Below the pieces are notes generated by a model. The model was not told the origin of the DNA. It made no database searches and saw nothing but the letters and a program-made list of their open reading frames with translations. Made by a program: the position numbers and the translations under genes. Below, piece by piece: positions 1-64,000 of a DNA stretch of 64,000 nucleotides. The stretch is taken from IMG/VR virus record IMGVR_UViG_3300027131_000001; one strand, given 5' to 3'. Source of the DNA: a virus. Positions within the stretch are counted from its first letter, which is position 1; every line of letters begins with the position of its first letter.

Positions 1-1551
1 CAACCAGCGTTGATCGATCTCCATACTCGTTTTAAATACGTCTTTCGTCCAATCATCCATCCAGTCAAGATGTTGAACAGAACCGTCATTAGCAATAATC
101 GAAGACCAAACCTCATCATAATCTACATCGTTCTGTTGTCTAATAATAGCATCTAGCCATCTGTTCTTATTCAAAGAAGATCCGGAAAGAGTATCTTGGC
201 GATAAGCGTTAGCTCTAAATGGCTCAATACTAGGAGAAGTGTTCCCCATGATGATACTAGAAGAAGCATTAGGAGCAATAGCCATAAGATGACTGAAACG
301 AAGACCGGTGCCTTCTGCATCAGGAGCTTCACCTCTTTCGCTACCGAGTTCAGCATTTGCCACATTTAGCTTTTCTCTAATATGTTTAAAGATCTGCTTG
401 TTTCTTCCAACGGCATTTGCTGATTCCCAAGGAATGTTATTCTTTTGCAAGTATGCGTGCCAACCTAGAGCACCAACGCCGATAGAACGCTCACGAGAAG
501 CAGAATAAGTGGCCCTTGCGACATGGACGGGAGCGTTATCGATAAAATACTGAAGGACATTATCAAGAAGCTCAGCAATGTCTTTGAGAAATAGATCATG
601 ATCTTTCCAATCATCGTAGTATTCGAGGTTAACAGAAGACAAACAACAAACTGCAGTACGGTCTCTGTCTGTTGGAAGGATGATCTCAGAGCAAAGGTTA
701 GATTGACGAATCTTCAATCCTCTATCCTTCAACCACTTAGGCATCTTCTCGTTAGAAGTATCAATGAAGTGTAAGTATGGTTCACCAGTTTGCATTCTCA
801 ATTCTAGAATCTGTTGCCAAATATGCTTTGCTGATACTGTATCGCGTACTGTTCCGTCATGCGGATCAACTAGATCCCAACTATCATCAGCTTCTGGATC
901 CAGCATACACTTCTCAACAATTTGCATGAAGTCATCTGTAATATTTATACCGTGATGCAAATTGGGTGCACGCATATTGGGGTCACCAGTTGGCTTCCTC
1001 ATATCTAAAAAGATAGGTAGATCGGGGTGACTAATATCAAGATAAGCAGCATAGGATCCACGTCTTGTACGACCTTGACGATATGCAAGACTGCTGGCAT
1101 CATAGATTCTAAGATGGGGCATCACTCCGGTACTTTTATCATCAGCAGAACGAATTCCAAATCCAATCCCAACACCGCCTCCCAACATACTCAACCAATT
1201 GGTTTCAGAAAGATTATCTACAAGACCGGCTGAGCTGTCGTGCATGTAGTTGAGAAAGCAAGAGATTGGTAAACCCTTTTGTGTTCTTCCGAACGATAGA
1301 ATCGGCGTAGAGAGCGATAACCAGTGTAGACTAGCATAGTCATAGATACGCTGTGCATGAGCTGGATTACTTCCGAATGCACGTGCTACGAACGCAAATC
1401 TCTCCTGTGGTGATGCCTCACTATCCAACATATACGATTCTCTGAGTCGTTTCAGTCCGTGCTCATCAAATAATTTATCATTACCATAATTTAACCTAAT
1501 GTTAAAGTTATTCATTGCTTCTTCGTTTCTAACGACAGACAAGTTTACCAT
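1..1551 (-). CDS. nrdA: Ribonucleotide reductase class I alpha subunit (runs off window start; C-terminus missing)
   Basis: Manual translation from ATG at 1551 (SD AAGGA): ...LSLSTPILSFG...PISCFL...GGGVG...RQGRTRRGSYAAYLDISHPD...GEPY...QSNLCSEI. Absent from the ORF track because it is truncated. Confidence 0.95.
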   Translation of the reverse strand, partial: MVNLSVVRNEEAMNNFNIRLNYGNDKLFDEHGLKRLRESYMLDSEASPQERFAFVARAFGSNPAHAQRIYDYASLHWLSLSTPILSFGRTQKGLPISCFLNYMHDSSAGLVDNLSETNWLSMLGGGVGIGFGIRSADDKSTGVMPHLRIYDASSLAYRQGRTRRGSYAAYLDISHPDLPIFLDMRKPTGDPNMRAPNLHHGINITDDFMQIVEKCMLDPEADDSWDLVDPHDGTVRDTVSAKHIWQQILELRMQTGEPYLHFIDTSNEKMPKWLKDRGLKIRQSNLCSEIILPTDRDRTAVCCLSSVNLEYYDDWKDHDLFLKDIAELLDNVLQYFIDNAPVHVARATYSASRERSIGVGALGWHAYLQKNNIPWESANAVGRNKQIFKHIREKLNVANAELGSERGEAPDAEGTGLRFSHLMAIAPNASSSIIMGNTSPSIEPFRANAYRQDTLSGSSLNKNRWLDAIIRQQNDVDYDEVWSSIIANDGSVQHLDWMDDWTKDVFKTSMEIDQRWL

Positions 1552-1577
1552 TAATTATTCCTTTGTTATTATGTTTA

Positions 1578-2159
1578 TTACTGTGAAAGGTTACTTAGTC
1601 TATCAGTCAGACCTTCGTTTTCGTCAAAAAAGACAGTGTATGTAAATCTGTATTGAGGGCCATATCTTGACTGAGATCTTATTGTGTGAGGAATTCCGCC
1701 ATCAAATAATATAATTCTACCTGGTTTATATACTGATGTAAACAAGACCTCTGTCATCTCTTCGTTGAAGAATAAAGTCTCTCCTGCCCATTCTGGCTTC
1801 CAACTACTGTTTGCATAGTATAATAGAGTTGTATTGACGTGTGTATGAGCAAAGTTTGTGTCTGACGGGTGTGAGCAATTGATTATAAAGTTGTATGGGA
1901 ATTTGTGTGTAATCAACGGGTATACTTCAGATTTTTTGAGTGTTTCGTATAGTTTCAACTCTTCAAACTTATGCAATGATACTTTTGAATGAAAATAACA
2001 ATGTTCTTTATTTTCTATATCATTTGTATCGTTCCATCCTATTTTATATTCAGTCTCCATTGCAAACTGGTATAACGATGCACGAAATGAGGCTTCAAAA
2101 ACATTATCAAAGACAAATATCTTCTTTCCCCGGTCAACGGTAATCTCTTGTTTCTTCAT
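1578..2159 (-). CDS. 2OG-Fe(II) oxygenase (prolyl-hydroxylase-like)
   Basis: AHTH...LLYYANSSWKPEWAGETLF...PGRIILFDGGIPH...RFT double-stranded beta-helix motifs; start trimmed to MKKQEI. Confidence 0.8.
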   Translation of the reverse strand: MKKQEITVDRGKKIFVFDNVFEASFRASLYQFAMETEYKIGWNDTNDIENKEHCYFHSKVSLHKFEELKLYETLKKSEVYPLITHKFPYNFIINCSHPSDTNFAHTHVNTTLLYYANSSWKPEWAGETLFFNEEMTEVLFTSVYKPGRIILFDGGIPHTIRSQSRYGPQYRFTYTVFFDENEGLTDRLSNLSQ

Positions 2160-2166
2160 AGGGGTA

Positions 2167-2859
2167 TTATTTAGATATGAATTCTGACGCCATTGGAAAT
2201 ATTTCCGAGATTGCTTTTGCACAAGCACGTGCTACTTCCATATGCTCTTTTTGTGTTCCATTACTGCTTCTCAATTCAATGTAATGTATCCATGATCTAA
2301 TAGTTCCGTTCATATAAAGGCGTGAAACCGTCATTCCTTCCGGTAAAACTGCTCTTGCCTGCTCTTTTGCTATCCCGTTATCGATCGCCCATTGATACGC
2401 TTCTTTAACAGCGTATAACACGCGTTGCTGAGCACGAATCCATCCCGTATCAAGATTGCGTGAATCAGGATTATCAAGTACCAGCTCTATGCTATTTTGT
2501 CTATTTGATGTGTCTTGGATTCTACATTCTCGTATAACAAACGCATTGTCGAGCTCAGCCGTTGGGTCAGCGTAACGTTGGGAAAATTCCTGAAAAGAAA
2601 AGCTGCGATGTCGAAGGATTTGTCTTGCGATATCTCTTGTAGTTGTGATTTCGATACAGGCGGAGGCCATTTCGAACGGACTCCAGTGCTTGTGCTTTGC
2701 AAGATATCTAATGAGTCGTTCTGACGTTTCATTATTTGATTGATTGTTTGGGTTTGATACCCTTGCGCAGTAGCTGATGAGATCTTGTACATCTTTACAG
2801 TATACCTCTTCTTCTGTTGAAATAGCCGGCTTAGAATAACTTATCAACTTCACTTCCAT
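2167..2859 (-). CDS. thyX: FAD-dependent thymidylate synthase
   Basis: HWSPFE, RQILRHRSFSFQEFSQRY signature, ARAVLP. Confidence 0.95.
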   Translation of the reverse strand: MEVKLISYSKPAISTEEEVYCKDVQDLISYCARVSNPNNQSNNETSERLIRYLAKHKHWSPFEMASACIEITTTRDIARQILRHRSFSFQEFSQRYADPTAELDNAFVIRECRIQDTSNRQNSIELVLDNPDSRNLDTGWIRAQQRVLYAVKEAYQWAIDNGIAKEQARAVLPEGMTVSRLYMNGTIRSWIHYIELRSSNGTQKEHMEVARACAKAISEIFPMASEFISK

Positions 2860-3113
2860 ACATCTTCTTTCCATTTTTCTGTTTGTTCAAATCTTTGCTC
2901 CTGAATTGTTTTTTCATTCCAAACTTTTCTAGGATTAGCACACATGAAGCATTTCGGGTCACCACAAGAGATGACACTTCGTTTAAGGAGCTTATGTGGC
3001 TCTTTACACGGGATACTGAATGCTTTAGAGAGCTTTACTTGCTTCTTTATCTTGTTTTCTTTTTGCTGGATACGTTCTTGGTGTTTGCTTTTGTCATTTA
3101 ACATTTCTTCCAT
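2850..3113 (-). CDS. Hypothetical protein with CxxxxCxxC motif
   Basis: ORF fills the gap between primase and thyX; SCGDPKCFMCANPRK. Confidence 0.65.
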   Translation of the reverse strand: MEEMLNDKSKHQERIQQKENKIKKQVKLSKAFSIPCKEPHKLLKRSVISCGDPKCFMCANPRKVWNEKTIQEQRFEQTEKWKEDVWK

Positions 3114-4129
3114 TGTGTTATCCTTAATTTAGCTTCTAAACCACAGACAGTATTACAATCGATTACTAGCTTAACATCTTCCGGCTTCATTCCCGCCAAG
3201 ACCATCTCATTGATATCTTTTTGCTCAATGTGGGACGGCCATATGCATACATTATACCCTAAATCGATTGCCTTTTCAACGATGTTGCATATATCAATAT
3301 TCTTCGGCTCATTGTCTAGTACGATCACAAACCTAGACGGATCATCAATCACTCTCTTCAACCCGTTAAGGTTATTGGAGGACCCCATTGCAAGTGCATT
3401 TGGTAAGAACAATGAATCAAGAGGACCTTCTGTTACATAGATCTTTTCCTTCTTATCAATTGTATCCAATCCAAATATGAAAGGCTTATCGGTATCTACG
3501 TGAATGCTGATGTATCTTAACTTAGTCTGCCCGAATGCACGTCCCTGAAACCCTATCAATGACCCGTCCATATCAACATAAGGAATCACCAGCCTTGCCT
3601 CATCAAAATCAGTACTCTCAAACTTATCAGGAATGATCGTGTTGACCCATTTCTTAAATTTTAGTGAAAGGAATAGTCTGAAGTGATGTTTGGTTGGGAT
3701 CTTTCTTGAGTTGACATACCTCTTTGCAGGGTTATCATGTTCTAATGATGATATCTTTTTCAGTTTCTTGAATGCTTCTTCGCGGAGGTATTTAGGGAAC
3801 CTGATCCGGGTAATATCCGGTTCGCGAGCGCTAACACCCACTTGAGTAGACAAATATTTTTCTGCAAGTCTTTCCTTTTGATACTCATCGTGTAGCTGAG
3901 GATCAATTACTTTTATGAAGGAGGAAAGGTTCAATGAAGCATGACAATTATGACAATAGTAAGTCGTCTGGTTATTCTTGGTTAGAATAAAGCCACGTGC
4001 TTTTCTTTTGTTTGTTTGCGAGTCACCGCAGATGATACACCGGAAATTAAAAGTCCCATCGCTCGTTTTCTTGAACAATGGGAGCCTTGATGAGATGAGC
4101 CCGATATATTTGTAATCAATTGGTAGCAT
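3098..4129 (-). CDS. DNA primase (T4 gp61-like)
   Basis: Zn ribbon RCIICGDS...YCHNC; TOPRIM motifs VTEGPLDSLF, LDNEP, KDINEM. Confidence 0.95.
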   Translation of the reverse strand: MLPIDYKYIGLISSRLPLFKKTSDGTFNFRCIICGDSQTNKRKARGFILTKNNQTTYYCHNCHASLNLSSFIKVIDPQLHDEYQKERLAEKYLSTQVGVSAREPDITRIRFPKYLREEAFKKLKKISSLEHDNPAKRYVNSRKIPTKHHFRLFLSLKFKKWVNTIIPDKFESTDFDEARLVIPYVDMDGSLIGFQGRAFGQTKLRYISIHVDTDKPFIFGLDTIDKKEKIYVTEGPLDSLFLPNALAMGSSNNLNGLKRVIDDPSRFVIVLDNEPKNIDICNIVEKAIDLGYNVCIWPSHIEQKDINEMVLAGMKPEDVKLVIDCNTVCGLEAKLRITQWKKC

Positions 4130-4153
4130 ATAGATCCTCTAAGACACAAGAGG

Positions 4154-4182
4154 ATTATATACTGTTACTGATTAGTAGTCAA
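4154..4182 (-). promoter_or_regulatory. Sigma70-type promoter upstream of primase
   Basis: TTGACT-17 nt-TATAAT. Confidence 0.8.
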
Positions 4183-4487
4183 CCGCCAAATATCTTTAAT
4201 ATTTTATCTGAGTGTCCAGCAAAGAATCCACCAGCAGCAATTACACCGGCAAACGACCATACCAATCTATCTCTTTGACTTTTGATATAGGAGATCTCTT
4301 TTGCAAGAGAGGTGTGCTGATCACAAGATGCTTGATACATCTCTTCCAGTTTTGCAGTAAGTCCGTCACGGGTCTTATCGAGGCAATCATGCATCTCCTT
4401 AACATCTACCTTGAGCTCGTCAAGTTTCTCGTTAAGGTTTTCGACTTTGGTCTCTACAACGCCGATTCGTTCTACTGTAGTAGCCAT
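4179..4487 (-). CDS. Coiled-coil protein with C-terminal TM helix (lysis-associated, holin/XhlA-like candidate)
   Basis: Heptad-rich N-terminus; hydrophobic LVWSFAGVIAAGGFFAG; last gene of the lysis block. Confidence 0.55.
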   Translation of the reverse strand: MATTVERIGVVETKVENLNEKLDELKVDVKEMHDCLDKTRDGLTAKLEEMYQASCDQHTSLAKEISYIKSQRDRLVWSFAGVIAAGGFFAGHSDKILKIFGG

Positions 4488-4488
4488 G

Positions 4489-4698
4489 TTACTTTTTCTT
4501 TTCGGGAACAGCAGTGCCATCTAGCTTCTTGTGTACTTTGATCATTTTACACTGTTGGGCTGGCTTGCTAGTCTTCTTATCGATGACCACATTACCGGCT
4601 TTATCCAGCTTGTCTTTGCACACCTCTTTCATCTCACCACCAGCAAAGGCAGTCAAAGAAGAAAGAGATAGAATGAAGGCAATTGATAGATTTTTCAT
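4489..4698 (-). CDS. Small secreted protein with two Cys
   Basis: Signal peptide ending AFA; EVC...QQC. Confidence 0.6.
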   Translation of the reverse strand: MKNLSIAFILSLSSLTAFAGGEMKEVCKDKLDKAGNVVIDKKTSKPAQQCKMIKVHKKLDGTAVPEKKK

Positions 4699-4730
4699 GG
4701 AAGATCCTTTACTTACTTCGGTTTTCTTAT

Positions 4731-5201
4731 TTAGATTTCTGGTTGTGGCGCGGGAGCTGGGGCTGGCTTGCCACCGAATCCTGTAACAACCTGAGGTGTA
4801 GGCATATCAAATCCACCACCAAAAGAAGGTGAAGAATCAAAACTTGGTTCGACTTGTGATCTCTGTGATCTTGTGGGAGTAGAAGGAGGTGTAGGAGGCT
4901 TGTCCCATCCTTTATTAGCTGCTTCTAATGCCTTTGCTTGAGCTTCTGGTGTACTTGCTAGCATGATACCAGACAATGTACCAGTCAGAAATGTTGCAAT
5001 AGGAATAATCAATTCAAAGAACTTATTATCAACAGGACTGATTGCATCAAGTGGTTGTGTAACAAAGATTAAACTGTACAACACAACAAATACAATACCG
5101 AACAATGTCAATGCAAGAACAATACCTACAAAGAACTTTAAACGGTCCATCAGTTCTGTACCTGTATAACGTGGTGAATCGACAAATAGATCTCTAATCA
5201 T
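4731..5201 (-). CDS. Two-TM membrane protein with Pro-rich tail
   Basis: Two hydrophobic helices followed by a low-complexity P/S/T tail. Confidence 0.65.
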   Translation of the reverse strand: MIRDLFVDSPRYTGTELMDRLKFFVGIVLALTLFGIVFVVLYSLIFVTQPLDAISPVDNKFFELIIPIATFLTGTLSGIMLASTPEAQAKALEAANKGWDKPPTPPSTPTRSQRSQVEPSFDSSPSFGGGFDMPTPQVVTGFGGKPAPAPAPQPEI

Positions 5202-5419
5202 TTACAATCTCCCTTTTTTTCAACTTTAACTTCAGGTGCAGGTGTACTTATTCTCTTATCTGTTTTGATAAGGATGTCAGGACACGTGCGTGTAATTTCA
5301 CATGCAGGTTTTTGACATTGTGGGCTATTCCAATTTGCTGAATCTTGACATTCATATCTGAATCTATCACCACATCCAGCTAAACATAACAAAGCAATTA
5401 ATATTATTTTTGTTTTCAT
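5198..5419 (-). CDS. Small Cys-rich lipoprotein
   Basis: Lipobox LAGC; RYECQD...CQKPACEITRTCP. Confidence 0.65.
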   Translation of the reverse strand: MKTKIILIALLCLAGCGDRFRYECQDSANWNSPQCQKPACEITRTCPDILIKTDKRISTPAPEVKVEKKGDCK

Positions 5420-5431
5420 TGCTTTACTTTC

Positions 5432-5647
5432 TTATTTTTTAGGTGCAAAGGCCTCTGTAACAGTAAACCCTAAACCACCAATTACAATATACATCATACT
5501 TTGATATATTGTTACATCCATTGTCATGCTCCAAAACAAGTTAGAGATGAATGCGGTGCAACACATTAAAAAAGCAAGAAAGGTAATTGTTCTTTTGCTA
5601 CTTAATTCACCAGTTCCATCACCAAGCATGCTTCTTAAAAAAGACAT
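5432..5647 (-). CDS. Two-TM holin candidate
   Basis: 71 aa, SSKR followed by 2 TM helices, adjacent to the endolysin. Confidence 0.55.
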   Translation of the reverse strand: MSFLRSMLGDGTGELSSKRTITFLAFLMCCTAFISNLFWSMTMDVTIYQSMMYIVIGGLGFTVTEAFAPKK

Positions 5648-5648
5648 A

Positions 5649-6272
5649 TTATGCTCCTAGTACGTGTAGGGCATGTTCATAATGTTTAATTCTATCCTCA
5701 AGTCCAATTGTACCACCATTGATACGCTTAGTTAATGTTACAATATCACCTTTATCAGCCCATTGGTTTAAGTTATTTGTTTCCCAGAACCAACATGCAG
5801 ACTGTGCTGCACCTTCAAATGTTGCAAGATACTCAGAAGCTTCGTCTGGAGTAATTTCTAATGAATCAGCAAAAGCAGTATAGTTTGACTTACCAGTCAA
5901 TTGGATCAATCCACGACCACAATACTTATATCCATCTCCAGACGCTTCGTCTCCGTTACCCATACGACTTGCATAGATTCTATTTGCAATTGCTTCTTGT
6001 TTGTTTGGCTTAGATGCATACTCGTTTGCAATATCATCGTTATGAAAATACTTACCAAACAACTTACGAAGCGAGGCTGCTTTGTAGTTTAGATTCTCTT
6101 TAAGAACCATGAATCCACCAGACTCATGTGCGCACTGAGCAACAAAAGCAGCTATTCTCTTTGGTGCATTAATTTCGTAGTCCGGTAACAACAGAGACAG
6201 CGCTTGGTGCCAGTTATCTATATACGGGTTCTTTGGAAGTAATTCTTTGAGTTGTTGTTTTGTTAGTTCCAT
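5649..6272 (-). CDS. Endolysin, glycoside hydrolase family 19
   Basis: AQCAHESGG, ENLNY, GRGLIQLTG, TKRINGG. Confidence 0.92.
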   Translation of the reverse strand: MELTKQQLKELLPKNPYIDNWHQALSLLLPDYEINAPKRIAAFVAQCAHESGGFMVLKENLNYKAASLRKLFGKYFHNDDIANEYASKPNKQEAIANRIYASRMGNGDEASGDGYKYCGRGLIQLTGKSNYTAFADSLEITPDEASEYLATFEGAAQSACWFWETNNLNQWADKGDIVTLTKRINGGTIGLEDRIKHYEHALHVLGA

Positions 6273-6281
6273 ATCAGTTCC

Positions 6282-6788
6282 TTATAGTGTTATTGGTAAA
6301 AATAACCAAAATCCTTGCAGCATCAATAATATAGAGAAGATACCGGTGCCAATACTTATCCAGTACATTCTTATGCTAAAAGATAGCATAGCAGCAGCCA
6401 TTATAACAATTGCGATTTGTAACAGAGCGTTGGCAAAAGTATACCAAGGAGCTCTAAGCTCACAAACTGCTCTATTAGCTTCAATTGCTCTTGCCTTTGC
6501 CATTAATTCTTTCTTACCCTCACCACTCTTTGGATCGCTTTCGTAGCGTTCAATTTTAGCAGCTAACTGTCTGATCTTTTCAGGATCCTTAGCATCTTCT
6601 AATCGCATCTCAGTCAAAGTCTGTTTAATTGACTTTGCTTGGTAGAATGCCCATACGTTATTTGCTTCGATTGTATCAGAAAGAATTTGTGATGAGTTAC
6701 CACCGTCAAGAATAGAATTTAAAGCAAGGATTGCTGCAAATAATGTAATAATCCAACCAGCTCTCTCTTTAAACTTTGAAAGTATCAT
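6282..6788 (-). CDS. DUF4337-like membrane protein
   Basis: ANNVWAFYQAKSIKQ motif; 1 N-terminal plus 2 C-terminal TM helices. Confidence 0.7.
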   Translation of the reverse strand: MILSKFKERAGWIITLFAAILALNSILDGGNSSQILSDTIEANNVWAFYQAKSIKQTLTEMRLEDAKDPEKIRQLAAKIERYESDPKSGEGKKELMAKARAIEANRAVCELRAPWYTFANALLQIAIVIMAAAMLSFSIRMYWISIGTGIFSILLMLQGFWLFLPITL

Positions 6789-6802
6789 AATAATCTCCTT
6801 GT

Positions 6803-7237
6803 TTAGTTACACCAAGATTGTTTTGCGTCTCCGTAGTATTCCCGTGCAAGACCATTGCTGATTAATCCAGCACGAACACTTTGGCCGTTAACAAGAATAT
6901 CACCTAGCACACGGCCACCAAATTTATCCCACCCATAAAGAGTAGCTTGAATCTTGCCGCCCTTTGCAATCATATTGTAAGTAAATTTACTAGCTAGCTG
7001 TGCTCGCTCATCCTCTTGAGGACATTGAGCTCTATGACCTTTTTCAGGAGTATCAACTCCGTAAATTCTAACTGCAAGCTCAGGCTTCAACGGTGCTGGC
7101 AAGAACGGGGCAGAGATTACAATTGTATCTCCATCACTCACTCTTAGCACTTGTGCATCGTATGTCACGCCAGTTGGTTGTTTTGCTGCAAATGCCAACA
7201 GAGGCAAAGCAAGTATCAGCAGTAGTATCTTTTTCAT
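6803..7237 (-). CDS. Secreted thermonuclease (SNase-like)
   Basis: Signal peptide; VSDGDT, VRIYGVDTPE, DKFGGRVLG, GLAREY. Confidence 0.9.
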   Translation of the reverse strand: MKKILLLILALPLLAFAAKQPTGVTYDAQVLRVSDGDTIVISAPFLPAPLKPELAVRIYGVDTPEKGHRAQCPQEDERAQLASKFTYNMIAKGGKIQATLYGWDKFGGRVLGDILVNGQSVRAGLISNGLAREYYGDAKQSWCN

Positions 7238-7238
7238 T

Positions 7239-7517
7239 TTATTTCTTTGAGTTATGTTTTACTAACGAGTCCCATCCAGCCTGGAACCAATCAATCCCGA
7301 ACGGGTTGAATAGCTTCTCACCGTGAGTACCAATTACCTTCTCCATTAATAACATTGATGTGGTTTCATTTGTCTTTAGTGCTTGCTTAACAAATATAGA
7401 TTGAGCATCGACGTACTGGTTCCATGCCTGACTAAGTTCAGGATGTTTCATAAACTTCTTAATAAATTGTTTTTTGCCGTGTTGAATTGTATCAACAAGT
7501 ACTTCAGGGTTTGTCAT
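7239..7517 (-). CDS. Hypothetical protein
   Basis: ORF tightly coupled to both neighbours. Confidence 0.6.
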   Translation of the reverse strand: MTNPEVLVDTIQHGKKQFIKKFMKHPELSQAWNQYVDAQSIFVKQALKTNETTSMLLMEKVIGTHGEKLFNPFGIDWFQAGWDSLVKHNSKK

Positions 7518-7798
7518 TTTACACTTTCAAATATTTGTTTCTGGGTACCGTACCATTCAATCCATGATTCATTCTGGATTGAACACTCATGGTATTTTGT
7601 ATAGTTATTAGTCACGTTTTTTGCCACGTCGGACAACTTTGCTTCTTTTTCTAATTTTTCTAGCTGAGGACATAGTTGCATTAACCTTTCAGGTACTTGT
7701 GGAAACTTTGCAGTTACTGGAACTGTAGTACTACATCCAGTTGCTAAGAATGCAAGTATAATCAATATTAATAACACAAAGCATTTAACTAAATTCAT
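7514..7798 (-). CDS. o-spanin (Rz1-like lipoprotein)
   Basis: Lipobox ATGC, Pro-rich segment, two further Cys; follows the i-spanin. Confidence 0.75.
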   Translation of the reverse strand: MNLVKCFVLLILIILAFLATGCSTTVPVTAKFPQVPERLMQLCPQLEKLEKEAKLSDVAKNVTNNYTKYHECSIQNESWIEWYGTQKQIFESVK

Positions 7799-8223
7799 TT
7801 TGACTGCTCCGCTGCATCATTTAGTGTCTTAACAAAATCTTCTGGTATCTCACATCTGTCATTGTATTTGACTATTTCTTTGTCAATATACTTAACAATC
7901 TCTTCACCCTTGATTCTTACAATCTCTGTCTTCTTAACTATTTTTGTTACAATCTTAACATTCTCTTCTGCAGACTTTACTTCTGCAGCTGCTACCTTTT
8001 GTTCCATCTCTGCAACTCTATCTCTCCATGCCTGATCATTCCATGCTGCACCCAACATGAAAGTTGAACCCACAATAGCTACCACAGATACAATTTGGAT
8101 TGGAGTCTTGTACATATAGACAAACGGAATGAACTTCATCAAGTATGAAGCAATCAATCCACCTATACCAGCCAGTAAGATGAAATGGAATATCCAATCA
8201 GGAAGGAAGTTTAGTATCCACAT
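7795..8223 (-). CDS. i-spanin (Rz-like)
   Basis: N-terminal TM helices, coiled coil, C-terminal Cys. Confidence 0.7.
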   Translation of the reverse strand: MWILNFLPDWIFHFILLAGIGGLIASYLMKFIPFVYMYKTPIQIVSVVAIVGSTFMLGAAWNDQAWRDRVAEMEQKVAAAEVKSAEENVKIVTKIVKKTEIVRIKGEEIVKYIDKEIVKYNDRCEIPEDFVKTLNDAAEQSK

Positions 8224-8734
8224 ACGGTTTCTTTCTTCTTAACATATTTTTAGCTTTAGGAATCAATAAAGGATCGAATCCCTTTACATTACCACTACCA
8301 ACATTATTGGCAGGGACTTCACCTTCTTCTGTTAATTGTGTATATACTTTCATGAACTGAGTCTCAAAATATACTTCGTTCATTAACAAATCACTCTTGT
8401 GCTCTTTAATTAATAGGTACGAAGCAACAGACGAACCAAGGATAGAGTTACCACCTGGAATCTTTGCTAGTAATTTTTTGAGATTGTTTGTCAGTATATC
8501 AAAGTAACCCCATGCAGCCTTCTCTTGGTCTGTCTTTAGAGTACTTTTCTTTTTGAGAACCTTGCCGCTCTTATCAATGATACCCAGCTTGTAGGCATCC
8601 GACTTCTCAAACGGAACAACAATACGCTTGAGGAACTGGTAGGTCAAGAACATATCCATCATCGGATTCTTAGTCAACGACGGGACGTTCTTTATGTTTG
8701 AAGGAAAATTAGCTTGACTGTTTGGTTTGTTCAT
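8198..8734 (-). CDS. Conserved T4-like phage hypothetical protein
   Basis: TYQFLKRIVVPFEKSDAYKLGIID motif recognised from T4-like phages. Confidence 0.65.
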   Translation of the reverse strand: MNKPNSQANFPSNIKNVPSLTKNPMMDMFLTYQFLKRIVVPFEKSDAYKLGIIDKSGKVLKKKSTLKTDQEKAAWGYFDILTNNLKKLLAKIPGGNSILGSSVASYLLIKEHKSDLLMNEVYFETQFMKVYTQLTEEGEVPANNVGSGNVKGFDPLLIPKAKNMLRRKKPYVDTKLPS

Positions 8735-9122
8735 TTATTGCTCTTAATTTAGTTACAATACCCTCATCCATAATTATGTGTGAGGTGATTATGTTTCTTC
8801 CCTCAACATTATATATGACATCAGGCAAATAATTAAGAAGCAACAAAAACGGCTTAAGATACTTACCGTATCCATCCATCTTTAAAAATAATAATCTAGT
8901 TGTTGCATCAACACCAAACACATTGTATATGATTGTAAGATGATTGAGAACCAGTCGTTCATTCAGCTCACCAGTCTCCTCATATCTACTAAACAGTTTC
9001 TTTAGATACTTGAACCTACTTAGATCCTCATAAAACTCTATTGTATCAAAGAAGTGAGGATTGTCATAATGTTTAGCAGCATATAGTAGGGCATTCGCCT
9101 CGTTCAAGTCATCAATGTTCAT
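8709..9122 (-). CDS. Conserved T4-like phage hypothetical protein
   Basis: LYAAKHYDNP...EFYEDLSRFKYLKKL...ERLVLNH. Confidence 0.7.
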   Translation of the reverse strand: MNIDDLNEANALLYAAKHYDNPHFFDTIEFYEDLSRFKYLKKLFSRYEETGELNERLVLNHLTIIYNVFGVDATTRLLFLKMDGYGKYLKPFLLLLNYLPDVIYNVEGRNIITSHIIMDEGIVTKLRAINEQTKQSS

Positions 9123-9123
9123 A

Positions 9124-9408
9124 TTAGAAACTACTTAGTGCAATCCTTTTCAGTGTATTGTTTGCTGTTGCAACATACAAGTAGGAAGTATCAAACATCA
9201 ATGTACCTTTTTTAACAGTTATTGTACTGTTAGCGGGTGTCGAATTATAAATCACTACGTTAGCTGCAGCATTACCAAGTAAATTACCTACAGTGACGTA
9301 CTTGGTCACAGGAGTACCTGTTGGATCATCTACAATCACCAACAGGTCTACTGCAACCGGAGCTGTAAGTGCAGTCAGCTCCGTTATCTTTTTAGCACGA
9401 TCACTCAT
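9124..9408 (-). CDS. Putative virion structural protein
   Basis: KITELTAL...YLYVATANNTLKRIAL, motifs typical of fibre/structural proteins. Confidence 0.55.
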   Translation of the reverse strand: MSDRAKKITELTALTAPVAVDLLVIVDDPTGTPVTKYVTVGNLLGNAAANVVIYNSTPANSTITVKKGTLMFDTSYLYVATANNTLKRIALSSF

Positions 9409-10268
9409 TATGCATCAGGTAGGACGTTGTCATCAGATCCGTCTGTTGACATGGATCCCATAGCTACTAATGTTTCGTACTGAACACGTCCTGCACGACC
9501 ACCGGTACCCTCTGTTCTCACAACCCAACCAGCGTGCGCAATACCCTTGTTCTTTGCACCACCAACTGTAACTGCACCAGTTGCTGTCTCACCAGTAATT
9601 GAATGACCAGCCTGTGCAGATGTTGGAACAGAAGAGATATTTACAGCAGCAGCTGCATTAGGATCGGACTTCAACTGAATTGCTGTGGAGTTAACAGTCA
9701 ACACATAATATGCTGTTGCATTTGCCAATCCACCCAATGCAGTATTAGCTGCAGCAACCAAGTATGTTACAATATCGTTATTTGTAAAGAAGGGAGCATT
9801 AGCACCCAATGAAATCCAACCAGTGTTTGTTGTGTTACCAACTTCCACAGCTGTAGTGTTACCTGGGAATGTTTGAGCTGTTGGTGCAGTAATAGTAATG
9901 ATAGGAGAGGAAGTGTATCCCGAACCATTTGTTGAAATGTTGATAGCACTAATCTTACCAGAAGCATTAGACTGTGCGTTAGCAGCAGCTGATGAACCTG
10001 TATTATTAGATGAAAAAGCAACAGTTGTGTTTGCTCTGTAACCAGAGCCAGCGAAAGTAATGATACCGTCAACAACAGGACCAGTTCCTACTGCCATCTC
10101 TGTTGTGTCTACTCCGTACATTCCAACTACTTCTCCAGTAACAACACCGCTAAGGGTTGTGTTACCGTACAATAGATTAGCGTTAGCTCTTGTAGGCGTT
10201 TGATTAAATTGCGCAGGTGCAGTAATTACTGAATTACCTGCTACGTCTGTTGATCCCCATAATGGCAT
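9408..10268 (-). CDS. Putative virion structural protein
   Basis: MPLWG start, G/N/T/A-rich body, C-terminal HAGWV...GRVQYETLVAM. Confidence 0.7.
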   Translation of the reverse strand: MPLWGSTDVAGNSVITAPAQFNQTPTRANANLLYGNTTLSGVVTGEVVGMYGVDTTEMAVGTGPVVDGIITFAGSGYRANTTVAFSSNNTGSSAAANAQSNASGKISAINISTNGSGYTSSPIITITAPTAQTFPGNTTAVEVGNTTNTGWISLGANAPFFTNNDIVTYLVAAANTALGGLANATAYYVLTVNSTAIQLKSDPNAAAAVNISSVPTSAQAGHSITGETATGAVTVGGAKNKGIAHAGWVVRTEGTGGRAGRVQYETLVAMGSMSTDGSDDNVLPDA

Positions 10269-10304
10269 TTTTGACTCCTTGAATTTGAGGTGATTATCTT
10301 GTAT

Positions 10305-10571
10305 TTAGTCTTTAGAAGAACTTAGCATATCAGAAAGAAAGGCTGACTCCTTGTACTGGATTAATGTATCATCAACATCTCTCACTTTTTTAGGTGGAGG
10401 AAGCATACTTGACATATCATCAACTTGCTTGGTTAGGCTTGGTTTTTCAAGCTGTGCATATAACTTTTGCCTAAGCGCCTGGAAGCTTCCTGTACCATTT
10501 CTTTCTACTGGTTTAGGAGCTGATAGCGTTACAGTACCTCCAACAATGATATTAGCAGCAAAAATTCCCAT
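10305..10571 (-). CDS. Hypothetical protein
   Basis: ORF coupled to the upstream gene. Confidence 0.5.
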   Translation of the reverse strand: MGIFAANIIVGGTVTLSAPKPVERNGTGSFQALRQKLYAQLEKPSLTKQVDDMSSMLPPPKKVRDVDDTLIQYKESAFLSDMLSSSKD

Positions 10572-11999
10572 TTATTCTCCTGTTTTTGCAGTAGCTGGAG
10601 GTTTTACTTTTGGAGTTAGTTTCAATGTAGCACTATATCCACCTTTATCATTAGGAGTTACTTTAACATCAGTTTCATCATGCTCTGGTACTTCTTTTTC
10701 TATAAAATTGTTACCATGAATACCCTGCATCATTAGTTTTTTTGCAGACATCCTAGCTTTATCGACTGATCTTTGCATATCATTACTATCCCCAGTACCA
10801 ACGTACTGTTCACTCATCTCTGCAGTCATATAATCAGCAACAGTTGAAATATAGTCTTCTGCTTTTGTAATCTTAGACTGAACCCACTCAGCAAGATTAG
10901 TTGTATCTTTCAACATATCATGTACAGCTTGTGAATTAGCAATAATGCTTCTTAGCTGAGTCTTTGCCATGTCACCTTCGTAATCATATTCACGAGGATC
11001 TTTTGCTTCCACCACACCTTTTTTCTTGTTGAAAACTTTGTTTAGAATCTTTACACCATCCTTGACTGCTTTTTTGGGTGTGATTATTTTAGCAGGGTAT
11101 TCTTTTTTGCCGCCTTCATCGTTGCTGCCGTCACGGCCTGGAGGAGTTTGTGATTTGTCCATTTCCATCACACTTTGCTTCTTAGGTTCTAAAGCACGCT
11201 TTTCGTTCTCTTTCTTTCTTGCTTCTTCTGTTTCGCGCTGTTGCTTAATCTTTTGCAAAGCTTTAAACATTCTAACAGAAGCTGATTGACTGGCTTCTAT
11301 AATTTCACCACTAAGCTCAACACTGTCACCCATATAGCGACCTTGACCGTAACCACGGCGTTCGGCTTCAGTAGGTTCTTTTTCTACTCTTTGCTTTTGA
11401 GGACCAGAGTTTGCTTTAGCCATCTCTGCTGATGTTCTATCACCTAGTCTTTTTAGACCTTTATTACGAGCATTCAGCTTTGTCACTGCTTGCTTATCTG
11501 AGCCCATGCTAGACATTACCTTAACAGCAGCATCCATTCTGCTCTTAACAGCAGCTTTATGATATCCTTCAGTTGATACTTCATCAAGTTCAACTTCTTC
11601 TTTAGCTAAACGGTCAATTGCTTTATTAACACCTGATTGTCTTTTCATTGCAAGTTTATCGGATTTTAATCTTTCCGGATCTTTTGCTGAACGACTACCT
11701 GCAGCAAAAGAATAATAAGATGACTCATCTCCTGCTTTTTTCGCATATGAAGCCAATGTTGATTTCTTTAATTCGTCAACTTGTTCAACTTCTTCATCGT
11801 ACTGACGACCAACAAAATTTTGAATCGAAGTCAGAACGTCAGGTTTATCTTCAGAGACATCCTTCTTTGGGCTGATAGTTTTGCGGTGAGCTCTGACTTT
11901 ACGAGTAGTTGGTCTGCCCTGAGTATCGACAGAATTGACCAATTTAAAGTCAGAAGATACTGCAACACCTTCTGCTAAGATATCTTTTAGACTTTTCAT
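10572..11999 (-). CDS. Putative internal head protein (protease-processed)
   Basis: N-terminus MKSLKDILAE; repeated EEVEQVDE/EEVELDE segments; EYDYEGDMAKTQL module. Confidence 0.65.
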   Translation of the reverse strand: MKSLKDILAEGVAVSSDFKLVNSVDTQGRPTTRKVRAHRKTISPKKDVSEDKPDVLTSIQNFVGRQYDEEVEQVDELKKSTLASYAKKAGDESSYYSFAAGSRSAKDPERLKSDKLAMKRQSGVNKAIDRLAKEEVELDEVSTEGYHKAAVKSRMDAAVKVMSSMGSDKQAVTKLNARNKGLKRLGDRTSAEMAKANSGPQKQRVEKEPTEAERRGYGQGRYMGDSVELSGEIIEASQSASVRMFKALQKIKQQRETEEARKKENEKRALEPKKQSVMEMDKSQTPPGRDGSNDEGGKKEYPAKIITPKKAVKDGVKILNKVFNKKKGVVEAKDPREYDYEGDMAKTQLRSIIANSQAVHDMLKDTTNLAEWVQSKITKAEDYISTVADYMTAEMSEQYVGTGDSNDMQRSVDKARMSAKKLMMQGIHGNNFIEKEVPEHDETDVKVTPNDKGGYSATLKLTPKVKPPATAKTGE

Positions 12000-14906
12000 T
12001 TACATTCCCTTTTTCTTTTTAGAGTGCATGTGCATCTCAGAAACAAGGATCTCTAATGTATCTGTTGGAACATATCTCTCGATACCGTGTTCGAACATAA
12101 CATCGTACCATGCAATGTTACCAGATGCATCAGGATCAGCATGTTGAGTAGTGATTGTACGGCCTTCACCATATGACTCACTCTTTACGTGAACAGCACA
12201 TTGGTGTTCATAGCTATTGCCCGGTGTATCTTTATTTTCTTTGATTCTCTTCTTGAAAGTAACGCCGCCGTTATCATTAACAGGAGCAACAGTTTGACTT
12301 AGTTGTGGTTTTTGTTGTGGTTGTTGTTTTTGTTGTATTGGTTGTTCTAGAGGATCTAAATCAGTACCTTGAATATCACTGCGGGGAAGTGGTTTCGACA
12401 CTGGTCTAGCGGTGTTCGGGTTTGCAGCCCTGTACATTTGCACAGCTGTAGCATGGTCACGTGTGCCTGGAATAAAACCAACTGATGTCATTCTATCATC
12501 AATCTGGGCTTGAGACTTTCCGTGAGGATTGAGTTTGGGTGGTTGTCCATATACAGATGGGGCAACTTGATGAGCTTCTTTCATTGGCTTTACTGGAACA
12601 GGTGGTGTTGGCTTTTGTCCAGTTTGAGCAACACCCATATCCTTTTGAAGCTTCTTCAATAGATCTTTATCTGATCCACCTGTAAGAATAGGAAGAACCT
12701 TGTCCATAATACCCTCACCCATAGGCTTTGGCTTCTTTTTCTTGAAAGACGGATAAGGTGCTGTCTGCGTGAATGCGTTAGAAGACTTGGCCATGGCAAG
12801 CCTTTTTGCTTTAATCATTTCTTTGTCTTGATCAGCTTGATGGCTCGTTGCTTCATCTTGCTGATCAACATCTTCTTTTAAATGACCAGCATCTTCAGCA
12901 GCTTTAAGAATATCGGTACGATCTTTATAAGATCCATTGAATACATCAGTAGTCAAATGAGGCTTATACAGATTACGATGTTGAGGCTTGATCTGTTTTA
13001 GCAAAGTAACGCCAGCTGGATGAATATCATCGTTTGCTACTTCTTCTTCAGTGACACCACGTGCTTTAAGAACATCACCGTGAGTGATGCGCTTTGGATC
13101 TCCGTGAAACTTTGCAAGGTCTTTTTCCTTTTCATTACGAGGAACAGATCCTTTATCTTTCTTCATTACTTCCATAACGGACTGATAAAGAGCATCTGTA
13201 ATATTAAACTTCTTGTTGATTGTTGTCATCCTATCTTCCTGTTGTAAAGAAATTGGTCTATCTGTAGGTTTTTGTTTTTTACCTCCCAAATCAACATCCT
13301 GTTTTGGGTATCTAGTTTTCCATGTTTCACCGGATGAATTTTTCCACTCTTCTTTATCACCAGAATTATCAGCGGCCGCTTGTGGTTTTGCTTTATTACT
13401 TCCAGAGAAAATGCCTTTGACGGCATCCCAATTTTTGTTTCCCTGCTGAACCTTAGCAGCAATCTTCTTATCCTCATCAGACTTGTAGTAGTCCATTGGT
13501 GGCTTCTCACCAGGCATTCTGTTAATAATGTATGGATCTTGACGGTTGGCTTTACCCAACCACTTTTCTTGTTCAGGACTAAACTTGAATTCTGTTGAAG
13601 ATTTTGGAGCTTCAATTGATGCCTGTGGCTTCTTTTCTGGATCCCCATTTGTAGCGGGGCCAACAGTACTAGTATATGCACTATTAGGATCGCTTTGATT
13701 CATTTTAGAAGGATCTTTAGAAGATGATGCAGGAGGTTCTTTATCCACTTCAACAGACTTTACAGAAGGTGATCCATTATTACCAACATTAGGAGCAGGC
13801 TTCACTTCTGTAGAAGGAAGTGGTTTAAGGCTACTAGCTTTCTTTTCTGCTTCTTTTTCTGCAGCACGTTTTGCTTCCAACGGAGCATTTGCATCTTTTT
13901 GATCTGACCCATACTGAACTGCTTTATTAGAAGAAGCAATTCCTACCTTTGCTTTGTTCAAATCGGGACCTGATGTTTGAGGACCGGTAGCGTTAACAGC
14001 AGGTGCAGGTTTATTTGAAATTGTGGTATTAACATTAGCAACTTTTCCTCTTGTATCACCTTTACCAGGTACCAGTGGTTTAAATTCACGATTACCACGA
14101 GATTCTTTTGATTCTCTGTTTCTTAATTTTTCCGCTTTAGCTGCTTCCGCTTCAGCTTTTTCTGTTTGCTTTTTATCTATTTCATTATTTTTTTCGCCTT
14201 TGGCGCGCAGATCATCAATAATGCTTGCCTGAGGTTTTTTGTCTGCATTTTTGTTTTTAGCAGCAACTTCTTGTTCTAGTTGTTTTTGACGATCAAGAAC
14301 TTTCTTCAAAGCTTTTGGATCAGTTGGAAGTTTACCTTTCTTGATGACGGCTAATTCATCCTCAGGACTTGTTCCGTAAGCCACCTCACCTAAAATTCTT
14401 CTGATAGTTGAATATGCTGATGACATTCTTGATTCGTTTGATGTTTTCATTCCTATTGCCTTTAAGTTTTTATAGTAATCTGCGGAGACCTTTGGTTTTT
14501 CTTGGCCAATTCCCTGTTGCTGCATTTGATCCATCCTATCATTCAAGTCTTTAGCCTTCTGCTGAGCAACTCTTTCTGGATTAGTTTTAAAAACTGCTGG
14601 ACGGTCTACGGACGAAGACTTAGCTGGTGGAGCAGATAAAACCTTTTCAAGATCTTTTCCTGTAAGAAGGTTTGAATTATAAGGTTTACCATCCCTTGTT
14701 GCAGATGGAACAAAATTATCAGATGACTTGACTGGAGGTTTATCTGGTGTTCCAACTCTCAATGTACCAGGAACTTTGCTTGCAGTACCACCAAGAGAAA
14801 ACGTTCCACCTCCGCCATGACCTTCTAGAGGTGGTAAAGATCTGTTGTCACGTGATGCTTTGTTTTGTTCTAGTATTGAGCTAGCTGATTTGTAAATTGT
14901 TTTCAT
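12000..14906 (-). CDS. Large low-complexity putative internal head protein
   Basis: 968 aa, K/P/E/A-rich modules separated by xLxE/EE motifs; C-terminal HQCAVHV...WYDVMFEHGIE domain. Confidence 0.65.
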   Translation of the reverse strand: MKTIYKSASSILEQNKASRDNRSLPPLEGHGGGGTFSLGGTASKVPGTLRVGTPDKPPVKSSDNFVPSATRDGKPYNSNLLTGKDLEKVLSAPPAKSSSVDRPAVFKTNPERVAQQKAKDLNDRMDQMQQQGIGQEKPKVSADYYKNLKAIGMKTSNESRMSSAYSTIRRILGEVAYGTSPEDELAVIKKGKLPTDPKALKKVLDRQKQLEQEVAAKNKNADKKPQASIIDDLRAKGEKNNEIDKKQTEKAEAEAAKAEKLRNRESKESRGNREFKPLVPGKGDTRGKVANVNTTISNKPAPAVNATGPQTSGPDLNKAKVGIASSNKAVQYGSDQKDANAPLEAKRAAEKEAEKKASSLKPLPSTEVKPAPNVGNNGSPSVKSVEVDKEPPASSSKDPSKMNQSDPNSAYTSTVGPATNGDPEKKPQASIEAPKSSTEFKFSPEQEKWLGKANRQDPYIINRMPGEKPPMDYYKSDEDKKIAAKVQQGNKNWDAVKGIFSGSNKAKPQAAADNSGDKEEWKNSSGETWKTRYPKQDVDLGGKKQKPTDRPISLQQEDRMTTINKKFNITDALYQSVMEVMKKDKGSVPRNEKEKDLAKFHGDPKRITHGDVLKARGVTEEEVANDDIHPAGVTLLKQIKPQHRNLYKPHLTTDVFNGSYKDRTDILKAAEDAGHLKEDVDQQDEATSHQADQDKEMIKAKRLAMAKSSNAFTQTAPYPSFKKKKPKPMGEGIMDKVLPILTGGSDKDLLKKLQKDMGVAQTGQKPTPPVPVKPMKEAHQVAPSVYGQPPKLNPHGKSQAQIDDRMTSVGFIPGTRDHATAVQMYRAANPNTARPVSKPLPRSDIQGTDLDPLEQPIQQKQQPQQKPQLSQTVAPVNDNGGVTFKKRIKENKDTPGNSYEHQCAVHVKSESYGEGRTITTQHADPDASGNIAWYDVMFEHGIERYVPTDTLEILVSEMHMHSKKKKGM

Positions 14907-14926
14907 TTGTTTTCCTGATTGTTCTT

Positions 14927-15202
14927 TTATGCCATTACCTTACTACCAGCTTCCCAATTACGGCAGCTCCAGTAGTTTGCTTTTGTCTTTGGACCCGGAT
15001 CATCACAACCATGTCTTGCTCTGTATGCTTTTCTGCGCTCTGGATTATCACGTTTGATTGAAAGGTTAGGATCACCAAAAGTTACTTTCTTTTCACCACC
15101 GCTATCACTCCTTACATAGACAGCAAACTTCTTTGGACCACCAGGAGTTCTGAATGGCTTATTTAAAGTCTTCTCTTCTAAGAATTCTGTAAAACTTAAC
15201 AT
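14927..15202 (-). CDS. Small conserved phage protein
   Basis: MLSFTEFLEE start; LNKPFRTPGGPKKFAVYV...RARHGCD...YWSC. Confidence 0.7.
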   Translation of the reverse strand: MLSFTEFLEEKTLNKPFRTPGGPKKFAVYVRSDSGGEKKVTFGDPNLSIKRDNPERRKAYRARHGCDDPGPKTKANYWSCRNWEAGSKVMA

Positions 15203-16767
15203 GGCGTGACTTTCTTATATTTATTGGTAAGTTTTTTAGTTCCTTCGAACCCGGCTCCAATACCCTCTGCAGCATCAACAAAGTTTTGTTTAGTAGGAGC
15301 ACCTTCTGATCCAGGTTTTCTCATACGCTCACCAGAACCAGACTTGATTCTTTTACGTTTGGCATGAATGTTATCCCAAAGACCATCTCCTTCAGTTGTC
15401 AAGTACGAATTGACACGCTGCATCGCAAACTGATGAGGAGTTGTTTTATTGTTTTGTACATAATCAGCAAGTCCCTGCTCAAACACATCAGTCACTTCCT
15501 CAAGAGAAGCACCATACTTATCCGCCTTCTTCTGAAGATGCTGTTCAGCTTTTTCTTGCAAATAAGATTCGTAGTCCCATTCCTTGTGATTGACTAACCC
15601 CATTTGTTGACGAGCAGCTTTTGCTGCTGCAGCTTGTTTATTCAATCTATTACTTGATACTGCTGGACTAGTAGATGTGGTAGTGTTTGCCTGAGCAACA
15701 GTAGTATTAGAGGTAGGAGTAGGAGTAGGAGTAGTACTTGATTGTGTAACAGGAGCACTTGCCCGATTACTTTGTGTTTGTTGTGAATTTGATCTTATAA
15801 AATTAGACAACGAGCCAGTTGGTTTATTGCTAACCATCTTAGCTTGCATTTGTTTAGTAGTTAGCTGAGCTTGCTTTGTCTTTTGTTTTGATTGGATTAG
15901 TGCTTGTTGCGCTAGCTTTTGCTGACTAGTCTTCATCTTATCAGCGTGCTTATCATCCTTATCTTTTTTATCTTTTTCTGGATCGTATTTACCAAAATTA
16001 GAAAGTTTATTAATTCCATATGCAGCTAATGCTCCTGTTGCTGCTGCAAGAGATTTATCTGATTGTACGGCTAGAGCAGTAGTACCTGCTGCTTTGGCAA
16101 CGTTTGCAACTCCTCTGATTGGAGCTGTTACAGCAGATAAGAATCTTCCTTCATACATTGAAAATATTAAATTTAAATCTTCTACTGTAACCATTTCACC
16201 AAGTAACTTACTGTAAAATACTGGTTGATTACTTTGTGTTAGGTTTTGAACATTACCGTAAACACCTTTGGTAGATTTGTGACCTCTGACAGCATTAAGT
16301 CTCTTCATCTCACCAGCTCTAATTCTTGGCATTAATCTTGTTGCCATTGCTTTGAGATTCTTTGTTCTAGGCTCGACCTGTCTATCAATATTTATTTTTT
16401 GGCCAGGAGATAGATTGCTATAATTAGCACCTCTTGCGCCTGCAGCTCTCTTTCTCAACATAGTCTTTGCCATCCGCATAGCACGACGCATTAACTGTTC
16501 TCTTGTTGCTAGTCTGTTTCTTTTAATGTTACGAGCGCGAACAATTCTTGGCTTACTGCGCTTCATTTGCAAAGCTCTTTTACGTCTTTGCATTATGTTA
16601 ACTACACGCTCAATAAGAGTCTGTTCGGATTGAAGTTCTGATTTGACTATGACTGGCGGAGCAATTACTATCTTGTCTAATGGATTACCAGTAGCAATAG
16701 CAAGTCCCTTTTTCGCGCGGGCGGCGATTATAGCAGGAGTTAATGTTTGTTCTTCTTCTTTTTTCAT
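15196..16767 (-). CDS. Basic putative internal head/DNA-binding protein
   Basis: R/K-rich N-terminal part; GLWDNIHAKRKRIKSGSGERMRKPGS module. Confidence 0.6.
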   Translation of the reverse strand: MKKEEEQTLTPAIIAARAKKGLAIATGNPLDKIVIAPPVIVKSELQSEQTLIERVVNIMQRRKRALQMKRSKPRIVRARNIKRNRLATREQLMRRAMRMAKTMLRKRAAGARGANYSNLSPGQKINIDRQVEPRTKNLKAMATRLMPRIRAGEMKRLNAVRGHKSTKGVYGNVQNLTQSNQPVFYSKLLGEMVTVEDLNLIFSMYEGRFLSAVTAPIRGVANVAKAAGTTALAVQSDKSLAAATGALAAYGINKLSNFGKYDPEKDKKDKDDKHADKMKTSQQKLAQQALIQSKQKTKQAQLTTKQMQAKMVSNKPTGSLSNFIRSNSQQTQSNRASAPVTQSSTTPTPTPTSNTTVAQANTTTSTSPAVSSNRLNKQAAAAKAARQQMGLVNHKEWDYESYLQEKAEQHLQKKADKYGASLEEVTDVFEQGLADYVQNNKTTPHQFAMQRVNSYLTTEGDGLWDNIHAKRKRIKSGSGERMRKPGSEGAPTKQNFVDAAEGIGAGFEGTKKLTNKYKKVTPC

Positions 16768-16814
16768 GTGTTTCCGCAGGTTTACCTAGGCCGTTTGACT
16801 GCTAGAGGATGATG

Positions 16815-16822
16815 TATTTATA
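16815..16822 (-). promoter_or_regulatory. T4-type late promoter
   Basis: TATAAATA in the intergenic gap; gp55 is encoded in the window. Confidence 0.7.
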
Positions 16823-16824
16823 AG

Positions 16825-17478
16825 TTATTCAACTGCAAATATTTTATCAGATCCTACTGACAATTTGAGTTCGTATCCAAATTGATTAAGCAGCATTTCT
16901 GTCTCACCATTTGATGTTTCTAGTGATATAACTGGTTTAAATCTTTCTATTGTATCCATTGCTCCGAGAATAATATTAGGCTCATATCCTTCACAATCAA
17001 GCTGAATAAGATCACAATGATCTAGTGCTAGTTGGTCAATAGTAAAAGTTGGAATAAATGACTGCTTAGCAGTATATCTGTCAGGATCATCACCAACAGT
17101 ATGGCAACCAACGTTGCTTTCATTACCATTATATACATGCAACAGCTTATTTGTTTCACCGAGTGCTGCATTGAATTTGAAGATATTCGGCATCTGACAA
17201 TTGTTAACAAGGCAATGAAAGTTCAACGGATCTGGCTCGAACGTATACACTCTTGAAAAGTACTGTGAAAATAACATTGGATACAATCCACAATTACCTC
17301 CAGCCTGAACAACAACATCAAACTTTTTACAGAATTTAAGGTATCCATCCTTATGAGAATTCACCCACTCTGCACTAGGGCAGTCCCATGCACCTGTATC
17401 TGTCTTTGGCCACATCCAGTGTGAAACCCCGTCGATACTTTCCTCTCTCACTCTCACCTTATCATCAAATATCTTCAT
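16825..17478 (-). CDS. FkbM-family SAM-dependent methyltransferase
   Basis: VQAGGNCG, YTFEPD, LIQLDCEGYE. Confidence 0.85.
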   Translation of the reverse strand: MKIFDDKVRVREESIDGVSHWMWPKTDTGAWDCPSAEWVNSHKDGYLKFCKKFDVVVQAGGNCGLYPMLFSQYFSRVYTFEPDPLNFHCLVNNCQMPNIFKFNAALGETNKLLHVYNGNESNVGCHTVGDDPDRYTAKQSFIPTFTIDQLALDHCDLIQLDCEGYEPNIILGAMDTIERFKPVISLETSNGETEMLLNQFGYELKLSVGSDKIFAVE

Positions 17479-17479
17479 A

Positions 17480-18091
17480 TCAATCCTTTACATTCATCCC
17501 TTTACGGACATCATTGTATAATTGTTTTGCGTGAATCTCTTTTGTACCACCTGGAAGTCCTTCTTTGAACTTACCGTAGTTGCCAGTAGACGCATGCTCT
17601 CTCATTTTAGAAGCAGACATTCCCTCAACTCCTTCTGCATCCGGATCTCTTGCACCAGCAGACACAACAGAGATCTTTTTATAGTTGAAATGACCGTGAG
17701 CACCTTCTTGACCATTATATTGGTTCAACTTTTCTTTGTATTCTTTGACTCTATCAGATCCAGCAACCATCACAAGATGTTGTGTCCCACTCTTATGTAG
17801 CTCAGAGGCTTGATGTAGAAATGTTGGATGCTCTTTACTTGAAGATTTAACTGTTGTACCAGGAAACAAGTTCCTTGCATGAGTTACTTTTGCTTCTGGA
17901 CTCAACGGATTCTTCTTGGCATCTTGGCTATGGCTGAGAACAACAACATGATCTCCGTTATGCTTATCAGCAACTTCCTTAACCTTGTTTATTAGCTTCT
18001 CATGGCCAGCAGTAGGTGGATTCATTCTTCCAAATGCCATTACAGTTGTCTTTAGTTTTTCTTCTGCGAGAAATTTATTGAATGATAACAT
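17480..18091 (-). CDS. Cytidyltransferase-like (HxGH-class) nucleotidyltransferase
   Basis: FGRMNPPTAGHEKL, VAGSDR, MSASKMR. Confidence 0.85.
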   Translation of the reverse strand: MLSFNKFLAEEKLKTTVMAFGRMNPPTAGHEKLINKVKEVADKHNGDHVVVLSHSQDAKKNPLSPEAKVTHARNLFPGTTVKSSSKEHPTFLHQASELHKSGTQHLVMVAGSDRVKEYKEKLNQYNGQEGAHGHFNYKKISVVSAGARDPDAEGVEGMSASKMREHASTGNYGKFKEGLPGGTKEIHAKQLYNDVRKGMNVKD

Positions 18092-18094
18092 TTA

Positions 18095-19255
18095 TTACCT
18101 TAAAAAGTTTTGTCTACTGAACTCTGCTCTATCAACAATCTTAGTTGGTCTATTATTTAAGACAGCAACGAATCCTTCTCCTTTTGTTGGAGTACCTTTG
18201 ATAGATGTCTCAAACCTTTGAGCAGGTGAAAGAGCTTCGTTATGAACATTCTTTGCAGCTTGCAAGTGGTGATGTACTTGAAGAACCTTATCAATAGAAT
18301 CTGAGCTAGCTCTTATATGCCCTAGTTGAGTATTCATTGCATTGGTCTTTGCCTCAATAGTCTTTGGCATCTTAACTTTTTTAATCTCTTTCTCATGTGC
18401 TTCTTTGACGTGAGAATAAAAGTCATGAGCATTGGGGGTAGTACCTTCTCTTACTGTTCTATTGATATAAGTCTTCAGATGTTCTGTATGAGGTTCAACT
18501 TTTTTATATTCAGCTGGCTTTATTGTTCTTGCAACCCTGTCAGCCTCTGCCATATGTTCTTTGAAATCAGCTTGTTTTGTTGTTGGGTAATCAACCTTAC
18601 TCATATCAACACCAACATCAATAGCATGAACATCGGGATGTTTTTTGAACTTGGATAAGTCAGGTGTGTAGTTCGCCTTCATCGATGTAATATCTTTACC
18701 ATCGTAACCAGTATGAACGGCAACACCAAGACTAGAGCCAGCAAGCTTTTTGCCCTCATCAGAATGTTGATGAGCAGTGTACGTAATTGTATTTGGTTTA
18801 AAGTTTAACTTATTACCAGCCTTCTCTACACCACTAGCGTCATGCATCAAGTCACCCTGGAATACACCTGTCTTAGGCGTAATCTTAGGAAGATGATCTA
18901 ATGCTTTCTTGAGTTTAGTCGCTAAACCAGGTGCATGACCATGATTGTTATCAATGTCTTCATGCGTATAGTTGATCTTTGGTTCTTTATTGAATGCAGA
19001 CTTAGTTGATACAAAGAACTGGCCAGTTGCTGGATGATGACCAAAAACAATACTAGGACTTCCGTCATACTTCTCTGTAATAGAAGCACCTCCCTTTTGA
19101 CCTGTCAGGGTTTTGTGAACAGCGTTCAACGTATTGGTTGCATGCTTATACCCAGCAGATCCAGCATTGACGATATGGTCTTCTGCATGCTCAAGATGAG
19201 TCAGCTTTTCTTCATTAGCAGCAGACTCACGTAGTAATGTAAAGATATGACGCAT
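18095..19255 (-). CDS. Conserved phage protein with ligase-like nucleotidyltransferase motifs
   Basis: HLEHAED; TEKYDGSP (KxDG); FQGDLM; GEGFV; TKIVDRAEFS. Confidence 0.65.
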   Translation of the reverse strand: MRHIFTLLRESAANEEKLTHLEHAEDHIVNAGSAGYKHATNTLNAVHKTLTGQKGGASITEKYDGSPSIVFGHHPATGQFFVSTKSAFNKEPKINYTHEDIDNNHGHAPGLATKLKKALDHLPKITPKTGVFQGDLMHDASGVEKAGNKLNFKPNTITYTAHQHSDEGKKLAGSSLGVAVHTGYDGKDITSMKANYTPDLSKFKKHPDVHAIDVGVDMSKVDYPTTKQADFKEHMAEADRVARTIKPAEYKKVEPHTEHLKTYINRTVREGTTPNAHDFYSHVKEAHEKEIKKVKMPKTIEAKTNAMNTQLGHIRASSDSIDKVLQVHHHLQAAKNVHNEALSPAQRFETSIKGTPTKGEGFVAVLNNRPTKIVDRAEFSRQNFLR

Positions 19256-20238
19256 TATTGTTTTGCCTTAACTGTTCCAAATTTAAAGTTTACTTGTGGA
19301 CTTGAAAAGGCACCATGAGTGGTTCTGTGTTCAGCAGTAGCAATATGTTCACCCTTTTCATTATGAAAGTGTACGCTACCATTCTTTGCGGTTGCAGTAA
19401 TGGATTTTGATTTATTAATTGCAACAACAGCTGGATGGTTTTCAATAGGAGTAGACTTGCCACCTTTCTCACCTACAACATAATGATATGGTAGGTCGGG
19501 ATTAGCTTTTAAGAAATGTTTAATATGAGTTTGTTTTTCTTGATGTGAAGCATTATTAAATGCCTCTACATGATTTTTTGCAGATGCATACTGAGCAGTG
19601 CGGTTGTGACCAATAATCGTTTCGTCTTTTCTTACTGCTTTAATATCTTTAGTAGTTTTACCTACTAAACCGGCTTTCTTTTTACCTTTTGCCCACTCAG
19701 CAGTTGTTCCTGTTGACATACCGTGCTCGGCACTCTGACGTTCAAAAGAAGCAGCTGGATTGTTGGACGCTGTACCACTTGTTGCTTTGAGAGAAGCACC
19801 ATGCTCAAAGCTTTTCTTATTTTTTTTGCCCTTGATTAAAATATCATGAGGATTAGCGGCACGACTAACCTCACGACCTATATGCTGACTAATACCTTGA
19901 CTAGTGTGGTGAATTTCATGTACGTGTTCTGGACTAATACCTTCATCGGTATGTAAACTCTTCAAGTAAGCGGTGGCAGAGTCTTTTGATTTTTTGGCAA
20001 TATCAGTTTGTTTCTCGGGTGACAATTTTGATAATGCTTCTTTATGTTTGTTTTTAAGAGCTGTAATTTTAGATTGATATGTTTTGTCAGGATTACTTTT
20101 TGAAGCTGTTGCATTATGAATATGCAATGCTGTTCCAGCCTCATATGCATCGCCCATAGCAGAATTACTAGCGTTAGCGTCTGCCTCTTCGCCCAGGCTA
20201 AGGAATTGTTCTTGTACAAAGGTGGAAAAAGACTTCAT
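19255..20238 (-). CDS. Putative PD-(D/E)xK-type endonuclease
   Basis: GDAYE...NPHDILI...GASLK spacing resembles the restriction-fold core. Confidence 0.45.
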   Translation of the reverse strand: MKSFSTFVQEQFLSLGEEADANASNSAMGDAYEAGTALHIHNATASKSNPDKTYQSKITALKNKHKEALSKLSPEKQTDIAKKSKDSATAYLKSLHTDEGISPEHVHEIHHTSQGISQHIGREVSRAANPHDILIKGKKNKKSFEHGASLKATSGTASNNPAASFERQSAEHGMSTGTTAEWAKGKKKAGLVGKTTKDIKAVRKDETIIGHNRTAQYASAKNHVEAFNNASHQEKQTHIKHFLKANPDLPYHYVVGEKGGKSTPIENHPAVVAINKSKSITATAKNGSVHFHNEKGEHIATAEHRTTHGAFSSPQVNFKFGTVKAKQ

Positions 20239-20273
20239 TGGTACTCCGATAGATTATATTATATTTATGTCAT

Positions 20274-20296
20274 AAAAAAACCCACCGAAGTGGGCT
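20274..20296 (-). terminator. Intrinsic terminator after clpP
   Basis: GCCCAC-TTCG-GTGGGT followed by a T run. Confidence 0.85.
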
Positions 20297-20299
20297 TGT

Positions 20300-20860
20300 T
20301 CATAAGATCTGGTCTGCTACCCCGAGAGTCATGCATTCCTCCGCGGATAACCAAACATCTGATGGTGGAAGCAGCTTACGTTTAATTGTTCGCTCATCCA
20401 TATCTGTACTGTTCTTAATAATATCGAGCATCTTTTGCTTGACAAACCGTGTCTCACGTTCTGATGCTTTGATGTCGTGCTCCTTGCCCTCGTACGAAGT
20501 AGAAAACTGGTGACACATAATACTTGTGTTGTGTGCAAGTACCCGTCCACCTCTTTGACCTGACACAAAAATCATAAATGCTGCACTCATCAAACTTCCA
20601 AGACCAATTGTCTTAATTGGAATCTTACTAGATTTCATCATATCAATTACAGCAAATGCATCATAAAGATCTCCACCAATACTATTAATATAAAGGGTCA
20701 AATACTCTTTAGGTACTGCTCTTTTATTCTCACTTATGATCCACTGTATTACCGGTGTGGTATTAAATTGTCCAATCTCTCCAGTCAGGTAATGTATACC
20801 GTTAGTATACAAATCATATTCAACTTGGTCTTCAACATTACATATATTGTCTGATATCAT
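20300..20860 (-). CDS. clpP: ClpP-family protease subunit
   Basis: LYINSIGG, MSAAF (Ser), MCHQ (His), DVWLSAEEC...GVAD. Confidence 0.85.
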   Translation of the reverse strand: MISDNICNVEDQVEYDLYTNGIHYLTGEIGQFNTTPVIQWIISENKRAVPKEYLTLYINSIGGDLYDAFAVIDMMKSSKIPIKTIGLGSLMSAAFMIFVSGQRGGRVLAHNTSIMCHQFSTSYEGKEHDIKASERETRFVKQKMLDIIKNSTDMDERTIKRKLLPPSDVWLSAEECMTLGVADQIL

Positions 20861-20868
20861 AACACTCC

Positions 20869-21342
20869 TTATGGACACTTAATTATTCGAACTGCTTCAC
20901 GAACAGATGTATCATCTTGATCATTATTGCGTAGATATTTAGCCTGCAGTCTATAGGCTTGTTTTTCATTTTTATACCATATGTCACAATCTACTGCAAC
21001 AAACCCACTATTTGCTTGAATGTGGTGAATAAATTCATGGACCATAACTGATTTAGCATACATATCGTTAAAGTTTAAGTCTTGTCTGTAGTATACTTTA
21101 TTAGAAGTATATACAGCATTAACAGGACAGTAGCTACTTCCGTTACATACCAGTGACTTCAGATATTCAAACGTTGCTGGGTATATTTCTGGGAACGGTA
21201 TATCTTCTCTGATCTTCATTAGCTGTTTAGCTTCATTCATTAGTGAAATCATATTAGCATCAGGAACAATTGCTCCCTGATTCTTGGTCTGACCAAAACC
21301 AATACTAGCAGTAAGAGCAAATAACACAATCAAATTTTTCAT
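20869..21342 (-). CDS. Secreted putative Zn metallopeptidase-like protein
   Basis: Signal peptide; VHEFIHHIQ (HExxH) and downstream EKQAY. Confidence 0.65.
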   Translation of the reverse strand: MKNLIVLFALTASIGFGQTKNQGAIVPDANMISLMNEAKQLMKIREDIPFPEIYPATFEYLKSLVCNGSSYCPVNAVYTSNKVYYRQDLNFNDMYAKSVMVHEFIHHIQANSGFVAVDCDIWYKNEKQAYRLQAKYLRNNDQDDTSVREAVRIIKCP

Positions 21343-21364
21343 AACAACTCCAATGTAGGAATCA

Positions 21365-21393
21365 ATTATACAATAAAACCAGACCAAGGTCAA
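21365..21393 (-). promoter_or_regulatory. Sigma70-type promoter
   Basis: TTGACC-17 nt-TATAAT. Confidence 0.8.
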
Positions 21394-21567
21394 CTAATCT
21401 TTATCTTTACCAATTTTTAATTCAATCATAGATTCAATAATATTTACTGGAAGATCAAACATTTTAGACAAATAGATGAAGATGTGTTTAATAGTTAATA
21501 GTACAGAAGTAACTACAAATATTACTGTAAACTGAATAACAAAATTAGCTGAATGAATTAAACGCAT
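21394..21567 (-). CDS. Small membrane protein (57 aa, below ORF-track cutoff)
   Basis: Manual translation MRLIHSANFVIQFTVIFVVTSVLLTIKHIFIYLSK...; fills the gap after the helicase. Confidence 0.45.
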   Translation of the reverse strand: MRLIHSANFVIQFTVIFVVTSVLLTIKHIFIYLSKMFDLPVNIIESMIELKIGKDKD

Positions 21568-22933
21568 CTTTGAACTTGCCCTTTTCTGATTTGATTCTTA
21601 ATCCAGAATCTGATTTATCGAACACTGGTCCATCATCAACAATATCTTGTTGTGCACTCTGTTCCACATCGTACAACTTCATCTTAGACTTATCAACACC
21701 AACAACAAACCTACGGTGTTTAGTTGGATCGCTGTACCTATTCTTCAATTGCTTGACCATGATCTGGTTAAGATCTTGCAACTCTTCTGAACTAATCAAC
21801 GCAATCATAAAGTCAGCAGTAGCTGGTAGACCAAATGATTCGCTCGTATCTTCTAATCCTAGATCGCTACTTGTAAACCCACTACGTGTGGTCTGTGTGG
21901 CTGTGACAATAGGTACATCAAACTCAACAGCAAGTCCTCTCAACTCCTCTGCAATTGCTTTAATGTATGTGTACGAGTTAACATTGGCACCGTACTTCAA
22001 TCTTGAAGAACTACAGATATTTAGATAGTCAATGTAGATGATTCTTGGTTTGAAGTTTCGTTTTACTTTCAACTCATTTAGCAAGTGCCTCATATGGCCG
22101 GCACCAGCTGATGCAGTTGGATATTCTTTAATTATTAGCTTGCCGGTTGTATTGCTTAGCAATCGTTCCATCTTCTTGTCATACGACTCACGAGGAAGTA
22201 GTACAAGTTCATCTAACGATACATTCAATAGGTTTGCATCAATACGTTCAGCAATTCTTTCTTCTGCCATCTCTAGAGTAATGTACAATACATCCATACC
22301 TGCAGCAAGGTTGGCTGCAGCAAAGTGACACATTGCAAGAGACTTACCAACCCCAGTACCTGCCAAGATAACATTCAGTGATTTATTTGGTAAACCACCT
22401 TTGGTTATCTGATTAAAGTAATCTAGATCAAACGGTACTCTTTCTTCTTTTCTATGGTAGTATTCATACCTCTCTGCAGCATCTTCAAAGAAGTCGTGGC
22501 CGATGTGTGAGTCAAATGAAACAGATAGAGCATCGGATAGAATCTGTGGAATAGCGCCCTTACCGAGCTTCTCCTTATCACTATCCAGAATCTGAATAGA
22601 CTTCATGATAGCGTTGTATATTGCCTTGTCCTGACAGAACTTCTCAGTCTGATCAATCAGCCAATCATGATTCTCGTTTGGCTTTTCTTCTAATTCATTA
22701 ACAAGAACTGCAATGTCGCTGTAGTAGCTTGATATTTCTTTGTTCTCATCAAGCTCAATCAATAATGCTTCCTTATTAGGAAACTTATTATACTTTTCAA
22801 CGAACGCATCTATTCCTTCATAGAGAGCTTTTATTGATCGCTCAACAAAGTACTCACTCTTTAGAAAGGGAATGGCCTTACGGCCATATCCCTCATTCGA
22901 AAGTAAATTAGATAAAATTAACTTTTCAATCAT
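21545..22933 (-). CDS. Replicative DNA helicase (T4 gp41-like)
   Basis: AGTGVGKS, YITLEMAEE, IDYLNI, ATQTTRSG, SESFGLPATAD, KNRY. Confidence 0.97.
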   Translation of the reverse strand: MIEKLILSNLLSNEGYGRKAIPFLKSEYFVERSIKALYEGIDAFVEKYNKFPNKEALLIELDENKEISSYYSDIAVLVNELEEKPNENHDWLIDQTEKFCQDKAIYNAIMKSIQILDSDKEKLGKGAIPQILSDALSVSFDSHIGHDFFEDAAERYEYYHRKEERVPFDLDYFNQITKGGLPNKSLNVILAGTGVGKSLAMCHFAAANLAAGMDVLYITLEMAEERIAERIDANLLNVSLDELVLLPRESYDKKMERLLSNTTGKLIIKEYPTASAGAGHMRHLLNELKVKRNFKPRIIYIDYLNICSSSRLKYGANVNSYTYIKAIAEELRGLAVEFDVPIVTATQTTRSGFTSSDLGLEDTSESFGLPATADFMIALISSEELQDLNQIMVKQLKNRYSDPTKHRRFVVGVDKSKMKLYDVEQSAQQDIVDDGPVFDKSDSGLRIKSEKGKFKDAFNSFS

Positions 22934-23126
22934 TTAATGGAACCAATGAATACGATTTATGTTTAGTTGTCTCCACAAATTCCATAGCTTCTTCTACTGT
23001 CTTAAAGTACTTCTCAGCAAATAGTCTTGCATTGGAGTCTGGATATTCAATTGCCATATCGTTACGCTTATATGTTGTAGGTTCAACTTCTGGAGTGCCA
23101 ACATATTCGAAGTAGACTTTATACAT
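22926..23126 (-). CDS. Hypothetical protein
   Basis: ORF bridging uvsX and the helicase. Confidence 0.5.
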   Translation of the reverse strand: MYKVYFEYVGTPEVEPTTYKRNDMAIEYPDSNARLFAEKYFKTVEEAMEFVETTKHKSYSLVPLND

Positions 23127-24153
23127 CACTCTCTCCCATTCCGTAACTGAATTCTTTCTTTGCACATACTTCTAACCGAGCCAATATCTCTTCTGTAAAG
23201 TAGAGCTCTGGACGAGTGTTGATCTCTTTACCAAATACCTTACGACCATCAGGTAACTCATACCGAGTAGATACCTTTTTCATTATCTCATACTTCTCAG
23301 CAAGCTCTAGTAATCCAAAGTAACGATCTAAACCTTTGTTGTAAGTAAGTAACACTGTTGCGTCTTGGTTTTCTTTGGACAGTCTTGATTTAAAAGTTTT
23401 AATCTTAATTTGGCTTCCAATGATTTCTCCGTCCCCGTCTTTCTCTTTTTTCTTGGAGAGCATAGCAATAGTGCTAGCTGCGTACTTGAGACCTGATCCA
23501 CCGCTGATTTCTTTTGTCGGAACATATGAACCTACTACCTCATAAACGTGGTTTGTGACAAGCATAGGCACCTTAACCTTTGCCAACTTCAATGTCAGAA
23601 CACGGAACGCAGCCTTGATTACTTGCGACTTTGTCATGTCTCTGACATCCTTCCCTTCTAAAGAATCTTCCATCTCCTTAGAAGTAGAAAGCAATCCCAG
23701 ACTATCAAGGACAAACATCATAGGTGGACGTTGGTCTGCTGGTTGTTTCTCATATGCTTCGATCAGTTTAAGTGCGTGTGTCTTAAACTTCTGAATAGTA
23801 TCTGGTTCTGCAATAATGACACGTGCTGTATCAATACCGCGTGACTCCATCATTCCCTTAGTGACTGCTGCCTCGGTGTCGTAGTAGACGACTGCTCCGG
23901 TTGGGTTCTTGTCAAGGAAGGCTCTAACGATACCAAGAACGAAGAAAGTCTTACCAGTAGCGGACTCTCCTGCAAAAGCAGTAATCTTGTTATCAGGTAT
24001 GCCACCATAGATGCTACCAGAGAGAAGAGCGTTGAGAATGTAGCTGCCAGTATCAATATAACCACCATACTCAGAACTAGCAGTGCCGTCAGCGGCCAAG
24101 TAAGTATCCTCATCATTTAATTCCTTTAATAAACTCTTTAAAAAACTCATCAC
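23119..24153 (-). CDS. uvsX: RecA-like recombinase
   Basis: AGESATGKT, YDTE, LDSLG, SGGSGLKYAAS. Confidence 0.95.
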   Translation of the reverse strand: MMSFLKSLLKELNDEDTYLAADGTASSEYGGYIDTGSYILNALLSGSIYGGIPDNKITAFAGESATGKTFFVLGIVRAFLDKNPTGAVVYYDTEAAVTKGMMESRGIDTARVIIAEPDTIQKFKTHALKLIEAYEKQPADQRPPMMFVLDSLGLLSTSKEMEDSLEGKDVRDMTKSQVIKAAFRVLTLKLAKVKVPMLVTNHVYEVVGSYVPTKEISGGSGLKYAASTIAMLSKKKEKDGDGEIIGSQIKIKTFKSRLSKENQDATVLLTYNKGLDRYFGLLELAEKYEIMKKVSTRYELPDGRKVFGKEINTRPELYFTEEILARLEVCAKKEFSYGMGESDV

Positions 24154-25034
24154 ATCTCCCTTATTTGATTCTTATCAATCATGATTGTACCACCTCTGAT
24201 CTTGCCAGTCAACTCTTTCAGTAACCTGGCACGTGATTCAATCTCTTGTTGTGTTTCTTGTTCGTCTTCAACCTTCTGCTCTTCAATCTTTATCTTACTA
24301 AGTCCAATATTAGCAGCAATCAATAAAATGATTGCAAGTGGATCAAATACAATAACAATAAGAATGATTACCCAACGGACTGTCTTATCCAGAAATTGAG
24401 AGTCGACTTTGTCGTAAAATAACTCTGCAATGAACTTAAGTGGTCCAACTTCTGCTTCTACTTTTCTGACTTGTACTGCGAGTGGTGCACGATCTTCATT
24501 AAGTTTACTAATTGTTTTCTGGTAGGTTTGGATTTCCTCTTGTAGGCGAGCACGGTCTTTTTGTTGTGAGCGCCGAACCACCACTGCTTTTTCCGCACCT
24601 TTTTCTGTATCACTGCGGCCCATGATCTGGTCCACAGCCTCATCGTATTGTTTAAGTGCTTTGCGGTTCGCATCTATGTTCTCCTTTGCTACTTTAATCT
24701 TTTCATCATATATTACTAGCTGAGCTATAACATCACCCGAACTCGTTGTCTGGTCTATGTGAGCTTTTGACAAGTAACCAAACGTTCCCATCGATGTAAT
24801 GAACATCAAAGCAAGTATCGATGCAATCAAATATGTTTTAATTGAGAACGGTGCAATATCCCAATTACGATATGTCCACGATGCAGCAACTACCTTTGCC
24901 ACTTCAAGTGTTCCACCCATAATGACAACAGGCCAGAATGATGCTGCAAATATAGTTGTAAGGCCTATAACAGAGAAGTAAGCTGCGATAGCTGATAAGC
25001 CAATCGCAACCAACAAGGCAAGATAGTTAATCAT
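24150..25034 (-). CDS. Membrane protein with coiled-coil loop
   Basis: 3 N-terminal TM helices, GYLSKAH, coiled coil, FDPLAI TM helix. Confidence 0.75.
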   Translation of the reverse strand: MINYLALLVAIGLSAIAAYFSVIGLTTIFAASFWPVVIMGGTLEVAKVVAASWTYRNWDIAPFSIKTYLIASILALMFITSMGTFGYLSKAHIDQTTSSGDVIAQLVIYDEKIKVAKENIDANRKALKQYDEAVDQIMGRSDTEKGAEKAVVVRRSQQKDRARLQEEIQTYQKTISKLNEDRAPLAVQVRKVEAEVGPLKFIAELFYDKVDSQFLDKTVRWVIILIVIVFDPLAIILLIAANIGLSKIKIEEQKVEDEQETQQEIESRARLLKELTGKIRGGTIMIDKNQIREM

Positions 25035-25329
25035 TTTCTACAATTTTGTTTACCTTATCAATAAACGCTGTCATCTTCTTTGACCTATCAGGCCATAGTA
25101 TGTACTCTTTATCAGGATCTTTCTGAAGGTTTATCAATAAAGGCATAATTAGTTTATAAAGAGCTTCCATTCTATCTTTGTACTCTTTAGAAGTCAACGT
25201 CAATTGTTTTTCAGTTTGAATGACCTGTTGTTGCAATTGACGTTCCATTGACTTGAGCTCGTCCTCGCTAACAGCAGAGAATCCAAAGTCATTCTCAGTA
25301 TCATCGAGTGAAATATTAATCTTTCCCAT
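25027..25329 (-). CDS. Conserved phage hypothetical protein
   Basis: DFGFSAV...PLLINLQKDPDKEYILWPDR. Confidence 0.65.
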   Translation of the reverse strand: MGKINISLDDTENDFGFSAVSEDELKSMERQLQQQVIQTEKQLTLTSKEYKDRMEALYKLIMPLLINLQKDPDKEYILWPDRSKKMTAFIDKVNKIVEND

Positions 25330-25337
25330 CTCTTTTC

Positions 25338-27872
25338 CTATTCGAAGAATTGTTCTAGTGTTTGTCTACGGTCTTTGATCTGCCAACCAACAGCATCGAG
25401 AATCGACTTGATTGGTTCCAAGAATGATTTATCAAACTGAGTTTCGTAGTCAACATACGGATGAATATTCAGCACCTTTGGTAATTCCCCAGGTGAAGAT
25501 ATCACAGAGTCACGAGCTGGGTTCGGTGTACGGAGATATGCAAACTTAATCTTGTCCCCGTCACGTATGATTGGATACTTTGTATCTAGCTTGTGCTCTC
25601 TTAGCAGTGCATTGTATATCAAAGAACCCTTGACGTGAATTGGTGTAGACTTTCTGTATATCGAGGATGCATCTTGGTACTTCTTTAAATCTCTCACACT
25701 TCTCGGAAATGCAATCTCTTCAAATGGCAAGGTCATGAACTCCATCTTAAAATCTGTGATGAACTTGATAGCAGCTTTCTCATCTTCGTTCATAATCACT
25801 TCGAGAGCCTTCTTAATGTTCTTTCTACAAGCAGCAGGAGTAGAAGACCGGACAGCCTCGATCCCTTGCATCTTCAACTTAGGCTCGTTGTACTGAACAC
25901 CTTCGTTATTGTATACGTTCAGAATGTAATGCTTCTTGCCAGTCCATATACCTTTATTAGCAATTGCTTCACGCTTCATCACCATCTTCTGCTTCATCAC
26001 CTGCATGTAGTCACCAAGCTCATCAAACGTCTTATCGATGAATGGTTGGATCTTCTTCTCACATACATCATCGAGGAACTTGACAATCTTCTGAGTGTCT
26101 TGTTGTTCGTCTCCGAACACACCCTTGACCAGTCTTTCCATGCGAATGTACATCGAGTCTGTATCACAAGCAATCACATAGTCTTCGTCCTCAGTCTTGA
26201 ACAACTTATTCAAGTATTGGTTAATGTGCTTCTCCATCCAACGAATTGATAGCTGGCCAGACATTGTAATACCTTCAGCAAGGTTACGTTGGTACCATCT
26301 AAAGTAAACATTACCCAAAGCACCATAAGCACTGTTAAGCTGAATCTTCTTGGCCATCTGCATGTTGTTGCATCTAGCAATCTCGTTTGCAAGTTCACGA
26401 GTAGGAGTTTGTTCGTATTGTTTCTTTGCTTCGATCATACGCTTCTTCCAAACGGTACGATCGTTGTACATATTCTCCATCAACGTAGGAAGGAATCCAA
26501 CATTGTTCTTACTAAACAAAGCACCGTTAGGACACATTGTCATGTTCTGATCTTTTAGAAGCTTTTCAAACTCATCACCGACCTGTTTGTTTAGACATCT
26601 TTCAATCGTTACTTCATCTACAACACCAATGTAAGTATCTGGGCTAATGTTGTATTGCATAATCAAATGTGGATAGAGACTATTCAAGTCAAATGAGCAA
26701 ACCCAGTTATGTAATCCAACTTGAGGATCTTTGACATAGGCTCCAATAATTGGGCCCATCTCTCTATCAACCTCCTGTCTATCATCGAGTACGCTACGTT
26801 CAACATTATCAACAACAATACCACGATCCATCAAGTAGTTTGTAATAATGATATCCCAAATGCGAACAGTCGTGAATGTATCAACATAGTTGACCTTCGC
26901 ATCATATGCAATAGCAAACACCTGCTCAATGAACTTCAGCTTCTCTTCTAACTTATCAACCAACACAACGTCGTGGATGTTGTAGTCAACAAACTTTTCA
27001 AAGTTCTGCATATAGAACTCATGCATCGACTCGTATTCAGAATAGTCTAGCTTCTTTTCACCAAGCTCATACTCAGCAATGTGATCTAGCTTATATGATT
27101 CTTGTGGTGTATAGGAGAACTTCTTATAAAGAGCCAAGTAGTCAAGAACAGCAATACCGTACAGGTCATATACTTTAGGTGCTGTTGGATCTTTACCAAT
27201 CTGGCGTTCCTTCACAATGTTCCACGGTGATAATTTACTTGCCTGTTTAGCACCAAGTACATTGGTAATTCGTTTGTAAAGATACGGAATGTCAAAATAC
27301 TCTACGTTCCAACCAGTAACAACATCTGGCTTCCACTTATTGGAGTTCCATACTTCCAAGAACTTCTCCAGAAGATCAATCTCGTTCCTGCACTGGATGT
27401 AGGTAACATCTTCACTCTTTGCTTTGTACGGTCGCATACCAAGAACAACTACCTTACCCTTCTTACGAATTGAAAGGGTGATTACTTCTTTGTCGGCATA
27501 TTCCATACTGGGAAAACCATTGAGTGTCGATGTTTCAATGTCAAGTGATACAACATTAATTGAATCAACATCGTAGTTGATCTCACCCTTGAACATTCCG
27601 TGGATTGCTTGATATGTGTAGAGAGTAGATCCGTAGATGTCAAACCCAGCAACATCTTCGTATTTCTTTAGAAACTCTCTTGCACTCTTAACACTTTCAA
27701 AATCAATCTTATCGACAGTGCGACCTGTCAATGTTTGGTAGTTGGAATTGTTGTTAGAATTTACAAATAAATAGGGGCGGTAGGTATCACGATACTCAAA
27801 ACGCTTACCGTTCTCATATCCTCTTGCATAGACACTGTCGCCGTAAACAAATACGTTCGTGTAAAACTTCAT
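25338..27872 (-). CDS. Family B DNA polymerase (T4 gp43-like)
   Basis: LDIET exonuclease motif, SFDLNSLYP, KIQLNSAYG, DTDS. Confidence 0.98.
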   Translation of the reverse strand: MKFYTNVFVYGDSVYARGYENGKRFEYRDTYRPYLFVNSNNNSNYQTLTGRTVDKIDFESVKSAREFLKKYEDVAGFDIYGSTLYTYQAIHGMFKGEINYDVDSINVVSLDIETSTLNGFPSMEYADKEVITLSIRKKGKVVVLGMRPYKAKSEDVTYIQCRNEIDLLEKFLEVWNSNKWKPDVVTGWNVEYFDIPYLYKRITNVLGAKQASKLSPWNIVKERQIGKDPTAPKVYDLYGIAVLDYLALYKKFSYTPQESYKLDHIAEYELGEKKLDYSEYESMHEFYMQNFEKFVDYNIHDVVLVDKLEEKLKFIEQVFAIAYDAKVNYVDTFTTVRIWDIIITNYLMDRGIVVDNVERSVLDDRQEVDREMGPIIGAYVKDPQVGLHNWVCSFDLNSLYPHLIMQYNISPDTYIGVVDEVTIERCLNKQVGDEFEKLLKDQNMTMCPNGALFSKNNVGFLPTLMENMYNDRTVWKKRMIEAKKQYEQTPTRELANEIARCNNMQMAKKIQLNSAYGALGNVYFRWYQRNLAEGITMSGQLSIRWMEKHINQYLNKLFKTEDEDYVIACDTDSMYIRMERLVKGVFGDEQQDTQKIVKFLDDVCEKKIQPFIDKTFDELGDYMQVMKQKMVMKREAIANKGIWTGKKHYILNVYNNEGVQYNEPKLKMQGIEAVRSSTPAACRKNIKKALEVIMNEDEKAAIKFITDFKMEFMTLPFEEIAFPRSVRDLKKYQDASSIYRKSTPIHVKGSLIYNALLREHKLDTKYPIIRDGDKIKFAYLRTPNPARDSVISSPGELPKVLNIHPYVDYETQFDKSFLEPIKSILDAVGWQIKDRRQTLEQFFE

Positions 27873-27896
27873 ACTTCTTTCTCAGTAAAGAAAGCA

Positions 27897-27925
27897 ATTA
27901 TACAGCAGATCAATTAAAGATTCAA
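27897..27925 (-). promoter_or_regulatory. Sigma70-type promoter upstream of DNA polymerase
   Basis: TTGAAT-17 nt-TATAAT. Confidence 0.7.
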
Positions 27926-27928
27926 CTG

Positions 27929-28231
27929 CTACCTAATTGATGATGCAATTTGGATACCTGAACCGAACATTCGGCTGTAGTTATTTTGAAGATCTACTGA
28001 AGGTTTGTATGTCGTCATTACATGCTCTTCTTTGAATACAAATTCATTATCCTCAGCATACGGAGCATATGGATACAACGAAACACCAACACCATCTTTT
28101 GTTGGAACCAGTTGGACGATGCCAACGTTGGTCAGTTTGTATTTTTTGTGTTCGTGGTTCAGAGTTTTAATCACATCGAGATCACCAATTAAATCTTCAC
28201 CAGTAATCAATCTAACAATATAGAGGTTCAT
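27929..28231 (-). CDS. Sm-like small protein
   Basis: IVRLITGEDLIG...PYAPYA...YSRMFGSGI. Confidence 0.65.
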   Translation of the reverse strand: MNLYIVRLITGEDLIGDLDVIKTLNHEHKKYKLTNVGIVQLVPTKDGVGVSLYPYAPYAEDNEFVFKEEHVMTTYKPSVDLQNNYSRMFGSGIQIASSIR

Positions 28232-28246
28232 TATAATCCTTAAATT

Positions 28247-28270
28247 AAAAAGCCGGCCATTGCGGCCGGC
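28247..28270 (-). terminator. Intrinsic terminator after hsp20
   Basis: GCCGGCC-GCAAT-GGCCGGC followed by T5. Confidence 0.8.
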
Positions 28271-28277
28271 GTACTTC

Positions 28278-28826
28278 TTAGATCAAGTTGGGATCTTGTT
28301 CCATTAACAACTCACCCATAGGTTTGGTATCTTTTGATTTGCCTTTTGCGGGCTTCTCATTGATCTCAATTTTCTTTGGTTTTTTGTGATCTGGAATGAT
28401 TCTCTCCAAGAAGATCTTTAGCATTCCGTTCATCATCTCAGCATTCTGAATCTCAACTTGGTCGTTAAGAACAAATGTGCGATTGAAGGCACGGTTTGCA
28501 ATTCCTTTGAAAAGGAAGTTTTCGTTTTCATTGTCATCAGTTGCCTTACCAGCAACCATCAACTTACCATCATCAAAAGTAATTTCGACATCAGTCTTTG
28601 CAAAACCAGCAACAGCTAGCTCAACAACGTACTTATTGTCTTCTACTTTTTTGATATTGTAAGGGGGATAGTTGGGAATATTTTTGGCAACTTCATCATG
28701 AAGTTTTGCAAGTCTATTGAATGGTTCGTCAAAACCAACAAAGAACTTATCCATATCCTTAGTTCCAAGTTTGAAACCAGGGCCAAAGGCAAATGTGTTT
28801 GCCAGTGCGTGTAGTGCATCAGTCAT
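28278..28826 (-). CDS. Small heat shock protein (Hsp20/IbpA-like)
   Basis: NYPPYNI, ELAVAGF, KGIANRAFNRTF, NGMLKI. Confidence 0.93.
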   Translation of the reverse strand: MTDALHALANTFAFGPGFKLGTKDMDKFFVGFDEPFNRLAKLHDEVAKNIPNYPPYNIKKVEDNKYVVELAVAGFAKTDVEITFDDGKLMVAGKATDDNENENFLFKGIANRAFNRTFVLNDQVEIQNAEMMNGMLKIFLERIIPDHKKPKKIEINEKPAKGKSKDTKPMGELLMEQDPNLI

Positions 28827-28891
28827 TTAAGACCTCCTATTAAGCAAGGTTAAGAAAGTGTGCCCCTAACGGCGGCACACTTCTATTTATA
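28827..28891 (-). promoter_or_regulatory. Late promoter plus ROSE-like RNA thermometer 5' UTR of hsp20
   Basis: TATAAATA at 28884-28891; hairpin AAGTGTGCC...GGCACACTT; then ACCTTGCT-TAAT-AGGAGGT pairing the SD with the UUGCU motif. Confidence 0.65.
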
Positions 28892-28910
28892 CATCATCCA
28901 CTAAAGGTAG

Positions 28911-29657
28911 TCAACTTTTTATTGATTCAAAGTGTAAATTTGCAACAATAAATTCTTTAACTAGATTACTTCTGACAATATCTTCAACATCAAATTCAAT
29001 GTTTCTGAATGATGGCATTCTGTTAATGATCTGTACAAAGTCCTTTAGTCCAGATTGATCATGCTTTTTATTAAGGTCTGTTTGCTTGAAGTCGCCACAG
29101 AACAGAATTCTAGAACCCTCACCTACTCTGGTAATGATTGAGCTCAGTTCTTGGAAGTTCATGTTCTGACATTCATCAACAATAATAATTGCTTTGTCAA
29201 TTGTAATGCCGCGAACAAAAGATGTGATCAAGAATTCGATATTCTTTTGTTCAACTAGTCTTTCATACGCCTGATCAGTATTAAACAGGTCTTTGCATAT
29301 TGCTTTATAGGGTGCGAGATAAACGTCTGTCTTTTCTTTCTCGTCTCCAGGTAGGTGTCCAATCTCTCTAGACGGTACTACTGAGCGAACAATAACAACC
29401 TTTTCAAAATTGCTACGGTTATTCATCATATCTTCTAGTGCTTTATAGACCGAGATAAATGTTTTTCCTGTACCTGCTGCTCCGTGCAGCATTAATGCTT
29501 GATGTCCTTCATCATATAATTCGTAAAACTTTCTTTGGTTTCTAGTTAGAGGGTCAAATAATTGTAAGTCTTCGTATTTTAATTTCAGCTTCCTTCTGTT
29601 AGATTGATCTGGGAATGGGTGAACGGATGCTTGGGACACTCTAGCCTGTTTTCTCAT
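28911..29657 (-). CDS. phoH: PhoH-like ATPase
   Basis: GAAGTGKT, IGHLPG, SFVRGIT, VDECQN, GDFKQTD, DIVRS. Confidence 0.93.
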   Translation of the reverse strand: MRKQARVSQASVHPFPDQSNRRKLKLKYEDLQLFDPLTRNQRKFYELYDEGHQALMLHGAAGTGKTFISVYKALEDMMNNRSNFEKVVIVRSVVPSREIGHLPGDEKEKTDVYLAPYKAICKDLFNTDQAYERLVEQKNIEFLITSFVRGITIDKAIIIVDECQNMNFQELSSIITRVGEGSRILFCGDFKQTDLNKKHDQSGLKDFVQIINRMPSFRNIEFDVEDIVRSNLVKEFIVANLHFESIKS

Positions 29658-29686
29658 GGACTACCCTTGTTGTTATAGTTAGAAAC

Positions 29687-29721
29687 AAAAAAAGACACAA
29701 GTCTCTCGACCGTGTGTCTTT
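29687..29721 (-). terminator. Terminator-like hairpin just upstream of phoH
   Basis: AAAAGACACA...TGTGTCTTTT followed by further Ts. Confidence 0.6.
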
Positions 29722-29791
29722 TGCTTATTTGACTACTTTTTTCTATCAGTCATCAAATTCCTTTATATTCCATTTGAAATTATTTATCATT

Positions 29792-30010
29792 TTAAAACCC
29801 TAAGATCGTCGGGGAGAATTTCAATGGCTTACCAGGTTCGTAATCTTTGGTAAAATAATCTACCATCATCTCAAACCTGAATGCTGAGTCTTCCTCACCA
29901 ACATCAGCACATTTCTTTTGTGCATCTTGCAGAAACTTAATTAGTTTAAAGTGGTTGATACCAGTTTCCCGAATAGAAGGACCTTGAGAACCACGATGAG
30001 GACTAAACAT
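29792..30010 (-). CDS. Hypothetical protein
   Basis: ORF coupled to the upstream gene. Confidence 0.6.
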   Translation of the reverse strand: MFSPHRGSQGPSIRETGINHFKLIKFLQDAQKKCADVGEEDSAFRFEMMVDYFTKDYEPGKPLKFSPTILGF

Positions 30011-30269
30011 TTTGAGGATCCTCTACAATTACTGCACTGAGAATACTATCAATACGAAATGAACGCCAAGATTGTTTTTCTATATCCCAAACAGCAATCA
30101 CATCATTATTTTCTGGTTTTACTTTATCTGTTTTCTTCTCATACGGCCATGAGAAGCTCTCTTGCAGTGTACAAATCATCTCACGTACGTTTCCGTCTGT
30201 TTTTGTAAACTCAACCTTCATTACAGTCTGTTGCAGCTGCGAGCGGATAGATTCCTTCGTGTATTCCAT
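30003..30269 (-). CDS. WYL/SH3-like beta-barrel protein
   Basis: VEFTKTDGNVREMICTL...VWDIEKQSWRSFR. Confidence 0.75.
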   Translation of the reverse strand: MEYTKESIRSQLQQTVMKVEFTKTDGNVREMICTLQESFSWPYEKKTDKVKPENNDVIAVWDIEKQSWRSFRIDSILSAVIVEDPQNV

Positions 30270-30711
30270 TTTTCCACCTTTCATAATCATCATAAAAATA
30301 TTCCGAGACTTCAACGTTAGCCTCTGATAGCATTATACGTGATGTATCAAAATTAAACAACGAGTCTCTAGGATTATTTGGCTTTAAGGTTACTACCCTT
30401 TTAATACCGCGTTGAATAATAGACTTGGTACATTCGTTACAGGGAAACAAAGTACAGTATAAAGTAGCACCATCTACGCTACCGGGACTGTTGTCTAGTG
30501 CGTTTCGTTCTGCATGACAGACATATAACAACTTGGTCTCTCTATTTGAGTAACGATATGAGTAGTCTTTGACACCGGTTGGAAACCCGTTATAACCAAC
30601 GCTAATCACTCTTTTACGAGAATCAACTATGCAGCTACCAATTTTACGAGAAGGGTCCTTAGACCACGATGCTACTGTTTCACAGAGTTGAATAAATCGC
30701 ATATCCCACAT
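30211..30711 (-). CDS. dCMP deaminase
   Basis: SKDPS, GYNG, HAERNA, PCNEC. Confidence 0.92.
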   Translation of the reverse strand: MWDMRFIQLCETVASWSKDPSRKIGSCIVDSRKRVISVGYNGFPTGVKDYSYRYSNRETKLLYVCHAERNALDNSPGSVDGATLYCTLFPCNECTKSIIQRGIKRVVTLKPNNPRDSLFNFDTSRIMLSEANVEVSEYFYDDYERWKNGIHEGIYPLAAATDCNEG

Positions 30712-30712
30712 A

Positions 30713-31186
30713 TTAAACCACCACGTTTCTTTCCCAAGGATTAACTAAAAGAGAAAATCTCTCACCTTTATAATCATTCACAACATGCATCACACCAGGA
30801 GACATAATAATAATTCTATTCGTCTTTGGAGATATTTTTATACCAATATCTGTGTGGAGCTCACCACCAACAAGATCAGAATCTACATACGGATAAAAAA
30901 TAATAGAACACAATGGATACTCTAATTCACCAGTTGTATTAAATTTGTGTTCATTTTTATCGTAGTGCCACCCTGTACGAGTATTGTACTGGCTCCACAC
31001 TTCAAATCCAGCACTTGCCGATATATCAATAAATTTGCTGGCTATTGATGATAGTTTTTGAACATATTGGTCTGCAACATCATGGCTAATCCAGCTTAAC
31101 GGAATGGTTGATTTAGAGTTATTATATTTTTGGTAAATATCACTAAGTTCAATATCTGTAAAGATGTTATCACCAACAAAAACCAT
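30713..31186 (-). CDS. 2OG-Fe(II) oxygenase
   Basis: WHYDKNE (HxD), GGEL, MHVV, RFS. Confidence 0.75.
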   Translation of the reverse strand: MVFVGDNIFTDIELSDIYQKYNNSKSTIPLSWISHDVADQYVQKLSSIASKFIDISASAGFEVWSQYNTRTGWHYDKNEHKFNTTGELEYPLCSIIFYPYVDSDLVGGELHTDIGIKISPKTNRIIIMSPGVMHVVNDYKGERFSLLVNPWERNVVV

Positions 31187-31189
31187 AGA

Positions 31190-31585
31190 TTACCTTTTTT
31201 TGCCAATATTATATTTTGCAACAAGCTCCCACTCATCCTTCTCTTTATGGGTTATTACTTTCACTTGAGAGAACGGTGCAACAGGAGTACTAGACTTCTC
31301 TGCATTAACTAATTTAATCAATCCCCACTCGGCCAGCAAATTAACTATTGTGTTTCTTCTTGCTACATCATCTTCTGAGAAGTTAGATGGCTTACCATCC
31401 AATGCAAAGAGTTCTTTGAAGTGGACAATATAATACTTTCCTTGCTTATGAAGGATATGGCAAGATTGGAATAGTTTTTTATCTTTGCGCGAGGCGACAC
31501 CAATACGAGTCAATGTCTCTTTAATTTTAAGGAAGTCCTCTTCAGAAGTCAACAACACTTCAATTAGACTGTCAATAGTATTCAT
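31190..31585 (-). CDS. regA: Translational repressor
   Basis: DFLKIKETLTRIGVAS...QSCHILHKQGKYYIVHFKELFALDG. Confidence 0.96.
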   Translation of the reverse strand: MNTIDSLIEVLLTSEEDFLKIKETLTRIGVASRKDKKLFQSCHILHKQGKYYIVHFKELFALDGKPSNFSEDDVARRNTIVNLLAEWGLIKLVNAEKSSTPVAPFSQVKVITHKEKDEWELVAKYNIGKKR

Positions 31586-31959
31586 GATTGTCCACCTTTT
31601 TCTAATTTTTCTTTTATAGTGATCAATTGATCAGAAGAAAGGATTGACAATGCGCTCTTAGCTTTTTCTGGACTGTACCCATAATATTCCATTACAGCTG
31701 CAAGATCATCATCTTCTTGCTTCTTCACCCACTTTGCAAATCGCCTGGCAGGTCTTACTGTATTTAGGAAAAACTGGAATTGGAGCTTGGAGTCAGTGAG
31801 ATGGCGTCTATTCATCTCATTGGCATACATCACAGTATCGGGAAAGTAGGAAAGAGCCTTGTTAACAAGAAACGGCTGGTAGAGTCTTTCTACAGCCGGA
31901 TCTTCCATTAGGTCTTTCTTACTTTGTGATATTGCATTAACAAAGTCGAACGGAGACAT
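31582..31959 (-). CDS. Clamp loader small subunit (gp62-like)
   Basis: YQPFLVNKALS...ANEMN...YYGYS; synteny with regA. Confidence 0.9.
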   Translation of the reverse strand: MSPFDFVNAISQSKKDLMEDPAVERLYQPFLVNKALSYFPDTVMYANEMNRRHLTDSKLQFQFFLNTVRPARRFAKWVKKQEDDDLAAVMEYYGYSPEKAKSALSILSSDQLITIKEKLEKGGQS

Positions 31960-32246
31960 TACCAGATCATCCGCACAAGGCCAACTGAGTCAATTGTTAC
32001 TAGGAGCATGTAGTTAGCGAGCATACCAAAACTTCTCCGAGTCCAAGCAGCCCAAGCGTACATAGCACAACCCACAATCCATATAGGATAGAGAACAAGT
32101 AGGGGTGGATTTGGTACCGTGGATGCCATCGTAATAGAACACCCGATAGATATAGCCCAAGCAAACAGCTCAACAGAAAAGCGAAAACGATTACTGTTCC
32201 AGTCATTACGAATCCATTCGAAGGTGGGTCTGAATAAATCAATCAA
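31959..32246 (-). CDS. Small three-TM membrane protein
   Basis: Three hydrophobic helices. Confidence 0.65.
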   Translation of the reverse strand: MIDLFRPTFEWIRNDWNSNRFRFSVELFAWAISIGCSITMASTVPNPPLLVLYPIWIVGCAMYAWAAWTRRSFGMLANYMLLVTIDSVGLVRMIW

Positions 32247-32455
32247 AACGGTGGCTCCTCAAAGCTGGCAATAGTTTCCTTTGATAGCTCACGTTGGTGT
32301 CTTTTATTGTCATCTGTAATAAACTCTAATCTTTTTTCACATATACGTTGGAATGGATCAATAGGGTAGTAGGGATTCTCATGACGAAACTTCTTCATAT
32401 ACTCGCCAAGGTTGTCAACCCATTCATCTTTTTGTACTGCAATTTTATTCTTCAT
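32243..32455 (-). CDS. Hypothetical protein
   Basis: Overlapping start/stop coupling with neighbours. Confidence 0.55.
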   Translation of the reverse strand: MKNKIAVQKDEWVDNLGEYMKKFRHENPYYPIDPFQRICEKRLEFITDDNKRHQRELSKETIASFEEPPF

Positions 32456-32676
32456 TCTGTATCTACTTTGCTATCTGTTTCAACCCATACACGAGCACCA
32501 CAGCTAAGTGGCTTATCAGGTGAGTACACGACCTTACTTGGTCCATGTATCGTCACACTGTTAGCATACACATTACTCTTATATGTTTTAACAGTTAGCA
32601 CAGGTATTTTATCTTCATCAGCAGCTCTAATATTCTTGCGGATGTGTTGTTGATTGACGTGGATGATTGTTTTCAT
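32452..32676 (-). CDS. Conserved phage hypothetical protein
   Basis: IHVNQQHIRKN...KPLSCGARVWVET. Confidence 0.7.
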   Translation of the reverse strand: MKTIIHVNQQHIRKNIRAADEDKIPVLTVKTYKSNVYANSVTIHGPSKVVYSPDKPLSCGARVWVETDSKVDTE

Positions 32677-32861
32677 TCCCAGATCAAACAATCTTTTGCA
32701 TATGTATCAGCTCTTGCGTAAGTATCAAATATTTCACAGTCAGGTTGATCTCCTCGCACAAATGCAAGTTCGTTTTGAATTACTACTCTATACTTTCCGT
32801 CTTCTTGAATAAACAGCTTCACTTCTACGTGAGGATTAGCCATTTGTTTTAATAAAATCAT
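32673..32861 (-). CDS. Hypothetical protein
   Basis: Coupled ORF. Confidence 0.5.
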   Translation of the reverse strand: MILLKQMANPHVEVKLFIQEDGKYRVVIQNELAFVRGDQPDCEIFDTYARADTYAKDCLIWE

Positions 32862-33799
32862 TTAAACTCTCCCTCTGCCATTATTTCTGTTAGGCAGGCT
32901 AGTATGTTAATCTCGTGATCAGCAACAAAGGCAGCCTTGTACTGATAATCTGCTAGCGTTATAACAAGCTGTGGAATTGAGTTTGGTTTCAGATAATGAG
33001 AAGCAGTATCGTATAGCTTACGGAAGAACACAGCTTGATCAAGATCATTGTTCTCTGCAACCCATTTACGAACCTCGGTAAAGTTCTTTGCTTTCAGTAG
33101 CTCTACCAATCCCTTCAAGTTCTCTTCTGAGAAGTTTACAAGAATACCAGAGTCTATTTTACCGGTAGCAGAGTATCGCTGCAACTCATTAAGCACTCTT
33201 CTCCAGTCAGGGAAGAACTTAGTGATCACTTCAATAACAGCTTTCTGATCATAATTGACACTCTCTTGCTCTAAGATGTTGCAGACTCGTTTATAAAATA
33301 AGGAAGCCATCTTTGGCTTGTCCTCTTTATCTATCTTGAATTCTACAACAGAACATCTAGAGTGAAGTGGCTCAATGATTTTATTCTTAAAGTTACATGT
33401 AAGAATGAACCCGCAGTTCCTCGAGTACTCTTCCATGAAGTTTCGAAGTGCGGGCTGTGTCGAGTTAGGATTGAGGTAGTCAGCCTCATCCAGAATAACA
33501 TACTTACGACCACCAGAGAATGAAATAGAGGATGCAAAGTCCTTTATCTCACTTCTCAGCGTGTCAATGTTACCGTTCATCGATCCATTAATAATAATGT
33601 AATCGCATTGCAACTCTTCTAGCATGGCACGAGCAACAGTCGTCTTACCGATTCCTGCACGGCCAGTTAGAAGTAGGTTGGGGATATTCTTCTGATCTAC
33701 AAACTGCTGGAATGTAGTTTTAAGTGTAGGCGGAAGAATGGCACTATCAATAGATCTGGGTCTATACTTCTCAACCCAGAGAAAATCATCACGAATCAT
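32858..33799 (-). CDS. Clamp loader large subunit (gp44-like)
   Basis: LWVEKYRP, GRAGIGKTT, ILDEAD, HSRC. Confidence 0.97.
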   Translation of the reverse strand: MIRDDFLWVEKYRPRSIDSAILPPTLKTTFQQFVDQKNIPNLLLTGRAGIGKTTVARAMLEELQCDYIIINGSMNGNIDTLRSEIKDFASSISFSGGRKYVILDEADYLNPNSTQPALRNFMEEYSRNCGFILTCNFKNKIIEPLHSRCSVVEFKIDKEDKPKMASLFYKRVCNILEQESVNYDQKAVIEVITKFFPDWRRVLNELQRYSATGKIDSGILVNFSEENLKGLVELLKAKNFTEVRKWVAENNDLDQAVFFRKLYDTASHYLKPNSIPQLVITLADYQYKAAFVADHEINILACLTEIMAEGEFK

Positions 33800-33810
33800 A
33801 TAAACCTCAA

Positions 33811-34488
33811 TTATCCAACGTACGTCGACGTTGTTTCACATACTATCCAGTATTCTACATCAGTCCCTTTAAAATGGCAAAGGCCTTGTGGAGATATTTT
33901 AAGAACATACTCCTCATTCATAATCTTGATGTTCTCAGCTTTTAGAATCATCTTGAATGTCTTGATTGTCTCACCAATTATAATAGAGTAACTATTACTT
34001 AGTGTAACATCGTTTGGATTCTTTGGCTTGGTATCAAGTGCTTCAATTGAGAAGTTACCGTCCTTGCCAACAAAAGCAATCTCAGGTAATTGTAATACGC
34101 CGACTGCTTTCATTACAGATTGCAACGTTGCAGTCGGGAGTACCTTTTCTACTGCATCGATAGGAATATCTACCATCTTTTTAGGTGGCTGAGTAATCAT
34201 ATCTGGCGAACAGTACACATAGTCTAGCTTCGTCTTTCCGCTCTTGATTGTAATGTACTTCTCATTGATTTCGAGATCAGGATCATCGAACAGAGAAAGT
34301 ACCCCTAAAAACCTTGGCAAATCCCAAATTGCAAACTGTCGCGGAATTGTTTCCGCAATACTTGCTTTCGCTACCATAGTCTTTAGGGGTGAAATCGTTT
34401 TCAATTCATTACCAGGAGCAAAGATCAACGATGGATTAATCTGAGCAAAGCTCTTCAGAATCTGTATCGTTCTTGCACTTAGTTTCAT
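33811..34488 (-). CDS. Sliding clamp (gp45-like)
   Basis: MKLSARTIQILKSFAQINPS; synteny with gp44. Confidence 0.93.
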   Translation of the reverse strand: MKLSARTIQILKSFAQINPSLIFAPGNELKTISPLKTMVAKASIAETIPRQFAIWDLPRFLGVLSLFDDPDLEINEKYITIKSGKTKLDYVYCSPDMITQPPKKMVDIPIDAVEKVLPTATLQSVMKAVGVLQLPEIAFVGKDGNFSIEALDTKPKNPNDVTLSNSYSIIIGETIKTFKMILKAENIKIMNEEYVLKISPQGLCHFKGTDVEYWIVCETTSTYVG

Positions 34489-34503
34489 AATATACCTTGT
34501 TGG

Positions 34504-35367
34504 TTACTTAGATTTCTTGTGTTTCAGTTTTGACTGATCAGCAGTTGCCGATGCACCAATTGATGCAAGGTCAGCAAGTGATCCACCAAAGATGTAGCTA
34601 CCAACGTGCTGCAATTGCATCCACGGGCAGAACCAAACCTTCAAACCCATCTTCTGCACGTTATAGCAGAACATATAGTCTTCAGACAAGTAACGCTTAG
34701 AGTCTGGATCGATGATACAATCGAACACAGCCATAATCTCACGAGTACCGTCAAAGTGCTCTGTGCGAACATGGTCAGGCTTGTACCACTGGTGTGGGAA
34801 AGCTTTGTGGTATTCTTCGATTGTCTTGCGACGAATCATCATAAAACCGGTACCAATCTCCAACACCTCTACTGGTTGATTAAGAGGAATCTCACGTGAT
34901 GTGGTCTTTGGATTGAACACATAGTCACCAACATACTTCTCGAGGTTGTTGGGATCCTCATCAGCCATACCCTTATCAACTGCTTGCTTGATCTTTTCCC
35001 ATGAAATACATTTCTTAGGATACGGGCCACCGATAACATCATACTCACTATCATCAGACTGCATTGCCAAAAGAGCAATAACGTCTTGTGGATTGAAGCC
35101 AATATCAGCATCGATGAACATCAAATGAGTAGCACTAGAGCGCATGAACTCATCGACGCAGTAGTTACGAGCTCGTGTAATCAATGACTCATTGAACAAA
35201 AAGAACAACTGCAACTGAATACCGTGCTTGGTACAGATAGCAGATAGGTCTGCAACAGACCGAGTAAACATACCAGCGCACTGGCCACCGTACATCGGAA
35301 CAGCAAGAAACAGCTTACGCTTCTGCAGCTCTTCAATATTTACTTGTAACTTAAAACCTTCTGACAT
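34504..35367 (-). CDS. GT-A fold glycosyltransferase-like protein
   Basis: ESLITRARN, LMFIDADI (DxD), GTGFMMI, LSEDYMFC. Confidence 0.75.
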   Translation of the reverse strand: MSEGFKLQVNIEELQKRKLFLAVPMYGGQCAGMFTRSVADLSAICTKHGIQLQLFFLFNESLITRARNYCVDEFMRSSATHLMFIDADIGFNPQDVIALLAMQSDDSEYDVIGGPYPKKCISWEKIKQAVDKGMADEDPNNLEKYVGDYVFNPKTTSREIPLNQPVEVLEIGTGFMMIRRKTIEEYHKAFPHQWYKPDHVRTEHFDGTREIMAVFDCIIDPDSKRYLSEDYMFCYNVQKMGLKVWFCPWMQLQHVGSYIFGGSLADLASIGASATADQSKLKHKKSK

Positions 35368-35369
35368 AT

Positions 35370-35864
35370 TTACTCCTTAGTATATTTTTTATCATGCTCA
35401 CTATTCAAACCATATGACCCGTTGTATAGGGTCAATGCTTCTGCTTTAAAGAGTAGGAACTGAGCAACACGTGTCCCTTTCTTGATTCTAACTGGGCCAC
35501 CTCGGACATGCATTGCACCAGCCATCACACCGCTGTAACCAGAGTCATACAGTCCTGATGTAATGAATACACCGTTACGGTTCAGAGTTGATCTTGTGAT
35601 TACCCAACCAGCCTCATCTGGACCAATCGTGACGATGTTCTCCATCACAACTTCGTAAGTGCCTTCTGCAATATGGTACCAGCCATCATCTGGCACTATC
35701 TCACTTGTTCCTCTGTGCTTCTTATCTGTTTCACTAATCTCAAACGTATTATTATTGATTGTAAATACTTTACCAAGTCTCAGATCAATAGCATTAGGCT
35801 GGCTATCGCCATCCTGTACAGCTGTTAATCTGGAGTTTGAGTTCTCACCCAATATATGAATCAT
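35370..35864 (-). CDS. Trimeric dUTPase/dCTP deaminase family
   Basis: QPNAIDLRL, RSTLNRNG, GLYDSGYSG, RVAQ. Confidence 0.85.
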   Translation of the reverse strand: MIHILGENSNSRLTAVQDGDSQPNAIDLRLGKVFTINNNTFEISETDKKHRGTSEIVPDDGWYHIAEGTYEVVMENIVTIGPDEAGWVITRSTLNRNGVFITSGLYDSGYSGVMAGAMHVRGGPVRIKKGTRVAQFLLFKAEALTLYNGSYGLNSEHDKKYTKE

Positions 35865-36139
35865 AATATTGTCCCTTCCCGCTCTGGATCATCAGCGTAC
35901 ATAATTAACATAATATAATGAACTGCTTTCAGCAAATCTTTCTTGTTCTTACCAGCCTTCTTACCGTACCGGCAAAGATACTTTATTGCAGTATCTCTAG
36001 CAGTCGTGTCTAGCGAGTCCATCGATTCCCAGATATCAATTACTTGAATATCTTTTGCAACGTAGTGCTCGCCATAAGTTCCATCAATATAGTCAGCAAC
36101 CTGTCTTAAATACTTTGCTTCATTGTATTTGTGAGTCAT
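35861..36139 (-). CDS. DUF3310-like all-alpha nucleotide hydrolase candidate
   Basis: TYGEHY...AIKYLCRYGKK...DLLKAVHY. Confidence 0.7.
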   Translation of the reverse strand: MTHKYNEAKYLRQVADYIDGTYGEHYVAKDIQVIDIWESMDSLDTTARDTAIKYLCRYGKKAGKNKKDLLKAVHYIMLIMYADDPEREGTIL

Positions 36140-37017
36140 AGAGGATCTTCTTCCCAAGTATAGGCCTCAATTGGATCGGCCAAGTAAATTGAAACTAACT
36201 CGTCTATTGTCTCTTTATTTGATGTTGCAGTCAACATTGCTTGCTTAGAAGATGTACGGAAATGGAAATCGACTTCTTCTTCGTACTTCCCTTCAAGTAT
36301 TCCTGTTGGTGAATCATCAAAGAACTTATTGGCATGTAGGCCGTACCAGATAGCTGCACTACTATCCCAAGTATCAATATAGTCAGCAAACTGAGACATC
36401 AAACGAATCTCGTTAGGACCATCTAACATACCTAGTAGGTGAATCTTCTTACCATTTGTTTTAGCAATATCAAGGATGCCGGAGTCATGTAAGTCTTGCA
36501 TGAACATAAACCGACTAACAAACCGTTGCAGTTTGTTTCCTTTTTCGACTCCGTATGCATTCGGAATAGAAAGAATTGATACACCGATATAATCAACCGC
36601 ATCAGACTGAGCAGCCCAGTTGAATGATGCAAATAGATCTTCCGGATCACCAATCTTTGATTGAGGACAGAAGAATGTACCGAATCCTTTTTCTTTCAAG
36701 ATTGGTGCCATTATACTTGCTGCATTGATTGTCTTGGCACCCTTCTCATTAGGATAATCAGACATGACAACATAATCAGCACCTACCCGTTGAGCCATAG
36801 TAACGAGTTGAACTGAATCATACATTGGACGACCTTGCTTGTACATCTCAAACGCAGAGTTATCAAGAATGATTGTAGAGTCATTCTTCTTTTCGTTGAT
36901 GTAAAAGTTGGTATACTCTTCACTCGTCTCGACTAGGTGAGCAAGTGTTAGGTGAGCTGGTGCGCCAGATACGAGATCTAAATGAGGGATGGGGGCAATG
37001 TGACAAAAACTAGCCAT
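36136..37017 (-). CDS. dpdA: DpdA/TGT-like guanine transglycosylase
   Basis: ILDNSAFE, VMSDYP, IHLLGM, TWDSSAA resemble TGT-barrel motifs; folE, queD and queE in the same window. Confidence 0.7.
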   Translation of the reverse strand: MASFCHIAPIPHLDLVSGAPAHLTLAHLVETSEEYTNFYINEKKNDSTIILDNSAFEMYKQGRPMYDSVQLVTMAQRVGADYVVMSDYPNEKGAKTINAASIMAPILKEKGFGTFFCPQSKIGDPEDLFASFNWAAQSDAVDYIGVSILSIPNAYGVEKGNKLQRFVSRFMFMQDLHDSGILDIAKTNGKKIHLLGMLDGPNEIRLMSQFADYIDTWDSSAAIWYGLHANKFFDDSPTGILEGKYEEEVDFHFRTSSKQAMLTATSNKETIDELVSIYLADPIEAYTWEEDPL

Positions 37018-37019
37018 AA

Positions 37020-37397
37020 TTATTTCCAATCATCATAAACATTACTAAAATATACACGGCAACCATTCTCACCGTCCTCACTCACTTCAATCCGGATATC
37101 ACGTCTCGGATAGTTCTCTTTAATATAGACTGCAAGTTCACTTGCTAACATCTCACAAGACATATGATTAAGTTGCAATGTGCCTTTATTATATAGGCTT
37201 TCAAGCTCACGTTTCAGCAAAATAAATTCTACATCTCTATCATCATGGAACACCTCTAACTCCACTCTGAAGTGGAAGATATGGCGGTGTTCATTTCCCA
37301 AGAATGATACTGCGGCGAGCTTGGGATCAGTTGCTGCAGCTGGATACTTGTGAATTCCTTCCTTCTGGAACGTAACCCAAATAAATGATTTAGTCAT
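37020..37397 (-). CDS. QueD paralog (T-fold; DpdL-like candidate)
   Basis: HRHIFHFRV, DRDVEFI, SCEM, VSEDGENG; a canonical QueD is encoded separately. Confidence 0.6.
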   Translation of the reverse strand: MTKSFIWVTFQKEGIHKYPAAATDPKLAAVSFLGNEHRHIFHFRVELEVFHDDRDVEFILLKRELESLYNKGTLQLNHMSCEMLASELAVYIKENYPRRDIRIEVSEDGENGCRVYFSNVYDDWK

Positions 37398-37856
37398 TTA
37401 TCCAACCTTTCTTTTGCTTATGAAGTCTAGTTTGTGACGTGTAGTCACTTCAAACAAACCATCACGAAGATGTCCGTTGTCTCGTAACCACTTAATCATA
37501 TCTTCGCGAGCATACCACGCAATCCAACCAGTTTCAACACAAACGTGACAGATCCGATCACTAGTTTTTTTAGCTGCGCGCAACCATCCATCTGGTTTTG
37601 TTTCCACATAGAATGTTCCGTACTTGTTCATATTTGACTTAACGTCTATGGAATAGAAGTTCTTCCAAGTTGGTTTCTTGATCTCAACATCAATACCATG
37701 CTTCTGACTATCGAAGTCTGATTCGCGATCAATCACTTCATATCCCCATCCAGTGAAAGCTTCAATCACAAGCAATTCAGCTTGACGAGCTTTCTTAACC
37801 CCATCTCCAAATGCCTCAACAAGAGTAGGTGTCCATTTTTTAGTCAATCGTTTCAT
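37398..37856 (-). CDS. PD-(D/E)xK nuclease-like protein
   Basis: AELLV...GIDVEI...SIDVKSN...FYVE; start placed after the terminator. Confidence 0.6.
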   Translation of the reverse strand: MKRLTKKWTPTLVEAFGDGVKKARQAELLVIEAFTGWGYEVIDRESDFDSQKHGIDVEIKKPTWKNFYSIDVKSNMNKYGTFYVETKPDGWLRAAKKTSDRICHVCVETGWIAWYAREDMIKWLRDNGHLRDGLFEVTTRHKLDFISKRKVG

Positions 37857-37871
37857 ACTAATCTCCATAAT

Positions 37872-37904
37872 AAAAAAAAGCCAGCCCAAGTAAAAAGGGC
37901 TGGC
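37872..37904 (-). terminator. Intrinsic terminator
   Basis: GCCAGCCC...GGGCTGGC followed by T8. Confidence 0.85.
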
Positions 37905-37921
37905 ACATTCAATTTACCAAA

Positions 37922-38164
37922 TTAGGCAAATGCTGAGGAACCACCAGCTGCATATGCCAACGCAACCATACGGCGTGATGGAGTACCCATACGGAATGCT
38001 GTCTTGCCATTCTTAGTTTTGTTGGTGTAGATTGAGTACCCTTGGCTACGCAGTTCAGAAACGCGTGCTGATAGGTTAGTTACACCGAACAAGCCAGATG
38101 CTTGTTTAGGAGTAATCTCTTTACCAGATTTGAAGAAGCTAATCAATTTTTCATGCTGTGTCAT
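37922..38164 (-). CDS. Winged HTH DNA-binding protein
   Basis: ITPKQASGLFGVTNLSARVSELRSQGYSI. Confidence 0.75.
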   Translation of the reverse strand: MTQHEKLISFFKSGKEITPKQASGLFGVTNLSARVSELRSQGYSIYTNKTKNGKTAFRMGTPSRRMVALAYAAGGSSAFA

Positions 38165-38187
38165 ATTATTTCCTTTAAAGTTAAAAA

Positions 38188-38397
38188 TCAAATCACCGGA
38201 TCACCGTCTCGTAGAAAGAGATTAGATGCCAAGAAGTCGAGACGTTTAGATGAGGTAGTGGTATTAACCTCATCAATGAACTGCTGGATCTTGTCCTTGT
38301 GTTGAAACTGATCTAATAAGACGAGCATTGCACTCTTCTTAGTTTCAAGACTTTTTGCAGCCCATACTTCTTTAGCAAATGTTGATAAATCTCTCAT
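38188..38397 (-). CDS. Hypothetical protein
   Basis: ORF starting just downstream of a sigma70 promoter (possibly leaderless). Confidence 0.55.
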   Translation of the reverse strand: MRDLSTFAKEVWAAKSLETKKSAMLVLLDQFQHKDKIQQFIDEVNTTTSSKRLDFLASNLFLRDGDPVI

Positions 38398-38403
38398 TCG
38401 ACT

Positions 38404-38432
38404 AGTATACTATGACCAAAGTATCAAGTCAA
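38404..38432 (-). promoter_or_regulatory. Sigma70-type promoter
   Basis: TTGACT-17 nt-TATACT. Confidence 0.75.
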
Positions 38433-39112
38433 CGCTTCATTGCTTGCAAGTTAATATTTGCAAAGAATTCTTGTTTAACGCTATCATTATGGAATAGACC
38501 GTGAACAACTGATGTCTGGGTCATTGATGAATGAGCCATCACACCTCTATTATCCATACATCCGTGAGTAGCTTCAATATAGACTCCAACGTTTTCTGTA
38601 TCAGTTGACTTCATAATCTCACGTGCAATCTGGTTAACCAGTTCTTCTTGTAACTGGCCACGACGACTGCACCATTGTGCAATACGAACATACTTGGAGA
38701 GTCCAATCACACGACCAGTAGGAATAATACCAATGTAGCAAATACCCTTAACAGGCTGGTGATGATGTGAACACATTGAGCGAAGCTCAGCACGTGCAAC
38801 AAGCATTCCCTCGAACCGGTTCTCACCTTCGTTAGGGAATGATGTTGTATCGGGTGCAGGCTCAAACCTTCCGGCCATCAGCTCATAGACATACATCTTA
38901 GCAAGACGCTTTGCGGTATCTTTAGAGTTAGGATCGTTGTCTGTGTCGATAAGAAGGGAGCTAAGGACGCCTTGAAACTTACCCGCTAGCTCATTTATTA
39001 GCTCACCTTTTGCTTCCTCAGGAACATACTTAGAAATATTATCACAAGCAAAGAACCGGTGGCCATCACTCTTCATCTTATCACGAATCACATCAGACAA
39101 ATATTTACTCAT
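38429..39112 (-). CDS. folE: GTP cyclohydrolase I
   Basis: SMCSHHHQP, IGLSKY, QLQEEL, HGCMDNRG. Confidence 0.95.
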   Translation of the reverse strand: MSKYLSDVIRDKMKSDGHRFFACDNISKYVPEEAKGELINELAGKFQGVLSSLLIDTDNDPNSKDTAKRLAKMYVYELMAGRFEPAPDTTSFPNEGENRFEGMLVARAELRSMCSHHHQPVKGICYIGIIPTGRVIGLSKYVRIAQWCSRRGQLQEELVNQIAREIMKSTDTENVGVYIEATHGCMDNRGVMAHSSMTQTSVVHGLFHNDSVKQEFFANINLQAMKR

Positions 39113-39129
39113 TACAATCCTTCTTTAAA

Positions 39130-39693
39130 TTAAACCGATGCCCACACTCTACTATGTTTAGGTATAAAGTTCAACAGAAACTTCATCTGGTCTGCTAATA
39201 TATTTCTGTTCTGCAAGACGAGTGCTTCGGCTCTATCAGGAACATACGGAATGTAACCAAGAAGCATATTAGCTTCTTCTGGTGTTCTATCGTCCTTTTT
39301 ACCGTTACATTTCTTGCAAGCTGTTACACAGTTCATCCATGAGGTTGGGCCACCTCTTGATTCTGGATGGATGTGATCTTTGGTCAACTCTGTGTCCCCA
39401 AATGTCTTAATGCAATAAGCACAGGTATGTAAGTCTCTTCTAAACAGGTTTCTGTTAGAGAAGACTGGGGTTCTTTTTTCGTATCTAAATTTTGATTTGA
39501 GAGCAATGATTGAAGAGACTTCAACCTGAGACTGTAGACCGGTCATACGAGAGATGCCACCTCTAATAGTGTACTCTTCTTCACCAAACTCCCATGCAAT
39601 TAATCCTTTGCATTTAAGCAAAACTGCATCTTGCCAGCTCATCCAATTGTTTGGATATCCGGTACTATCAAGTGTAAGGATTAAGTTTCTCAT
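39130..39693 (-). CDS. HNH endonuclease
   Basis: RDLHTCAYC...TKDHIHPESRGG...NCVTACKKCNGKK. Confidence 0.92.
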   Translation of the reverse strand: MRNLILTLDSTGYPNNWMSWQDAVLLKCKGLIAWEFGEEEYTIRGGISRMTGLQSQVEVSSIIALKSKFRYEKRTPVFSNRNLFRRDLHTCAYCIKTFGDTELTKDHIHPESRGGPTSWMNCVTACKKCNGKKDDRTPEEANMLLGYIPYVPDRAEALVLQNRNILADQMKFLLNFIPKHSRVWASV

Positions 39694-39707
39694 AATAGTC
39701 TACATAG

Positions 39708-39781
39708 TGGAGCGGGGTAGGAGAATCGAACTCCTCGCTTTAGCTTGGAAGGCTAAGGTATTGCCACTATACGAACCCCGC
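39708..39781 (-). tRNA. tRNA-Gly(TCC)
   Basis: Cloverleaf, loop CT-TCC-AA, encoded CCA. Confidence 0.95.
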
Positions 39782-39782
39782 A

Positions 39783-39890
39783 TTATTTCTTTTCTTCTTT
39801 TTTCTTCTTACCGAAGATCTTTTCATAGTTCTCGTTGTACTTATCTTTGTCTGTAGGCCTTTGTTTAGACCCCTTACCACCATCCGACAT
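39783..39890 (-). CDS. Small basic protein (35 aa)
   Basis: SD AGGAG; MSDGGKGSKQRPTDKDKYNENYEKIFGKKKKEEKK. Confidence 0.6.
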   Translation of the reverse strand: MSDGGKGSKQRPTDKDKYNENYEKIFGKKKKEEKK

Positions 39891-39905
39891 ACTCACTCCT
39901 AATAC

Positions 39906-39980
39906 TGGTCCGGCGTACAGGAATCGAACCCATATTCAAGGTGTAGAAGACCTTTGCATTATCCATTATACTAACGCCGG
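39906..39980 (-). tRNA. tRNA-Arg(TCT)
   Basis: Cloverleaf, loop CT-TCT-AC, CCA. Confidence 0.93.
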
Positions 39981-39997
39981 AAATAATTTACTGGTTT

Positions 39998-40204
39998 TTA
40001 ATTTAGTTTAGAGTCAAGAACAAACTCTTTTACATACTGTTCGTTTGTTTGATCTTTGACTAATTCAACATCGTTCAAATTGAATGTAATCAAGAATTCA
40101 CCATCCTCTGTATGTTCTACAGTGAAACATTTGATCTCATGGAAGTGTTGATATATCTCAACAAACTTTTTAATCTGATCACGGGTTAATTCCAACTTTG
40201 CCAT
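39998..40204 (-). CDS. Hypothetical protein
   Basis: SD AAGGAG directly after the tRNA-Leu CCA. Confidence 0.65.
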   Translation of the reverse strand: MAKLELTRDQIKKFVEIYQHFHEIKCFTVEHTEDGEFLITFNLNDVELVKDQTNEQYVKEFVLDSKLN

Positions 40205-40216
40205 TACAATACTCCT

Positions 40217-40293
40217 TGGTGTGGGTAGTGGGACTCGAACCCACAGAACCCAGATTTTAAGTCTGGTACGTTTACCGATTACATCATACCCAC
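40217..40293 (-). tRNA. tRNA-Leu(TAA), short variable arm
   Basis: Loop CT-TAA-AA, CCA. Confidence 0.92.
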
Positions 40294-40299
40294 AACATG

Positions 40300-40328
40300 A
40301 TTATATAGTGAACAATCATATCAGTCAA
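40300..40328 (-). promoter_or_regulatory. Sigma70-type promoter inside tRNA array
   Basis: TTGACT-17 nt-TATAAT. Confidence 0.75.
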
Positions 40329-40329
40329 C

Positions 40330-40404
40330 TGGTACCTGGACACGGTTTCGAACCGCGGACATCCCACTTGTAAGGAGGGCGCTCTACCCCTGAGCTATCC
40401 AGGC
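40330..40404 (-). tRNA. tRNA-Val(TAC)
   Basis: Loop CT-TAC-AA, CCA. Confidence 0.93.
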
Positions 40405-40410
40405 AAAATT

Positions 40411-40923
40411 CTATGCAAAAACTGTATCAATATTATCAATGGTGATACCTCGATGTGCAAGCCAGTACATTCTGAGTATATGTCTCGACCTCGAAGGTTC
40501 TCTAATTACAACTTTATGTATCTCGCGCGTACTGAGAACAACTAATTCTTTTGCTTTTGCTACAAAGCTATCTACCTGAACCAAATCTGACTCATCATAG
40601 AATGTCAGCTCAGGTAATCTAATACCGTCTTCATTTACTTTTTTATAAATGTAAGTTATATCATCATCACTAGCATCTAGATAATAATTCAATGCAACAG
40701 GCCAAAGATCATGATGGCAAGAGGTACCTGGGTATGATATTATTGTAAGATTAGCATTATCAGGCGGTATCTTAAATTTAAAACAATCTAGAAATTTTTG
40801 TTTAAGATATCTTTTGTCCAAGAAAGAATACTCTACAAACGGTCCACTTTTCCACTGCCCTTCACCACGGATCCGGTCAATATCCAAGTCTGGTATATCT
40901 ATATTAAGTTTTTTATACATCAT
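40411..40923 (-). CDS. Cupin/2OG-Fe(II) oxygenase-like protein
   Basis: HHD...LNYY...IHKV...RHILR; paralog of the next gene. Confidence 0.6.
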   Translation of the reverse strand: MMYKKLNIDIPDLDIDRIRGEGQWKSGPFVEYSFLDKRYLKQKFLDCFKFKIPPDNANLTIISYPGTSCHHDLWPVALNYYLDASDDDITYIYKKVNEDGIRLPELTFYDESDLVQVDSFVAKAKELVVLSTREIHKVVIREPSRSRHILRMYWLAHRGITIDNIDTVFA

Positions 40924-41474
40924 AAAAAATTATCATTGAAGTTATCAAATGTAACCCCTGACTCTATACTCCATGCCAATCTAATTTGTTTTCTAATTGT
41001 TTTAGGGTTGCTGATTGGTACAGCATGAACTCTATGTGTGTTAAGAAGATAAACATCACCAACATTAGGAACATATGATTCAGTATGAATTAAATCATCC
41101 GAACTGTATCCTGTAGGGTTATAATTAGATGCTCCTCTTGGATCAATATGCACAACATGCTTTTTTTGTTTTAATTTATATTCAAATATTCGAGTCTCGC
41201 CTACAACTCCAACTCCTAAGTCAATATAATAATTGAGTATAACAGGCCACGGATCACAATGAGCAAGTAATCCTGGATATCTCATTTCATGATAATGATA
41301 TTGTGTAGGAAGTATTTTAAACTTGAATTTATCTATAAACGCCTTTTTAAAATACTTATAATCTAAAATATTATATTGTGTAAATGTATCATCTTTCCAT
41401 TCTACAATGCTACCTTTTATTCTAGCAATATCCAATGTACCAATGTCGATATCTAGTTTTTTAAATGATGGCAT
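40920..41474 (-). CDS. Cupin/2OG-Fe(II) oxygenase-like protein
   Basis: HCD...LNYY...VHAV...RKQIR. Confidence 0.6.
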   Translation of the reverse strand: MPSFKKLDIDIGTLDIARIKGSIVEWKDDTFTQYNILDYKYFKKAFIDKFKFKILPTQYHYHEMRYPGLLAHCDPWPVILNYYIDLGVGVVGETRIFEYKLKQKKHVVHIDPRGASNYNPTGYSSDDLIHTESYVPNVGDVYLLNTHRVHAVPISNPKTIRKQIRLAWSIESGVTFDNFNDNFL

Positions 41475-41477
41475 TTA

Positions 41478-42305
41478 TTACCTATAATTAAATTTATCAT
41501 ACAGCGCTGTTGTAAGGATCTTTGGACCTTCACCTGTAGCGTCCATATGATCTGTATCAGCAAAGTGAATATCGTTAAACAATTCACTATTGAAGAAACT
41601 AACAGTGTCCTTGTAAAGATCTCTTGTTTTTCGAAAGAAAGTCATGTAAGGACCTTCAACAATATCAAACATTGCATTAACATAGTCAGATCTTGCTGGA
41701 GGAATGACAATTGTCAATGTTAGGTTTCTACTCTTAACTTTATTAACAAAGTCTAAGAATATCTGATCGTAATTTGTCATTTGGCCAAACTGATAATGAG
41801 CTAGTACTCTTCGCGTTACACTATATTCAGCTGGTAAAATAACTTGACCATTGTTTGGAGTAAACCCTCTATAATTATCAATATCAAACCTAGCATTATT
41901 TAGCTGATCTCTAAGTGCTTTTTGTCTAATTGAGTAATAATCTTCATGGACTTGATACTTAACATTAAGTTTAAATATTTCATTTAGATATAAACTAATC
42001 CAACCTTCATGCATGTCATATTGTATACACCAACCAGGAAAATAAATTGGGTAAAAGAATATAATGTTTTTTACATTAGGAAGAGAATCTATTACTTTAT
42101 CATACAATAAATCAACATGCTCCATATCTGCAGATCTAAAGCAAAGATTAAAAGAGTTTGAAAAATATCTTGGATCAAAACTTCCATCACCATGACTTGA
42201 TCCAATACACAACGTCTCAATATTAGAACTGTTTTCAATAAGCGATTCTCTTTTGGAAACTAATTGTTTACAATTGTCGTGAAAACGAAGAACTTCAAGA
42301 TCCAT
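41478..42305 (-). CDS. SGNH-like hydrolase/acyltransferase candidate
   Basis: CIGSSHG block and FADTDHM (DxxH). Confidence 0.55.
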   Translation of the reverse strand: MDLEVLRFHDNCKQLVSKRESLIENSSNIETLCIGSSHGDGSFDPRYFSNSFNLCFRSADMEHVDLLYDKVIDSLPNVKNIIFFYPIYFPGWCIQYDMHEGWISLYLNEIFKLNVKYQVHEDYYSIRQKALRDQLNNARFDIDNYRGFTPNNGQVILPAEYSVTRRVLAHYQFGQMTNYDQIFLDFVNKVKSRNLTLTIVIPPARSDYVNAMFDIVEGPYMTFFRKTRDLYKDTVSFFNSELFNDIHFADTDHMDATGEGPKILTTALYDKFNYR

Positions 42306-42332
42306 AATGAACTTTCATTTGTTTGTTTAATT

Positions 42333-42469
42333 TGGTGGAGGGCATTCTTGAGGTCTCCCCATGAAGCAGATCACTGCTCACCTGTTACATCCCTCTTAGT
42401 ACTGTTGCTTGCCCATAGGATTAGTGCACTACCTATGCGACTCATACTGGATAATGTAACTTACCCTCT
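42333..42469 (-). ncRNA. ~137 nt structured RNA with acceptor-like stem and encoded CCA
   Basis: GAGGGTA/TGCCCTC terminal stem plus CACCA; internal stems GTTACAT/ATGTAAC, CATAGG/CCTATG, GCAG/CTGC. Confidence 0.6.
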
Positions 42470-42474
42470 GCTCT

Positions 42475-42551
42475 TGGTGCCCCAGAGGAGACTCGAACTC
42501 CTAAAATTTGGTTTCTAAGACCAACACGTATACCAATTCCGTCACCGGGGC
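42475..42551 (-). tRNA. tRNA-Leu(TAG), short variable arm
   Basis: Loop CT-TAG-AA, CCA. Confidence 0.92.
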
Positions 42552-42560
42552 AATAATAAA

Positions 42561-42634
42561 TGGTCTCCGATGCAAGAATCGAACTTGCGCTCCTTGGTCC
42601 CAAACCAAGAGTGATACCATTTCACCAATCGGAG
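42561..42634 (-). tRNA. tRNA-Pro(TGG)
   Basis: Loop TT-TGG-GA, CCA. Confidence 0.93.
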
Positions 42635-42642
42635 AAAATACT

Positions 42643-42716
42643 TGGTGCCCCACCATAGAATCGAACTATGTTTTGATGCTTACAAGGCAACTGTAATACC
42701 AATATACTAGAAGGGC
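42643..42716 (-). tRNA. tRNA-Thr(TGT)
   Basis: Loop CT-TGT-AA, CCA. Confidence 0.88.
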
Positions 42717-42726
42717 AAAACTAAAC

Positions 42727-42801
42727 TGGCTCCCCAACGTGGGATCGAACCACGGACCAAATGATTAACAGTCATCTACTCTACCGCTGAGCTATTAGGG
42801 A
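42727..42801 (-). tRNA. tRNA-Asn(GTT)
   Basis: Loop CT-GTT-AA, CCA. Confidence 0.95.
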
Positions 42802-42803
42802 AT

Positions 42804-43670
42804 TTAAACTTCTATAAACTGGAGTTTGAAGTTATCAGCTTCTGGCTCGTAATTTATATATCCTCTCGGATTACACACAATACGCGTGCTACCGATCATA
42901 TAATCAAACTTATGATGAGTGTGGCCATGAGTCCACAATTTGATTTGTGGGTGGTCTAGAATAAATTCAGACAAGTCTGAACTGTATCCCCCATTCATAA
43001 TTACTTCATCCTCATACTGAGGTTTGGTTGACAATTTACTCGGAGAGTGATGGCCAACAACAACAAATTTCTGATCGAACTTACCTTCAATCATTATACG
43101 AATGTAGTCAAGCATTGCTCTATGATCTACAACAGCATCTTCTGGTGTAAACATGGCAGCTCTTGTTTTGAATTGAGGATTATTATTCTCATCAAAAATC
43201 TTGTAGTTGACTACATTCTTGCTGTTTTTCACACAACGAAAGTCATTCATCATTCCCTTCATCTGCATCAATGTAATCGCGTCTTCTTTATTCATATCAG
43301 TCCACAATGTACCACCAATAAATGATACACCGCCCAACTGAACCATCTGCTTATCTAATATATGAAGATTAGCCAGATAACCAAGCCGATCACGGAGAAC
43401 TGTAACAGTGTCATTGTAATCACCGTGATAATGTTCGTGGTTTCCCATAACATAAACGACTTGTGGAAATCGTAGACAGCATTCTTGAAAGAACTGATGT
43501 ATTGAGCTATTGCGGTCAAACCTGTCAAATATTCCATATACATCCCTATCCATTACATCTTTAGCAACACAGATGTCACCTGATAGAATCAAGACATCTG
43601 CACCCTCTGTATTCTCTAATGAAATAGGTCCAAACTCTAAATGGACATCACTAGCTAATGCAACTTTCAT
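42804..43670 (-). CDS. Calcineurin-like metallophosphoesterase
   Basis: SDVHLE, GDI, GNHE, GHH, HGHTH. Confidence 0.9.
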   Translation of the reverse strand: MKVALASDVHLEFGPISLENTEGADVLILSGDICVAKDVMDRDVYGIFDRFDRNSSIHQFFQECCLRFPQVVYVMGNHEHYHGDYNDTVTVLRDRLGYLANLHILDKQMVQLGGVSFIGGTLWTDMNKEDAITLMQMKGMMNDFRCVKNSKNVVNYKIFDENNNPQFKTRAAMFTPEDAVVDHRAMLDYIRIMIEGKFDQKFVVVGHHSPSKLSTKPQYEDEVIMNGGYSSDLSEFILDHPQIKLWTHGHTHHKFDYMIGSTRIVCNPRGYINYEPEADNFKLQFIEV

Positions 43671-43685
43671 TCGTTACTCCTTACT

Positions 43686-43829
43686 ATTTGTTTAGTGTTA
43701 TCTGTCTATTTGTCAACAATGTAGCTAGCACTGACAAGCGAATAACAGTTATATCAGACAGTGTCGGTCGCACCCTTACTGTCGAGTAGTCATAGCGTCC
43801 CATAACATACCTTGATAACACTAAACAAA
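43686..43829 (-). ncRNA. ~144 nt structured RNA closed by a perfect 17-bp stem
   Basis: ATTTGTTTAGTGTTATC (43686-43702) / GATAACACTAAACAAAT (43814-43830); internal stems GACAGT/ACTGTC and TTGTCA/TGACAA. Confidence 0.55.
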
Positions 43830-43904
43830 TGGTACTCCGAAGGGGAGTCGAACCCCTCTTTCCGCCTTGAAAGGGCAGCGTCCTAACCGATAGACGACCG
43901 GAGC
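43830..43904 (-). tRNA. tRNA-Glu(TTC)
   Basis: Loop CT-TTC-AA, CCA. Confidence 0.95.
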
Positions 43905-43925
43905 AAGTGATTGATTACTTTTCCC

Positions 43926-43954
43926 ATTATACGCGACCAATCAACGCGAGTCAA
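43926..43954 (-). promoter_or_regulatory. Sigma70-type promoter
   Basis: TTGACT-17 nt-TATAAT. Confidence 0.75.
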
Positions 43955-44183
43955 CTCTATTATGCTTTACTCCTATGTATGTACCAGCAAATGCGCCAAG
44001 TACAGCAGGAATAATCATATAATGATTCTCAGTGTAACTAATTACAGCAACCACATTGAGCAATACAACTATTGATGCCCAAAGACCAGCCTTCACTGCT
44101 TTATCATTACCTACTGCTTTCAAGTAGTAAGCAAAAACAATATCAACAAAGAACATTGCTGTAAATGTTATAACATAATCCAT
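43941..44183 (-). CDS. Small three-TM membrane protein
   Basis: MDYVITF start after SD AGGA; GAFAGTYIG. Confidence 0.7.
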   Translation of the reverse strand: MDYVITFTAMFFVDIVFAYYLKAVGNDKAVKAGLWASIVVLLNVVAVISYTENHYMIIPAVLGAFAGTYIGVKHNRVDSR

Positions 44184-44194
44184 ACTTATCCTAT

Positions 44195-44269
44195 TGGTGG
44201 ACCGTAAGGGACTCGAACCCTTTTCTCCTACGTGCAAGGCAGGAATAATACCCCGTATACTAACAGCCC
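44195..44269 (-). tRNA. tRNA-Ala(TGC)
   Basis: Loop CT-TGC-AC, G3:U70 pair, CCA. Confidence 0.95.
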
Positions 44270-44275
44270 TATCTT

Positions 44276-44350
44276 TGGTAGCCAATGGTGGTCTCGAACC
44301 ACCGACCCACGCCTTATCAAGACGTTGCTCTACCCCTGAGCTAATTGGCC
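44276..44350 (-). tRNA. tRNA-Ile(GAT)
   Basis: Loop TT-GAT-AA, CCA. Confidence 0.95.
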
Positions 44351-44718
44351 AATTCTTCTTTTGATGCATATTCCAAATCTACTGATTCAGAATAGTAACC
44401 GTTTGATTCTCCTAACCAACGAACATCAACATATCCTTTGCGTGTAGCAAATTTGTAGAATGTCCATGTACGAGAATCAATGTATTCATCTTCTTTAGCT
44501 TCTGGTATTTCACCTGATACTTCTTCAGCAATCAAAAGTGGTTCATCTTCTAAATCTGACAACTCGCCTACAATACTTTCAATGTAGACTGATTCGCAAC
44601 AATCTTGATAGTGATAAAATCTGAATGTTTCAGTAGCATTCGCAAACACCATCTCACTACCATCTTGTGTCACCGATGTGAACACTTTTCCAACCATATC
44701 ATTTATATTCATTTTCAT
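44341..44718 (-). CDS. Conserved phage hypothetical protein
   Basis: HYQDCCESVYIE...TWTFYKFATRKGYVDVRWLGESNGYYSESV. Confidence 0.75.
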   Translation of the reverse strand: MKMNINDMVGKVFTSVTQDGSEMVFANATETFRFYHYQDCCESVYIESIVGELSDLEDEPLLIAEEVSGEIPEAKEDEYIDSRTWTFYKFATRKGYVDVRWLGESNGYYSESVDLEYASKEELAN

Positions 44719-44732
44719 CTCCTAACAACATC

Positions 44733-44807
44733 TGGCGGTGCCAAGGGGTAACGATCCCCTTCTTCGAGCGTGACAGGCTCGTGTGCGTCCATGAACACTT
44801 TGGCACC
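44733..44807 (-). tRNA. tRNA-Asp(GTC), non-canonical T-loop
   Basis: Loop CT-GTC-AC, G73, CCA; T-loop ATCGTTA. Confidence 0.88.
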
Positions 44808-45118
44808 AAATTCGTGCTGATTTTATTGGCGCAGTTAAAATCAGCAAACATTCAGAGACTATTTGTGCTAGTTTAAAGTCTTGCACCGGATATTCCTCCA
44901 TTAAGACCTTTTTATTAGAATAGGCTACTTGTTTCCACACAAGCCCCTAATTGAGCAGTTACTCTGTCCATCCATTTTATTCTATATGTCTGTGTGCAGT
45001 TAGGATTCTGCCTATCAGAGTCTGCAAGGGTAGTTTCCATCCTCACGCTAACGGTCTTCTGCCACCGGATCTCTGTCGCTAATCAAACGCCATTATTAAC
45101 GAAAATGGTAACGGGATC
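44808..45118 (-). ncRNA. ~310 nt multi-stem non-coding region (candidate large ornate RNA)
   Basis: No credible ORF; stems CGTTA/TAGCG, CCATT/AATGG, GTGAGG/CCTTGC with GAAA loop, GGCT/AGCC, GCTGATTTTA/TAAAATCAGC. Confidence 0.5.
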
Positions 45119-45206
45119 TGGTGGATGATGATGGTAACGCTCCACGAACCTGACTTCCGATCTCTTGAGGTAACGGTTTTACAGACCGCCGACCGGGGCA
45201 TCATCC
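45119..45206 (-). tRNA. Atypical tRNA-Tyr(GTA)-like RNA lacking a D-arm
   Basis: 8-bp acceptor GGATGATG/CATCATCC plus ACCA; anticodon arm GGCGGT-CTGTAAA-ACCGTT; 4-bp T-stem. Confidence 0.6.
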
Positions 45207-45224
45207 TTCTTATCTCTTGTCCCC

Positions 45225-45253
45225 ATTATATACAAAGACCAACCAATTGTCAA
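45225..45253 (-). promoter_or_regulatory. Consensus sigma70 promoter
   Basis: TTGACA-17 nt-TATAAT. Confidence 0.85.
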
Positions 45254-45262
45254 CTAGCTATT

Positions 45263-45336
45263 TGGTGCTCAAGTACAGAATCGAACTGTCGACTAATCCT
45301 TACCATGGATTCGTTATACCACTTAACTACAAGAGC
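45263..45336 (-). tRNA. tRNA-Thr(GGT)
   Basis: Loop AT-GGT-AA, CCA. Confidence 0.88.
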
Positions 45337-45338
45337 TT

Positions 45339-45416
45339 TGGTGCCCCCACTCTGATTCGAACAGAGAGAACTACTCCTTTTGAGAGAGTCGACTTTACCA
45401 ATTTGTCCATGGGGGC
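45339..45416 (-). tRNA. tRNA-Leu(CAA), short variable arm
   Basis: Loop CT-CAA-AA, CCA. Confidence 0.92.
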
Positions 45417-45424
45417 ATATTGAA

Positions 45425-45640
45425 TTTGTAAGTAGTTGCCCCTCAATTATAGCAACCATTTATCCGATTAAACAAGTCCGGACGGCATGAGGTACGTCAC
45501 TTGGGCTCTGTCCAGTCAGTCACCATTACAGACCCCTGCAGTTTCCCGCAGGGTGGGAGTTGAACCCATTGACCTTTTACTACACAACGCCTTCGAAGAA
45601 CATTGACAGTAGCGTGATTTTACTTGCTGACACTTACAAA
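45425..45640 (-). ncRNA. ~216 nt structured RNA containing a T-arm mimic
   Basis: Terminal stem TTTGTAAGT/ACTTACAAA; TGGG-TTCAACT-CCCA; CCCTGCGG-GAAA-CTGCAGGG; GTTGCT/GGCAAC. Confidence 0.6.
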
Positions 45641-45643
45641 ACT

Positions 45644-45717
45644 TGGTCTGAGTGGCAGGAATCGAACCTGCACTACAAGGTTCCAAACCTCGGTGACTAC
45701 CACTATCATACACTCAG
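45644..45717 (-). tRNA. tRNA-Pro(TGG), second copy
   Basis: Loop TT-TGG-AA, CCA. Confidence 0.9.
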
Positions 45718-45725
45718 AAATACTT

Positions 45726-45801
45726 TGGTGCAACCTAGAGGAATCGAACCTCTTTCACTGGTTCTTCAGACCAGCGCTATGACCACATCAGCTAAGGTTG
45801 C
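45726..45801 (-). tRNA. tRNA-Phe(GAA)
   Basis: Loop CT-GAA-GA, CCA. Confidence 0.93.
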
Positions 45802-45803
45802 AT

Positions 45804-45878
45804 TGGGGAGAAGTACGGGAATCGAACCCGTGACAGCGGAATCACAACCCGCGGTTTTGCCACTAAACTAACGACTCC
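45804..45878 (-). tRNA. tRNA-His(GTG)
   Basis: Loop TT-GTG-AT, G-1:C73, CCA. Confidence 0.92.
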
Positions 45879-45883
45879 ATAAA

Positions 45884-45958
45884 TGGCCGGTCCTGATGGA
45901 ATCAAACCACCACTTCAACGTTCGTAGCGTTGTGTAATATTCATTTTACTAAGGACCG
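45884..45958 (-). tRNA. tRNA-Arg(ACG)
   Basis: Loop CT-ACG-AA, CCA. Confidence 0.88.
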
Positions 45959-45963
45959 ATATC

Positions 45964-46038
45964 TGGTGGTGATGGTAGGATTCGAGCCTACGATCTACTG
46001 CGTATGAGACAGCCGCTTTACCACTAAGCTACATCACC
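45964..46038 (-). tRNA. tRNA-Met/Ile2(CAT)
   Basis: Loop CT-CAT-AC, CCA. Confidence 0.9.
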
Positions 46039-46117
46039 ATATAGGAACACACTGCATGGACTTTTATTGTAAGCATTTTTATCTTACTTACCAGAAGGCA
46101 ATATGTTCTTATATGGT
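46036..46117 (-). repeat. Inter-tRNA spacer hairpin, copy A
   Basis: + strand ACCATATAGGAACA (46036-46049) / TGTTCTTATATGGT (46104-46117). Confidence 0.7.
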
Positions 46118-46187
46118 AGGGGCACAGAGAATCGAACTCTGATTAATAGGTTAAAAGCCTACTACTTTACCGTTAAGTTATACCCCC
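46114..46187 (-). tRNA. tRNA-Lys(TTT)
   Basis: Loop CT-TTT-AA, CCA. Confidence 0.93.
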
Positions 46188-46204
46188 TTATCTTATCGCT
46201 CTTG

Positions 46205-46432
46205 TCACTTTCCATTTGGAATCTCCTTGTGTTTTGATCTACCTATCCTACTTGCCTTGTTCCAATCGTAAGCGATCCCGTCAGGACACTTACCATCTTC
46301 TACGCTATCAACTCCGAACTTACCTACAATCGAACAGTCCGGACCTTCTATTGTCACAAACTGATTCAGCATCTTAGCATATTCCATCGCAAATGGCAAC
46401 GTGCTAAATTCTTGTTCATTCACTTTATACAT
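46205..46432 (-). CDS. Hypothetical protein
   Basis: SD AAGGA; IVGKFGVDSV...YDWNKASRIGR. Confidence 0.65.
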   Translation of the reverse strand: MYKVNEQEFSTLPFAMEYAKMLNQFVTIEGPDCSIVGKFGVDSVEDGKCPDGIAYDWNKASRIGRSKHKEIPNGK

Positions 46433-46445
46433 CTTAATCCTTTAT

Positions 46446-46519
46446 TGGTGCGGGGTAAGAGAATCGAACTCTTGACAAGACGTTGGCAACGTCCTATTTT
46501 ACCATTAAACTAACCACGC
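46446..46519 (-). tRNA. tRNA-Gly(GCC)
   Basis: Loop TT-GCC-AA, CCA. Confidence 0.9.
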
Positions 46520-46522
46520 ATT

Positions 46523-46596
46523 TGGCCTCGGTAGAGAGAATCGAACTCCCGCAAGCAGATTTGGAGGCTGCCGTACTACCATTATACTACACCGAG
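46523..46596 (-). tRNA. tRNA-Trp(CCA)
   Basis: Loop CT-CCA-AA, G73, CCA. Confidence 0.92.
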
Positions 46597-46643
46597 ATAA
46601 ATATACAACACAATCAACTTTTTTATTAATCCTAAGGACTAAC

Positions 46644-47327
46644 ATGAATGATCAAGTAAAAACAATATGGCTGAAAGAAGAAATCAGCATTGCTGATGAT
46701 CTACTTTCTTATGCACCAAAACTACTAGAAGAATTCTTACAATATCATCCAGACTTTATTGATGGTGACTTTGAAAAAGGAGTAGTTAATACTAGTCCTC
46801 TTTACGATGTTGGTACATTGACTTCTAATAAAGCCGCTTGGAAAGTTGATGTCGTAAAATATTTACACAAAGATGCCGGTATGGCATTCAACGGTGAAGA
46901 AAATAATGAAATACAACTAAGATATCCTACAGCTGTCGCCCTTACAAAGAAATACGGAAGCGATTGCGACATCAGTATGTACAGTATTCTTGAATCCAAA
47001 AGTCTAATAAAAAGACACACAGGAATGGAAAATAGAGACGGAAGAACCTTACGTATTCATATTCCCCTTCTTGTTCCCCCTGGTGACATTTTCTTTGAAG
47101 TCGAAGGTGTCGAAGTTGATTGGAGTGACCTATTTGGATTCAACAATCAACATATCCACAGCGCATTCAACCTAACTCCAAAAAGAAGACTCGTATATCT
47201 CATCGACATTACTACAGAAAAATTAGGTATACCAGCTTTGTCTGGTGCTGATTTTGAAAGACAACATTCTATTCCTCTATTCAAAAGAGGAGCACTTCCT
47301 AAGCTGCTACATCCTCACCAACGTTAA
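46644..47327 (+). CDS. Aspartyl/asparaginyl beta-hydroxylase-like 2OG oxygenase
   Basis: SIL...IKRHTG...LRIHIPL...FNNQHIHSAFN...RLVYLID; SD AAGGA. Confidence 0.8.
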   Translation: MNDQVKTIWLKEEISIADDLLSYAPKLLEEFLQYHPDFIDGDFEKGVVNTSPLYDVGTLTSNKAAWKVDVVKYLHKDAGMAFNGEENNEIQLRYPTAVALTKKYGSDCDISMYSILESKSLIKRHTGMENRDGRTLRIHIPLLVPPGDIFFEVEGVEVDWSDLFGFNNQHIHSAFNLTPKRRLVYLIDITTEKLGIPALSGADFERQHSIPLFKRGALPKLLHPHQR

Positions 47328-47328
47328 C

Positions 47329-47404
47329 TGGAATCTGCGATAGGAATCGAACCTACATATAACGGATTTGCAATCCGCTCCCTAGCCTTTCGGGTCACGC
47401 AGAC
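47329..47404 (-). tRNA. tRNA-Cys(GCA)
   Basis: Loop TT-GCA-AA, U73, CCA. Confidence 0.92.
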
Positions 47405-47412
47405 ATATATTT

Positions 47413-47502
47413 TGGTGGAAGACTAGGGAGTCGAACCCTATGACCAACTTTCATCAGTCTACGGATTAGCAATCCGCTGCATTACCGTCCTGCCCGTCTT
47501 CC
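47413..47502 (-). tRNA. tRNA-Ser(GCT)
   Basis: Loop TT-GCT-AA, long variable arm, CCA. Confidence 0.92.
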
Positions 47503-48278
47503 TACTTTATTACTTCTGTGTCAACAACATAATTGTATAACACCTCATCAATCGCATCAGCACGTTTTTGTTTACTTCTTGCTCCGAGTACAACAACAAC
47601 ATACTTCTTTTCATCTTTGACTACCACTAATCCAACACACCATCCTGCTGAATTAGTAAATCCTGTCTTGCTAACTATTACGTTATCAAATTCAAACAAG
47701 ATTGGCTTATTAGTATTATTAAGAACAATCTTTCTTACTTTCTTCTTAAACTTAGCATCTATTACTATTTGCTTCTGAACACTTGCATCTCTTATTACCC
47801 AGTAACCAGATGCAATCTCAAACATTGATACTACATCGCTAGCAGTACCGGTATTTTGTTTACTAAGGCCAGTTGGATCTACAAACTTAGCACTCAATTG
47901 CATTTGTGTTGCATGGTCATTCATTGCCTTGATAAACGCTTTCCTACCACCTGGATAGTCATCAGCAAGTGTTTCTGCTGCTGCATTGTCACTTCTTACT
48001 AACATTGCATTGATAAGATCTAGCCTTGTGTACTTCTGTCTAGGTAAACTACCACCTACTTTTAATGATAACATTAACTGTCTACTCAAATTCTTATCGT
48101 GATCCAAAGTTACCATCGCTGTCATTAACTTAGTAATGCTAGCAATTGGTCTTGTCACATTTATGTTATCATTGTATATGTGCTTGTCGTCTGTAGAATT
48201 ATACAATAGGACACTGGGTCTTTGTGCTGCATAACATATAGAACTAAGCGCAAGTACAATTCCAACAATAATCTTCAT
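47502..48278 (-). CDS. Peptidase S11 D-Ala-D-Ala carboxy/endopeptidase (PBP7-like)
   Basis: Signal peptide; SITK (SxxK), SDN (SxN), KTG. Confidence 0.9.
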   Translation of the reverse strand: MKIIVGIVLALSSICYAAQRPSVLLYNSTDDKHIYNDNINVTRPIASITKLMTAMVTLDHDKNLSRQLMLSLKVGGSLPRQKYTRLDLINAMLVRSDNAAAETLADDYPGGRKAFIKAMNDHATQMQLSAKFVDPTGLSKQNTGTASDVVSMFEIASGYWVIRDASVQKQIVIDAKFKKKVRKIVLNNTNKPILFEFDNVIVSKTGFTNSAGWCVGLVVVKDEKKYVVVVLGARSKQKRADAIDEVLYNYVVDTEVIK

Positions 48279-48301
48279 CGACATCTCCAAAGTGATCTTA
48301 C

Positions 48302-48330
48302 ATTATAGTAGATCCAAATTGGACTGTCAA
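48302..48330 (-). promoter_or_regulatory. Consensus sigma70 promoter
   Basis: TTGACA-17 nt-TATAAT. Confidence 0.85.
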
Positions 48331-48340
48331 CATTGATGAT

Positions 48341-48517
48341 TCACGGATCAGTAACCTCATTACTATCCTGCCCATTCTCCAATTCTTCAATCTTATTTGC
48401 AGCCTCTTCTAATAGGTCCGCAATCCGATCAGGTTTATTTTCCTGAACAGACTTTCTATCTTTTATTTGCCTGCGTATTTCAGCACGCTTGCGTAAACGG
48501 TATACCAGACTTTCCAT
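48341..48517 (-). CDS. Small conserved phage protein (58 aa)
   Basis: SD AAGGAG; MESLVYRLRKRAEIRRQIKDRKSVQENKPDRIADLLEEAANKIEEL... Confidence 0.7.
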   Translation of the reverse strand: MESLVYRLRKRAEIRRQIKDRKSVQENKPDRIADLLEEAANKIEELENGQDSNEVTDP

Positions 48518-48532
48518 AATAACTCCTTATGT

Positions 48533-48621
48533 TGGCGGGGGGATGGTAGAATCGAACTCCAACCTCGTTAAAAGTCCATCTGTTTTCAAGACAGCGCAGG
48601 GCCCAGCCCCGATAACCCCCC
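48533..48621 (-). tRNA. tRNA-Ser(TGA), atypical D- and T-arms
   Basis: Loop CT-TGA-AA, long variable arm, G73, CCA. Confidence 0.8.
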
Positions 48622-48690
48622 ATATAGAAACACATTCATACCCACCAGAGAATTTTATTCATACCCAGTAGAGAATGTGTTTTTATATGG
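48620..48690 (-). repeat. Inter-tRNA spacer hairpin, copy B
   Basis: + strand CCATATAGAAACACATTC (48620-48637) / GAATGTGTTTTTATATGG (48673-48690). Confidence 0.7.
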
Positions 48691-48761
48691 CTGGGGTACC
48701 TTGAATCGAACAAGGACCTACGGATTCAAAGTCCGCAGCACTACCACTATGCTATACCCCA
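48688..48761 (-). tRNA. tRNA-Gln(TTG)
   Basis: Loop CT-TTG-AA, U1:A72, CCA. Confidence 0.93.
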
Positions 48762-48813
48762 ATAAAAACCAGTAAATTATTAATGAACTACTTCTAGTCA
48801 GTAAAGACCAACT

Positions 48814-48846
48814 AAAAAAAACCCCAGTTTGTTTAGGACTGGGGTT
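48814..48846 (-). terminator. Attenuator terminator upstream of the first array tRNA
   Basis: AACCCCAGT-CCTAAACAA-ACTGGGGTT followed by a T run. Confidence 0.85.
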
Positions 48847-48873
48847 ATAGAATACAAGTACACTATGAACCCC
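48841..48873 (-). promoter_or_regulatory. Antiterminator hairpin
   Basis: GGGGTT-C-ATAG-TGTACTTGTATT-CTAT-AACCCC; shares AACCCC with the terminator 5' arm. Confidence 0.7.
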
Positions 48874-48959
48874 TATACGTCATTACTCCATGACGCAAAG
48901 CGATACCCAACCTCAATAGAGGCCTTGGGCGTCGACGGTGATAGATGGATACTCTGCAT
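48873..48959 (-). CDS. Putative attenuator leader peptide (28 aa)
   Basis: SD AAGGA 8 nt upstream; MQSIHLSPSTPKASIEVGYRFASWSNDV*. Confidence 0.7.
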   Translation of the reverse strand: MQSIHLSPSTPKASIEVGYRFASWSNDV

Positions 48960-48986
48960 TCTTTTATTCCTTACAAAACAGATTGT

Positions 48987-49015
48987 ACTTTACTTTATTT
49001 ATAACGACAGGTCAA
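48987..49015 (-). promoter_or_regulatory. Overlapping sigma70-like and T4 late promoters for the leader
   Basis: TTGACC-17 nt-TAAAGT with TATAAATA (48996-49003) in the spacer. Confidence 0.6.
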
Positions 49016-49148
49016 CAGTTTCAAGAACTTTTTTGACTTTTTTTCTGTCGTATGCAATTTTAGATTCAACAACACGCAGTCTGTACTTAGGAGTCCGAAG
49101 ATCCTTAGCTACTGCGTTTGCTTTTCTACGACTTTTTACCTTCTGCAT
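48999..49148 (-). CDS. Small basic conserved phage protein
   Basis: NAVAKDLRTPKYRLRVVESKIAYDRKK. Confidence 0.65.
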   Translation of the reverse strand: MQKVKSRRKANAVAKDLRTPKYRLRVVESKIAYDRKKVKKVLETVDLSL

Positions 49149-49692
49149 TTTCTTTCTTAATTGATTGATCCAGCTCATCGAACTTGTCATCACGTTCACG
49201 AGAGCCCTTACGTGTATTATCTACCAAACGACGACTTTGGTCAACGTTCAACTTTAGCATCACATAAGCACGGAATCCGTCATCTTCTTTTACTACTAGC
49301 AATTTATCTCTAGTATACATTGAAAGAGATTGATTCGTTACCAACTTTGATACACGTTCCACTTCTCGTTCTACATCTTTCATCTTACCAGCACCCTCTT
49401 CAGTAACGCTTTCACGTACCATAGACTGTACTCTAATATTTATTCTGTTGGCCAACTCAACACGAGCATTCATTGTAGCCTTGTCAATAGCAAACTGCAT
49501 CTCACGCGATGTGTCAGTTGCTGTGACAATAATATCCTTACCATCAGGAGCAGGACCAGTGACAAACCATTCTGGAATGGTCGTAGAGGTAGCGCTTCTA
49601 GGAGCTTCCTTGATCTCTGTCATCTTATTAGGATTGCTTGCACATCCTACTACAGCCAATGCAATAGCTGTCATCGCAAAATACTTCTTCAT
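49126..49692 (-). CDS. LPP20-like lipoprotein
   Basis: Lipobox VVGC; IPEWF...QFAIDKA. Confidence 0.7.
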   Translation of the reverse strand: MKKYFAMTAIALAVVGCASNPNKMTEIKEAPRSATSTTIPEWFVTGPAPDGKDIIVTATDTSREMQFAIDKATMNARVELANRINIRVQSMVRESVTEEGAGKMKDVEREVERVSKLVTNQSLSMYTRDKLLVVKEDDGFRAYVMLKLNVDQSRRLVDNTRKGSRERDDKFDELDQSIKKENAEGKKS

Positions 49693-49737
49693 AATATAAC
49701 TTTCAAAAAAAAGAGGTTGTAAACTAATCACAACCTC

Positions 49738-49766
49738 ATTATATCAAGACCAACTTCTAATGTCAA
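49738..49766 (-). promoter_or_regulatory. Consensus sigma70 promoter
   Basis: TTGACA-17 nt-TATAAT. Confidence 0.85.
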
Positions 49767-49768
49767 CA

Positions 49769-50440
49769 TTAATCCCAAAGGTTTTGATAGTACTTGCCAA
49801 ACAATCGGAATCCATTCTTAATTCGGTCTTCGACAACTCTCATACCATCATAGTCACACTTATATGTATTGTTTGGTCCTTCAACCCATTGATACATCGT
49901 AGCCTTACCATTATCATCCCAGGCACATGCTACAGTTTTCATATCATGGTCACCTGAACGAAATGCATCTTGCCATGTGTGATCTTGGTGGGATTCAAAT
50001 GCAAAAATCATCTCACCCATAACATATTCCCAACGCTTGAAATGATTATCATCAATATCATATTCATTCACTTTGGGAGGAGCAGAGGTTGTCTTGAATT
50101 CTTCAGGTACATCTTCATCATCAACAAATCCGGCACCGTGTGTATTTGCTTTTAACTGCTTCAACATAGGCAGAACAATCTTACCCAATGTTGAATCCAT
50201 TGACCACGTATCCCACTTATCGATCTTTACATAATCAATTTTAGGATGTACAAAGTCAAAGAACTTTGAAATAGCACCGCAGATCGGTGTCAAAAAATTA
50301 ATCCACTTTTCATACGGTGCATTTGGTTTATCAGTATGATTGTAGAATACATCCTTATCTTTTTCCCAAAAGCAGACTTTTTCAAGAATAGTATAAGGAC
50401 TAATCCAATGATCGCGATAATTGCTTATGTAAACTTTCAA
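49769..50440 (-). CDS. Conserved phage hypothetical protein
   Basis: IDKWDTWSMD...GFRLFGKYYQNLWD. Confidence 0.75.
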   Translation of the reverse strand: MKVYISNYRDHWISPYTILEKVCFWEKDKDVFYNHTDKPNAPYEKWINFLTPICGAISKFFDFVHPKIDYVKIDKWDTWSMDSTLGKIVLPMLKQLKANTHGAGFVDDEDVPEEFKTTSAPPKVNEYDIDDNHFKRWEYVMGEMIFAFESHQDHTWQDAFRSGDHDMKTVACAWDDNGKATMYQWVEGPNNTYKCDYDGMRVVEDRIKNGFRLFGKYYQNLWD

Positions 50441-50898
50441 AACGATTCCTTAACTTCATCTACACGTGTAAAGAAGTTCTTAACTTTAACTTCATCTGGC
50501 CACGTTTTACAGTAATCATTATCTTTATCACACATCTCAAGAGCCTCGTCATATGTCACAACACGGTGACTAAAGATCTGTTCACCTAAATGTTCTTGAC
50601 TAAATTCTTTAGCTTCTTCCATTGTCACTGTATCAAGTGCCCATTCAGCCTTGCCTTTTGGCACCTCAACCATGTAACGCATACGGTATGTTGAAGTACA
50701 CTCAACCAATACCCATTCAGTTTCTTTGTGGTTCTCTACCTTGCGAATCTCCCAAGATCCATCACCACGATTAAACCACTCAATTGGATCACCTTCTTTA
50801 AGGTTGATCGCTTCAAGAATCTCATCATTCAAAGGAAGAATCATATCACCAGAGACAGGATCTTCTTCAACAGTAATTACCCAAGATGTTTTATTCAT
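50437..50898 (-). CDS. AbrB/MazE-like N-terminal domain protein
   Basis: MILPLNDEILEAINLKEGDPIEW. Confidence 0.6.
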   Translation of the reverse strand: MNKTSWVITVEEDPVSGDMILPLNDEILEAINLKEGDPIEWFNRGDGSWEIRKVENHKETEWVLVECTSTYRMRYMVEVPKGKAEWALDTVTMEEAKEFSQEHLGEQIFSHRVVTYDEALEMCDKDNDYCKTWPDEVKVKNFFTRVDEVKESF

Positions 50899-50917
50899 AA
50901 TATACTCCGTTTAAAAA

Positions 50918-50994
50918 TGGTGCGCTGAGAGGGATTTGAACCCCCGATCAACGGATTATGAGTCCGCTGCTTTAGACCGCTAAGCTACCAGCGC
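50918..50994 (-). tRNA. tRNA-Met/Ile2(CAT), stand-alone
   Basis: Loop CT-CAT-AA, CCA. Confidence 0.92.
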
Positions 50995-51000
50995 ATTGTA

Positions 51001-51204
51001 TTAGAACTGTTTTGAAAAGTCAACACCACGTAAAGCATGATGCTGAGAGCTCAAAGTTCTTAACATACTTATGTCAGTTTCAGACAATACACCTTGATCT
51101 TTGTACATCATAGCGTCACGAAATACTTGTCCAAGCACTTTAGGCTTGTTCTTGAAAGCATGAACAGCTTTGATAAAGCAATCTCTGATGTGTGTGTTGT
51201 CCAT
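51001..51204 (-). CDS. Hypothetical protein
   Basis: SD GGAG, downstream of a promoter. Confidence 0.55.
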   Translation of the reverse strand: MDNTHIRDCFIKAVHAFKNKPKVLGQVFRDAMMYKDQGVLSETDISMLRTLSSQHHALRGVDFSKQF

Positions 51205-51224
51205 AATGTAATCTCCAAAAATGG

Positions 51225-51253
51225 ATTGTATCACATAGTTTTGGTCAAGTCAA
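51225..51253 (-). promoter_or_regulatory. Sigma70-type promoter
   Basis: TTGACT-17 nt-TACAAT. Confidence 0.7.
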
Positions 51254-51457
51254 CTTCTTTGGTGGTTTAGGAGGGAAGTCTGGAAAAGTATTCCATGGTT
51301 GTCTGAGTTCAGGTGCTATCAGTTCTGGTCCACCCTCATCAATCCATTGCTTCGATATCACTGTTTTAGGATTACCATCAACAATGACATAACGAAGTAG
51401 ATATTCAGTGTAATCGTAGGTGCCATCAGGCACCCATGCAAATTGTTTGAAAGCCAT
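51245..51457 (-). CDS. Hypothetical protein
   Basis: Translationally coupled to queD (TAATG). Confidence 0.55.
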   Translation of the reverse strand: MAFKQFAWVPDGTYDYTEYLLRYVIVDGNPKTVISKQWIDEGGPELIAPELRQPWNTFPDFPPKPPKKLT

Positions 51458-51978
51458 TATGCAAACAAGTCCTCATTCCATTCGCGATGACCTTCTCTGA
51501 AAGCCATATTGCTTTGGGTTTCACGTACCTCTACTCTATAGCACCATAGACGTTCTGATTCACTTGGCCCCCACATATCTGGAATGTAGACACCATTAAC
51601 ATACTTGTATAGCTGATCAGCAAGACCTTCACATCCTAACTTAGGAAGAATTGTTAGCTTAGCTAGCTTTCTTTCCTGTAACTGTAGATAGAAATTAAGT
51701 TCAGGATCATCTTCTGCTACTAACAACGTATGATCAAATTGACTCTCTAGTACATTCTTCAGTTCTTTTAAACCACCATAATCAGCAGCCCAATTACGAA
51801 CATCAAGATTATCCGTACCAAAGTAAAACTTCATAGAGAAGCTGTACCCGTGAATCAAGTTACAGTGACTATCCGCTCTCCATTGTCTGTACGCACAAGG
51901 AAACGCATCGTGATATTCCTTTGTACTCACATACTTGTATTGTCTTGCTGACATCCAACGACTTGTTGTTTCATTCAT
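51457..51978 (-). CDS. queD: 6-carboxy-5,6,7,8-tetrahydropterin synthase
   Basis: SHCNLIHGY, DYGGLK, FDHTLL, GCEGLA, VRET. Confidence 0.88.
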   Translation of the reverse strand: MNETTSRWMSARQYKYVSTKEYHDAFPCAYRQWRADSHCNLIHGYSFSMKFYFGTDNLDVRNWAADYGGLKELKNVLESQFDHTLLVAEDDPELNFYLQLQERKLAKLTILPKLGCEGLADQLYKYVNGVYIPDMWGPSESERLWCYRVEVRETQSNMAFREGHREWNEDLFA

Positions 51979-51979
51979 A

Positions 51980-52834
51980 TCATGTTCCCCAGGCATTGCG
52001 CCAAATATCAACTTGTAATCGTGGGCTATATTTCCAGCCCTTCTTCATTGCCATCTCAGCAACTTGCTTATAGTTGCTAAAGTATTTGACATCTGTTCCG
52101 CCAACTGGCATCAAGTAGACATCACACTCTAATCCTAGTCCGTATTCTCTATATGCTTTGACAGCTCGTTCAACCTCTTCAATGTCTGTATCTTTATCGA
52201 TCACAAACTTGAGATACACTTGACCGTAGGTGTTGTATGTATTTACAACTTGCGGAAGGATTGCATCTTCCCAACTCTCACCAGAGGCACTCAGCTTTGC
52301 ACTAACAGAGAATGTAAACTCTGTATCACCCATACCGTACTTGTTACTGTAGTTAAATAGAAACTTCTTAAATTCATCTGTTATCTTCTGAGTACCGTTT
52401 GTCTCGAAAGTAACATACTTTAAGTTCTTCATACTTTCATGAGTCAGTAACTCCGGAAAAGCACGTTGCCATCCAAGCAATGGCTCACCACCTGTAATCA
52501 CAAGATGTTCTTTGTTCCACTTCTTCTCTGGAAGCATGTCAACAATCTTTTCTGCAATATCACCAGTTGTCATTAATGGAGATAGGTGTTTGAATCTAAC
52601 ATCCCAGCTTGCATATGAATCACATCCAGTATGTACAAGAGGTAAGTCATCATACTTCCTGTATTGTTCAGGTTGAATCTTGAACCGTTCATTTGACATC
52701 TCATCCTTTGGCATACCAAACCCACCACAGGTAAAGTTACAACCAAAAGTACGCAAGAATACACTAGGTGTACCTACATACTTTCCCTCACCCTGCAAAC
52801 TGTAGAACAGTTCTGCTATTTTAATTTTCTGCAT
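51980..52834 (-). CDS. queE: 7-carboxy-7-deazaguanine synthase (radical SAM)
   Basis: ELFYSLQGEG, RTFGCNFTC...GCDS, TGGEP, ETNGT, SPRLQ. Confidence 0.92.
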   Translation of the reverse strand: MQKIKIAELFYSLQGEGKYVGTPSVFLRTFGCNFTCGGFGMPKDEMSNERFKIQPEQYRKYDDLPLVHTGCDSYASWDVRFKHLSPLMTTGDIAEKIVDMLPEKKWNKEHLVITGGEPLLGWQRAFPELLTHESMKNLKYVTFETNGTQKITDEFKKFLFNYSNKYGMGDTEFTFSVSAKLSASGESWEDAILPQVVNTYNTYGQVYLKFVIDKDTDIEEVERAVKAYREYGLGLECDVYLMPVGGTDVKYFSNYKQVAEMAMKKGWKYSPRLQVDIWRNAWGT

Positions 52835-53339
52835 ATTCTGGTACCTTATATTCACGTTTGTATTTCTTACGCTGTCTCATTGCTTGATCATAATGAAACT
52901 TGTTAGCCTTTGATGTATAGATTATACCATCAAGATGATCCATCTCATGCTGTACACATCTCGCTGAGATTCCTGTAAACTTATCTGTATGAGCCTCGCC
53001 ATGTGAATCCATATAACGAATACGAATCAGCTTAGGACGCTTCACTTTAACGAATAAATTAGGATAAGTCAAGCATCCTTCTTCTAAAAGAATCTCTTCC
53101 GTCGATACATCAGCAATAACAGGGTTGAACATAACCTTTGTTGGATTCGACCACAGGACAAATACACGGTAAGGTAGTCCACATTGGTTTGCAGAAAGCC
53201 CCAACCCTTTATAGTGAATCATTGTCTCAATTAGGTTGTTAGCTAACTCATGAGGGTTAGTTGGTTGTTTGTTGAAGTCAAATCTCTCCAACTTTGTCCT
53301 CAATAAAGGATGATCAGGTTTAACTAAGTCTAGTACCAT
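52821..53339 (-). CDS. def: Peptide deformylase
   Basis: GLGLSANQ, EGCLT, QHEMDHLDG. Confidence 0.93.
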   Translation of the reverse strand: MVLDLVKPDHPLLRTKLERFDFNKQPTNPHELANNLIETMIHYKGLGLSANQCGLPYRVFVLWSNPTKVMFNPVIADVSTEEILLEEGCLTYPNLFVKVKRPKLIRIRYMDSHGEAHTDKFTGISARCVQHEMDHLDGIIYTSKANKFHYDQAMRQRKKYKREYKVPEYAEN

Positions 53340-53346
53340 AATATGT

Positions 53347-53541
53347 TTATTCCTTCCAGGTTTTTCCGCACGATACACATCTCTTTACATTCTCTTCAAG
53401 CATCGGTATGTCAGATGATAAAATAGTTCGTTCAGAGCTCTGTATACGAATATCACAATCGTCTCTTATGCACTTAGGACCACCATCAACATATTCAGCT
53501 AATAATGTTTTTACAGGTTTACCAGATTCGAATTGGCTCAT
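53347..53541 (-). CDS. Small Cys-containing protein
   Basis: CxxxxC...CxxC. Confidence 0.55.
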   Translation of the reverse strand: MSQFESGKPVKTLLAEYVDGGPKCIRDDCDIRIQSSERTILSSDIPMLEENVKRCVSCGKTWKE

Positions 53542-55253
53542 TTTGATATCCTTGAAAAGTTTTTATGTTTCTCGAATTTGATCAGAGAATGAAACTTATC
53601 AAACAACTGATCACCTTTGTGACTTATGATAAACAAATTAGTATCAGCCGTAAGTGTACTGATAATTTTAAGGAACTCCTCTGTTCCGTTATTGTCAAGT
53701 GAGCTGTCAAACACTTCGTCCATAATCAAAAGGTTGGTAGAAGCAGAGTTGCGCAGTTTACTAATTGCTCTCCAAGTGAAAAGAAGTGCTAAGTCAATAC
53801 GCATCTTCTCACCTTCGCTAAATGACTCGTAACTAAAGTCATCTCTATGTCTAGACTTAATTGTTTCTTCAAAGTTCTCGTTCAATTCGAATGCAACAAA
53901 GAAGTCCATTGCAGCAAGATACTTGTTAACAAGTTTGTTTATTACAGGTATATATTGCTTGATAATCTTAGTCTTGACACCAGAGTCTTTGAGAAGAACA
54001 GACGCAACATCAAGTACTGCTTTCTCTTTTGTAAGATCTTCTTTTGATTGCAATGCTGCTCTTAGTTGCTCTTTAAGAACCTTTAACTCTTCAGTATTAG
54101 TATCAATCTGTTTGTTGTTTGTCTTTAGGTTAGTAATCTCTGTTTGAATACCAGTAGCCATTGACATCCATATTTTAATCTGAATGTTGCCATCTGTTAC
54201 CCTTCTATTAAGAGTGGATATTTGAGTATTGATATTGGCAATCTCTGTCAATCTATTTTCAATTGCTTCTATCTCAACCAACATCTTTTGTTTGCCTTCT
54301 TCTATCTCAGCAACTTGTTTATGATTCTTTTCAACAATCTCACTTTTGTGTTGATGAGCAATTCCCTGACGGCAAGTAGGACAATCATCACTCTCGTAGA
54401 AAAAGTCAAGTTCTTTTTTGATCTTGTCTAGCTTGCTGTCTAATTGTCTATTTAATAATGCAAACTTATTTGACTTAGAGATAACTTTGTTATGATCGTC
54501 AATACTTTTACTGAGTAGATCTATCTGGCCCTGCAGGGTAGTTGCAAATTCATTAGCAGAATTAACTTGACTATTGAGCTCATCTAATTGTACTTGCTTT
54601 TGCTCAACAATCTGATCATTATTCTGCTTCAACGACTCGATATGCTTCTTGTACAATTCAATCTTCTCAGCGGATCCTTTGATCTCATAATCAACCTGAT
54701 AAAGAGAAGTTCTGTTAATGGTAATCTTGTCTTTTAGCAACGAATTCATTGTAGAAAAGATTTGAATGTCTAATAGGTCTTCAATAATCTCTCTACGGTG
54801 CGATGCAGGTAGCTGCATGAACGGAGTGAAAGAAGCACTACCGAGAATAACAATCTGCTGAAACGATTTAAAGTTCAGCTTAAGAACATTACTCTCCAAG
54901 TACTCCTGATACTCTCTTGCTTCGGAATTCTGATTGATGATGTTACCATCTTGCAGTATCTCAAATACAGACGGCTTATGACCTCGTCTAATCAGGTACT
55001 GTCTATTACCAATCTTAAACTCCAACTCAACCAACATACCTTTTCTGTTAATTGAGTTTACTAGCTGTGGCTTATTGATCTTGCGGAATGGCTTACCGAA
55101 TAGACCAAAGCAAACAGCATCAAGAATGGTGCTCTTTCCAGCACCATTCTCTCCCACTATTAAAGTAGACTTGGACTTTATAAAGTTTATCTCAGTCCAT
55201 ACATCTCCAGTAGATAGAAGATTCTTCCATCTTACTTTTTGAAACAATATCAT
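53538..55253 (-). CDS. Recombination endonuclease ATPase subunit (gp46/SbcC-like)
   Basis: GENGAGKST, CPTC zinc hook, FSEGEKMR, MDEVFD. Confidence 0.96.
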   Translation of the reverse strand: MILFQKVRWKNLLSTGDVWTEINFIKSKSTLIVGENGAGKSTILDAVCFGLFGKPFRKINKPQLVNSINRKGMLVELEFKIGNRQYLIRRGHKPSVFEILQDGNIINQNSEAREYQEYLESNVLKLNFKSFQQIVILGSASFTPFMQLPASHRREIIEDLLDIQIFSTMNSLLKDKITINRTSLYQVDYEIKGSAEKIELYKKHIESLKQNNDQIVEQKQVQLDELNSQVNSANEFATTLQGQIDLLSKSIDDHNKVISKSNKFALLNRQLDSKLDKIKKELDFFYESDDCPTCRQGIAHQHKSEIVEKNHKQVAEIEEGKQKMLVEIEAIENRLTEIANINTQISTLNRRVTDGNIQIKIWMSMATGIQTEITNLKTNNKQIDTNTEELKVLKEQLRAALQSKEDLTKEKAVLDVASVLLKDSGVKTKIIKQYIPVINKLVNKYLAAMDFFVAFELNENFEETIKSRHRDDFSYESFSEGEKMRIDLALLFTWRAISKLRNSASTNLLIMDEVFDSSLDNNGTEEFLKIISTLTADTNLFIISHKGDQLFDKFHSLIKFEKHKNFSRISK

Positions 55254-55254
55254 A

Positions 55255-56310
55255 TTATGTTGATTCTAAATTGATCGCCTCATTATACAGATCTCTTAAC
55301 AATAAGTCAAGCATTTTCTTATCAGCCTTGGTATCGATCTGTGCACAGAACTTAGAAAGAAGAGTCATTGTATCCTCCGCACTCTCCAATATATCATCAT
55401 TATCTTCAAGGTCCATGTGAAGATGGTCTTCAACTACTTGTAGATCTGCAGGACCAGCTTTCTCCAATCTATCAATCAGCATATCAAAGTTAGCTTGGTT
55501 CTCTTTGGTTTGAACAATTACTTTAACAAAGCAATCTTTTAAGTATTGATATTCGTATGCTTCAGCTTGGAACTGATCGTTAAAGAATATCTTATAGAAC
55601 ATCTTGTTAGGATTTTCTATGAATTCCAGCTCCCTAGTTTCCGTATCGAAGATGTGAAACCCTCTCGGATCTTGGTAATCAGCCCAGGTAAGCTCGTAAG
55701 GGTTTCCAAGATAATGAATATTCCCATTATTTGAACGATGGTGAAAATGCCCAGAACAAACAAGGTCAAACCTGTTGAATATCTTTGAATCAAATCCATG
55801 ATCATTTACTTGCCCCTTATACATTTGAAAACCAGCTAGCTCTAGATGACCAAAGCAAACAGTTGCGCTTGTATCTTTGATTATCGCCATTGAATCTTCG
55901 TAGTTGTCAGTACAGATCCAAGGAAGGATCAGTATATCAAGACCAGCATATGTCAACTCTACCGGTCTATCATATCCAGATATATTATCATACTGTTGCA
56001 GTAACAATCCTGGTGAGTTGATGTCGTTAGTGTTTTTGTAAAACACATCATGGTTACCAATGATTACATCTAGCTTAATACCAAGATCAAACATAGGATC
56101 AAAGAAGTATTTACGGCAATTACGCAGCGTTAAGTAGTTTATATACTTGCGCCTGTCGAACATATCCCCAAGATGGATTACGTTCCTTATACCGCGTTCT
56201 ACCAGTGTAGGAAAGAAGGTTTCTGTGTAGAATTTATCAAACTGTTTATCAAATGCTAAATGATCCCCTCTTGCCCCGAAGTGGGTATCTGTCACCAATG
56301 CAATCTTCAT
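55255..56310 (-). CDS. Recombination endonuclease nuclease subunit (gp47/SbcD-like)
   Basis: DTHFG, GDMFD, GNHD, GHFH. Confidence 0.95.
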   Translation of the reverse strand: MKIALVTDTHFGARGDHLAFDKQFDKFYTETFFPTLVERGIRNVIHLGDMFDRRKYINYLTLRNCRKYFFDPMFDLGIKLDVIIGNHDVFYKNTNDINSPGLLLQQYDNISGYDRPVELTYAGLDILILPWICTDNYEDSMAIIKDTSATVCFGHLELAGFQMYKGQVNDHGFDSKIFNRFDLVCSGHFHHRSNNGNIHYLGNPYELTWADYQDPRGFHIFDTETRELEFIENPNKMFYKIFFNDQFQAEAYEYQYLKDCFVKVIVQTKENQANFDMLIDRLEKAGPADLQVVEDHLHMDLEDNDDILESAEDTMTLLSKFCAQIDTKADKKMLDLLLRDLYNEAINLEST

Positions 56311-56311
56311 G

Positions 56312-56851
56312 TTACTCCTCTACGAAGTTCTCAATACCGACCTTTTGTGCTGGCTTACGTTTCTTTTCTAATCCTAATTCAAACGCTTTCACAAAGTCAT
56401 CCATCTTTTCTGTATCCATCATATTGTTAACTGGCGAGCCACCAAAGTCATCACCCTCTTGTACATCGTACAGCTCATCCGTAATAGCAAAATTCCTAAA
56501 CACCTGGTGCTTGATATACAGATGTTTCTTTTCTTTTTGTATTCGTCTTAGAAAGGCAAAGTAGATAATCTGTGTGAAGTAGGCAAATGGATTAGTTGAT
56601 TTCTCAGGATCAAAATTATCAATATACATGATACAGTTCTCAACACCGTCCGATATCATCTCATCTTTGTAAGAGTAGTTGATAAAGTTAGGTTTAGTTG
56701 CCAACCTGTTAGCAATCATTAGGATACAGCTACCAATATAGTTTGGAATGATTGGCTTTGGCCTTCCTTCTTCTGCTGCTAGCTTAATATTCTCTCTGTG
56801 CTTTTTGATAGCTTCGAAGAACGTCTTATTGTCAATGTAGTGTTGAGCCAT
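56312..56851 (-). CDS. Late transcription sigma factor (gp55-like)
   Basis: HYIDNK...PNFINYSYKDEMISDG...NPFAYFTQI...RRIQKEKK. Confidence 0.95.
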   Translation of the reverse strand: MAQHYIDNKTFFEAIKKHRENIKLAAEEGRPKPIIPNYIGSCILMIANRLATKPNFINYSYKDEMISDGVENCIMYIDNFDPEKSTNPFAYFTQIIYFAFLRRIQKEKKHLYIKHQVFRNFAITDELYDVQEGDDFGGSPVNNMMDTEKMDDFVKAFELGLEKKRKPAQKVGIENFVEE

Positions 56852-56852
56852 A

Positions 56853-57260
56853 TCAGTGCATCTTATCGTTAGTGAAATTACTAAGGAGTGACGCCATTAA
56901 TTCAGCTGGTGTCATCTCCGCTTGCTCTTCTATTGACTGCTCTTCAGCAGCAACTTGTTCGAGTTCTTGGTCAATGTTATCATCGACATATTTGATATGG
57001 TTTGTCATAACATGGCTGTAGTAACCAGCCATTGATTCTCTTGCTTCTACCGAGTTAATTATATCTCTGCTTTTAAAGGATAACTCTCTACTTTTAGCAA
57101 AAGGCATGTAGCGTAACAATCCAATGATTGGCTTGTCTGTTCTTTGAGACATCATGTAGTGGATAGAAAAAGGTTGGTTGATCACTATGTGTTCGGATGA
57201 CTCTGCAACTACTTCACCAATAATTTCATGATCATTAACGAGCTTTATTATTTTTATCAT
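56853..57260 (-). CDS. Sm-like conserved hypothetical protein
   Basis: IIKLVNDHEIIG; typical position between uvsW and gp55. Confidence 0.65.
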   Translation of the reverse strand: MIKIIKLVNDHEIIGEVVAESSEHIVINQPFSIHYMMSQRTDKPIIGLLRYMPFAKSRELSFKSRDIINSVEARESMAGYYSHVMTNHIKYVDDNIDQELEQVAAEEQSIEEQAEMTPAELMASLLSNFTNDKMH

Positions 57261-57262
57261 CT

Positions 57263-58699
57263 TTATCCTTTGAGTGGGATTACGTACGTCTTATACTCAA
57301 ACTTCTCTTCATTATATATTTTAATTCGCTCAACAAAATGATTTAGTGTATGATTCCTACTTTGCTTCCATTGCAAGTCGTCAGCTATATCGTATAGACA
57401 TGCTTTCTCTTTATTGTTCCCGAGTCTAAGTCCCCGGCCGATTGATTGGAGATTCCTGACCCTTGATTTTGAAGGTGAAGCGAAAATGATATTGTGCAAG
57501 TTCTTAATATTGACGCCAGTAGAAAAAGTACCATAAGAAGCGACAATAATCGAATCAACTTCCAGCTCCACAGATCTTCTAATATCATCTCTATCCGCAC
57601 CATTAACCGTACCAGAGACGAAGTAAATCTGTCTACCATCTGCTTTATTTTTAATCTCATCATATATTGCCTTACCGTGTTTGTCAACATACTGATACAA
57701 AACTAACGTGTTACCCTTCAACGATATCGCCAGGTTGCATATGAACTTGTTTCTCGGAAGATGATTGACAAGGAAATTCATCTCATCCGGATATGTAGCT
57801 TTCTTCATCAACTGTCTTGTTTCTTGATCATAGTCAAGTATTACAGCTTTAATTTTGAACTCTGAGAGGTGCTTCTGTTCAATCAATTCAGATGTTGTTG
57901 TTACCTTTTTAACTGTTCCGAATAATCCTTCTAGCACTAGCTTATGGGTTTGTGATCCATCTAATGTACCAGTAAATCCAAAGCGGTATTTGCAACTGCT
58001 CAGACTCTTCATTATAGTTGAAAGGGAGTTTGCTTTGAACAGGTGAGCCTCGTCTCCTATTACACAATCAAACTGATCAAACCACTTCTTGGGTTGCTTG
58101 TATATTGATTGCCAAGTTGATATGAATATTTGCTTGTCTTCATCCTTTTCTTGACCAGAGAAGATCATATGGCAGTTTTGTTTTGAATCGAATCCGTACT
58201 CTTCAAAGTCAGAATACATTTGATGAACAAGCGAGGTTGTAGGTACAATCAACAAAGTCTTTACATTATAGTATCTGCAAAGCATGTAGATAATTAATGA
58301 CTTACCAGACGCTGTTGGTGATAAAAGCAATGATCTTCTTTTTCTTATTGCATGGGCAAATGCAGCAAGCTGATAATCACGTGGCTCTTTGGTGAGGTTG
58401 AAGCTGGAAACAATATCGGAAACGGTATCAATTACATCATCAGAGAAGTCTGTTAACCTCTCACACTGGTATGTGTTTTGCTTTGCAAAGTCTTCAACAT
58501 ATTCAATCAGTCCAGCATATATGTGATGGGTGCCAGAGTTGAATAGTCTTATCTTACCATCCCACTTCTTTTTTCTTACAGACGGAATAAAACGAGCACC
58601 AGGTACTTCAAAAGTAAAGTAATCACTAAGCTCTCTTGCAATATCATCACTGCAATGAATCTTATTGTACGTCTCGTTAAACTTTTCTATCTGTATCAT
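57263..58699 (-). CDS. uvsW: SF2 helicase
   Basis: PTASGKS, GDEAH, TGT, QSIGRGLR. Confidence 0.95.
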   Translation of the reverse strand: MIQIEKFNETYNKIHCSDDIARELSDYFTFEVPGARFIPSVRKKKWDGKIRLFNSGTHHIYAGLIEYVEDFAKQNTYQCERLTDFSDDVIDTVSDIVSSFNLTKEPRDYQLAAFAHAIRKRRSLLLSPTASGKSLIIYMLCRYYNVKTLLIVPTTSLVHQMYSDFEEYGFDSKQNCHMIFSGQEKDEDKQIFISTWQSIYKQPKKWFDQFDCVIGDEAHLFKANSLSTIMKSLSSCKYRFGFTGTLDGSQTHKLVLEGLFGTVKKVTTTSELIEQKHLSEFKIKAVILDYDQETRQLMKKATYPDEMNFLVNHLPRNKFICNLAISLKGNTLVLYQYVDKHGKAIYDEIKNKADGRQIYFVSGTVNGADRDDIRRSVELEVDSIIVASYGTFSTGVNIKNLHNIIFASPSKSRVRNLQSIGRGLRLGNNKEKACLYDIADDLQWKQSRNHTLNHFVERIKIYNEEKFEYKTYVIPLKG

Positions 58700-59130
58700 A
58701 GACCCATCTTAAACCGTTCCCATTCAATCGCATTTTTTATTAAATATCCACGATTGTTGAGTGTTTTTATTATGTTCTCAAGAATTTCTATCTTATCTTC
58801 CGTTAACTGTATCTTATTTTTAATTAACTGAAGATCTTCATCTGACTCAATGTATACAGGAATATCTGCTTTCAAAATCTTTAATGGCTGGATGTCCCAT
58901 CCATGCTCTTCTTGTTCTTCTTTTGAAAGAATACCCTGATAGTATTGATATTTTAATCTGTACGTGTTTTTATAATCTTGATTGAGTTTTACATATGTTG
59001 TCTTAGCCATGTAGAACTCTTTCAGGTATTTGGAGTGAAGTTGAGGAATCCGCAAAGACTCTTTACCGAGCTCGGTCTTATCAATCTCGCTATCTGTTTC
59101 CCATGCTGTAATAATTTCATCGGTCTTCAT
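58696..59130 (-). CDS. uvsY: Recombination mediator
   Basis: IPQLHSKY...NNRGYLIKNAIEWERF. Confidence 0.9.
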   Translation of the reverse strand: MKTDEIITAWETDSEIDKTELGKESLRIPQLHSKYLKEFYMAKTTYVKLNQDYKNTYRLKYQYYQGILSKEEQEEHGWDIQPLKILKADIPVYIESDEDLQLIKNKIQLTEDKIEILENIIKTLNNRGYLIKNAIEWERFKMGL

Positions 59131-59150
59131 TTGTCCTCCTGCAGGACACA

Positions 59151-59179
59151 ATTGTCTTACATATTATTATAAAAGTCAA
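59151..59179 (-). promoter_or_regulatory. Sigma70-type promoter for uvsY
   Basis: TTGACT-17 nt-GACAAT. Confidence 0.5.
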
Positions 59180-59180
59180 C

Positions 59181-59711
59181 TCAAATCATATTAATTGTGT
59201 ACTTAATATACTCAAATGTAACAGAGGTTTCAAGATAGTTTACACCGGATGCTGTTGTGTTGAAGTTCAGTTCTCCGAGCTGAGACGGGAAGGCATCAGT
59301 AAAGTTAACTTCAATGTTCGGATTCTTTGAACTTGTAAGAATCATTAGCTTAATATCTGACCTATCTCTACCATTGACGTCCGAATCAATAGATGTCTGA
59401 GCTTGGTATCTTGCAAACGGTTGTAGATCTTTTGCAGCAAGAGATAACATCCAATTGTATATTTCTAGATAATTGGTCATATCTTCATCAACCATGAATG
59501 ACACAGTTAGTGGTGAATACACAAGACGTTCACCAGGGATTGGAATATCAAGAAGAGGAGTTGGCATGATTACATTGCCAGCAAATGTCAATCCTGGAAT
59601 GGATGCACTTTGCAAAAAGAAGTTAAGAAGAGGAGCTTTCTGCAGCACCAATCTAAAGTTTAGAGGTGAGAGAAAGTTTCTATTTGTTGGGGTGTTTGTT
59701 AATGCACTCAT
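59181..59711 (-). CDS. Tail completion protein (gp3-like)
   Basis: NFLSPLNF...FMVDEDMTNYLEIYNW...AFPSQL. Confidence 0.85.
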   Translation of the reverse strand: MSALTNTPTNRNFLSPLNFRLVLQKAPLLNFFLQSASIPGLTFAGNVIMPTPLLDIPIPGERLVYSPLTVSFMVDEDMTNYLEIYNWMLSLAAKDLQPFARYQAQTSIDSDVNGRDRSDIKLMILTSSKNPNIEVNFTDAFPSQLGELNFNTTASGVNYLETSVTFEYIKYTINMI

Positions 59712-59743
59712 AGTAGTATTCCTTTCTACTATTTATGTTAGGC

Positions 59744-59772
59744 AAAAAAAGAGAGGACCCGAAGGTCCTCTC
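59744..59772 (-). terminator. Intrinsic terminator after the major capsid gene
   Basis: GAGAGGACC-TTCG-GGTCCTCTC followed by T7. Confidence 0.92.
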
Positions 59773-59797
59773 AATATCCCTCTGCGGGGATTCTTGA

Positions 59798-61129
59798 TTA
59801 CATCAAGTTGTCAACTAAGATTCTTCTGTAGTAAACGTTAGAGTCTTTTGTCAATGCGCCAAGGCCAGCTGTTGCGCCTTCTGCATATGGGTTTGCAACC
59901 ATACCGTAACGAGTCTTGAAACCAATCTTAGGTTGGAAGCTATCTGGATCAACAGCACGAACCATTTGTAGAGGAACGTATGGGCAGTAGAACAAGCCAG
60001 CGTCAAATGCGCTAGAACCTTTGTAACCTACAACCATATAGTTGCCACCAGCATATGGGTCGATGTAAACACGAACACGTCCGTTTAACACACCAGCAAA
60101 TGTATTGCCTGTGTCATCAACGTTCAAGTTGTTGCTGTTTAGAGCAGGAGTGTAATCTAGAACACCAGCCATTTGAAGAGCAGAAGCTACATCAGATGAA
60201 CAGATGATCATGTTACCCTTACCACGTCTTGTTGCTTTAGCGATTTGGTTTGCTTCACGTTCAACTTGGAACATCAAACCTTTGAACTTCTCAACTGACC
60301 AACGACCGTTAGAGTCTGTATCTAAGTCGAAACGACCAACTGTTGTTGTATTCTCAGTAGCACCACGTGTAGCAGTGATATTGATTGTACGAACAACTTC
60401 ACGGTTAATTTCAGCAAGAATCTCAGCAGATAGAATGTTAGACAATTCTGTTTCTGCGTCTAGACCATGGATTGCTTTCAAGTCTTGTGCAAGTTCCATT
60501 GTGTATTCTGCTTTCAAAGCACGTGATTTAGCTGTAACAGTAACTTTCTCGATAGAGAATGCCATCTCAGCAAATGCAACGTTGCCAGAAGTACCAAGTG
60601 CTTCTGATTGTGCTGTAGACATACCAGAACCGAAGTTATAGATGCCTGTTTCAGCCAAGTTAGCTGTACCACTTGTTGTGTTACCTGGAACAGTACCAAC
60701 CATCTTCTGGCCAAGTGTGTTAGCACCTGAAACAACAGAGGTGAATGATGTGTTAACTTCGTTGTAGAAGTTTTCAACACCAGCGTTAGAGCTGTTGCTG
60801 TACTTAGAACGCATTGCGAAGATCAAGCCTGTTGGGCCTGTCATTGGTTGTACGCCGCAGATGTCATAAGCAATCAAGTTAGGCATTGCACGACGAACCA
60901 AGCTGATTAAAACTGGATCGAACGTATCAATGTCATTACCTGTTTGGTTAGCAGGTGCTGCTTCTGTCAATGTTTGTGGAACATAGTGATTAGCTTCGCG
61001 AAGAGCTTTTTCTGTATTCTCTAGAATAACAGCTGTTACACTTCTACGGTGCGTATCTTTGATAGGGGCCAAGTCTGGGTGAGCCAGGATTGGCTCCCAC
61101 TTTCTTTGGATGTCTTCTTGTAAGTTCAT
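59798..61129 (-). CDS. Major capsid protein (gp23-like)
   Basis: GVQPMTGPTGLIFAMR, KSRALKAEYT, FYCPYVPL, GFKTRYG. Confidence 0.98.
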   Translation of the reverse strand: MNLQEDIQRKWEPILAHPDLAPIKDTHRRSVTAVILENTEKALREANHYVPQTLTEAAPANQTGNDIDTFDPVLISLVRRAMPNLIAYDICGVQPMTGPTGLIFAMRSKYSNSSNAGVENFYNEVNTSFTSVVSGANTLGQKMVGTVPGNTTSGTANLAETGIYNFGSGMSTAQSEALGTSGNVAFAEMAFSIEKVTVTAKSRALKAEYTMELAQDLKAIHGLDAETELSNILSAEILAEINREVVRTINITATRGATENTTTVGRFDLDTDSNGRWSVEKFKGLMFQVEREANQIAKATRRGKGNMIICSSDVASALQMAGVLDYTPALNSNNLNVDDTGNTFAGVLNGRVRVYIDPYAGGNYMVVGYKGSSAFDAGLFYCPYVPLQMVRAVDPDSFQPKIGFKTRYGMVANPYAEGATAGLGALTKDSNVYYRRILVDNLM

Positions 61130-61159
61130 GTGGATCTCCTTAGAGGGTTAATATGATTT

Positions 61160-61167
61160 TATTTATA
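61160..61167 (-). promoter_or_regulatory. T4-type late promoter
   Basis: TATAAATA upstream of gp23. Confidence 0.75.
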
Positions 61168-62134
61168 CTTTTGAATTTCGCGCGATTGAATTATAGTAGC
61201 GTTTAATTCCTGCATCTTGGAAAGAAACTTGAGTTTCTTCATTTAGATCGTTGTTACCAATCGCTTCTTCTTCTTCTCTGATGTCTTGAGCTGCTGGTTT
61301 TGATGGGAAATAGTTCTCCTTAACAAGAACTAACTTTCTCATATAGTTGTCTGATCCGTCAAAGTCAATACCCTCTGCTAGCTGACGAAGTTTTTCAACT
61401 TGTGTCATAACTAGGCCTTCTGCTACTTGATCAAAGATTTCGTGCTTTGAGTATTCGCTAATTGATTTAGACAGCTCAATGTTTTCATTAATCTGTGCAT
61501 TCAATTTGTCTTCTAGTTGCTCAACAGTTGCTGTCAACTCTTCCAACACGTTCAATTTGTCTTCTGGAATCTCGATATAGTTTTCAGCAAATAGCTTCTT
61601 CATACCTTCCATGAACTCTTCTGTGATTTCTGTTCTTAGAGAATGCTCAATAGCAACTTCGTTTTCTGCCATCCACTGCTCAACACAATAGTCGAGATAG
61701 TCATCTAGTTTAGACGACATCTCAGTAGTAACTTCTTCAAGAGCTTCTTCTAGTTTTGTTGAGTATTGTTCTTCTAGATCTGCGATTTCTTCAGCAATGC
61801 GTACTTGAACAGCAGCTTCGAAAATAGTAGATGCTTTTTCTTTGAAGTCTTCGGAAAGATCTTCTCCGTTAAACATTGCGTCGATATGCTCTTTCATTGC
61901 TGCGCCTTTCATTGCAACGGATGCTTTATTCTGAGCAGACATATCACCAGTTGGAGCTGTGTTGTTTTGTGGATCAGTTTCTTCCTGATCACCAGCTACT
62001 GACTGAGGATTCATGTCGCCTTGACTTTTAGAATTAGGCAGTGTGGTTTTTTTAGTGCCAGCATCAGGAACCATAGAGACTCCTGTAGCGCCACCACCCA
62101 CTGTTAATTCATCTAATTGTTTTCTTGTTGCCAT
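61163..62134 (-). CDS. Prohead core scaffold (gp22-like)
   Basis: LSEDFKEKASTIFEAAV, acidic coiled coil, KENYF. Confidence 0.93.
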   Translation of the reverse strand: MATRKQLDELTVGGGATGVSMVPDAGTKKTTLPNSKSQGDMNPQSVAGDQEETDPQNNTAPTGDMSAQNKASVAMKGAAMKEHIDAMFNGEDLSEDFKEKASTIFEAAVQVRIAEEIADLEEQYSTKLEEALEEVTTEMSSKLDDYLDYCVEQWMAENEVAIEHSLRTEITEEFMEGMKKLFAENYIEIPEDKLNVLEELTATVEQLEDKLNAQINENIELSKSISEYSKHEIFDQVAEGLVMTQVEKLRQLAEGIDFDGSDNYMRKLVLVKENYFPSKPAAQDIREEEEAIGNNDLNEETQVSFQDAGIKRYYNSIARNSKV

Positions 62135-62160
62135 TTATAACTCCTTAAATGTTCTTTTAT

Positions 62161-62168
62161 TATTTATA
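62161..62168 (-). promoter_or_regulatory. T4-type late promoter
   Basis: TATAAATA upstream of gp22. Confidence 0.75.
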
Positions 62169-62178
62169 TTTTAAATTC

Positions 62179-62826
62179 TTACAGTGAGCGAAGGAATTCT
62201 GAGAAGACTTTAATCTTCTGTTCTTCTAGATTGCGGCTAGAAGTCTTTTGAATTTCTTTTTTCATTTCTTCAAGACGCTGTGCCTTGAGAATACCATTGT
62301 CCCAAACCCATTCTACTCCCTCCATGATGCCTCTTACGAATGCCTCAGGAGCTGATGGATCTGCAACGATATCAGCAGCAGTGGCAAGATGAAAGTCATC
62401 CTGTACTTCATTGATACCTTCTCTGTTTGCAACAAGAGAGCCCATACCTCTTGAAGAAACACCAAGCTTTGCACCTTCACTCATCAAGTTTTTAACAATT
62501 TGACCATAAGGAGTATCCATAATCTTTGCTCTGCCAACAAAGTTAGATCCTTCTTTGACTAACTTTTGTGTCATGTGCGAGACACGCTCAAGGTTAATAT
62601 TAGGACCAGATGGATGACCTAATTCGCCAAACGCTCTGTTCTCTTTAACATACTCTGTATTATATCTATTGACTTCTCTCTCAAGAATGTTACTCTTATA
62701 CATTCTACCGTTACGGTTAGGTAAGTCGGCTTGCATGAAGATGCCTTCAATAAAGTAGTGATTCTTACCTTCTTTTTCTTCTACAAGAAAATTTACACTC
62801 TCGTTAACTTCGCACATGAGCTTCAT
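62179..62826 (-). CDS. Prohead protease (gp21-like)
   Basis: NRNGRMY, GELGHP, GVSSRGMGS, DIVADPSAP. Confidence 0.96.
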   Translation of the reverse strand: MKLMCEVNESVNFLVEEKEGKNHYFIEGIFMQADLPNRNGRMYKSNILEREVNRYNTEYVKENRAFGELGHPSGPNINLERVSHMTQKLVKEGSNFVGRAKIMDTPYGQIVKNLMSEGAKLGVSSRGMGSLVANREGINEVQDDFHLATAADIVADPSAPEAFVRGIMEGVEWVWDNGILKAQRLEEMKKEIQKTSSRNLEEQKIKVFSEFLRSL

Positions 62827-62837
62827 CTTAGTTCCTC

Positions 62838-63185
62838 TTAATATTCGCTAGTGAATGTAGATACTTTTTGGAAATCAATAATAAGTGTACTATTTGCTGA
62901 TGTACAATTTACAACCACATTAGCTGATGGATCTACTTGAATAGATGCTCCGTTGCCTGCAAAATCTAAGTATACTGATGTCTCGGCAAAAAGTATATTA
63001 TTAGCTCCACGTGCTATTTTCCAAAAACCACTATCTAGTCCATACCATACTTGGTTAATATGAAGACCAGTAACTGTTTCCCCAGCAATACCGGAGTTTG
63101 CTGAAGCTACTGTTAATTCTGTGTTAGATGTAAAAAGGACAACAAACTTGCCGCCCTTTTGGTTAATTAATGTTCTACTCGCCAT
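62838..63185 (-). CDS. Hypothetical head-cluster protein
   Basis: ORF within the head operon. Confidence 0.6.
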   Translation of the reverse strand: MASRTLINQKGGKFVVLFTSNTELTVASANSGIAGETVTGLHINQVWYGLDSGFWKIARGANNILFAETSVYLDFAGNGASIQVDPSANVVVNCTSANSTLIIDFQKVSTFTSEY

Positions 63186-63906
63186 CTTGCAGCTCCAATT
63201 GTTCTAAGAATTCAATCATTTGTTCTGGATCTTCGTCAAGAATCTGCTCAAAGATCTCTTTATTTTCATCAGATAGATTTTCGTAAATTGTATTGAGTAA
63301 TTGAGTTAGTTCTTCATCTTCTGTCAACTCTTCTACTTCTTCAGCAACCTTCTTAGCAGTAGCAGTTGCAATAGCCATCTTTTTAGACATTGGCATGCTT
63401 GGATTATCACGCTCGATAGCTTTTGCTACTTCTTCGCGTTTCTTCATCTCTGCTGGAGTAAGAGTCTTTTCATCCAACTCTTCTTCTGTAATTTTGTTTC
63501 GGCCGATGACTGTAACATTCTTGATTTTTGCACCAGCTTCTGTGGCATCGTCAAGCTCTGAATCAGAAAGATGCTCACCCTTAGATATATGTTGCTCGAG
63601 ATCTCTACCAACCTTCATAACATGGTATTTTGTTTTACCATCTTTTTTAACTGGCATTACGTGAAGGGCCATTGGGTGCAAACCCTTTGTGGCTTCTTCA
63701 TATACCTTCTCATCATTACCTGGATTATATCCGTGCTCTGTCTCACGATTTACTGCTTTAATGTTTGTAGCATTAAACAGCTTATCATCTTGAGTACCAC
63801 GATCGTCTAATTTATTCTTAGTGGTAATGTGTTTATCCATGAACTTTTTCTCGTCCTTGGATTTAGGAGCATATACCTCTAGAATTTGGTTAAGAGTTTT
63901 CGCCAT
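63175..63906 (-). CDS. Putative prohead core/internal protein
   Basis: MAKTLNQILE start; EEELDEKTLTPAEMKKREEVAKA...AIATATAKKVAEE. Confidence 0.6.
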   Translation of the reverse strand: MAKTLNQILEVYAPKSKDEKKFMDKHITTKNKLDDRGTQDDKLFNATNIKAVNRETEHGYNPGNDEKVYEEATKGLHPMALHVMPVKKDGKTKYHVMKVGRDLEQHISKGEHLSDSELDDATEAGAKIKNVTVIGRNKITEEELDEKTLTPAEMKKREEVAKAIERDNPSMPMSKKMAIATATAKKVAEEVEELTEDEELTQLLNTIYENLSDENKEIFEQILDEDPEQMIEFLEQLELQDGE

Positions 63907-64000
63907 ATTCGTCCTCTTCTTGTGAGTTAAATTCTTCTGTGTCTTTGTTGAAGAAGCGCTGCGCTACTTCGACCTTCTTTTGTTGAATGGAGTCATAGAT
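63890..64000 (-). CDS. Partial acidic prohead core protein (C-terminus only)
   Basis: IYDSIQQKKVEVAQRFFNKDTEEFNSQEEDEYGENS*. Confidence 0.5.
   Translation of the reverse strand: MYDSIQQKKVEVAQRFFNKDTEEFNSQEEDEYGENS

Follow-up and report, generated by a model that had tools for sequence, protein, structure and literature searches.

A family of phage tRNA-Tyr-like RNAs with the D-stem rebuilt as a pseudoknot helix

Introduction

Outside mitochondria, all tRNAs are generally assumed to fold into a cloverleaf that includes a D hairpin. In the accessible text of a 2020 review of non-canonical tRNAs, species devoid of a D hairpin are known only from mitochondria, and phages go unmentioned (PMC7609411). 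tRNAs with an 8/4 acceptor branch are known as allo-tRNAs, tRNA-Ser and tRNA-His in bacteria and phages, according to Mukai et al. (2017, PMC5389517).

Two further studies concern tRNA-Tyr as a target of antiphage defence. Retron-Eco7 and Septu PtuAB deplete tRNA-Tyr by cutting its variable-arm stem; the tRNA-Tyr of phage T5, expressed from a strong promoter, is reported to be resistant via a distinct variable loop, and phage T6 escapes with an amplified tRNA-Tyr gene (PMC13096335, PMC11555353).

Here, we analyse an 88-nt RNA gene on the minus strand (45119..45206) of a 64,000-nucleotide stretch of viral DNA, the IMG/VR record IMGVR_UViG_3300027131_000001, hereafter called the window. The gene belongs to a large family under selection, whose members retain the outer dimensions of tRNA-Tyr and its identity marks around a core wired as a pseudoknot. 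A full-text literature search returned no description of a tRNA of such shape.

Results

The 88-nt stretch was left uncalled by ARAGORN in its bacterial, mitochondrial (ARWEN) and relaxed modes, and the Rfam tRNA model RF00005 gave no match to it at E<=10. The family model R1 scored the whole RNA, a member of the subtype that we call type A, at 110.6 bits. The original prediction, made from the sequence of the window, had described an 8-bp acceptor stem, a 4-bp T stem, a non-canonical T loop and a D region of 8 nt, and the minus-strand sequence reads exactly so.

All parts of the RNA lie on the minus strand. The 5′ strand of the acceptor stem (nt 1-8, 45199..45206) pairs with its 3′ strand (nt 77-84, 45123..45130), which is followed by the discriminator A (nt 85) and the encoded CCA (nt 86-88; together 45119..45122). 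A joint of sequence CC, J1 (nt 9-10, 45197..45198), connects the acceptor stem to the D′ strand (nt 11-16, 45191..45196), which leads directly into the anticodon arm (nt 17-35, 45172..45190). This arm consists of a 5-bp stem with an outer G.U layer and the loop CUGUAAA, in which the GUA anticodon occupies 45180-45182. The D′ strand is accompanied by neither a D loop nor a 3′ D strand, and a D hairpin with G18 G19 is absent, with only 8 nt between the acceptor and anticodon stems. Helix X, the stem of the variable arm, has its 5′ strand at nt 36-39 (45168..45171) and its 3′ strand at nt 56-59 (45148..45151). Enclosed between them are the A-rich linker L2 (nt 40-44, 45163..45167), the V′ strand (nt 45-50, 45157..45162), which is the partner of the D′ strand, and L3 (nt 51-55, AAGUC, 45152..45156), a proposed stand-in for the D loop. 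After helix X, a 2-nt joint (nt 60-61, 45146-45147) precedes the T arm (nt 62-76, 45131..45145), with its 4-bp stem (nt 62-65 with nt 73-76) and 7-nt loop AGCGUUA.

Helix X follows the anticodon stem directly and is separated from the T stem by 2-3 nt, which is the location of the long variable-arm stem in class II tRNAs. The variable arm is not a free hairpin, as the loop of about 17 nt closed by this 3-4-bp stem is tied to nt 11-16. Because the V′ strand sits inside the loop of helix X and pairs with nt 11-16, the two helices cross and the core of the RNA is a pseudoknot. The D-stem is rebuilt as a 6-bp pseudoknot helix with the variable-arm loop. The RNA had been described as D-armless, which holds for the missing D hairpin but not for the D-stem, whose 6-bp equivalent is present in this form.

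Exact and degenerate pattern scans of IMG/VR and JGI metagenome contigs gave 15 distinct homologs. A scan anchored on the 5′ half reached at least 119 viral contigs, nearly all of them true members, and a scan that took the 3′ half of type A as its anchor contributed about 30 further contigs. By these pattern scans, which set a lower bound, the family extends well beyond 150 viral and metagenome contigs, some loci being the same contig in two collections. At least 85 distinct sequences were parsed from 135 instances. A loose gapped pattern gave, beyond the known members, chance matches only. The RNA was absent from 50,697 GenBank phage records searched by blastn with type A members, type B members and the window stretch, and the family model R1 found nothing but ordinary tRNAs in phages DLP6, phiM12 and Melnitz. 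Two pattern scans of bacteria, with one genome per species and patterns tuned to type A or its linker, yielded a single chance match.

Two subtypes were distinguished. Type A, which includes the window, has the joint CC, an L3 starting with AAG and the T loop AGCGUUA or UGCGUUA. Type B mostly has UU as its joint, an L3 starting with UGG or CGG and, in the same place, a canonical T loop. Carrier contigs reach 364 kb, and one was rated 100% complete. The RNA of the window and that of the 364-kb contig are about 91% identical and their capsid proteins only 35-46% identical, which points to strong constraint on the RNA or to its transfer among phages.

For the counting of base pairs, 84 distinct sequences were aligned with MAFFT and the structure was written with crossing brackets. 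Over all helices, 96.2% of the cells were paired and 19 of the 28 pairs changed on both sides; the covariation score was reached by none of 500 shuffles and slid controls were 37-58% paired. Percentages from our own script are partly circular, as the parse by which members were collected required pairing, a circularity from which the MAFFT covariation counts and the cross-sequence control described below are free. Folding energy alone was not unusual (z = -1.18).

The pairing of CCGGUC with GAUCGG (nt 11-16/45-50) had been proposed from the window alone, with covariation among homologs as its check. In the alignment, 98.4% of the cells of this helix were paired and two-sided changes occurred at four of its six pairs, a single position showing as many as five pair types. 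For helix X (nt 36-39/56-59), 96.5% of the cells were paired and all four pairs covaried. In a fixed register, helix X was perfect in 83 of 83 sequences, compared with 25% in cross-sequence controls, and ten different 3-nt cores were found, every one complementary. The strands ACCU and AGGU had originally been taken as brackets of the variable region; the two also pair with each other as this second crossing helix. Covariation of the crossing helices was already present in the subset of 15 sequences.

The remaining helices behave in the same manner. In the acceptor stem, 99% of the cells were paired, five of the eight pairs covaried, and G1:C and G8:C were present in 84/84 sequences; two acceptor-stem mismatches in the contig pair L004/L012 count against a working tRNA. 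Four pairs of the anticodon stem covaried around a CUGUAAA loop that is invariant in the members. The outer layer of this stem alternates between G.U, A.C and A:U, which fits a conserved wobble geometry like that of the 26-44 layer of ordinary tRNAs. The inner pairs of the T stem are solid (G:C in 84/84 and 79/84) and its two outer pairs weaker, with frequent U.U in type B. An alternative fold of the T region, obtained by RNAalifold from the first 15 sequences, was rejected, as divergent members break it whereas they keep the 4-bp stem. No helix contains an insertion or deletion; length changes are confined to L2, L3 and the joints, with L2 as the main indel site (2-9 nt across the family).

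A tRNA-Tyr pseudogene in decay might have been suspected in a gene left uncalled by gene finders. The five helices are nevertheless kept by compensatory changes in at least 85 distinct sequences, the RNA is present in one copy per carrier locus, and it is common to distantly related phages. Random decay among the homologs is excluded by the covariation, which leaves the pseudogene with a negligible probability and bears out the original view of a rebuilt RNA under selection.

The D′ strand enters the anticodon stem in the way the 3′ D strand of a cloverleaf does, so that nt 45-50 would replace the 5′ D strand and L3 the D loop. Within L3, G53 is invariant, as is the C at position 3 of the T loop. 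In 82 of 83 sequences, position 2 of L3 tracks position 2 of the T loop, A going together with G and G with U; this signal comes essentially from two clades. We hypothesize from this pattern that L3 probably touches the T loop in an elbow contact like G19:C56. In tRNA-Sec, contact with the T loop is still made by a D loop of 4 nt on a 6-bp D stem. Another candidate for the role of G18 G19, the GG at nt 57-58, was rejected, since the larger family places both bases in helix X.

The overall dimensions are also close to those of a tRNA. Divided 8/4, the acceptor branch has 12 bp in total, which would correspond to the usual length, and the anticodon stem together with the 6-bp helix would provide about 12 stacked layers, near the normal anticodon/D stack. 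The T loop is canonical in type B; in type A it is non-canonical, and this lack of the canonical sequence counts against a working tRNA.

The window comes from an uncultured T4-like phage, with genes for a Gp23-type capsid protein, a UvsW-like helicase and a family B polymerase. By its capsid protein, the nearest isolate is Stenotrophomonas phage DLP6 (74% identity). The minus-strand array of the window contains 26 tRNAs for 19 amino acids according to ARAGORN, Tyr being the sole one missing, in line with the initial claim that the RNA is the only Tyr decoder of the array. The perfect promoter claimed ahead of it was also recovered: a sigma-70 type promoter at 45225..45253 (-), with TTGACA as -35 element, a 17-nt spacer and TATAAT as -10 element, matches the consensus at 12/12 positions. 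The RNA starts about 18 nt past the -10 hexamer. L011 and L015, the closest relatives, have this consensus promoter as well; in other carriers, the Tyr-like RNA lies within a polycistronic tRNA run.

Several other features of the neighbourhood were recorded. On the 3′ side of the Tyr-like RNA lies a 310-nt non-coding stretch (44808-45118, minus strand), with no predicted terminator in between; it is conserved in L011 and L015 and is probably co-transcribed with the RNA from the consensus promoter. An ORF-free RNA of 216 nt (45425-45640, minus strand) is located between tRNA-Pro and tRNA-Leu in the window. The same element is found directly downstream of the Tyr-like RNA in L001, L007 and L010, and the two RNAs travel together in some arrays. 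In the tRNA-His of the window (45804-45877, minus strand), the central part of the acceptor stem is interrupted by a U.U and a C.U mismatch. Interleaved with the array are genes for GTP cyclohydrolase I, a QueD-like enzyme, a radical-SAM (QueE-like) enzyme, a peptide deformylase and an HNH endonuclease (together at 38429-39112, 51457-52011, 51980-52855, 52821-53378 and 39130-39693). Queuosine at G34 is normal for tRNA-Tyr, among other tRNAs. Many carrier arrays also hold a 92-nt tRNA with the anticodon UAU and a long variable arm, for example at L054:5203-5294 (-). Its DLP6 counterpart (KU682439.2:104738-104829) is annotated as tRNA-Ile-TAT, and this class II shape is unusual for an Ile-type anticodon.

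To place the RNA among the tRNAs of its carriers, a census of the Tyr slot was made with ARAGORN on 182 carrier loci (1.51 Mb), in which the program called no member of the family. A total of 2,176 tRNAs were called, with seven for Tyr and at least 71 for each other amino acid. Among the loci covering at least 15 amino acids, a canonical tRNA-Tyr was missing in 46 out of 46, the next most often missing tRNA being that for Phe (13 loci). Thirteen arrays, that of the window included, lacked Tyr alone. The complete 364-kb contig encodes 28 canonical tRNAs for 19 amino acids plus one CUA suppressor, with no canonical tRNA-Tyr anywhere and one copy of the Tyr-like RNA. The amber-suppressor tRNA of this contig (L055:197-272) may reflect recoding of a stop codon in the 364-kb phage. 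In the long ORFs of the window, Tyr accounts for 3.7% of the codons, more than Cys, Trp, His or Met, each of which is served by a phage tRNA.

A73, the G1:C72 pair and the GUA anticodon are established identity elements of bacterial TyrRS. The Tyr identity set (A73, G1:C72, G34 U35 A36), which had been noted as intact in the window, is invariant in 84 distinct members, the discriminator being A in 84/84, and 76 of the 83 parsed members encode their CCA. The anticodon loop keeps its 7 nt, with U33 and a purine (A37) at position 37. No phage TyrRS was found in the five carrier records or the window ORFs that were examined, so charging would have to be carried out by the host enzyme. Loci L129 (1999-2203) and L156 (1808-2012) each pair a family member devoid of an encoded CCA with a canonical tRNA-Tyr 35 nt away. 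That canonical tRNA begins with C1 and ends with G72, a pair typical of archaeal and eukaryotic Tyr identity and not of the bacterial one.

The constancy of the anticodon bears on whether the RNA is merely tRNA-shaped and has another job, such as that of a primer, of a processing signal within the array or, like species 1 and 2 of T4, of a stable RNA, with GUA as a relic. Phage tRNA arrays do contain tRNA-like RNAs with no assigned role, and an outlier of this family, at about 1431-1458 of L198, carries the L3 and T-arm module of type A together with an acceptor stem of 8 bp but no GUA anticodon arm; it may be a derived tRNA-like RNA. Against such a job, the stem of the anticodon arm covaries around an invariant loop, and of 63 distinct 3′ halves of type A, 62 carry GUA. 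Together with the statistics of the Tyr slot, this makes a role of that kind very unlikely. Other anticodons on the type A scaffold were sought by pattern scans and none was found.

The original prediction had offered a TyrRS/tRNase decoy as its second reading. The census also bears on a reading of this type, here taken as a tRNA-Tyr mimic acting outside translation: it might soak up an anticodon nuclease or a PtuAB-like (Septu/retron) defence nuclease specific for tRNA-Tyr, or bind and regulate TyrRS or a modification enzyme. Its non-canonical core, the altered T loop of type A and the RNA's own strong promoter would suit a mimic, as would the seven of the 182 carrier loci in which a canonical tRNA-Tyr is also present, so that the RNA is not always a replacement. 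A mimic would, however, leave unexplained the absence of a Tyr decoder from all 46 large arrays, as well as the retention of features required in translation (12-bp acceptor branch, anticodon branch of about 12 layers, U33, A37, A73 and CCA). It would also make poor bait, since the hairpin cut by PtuAB is the very part that has been rebuilt. In the T5 study, rescue by tRNA-Tyr needed an intact anticodon and stems, which was read as a need for protein synthesis (PMC11555353). We consider a mimic unlikely. A working tRNA is favoured over a decoy, whose standing is lowered, because the Tyr slot is filled in 46/46 large arrays, the helix lengths are those of a tRNA and the Tyr identity elements are present.

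Discussion

Taken together, these results argue that the gene is probably a working tRNA-Tyr with a rewired core, charged by the synthetase of the host. In such a tRNA, the 8-bp acceptor stem would stack on the 4-bp T stem to form a branch of 12 bp, and the anticodon stem, with its 5 bp and wobble-type layer, would stack on the 6-bp replacement of the D-stem. The RNA would be transcribed from its own strong promoter, or within the tRNA runs of other phages. RNase P presumably cuts at G1, and the host tyrosyl-tRNA synthetase presumably charges the product via G1:C72, A73 and GUA. Once charged, the RNA would read UAU and UAC for the phage.

The rebuilt region coincides with the site at which tRNA-Tyr is attacked by defence systems. 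With no ordinary variable-arm hairpin to offer, the RNA would likely benefit under cutting by Septu or retron-Eco7 PtuAB, and by analogy with phage T5 its variable region may resist nucleases that cut tRNA-Tyr. Escape from nucleases is a reasonable motive for an RNA whose variable arm is bound up with the core and which, in the window, has a consensus promoter of its own. A broader proposal, which we put forward as tentative and rather doubtful, is that a tRNA with a pseudoknot D-stem is tolerated by the RNase P, TyrRS, EF-Tu and ribosomes of bacteria, as the first such class outside mitochondria, and that the family evolved and spread in phages because nucleases like Septu and retron PtuAB could not cut it.

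If the RNA is charged and used, it would show how much of the tRNA core bacterial translation really needs. It would also explain the seeming Tyr gap in many large phage tRNA sets as a blind spot of tRNAscan-type searches, and would provide a new scaffold for engineered or orthogonal tRNAs. As tRNA-Tyr is a known target and is cut in its variable arm, the family would further serve as a test case for phages that reshape tRNAs to escape tRNA-cutting immunity.

Among known RNAs, canonical class II tRNA-Tyr, such as that of E. coli tyrT or of DLP6, has in common with this RNA the CUGUAAA loop, G1:C72, A73, CCA and a length of 85-92 nt, and in both the variable arm begins directly after the anticodon stem. 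It differs by a 7/5 instead of an 8/4 branch and by a D stem that is not made with the variable loop. The class II tRNA-Tyr of DLP6 (KU682439.2:104488-104579, or L061:1490-1581) is called by ARAGORN and is unannotated in GenBank. Its acceptor stem and the 3′ strand of its T stem nearly match those of common type A members. Compared with it, the family is about 12 nt shorter on the 5′ side (D loop and 3′ D strand) and about 10 nt longer in the variable region. These sequence matches suggest that the family descends from an ordinary phage tRNA-Tyr. A more specific origin, by a deletion fusing the D loop and the anticodon loop of a DLP6-like tRNA-Tyr, was rejected as unsupported, the anticodon stems of divergent members being unrelated.

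tRNA-Sec (RF01852) resembles the family in its 8-bp acceptor, 6-bp D and 6-bp anticodon stems and its long variable arm. A type B member scored 25.8 bits with this model, below its cut-off of 47, and the D-arm positions of the model were deleted in the alignment; the window RNA gave no match to it. The anticodon is here GUA and not UCA, and the discriminator is here A.

As far as the available sections of PMC5389517 go, the 8/4 tRNAs have in common with this RNA the 8/4 branch, a long variable arm, a longer anticodon stem and an occurrence in phage tRNA clusters. Unlike it, they retain a normal, tRNA-Sec-like D hairpin whose stem is long and whose loop is a tetraloop, and the group formed by (8/4) allo-tRNAs has Ser identity, where this RNA has A73 and GUA. 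In those sections no Tyr species is described, Tyr appearing once, in a reference, and a pseudoknot is never mentioned.

The D-armless mitochondrial tRNAs (mammalian mt tRNA-Ser(AGY) and nematode mt tRNA-Ser) function in spite of an absent D hairpin, according to the review PMC7609411. They are short and flexible, have no long variable arm and work on specialised mitoribosomes, whereas the present RNA has 88 nt and a 6-bp equivalent of the D-stem. The short connector that is unpaired in the mitochondrial type is here replaced by bases paired in the 6-bp helix. Finally, the T5-type tRNA-Tyr is a possible functional parallel, being likewise phage-encoded, altered in its variable region and driven by a strong promoter (PMC11555353, PMC13096335); unlike the RNA described here, it is a canonical cloverleaf.
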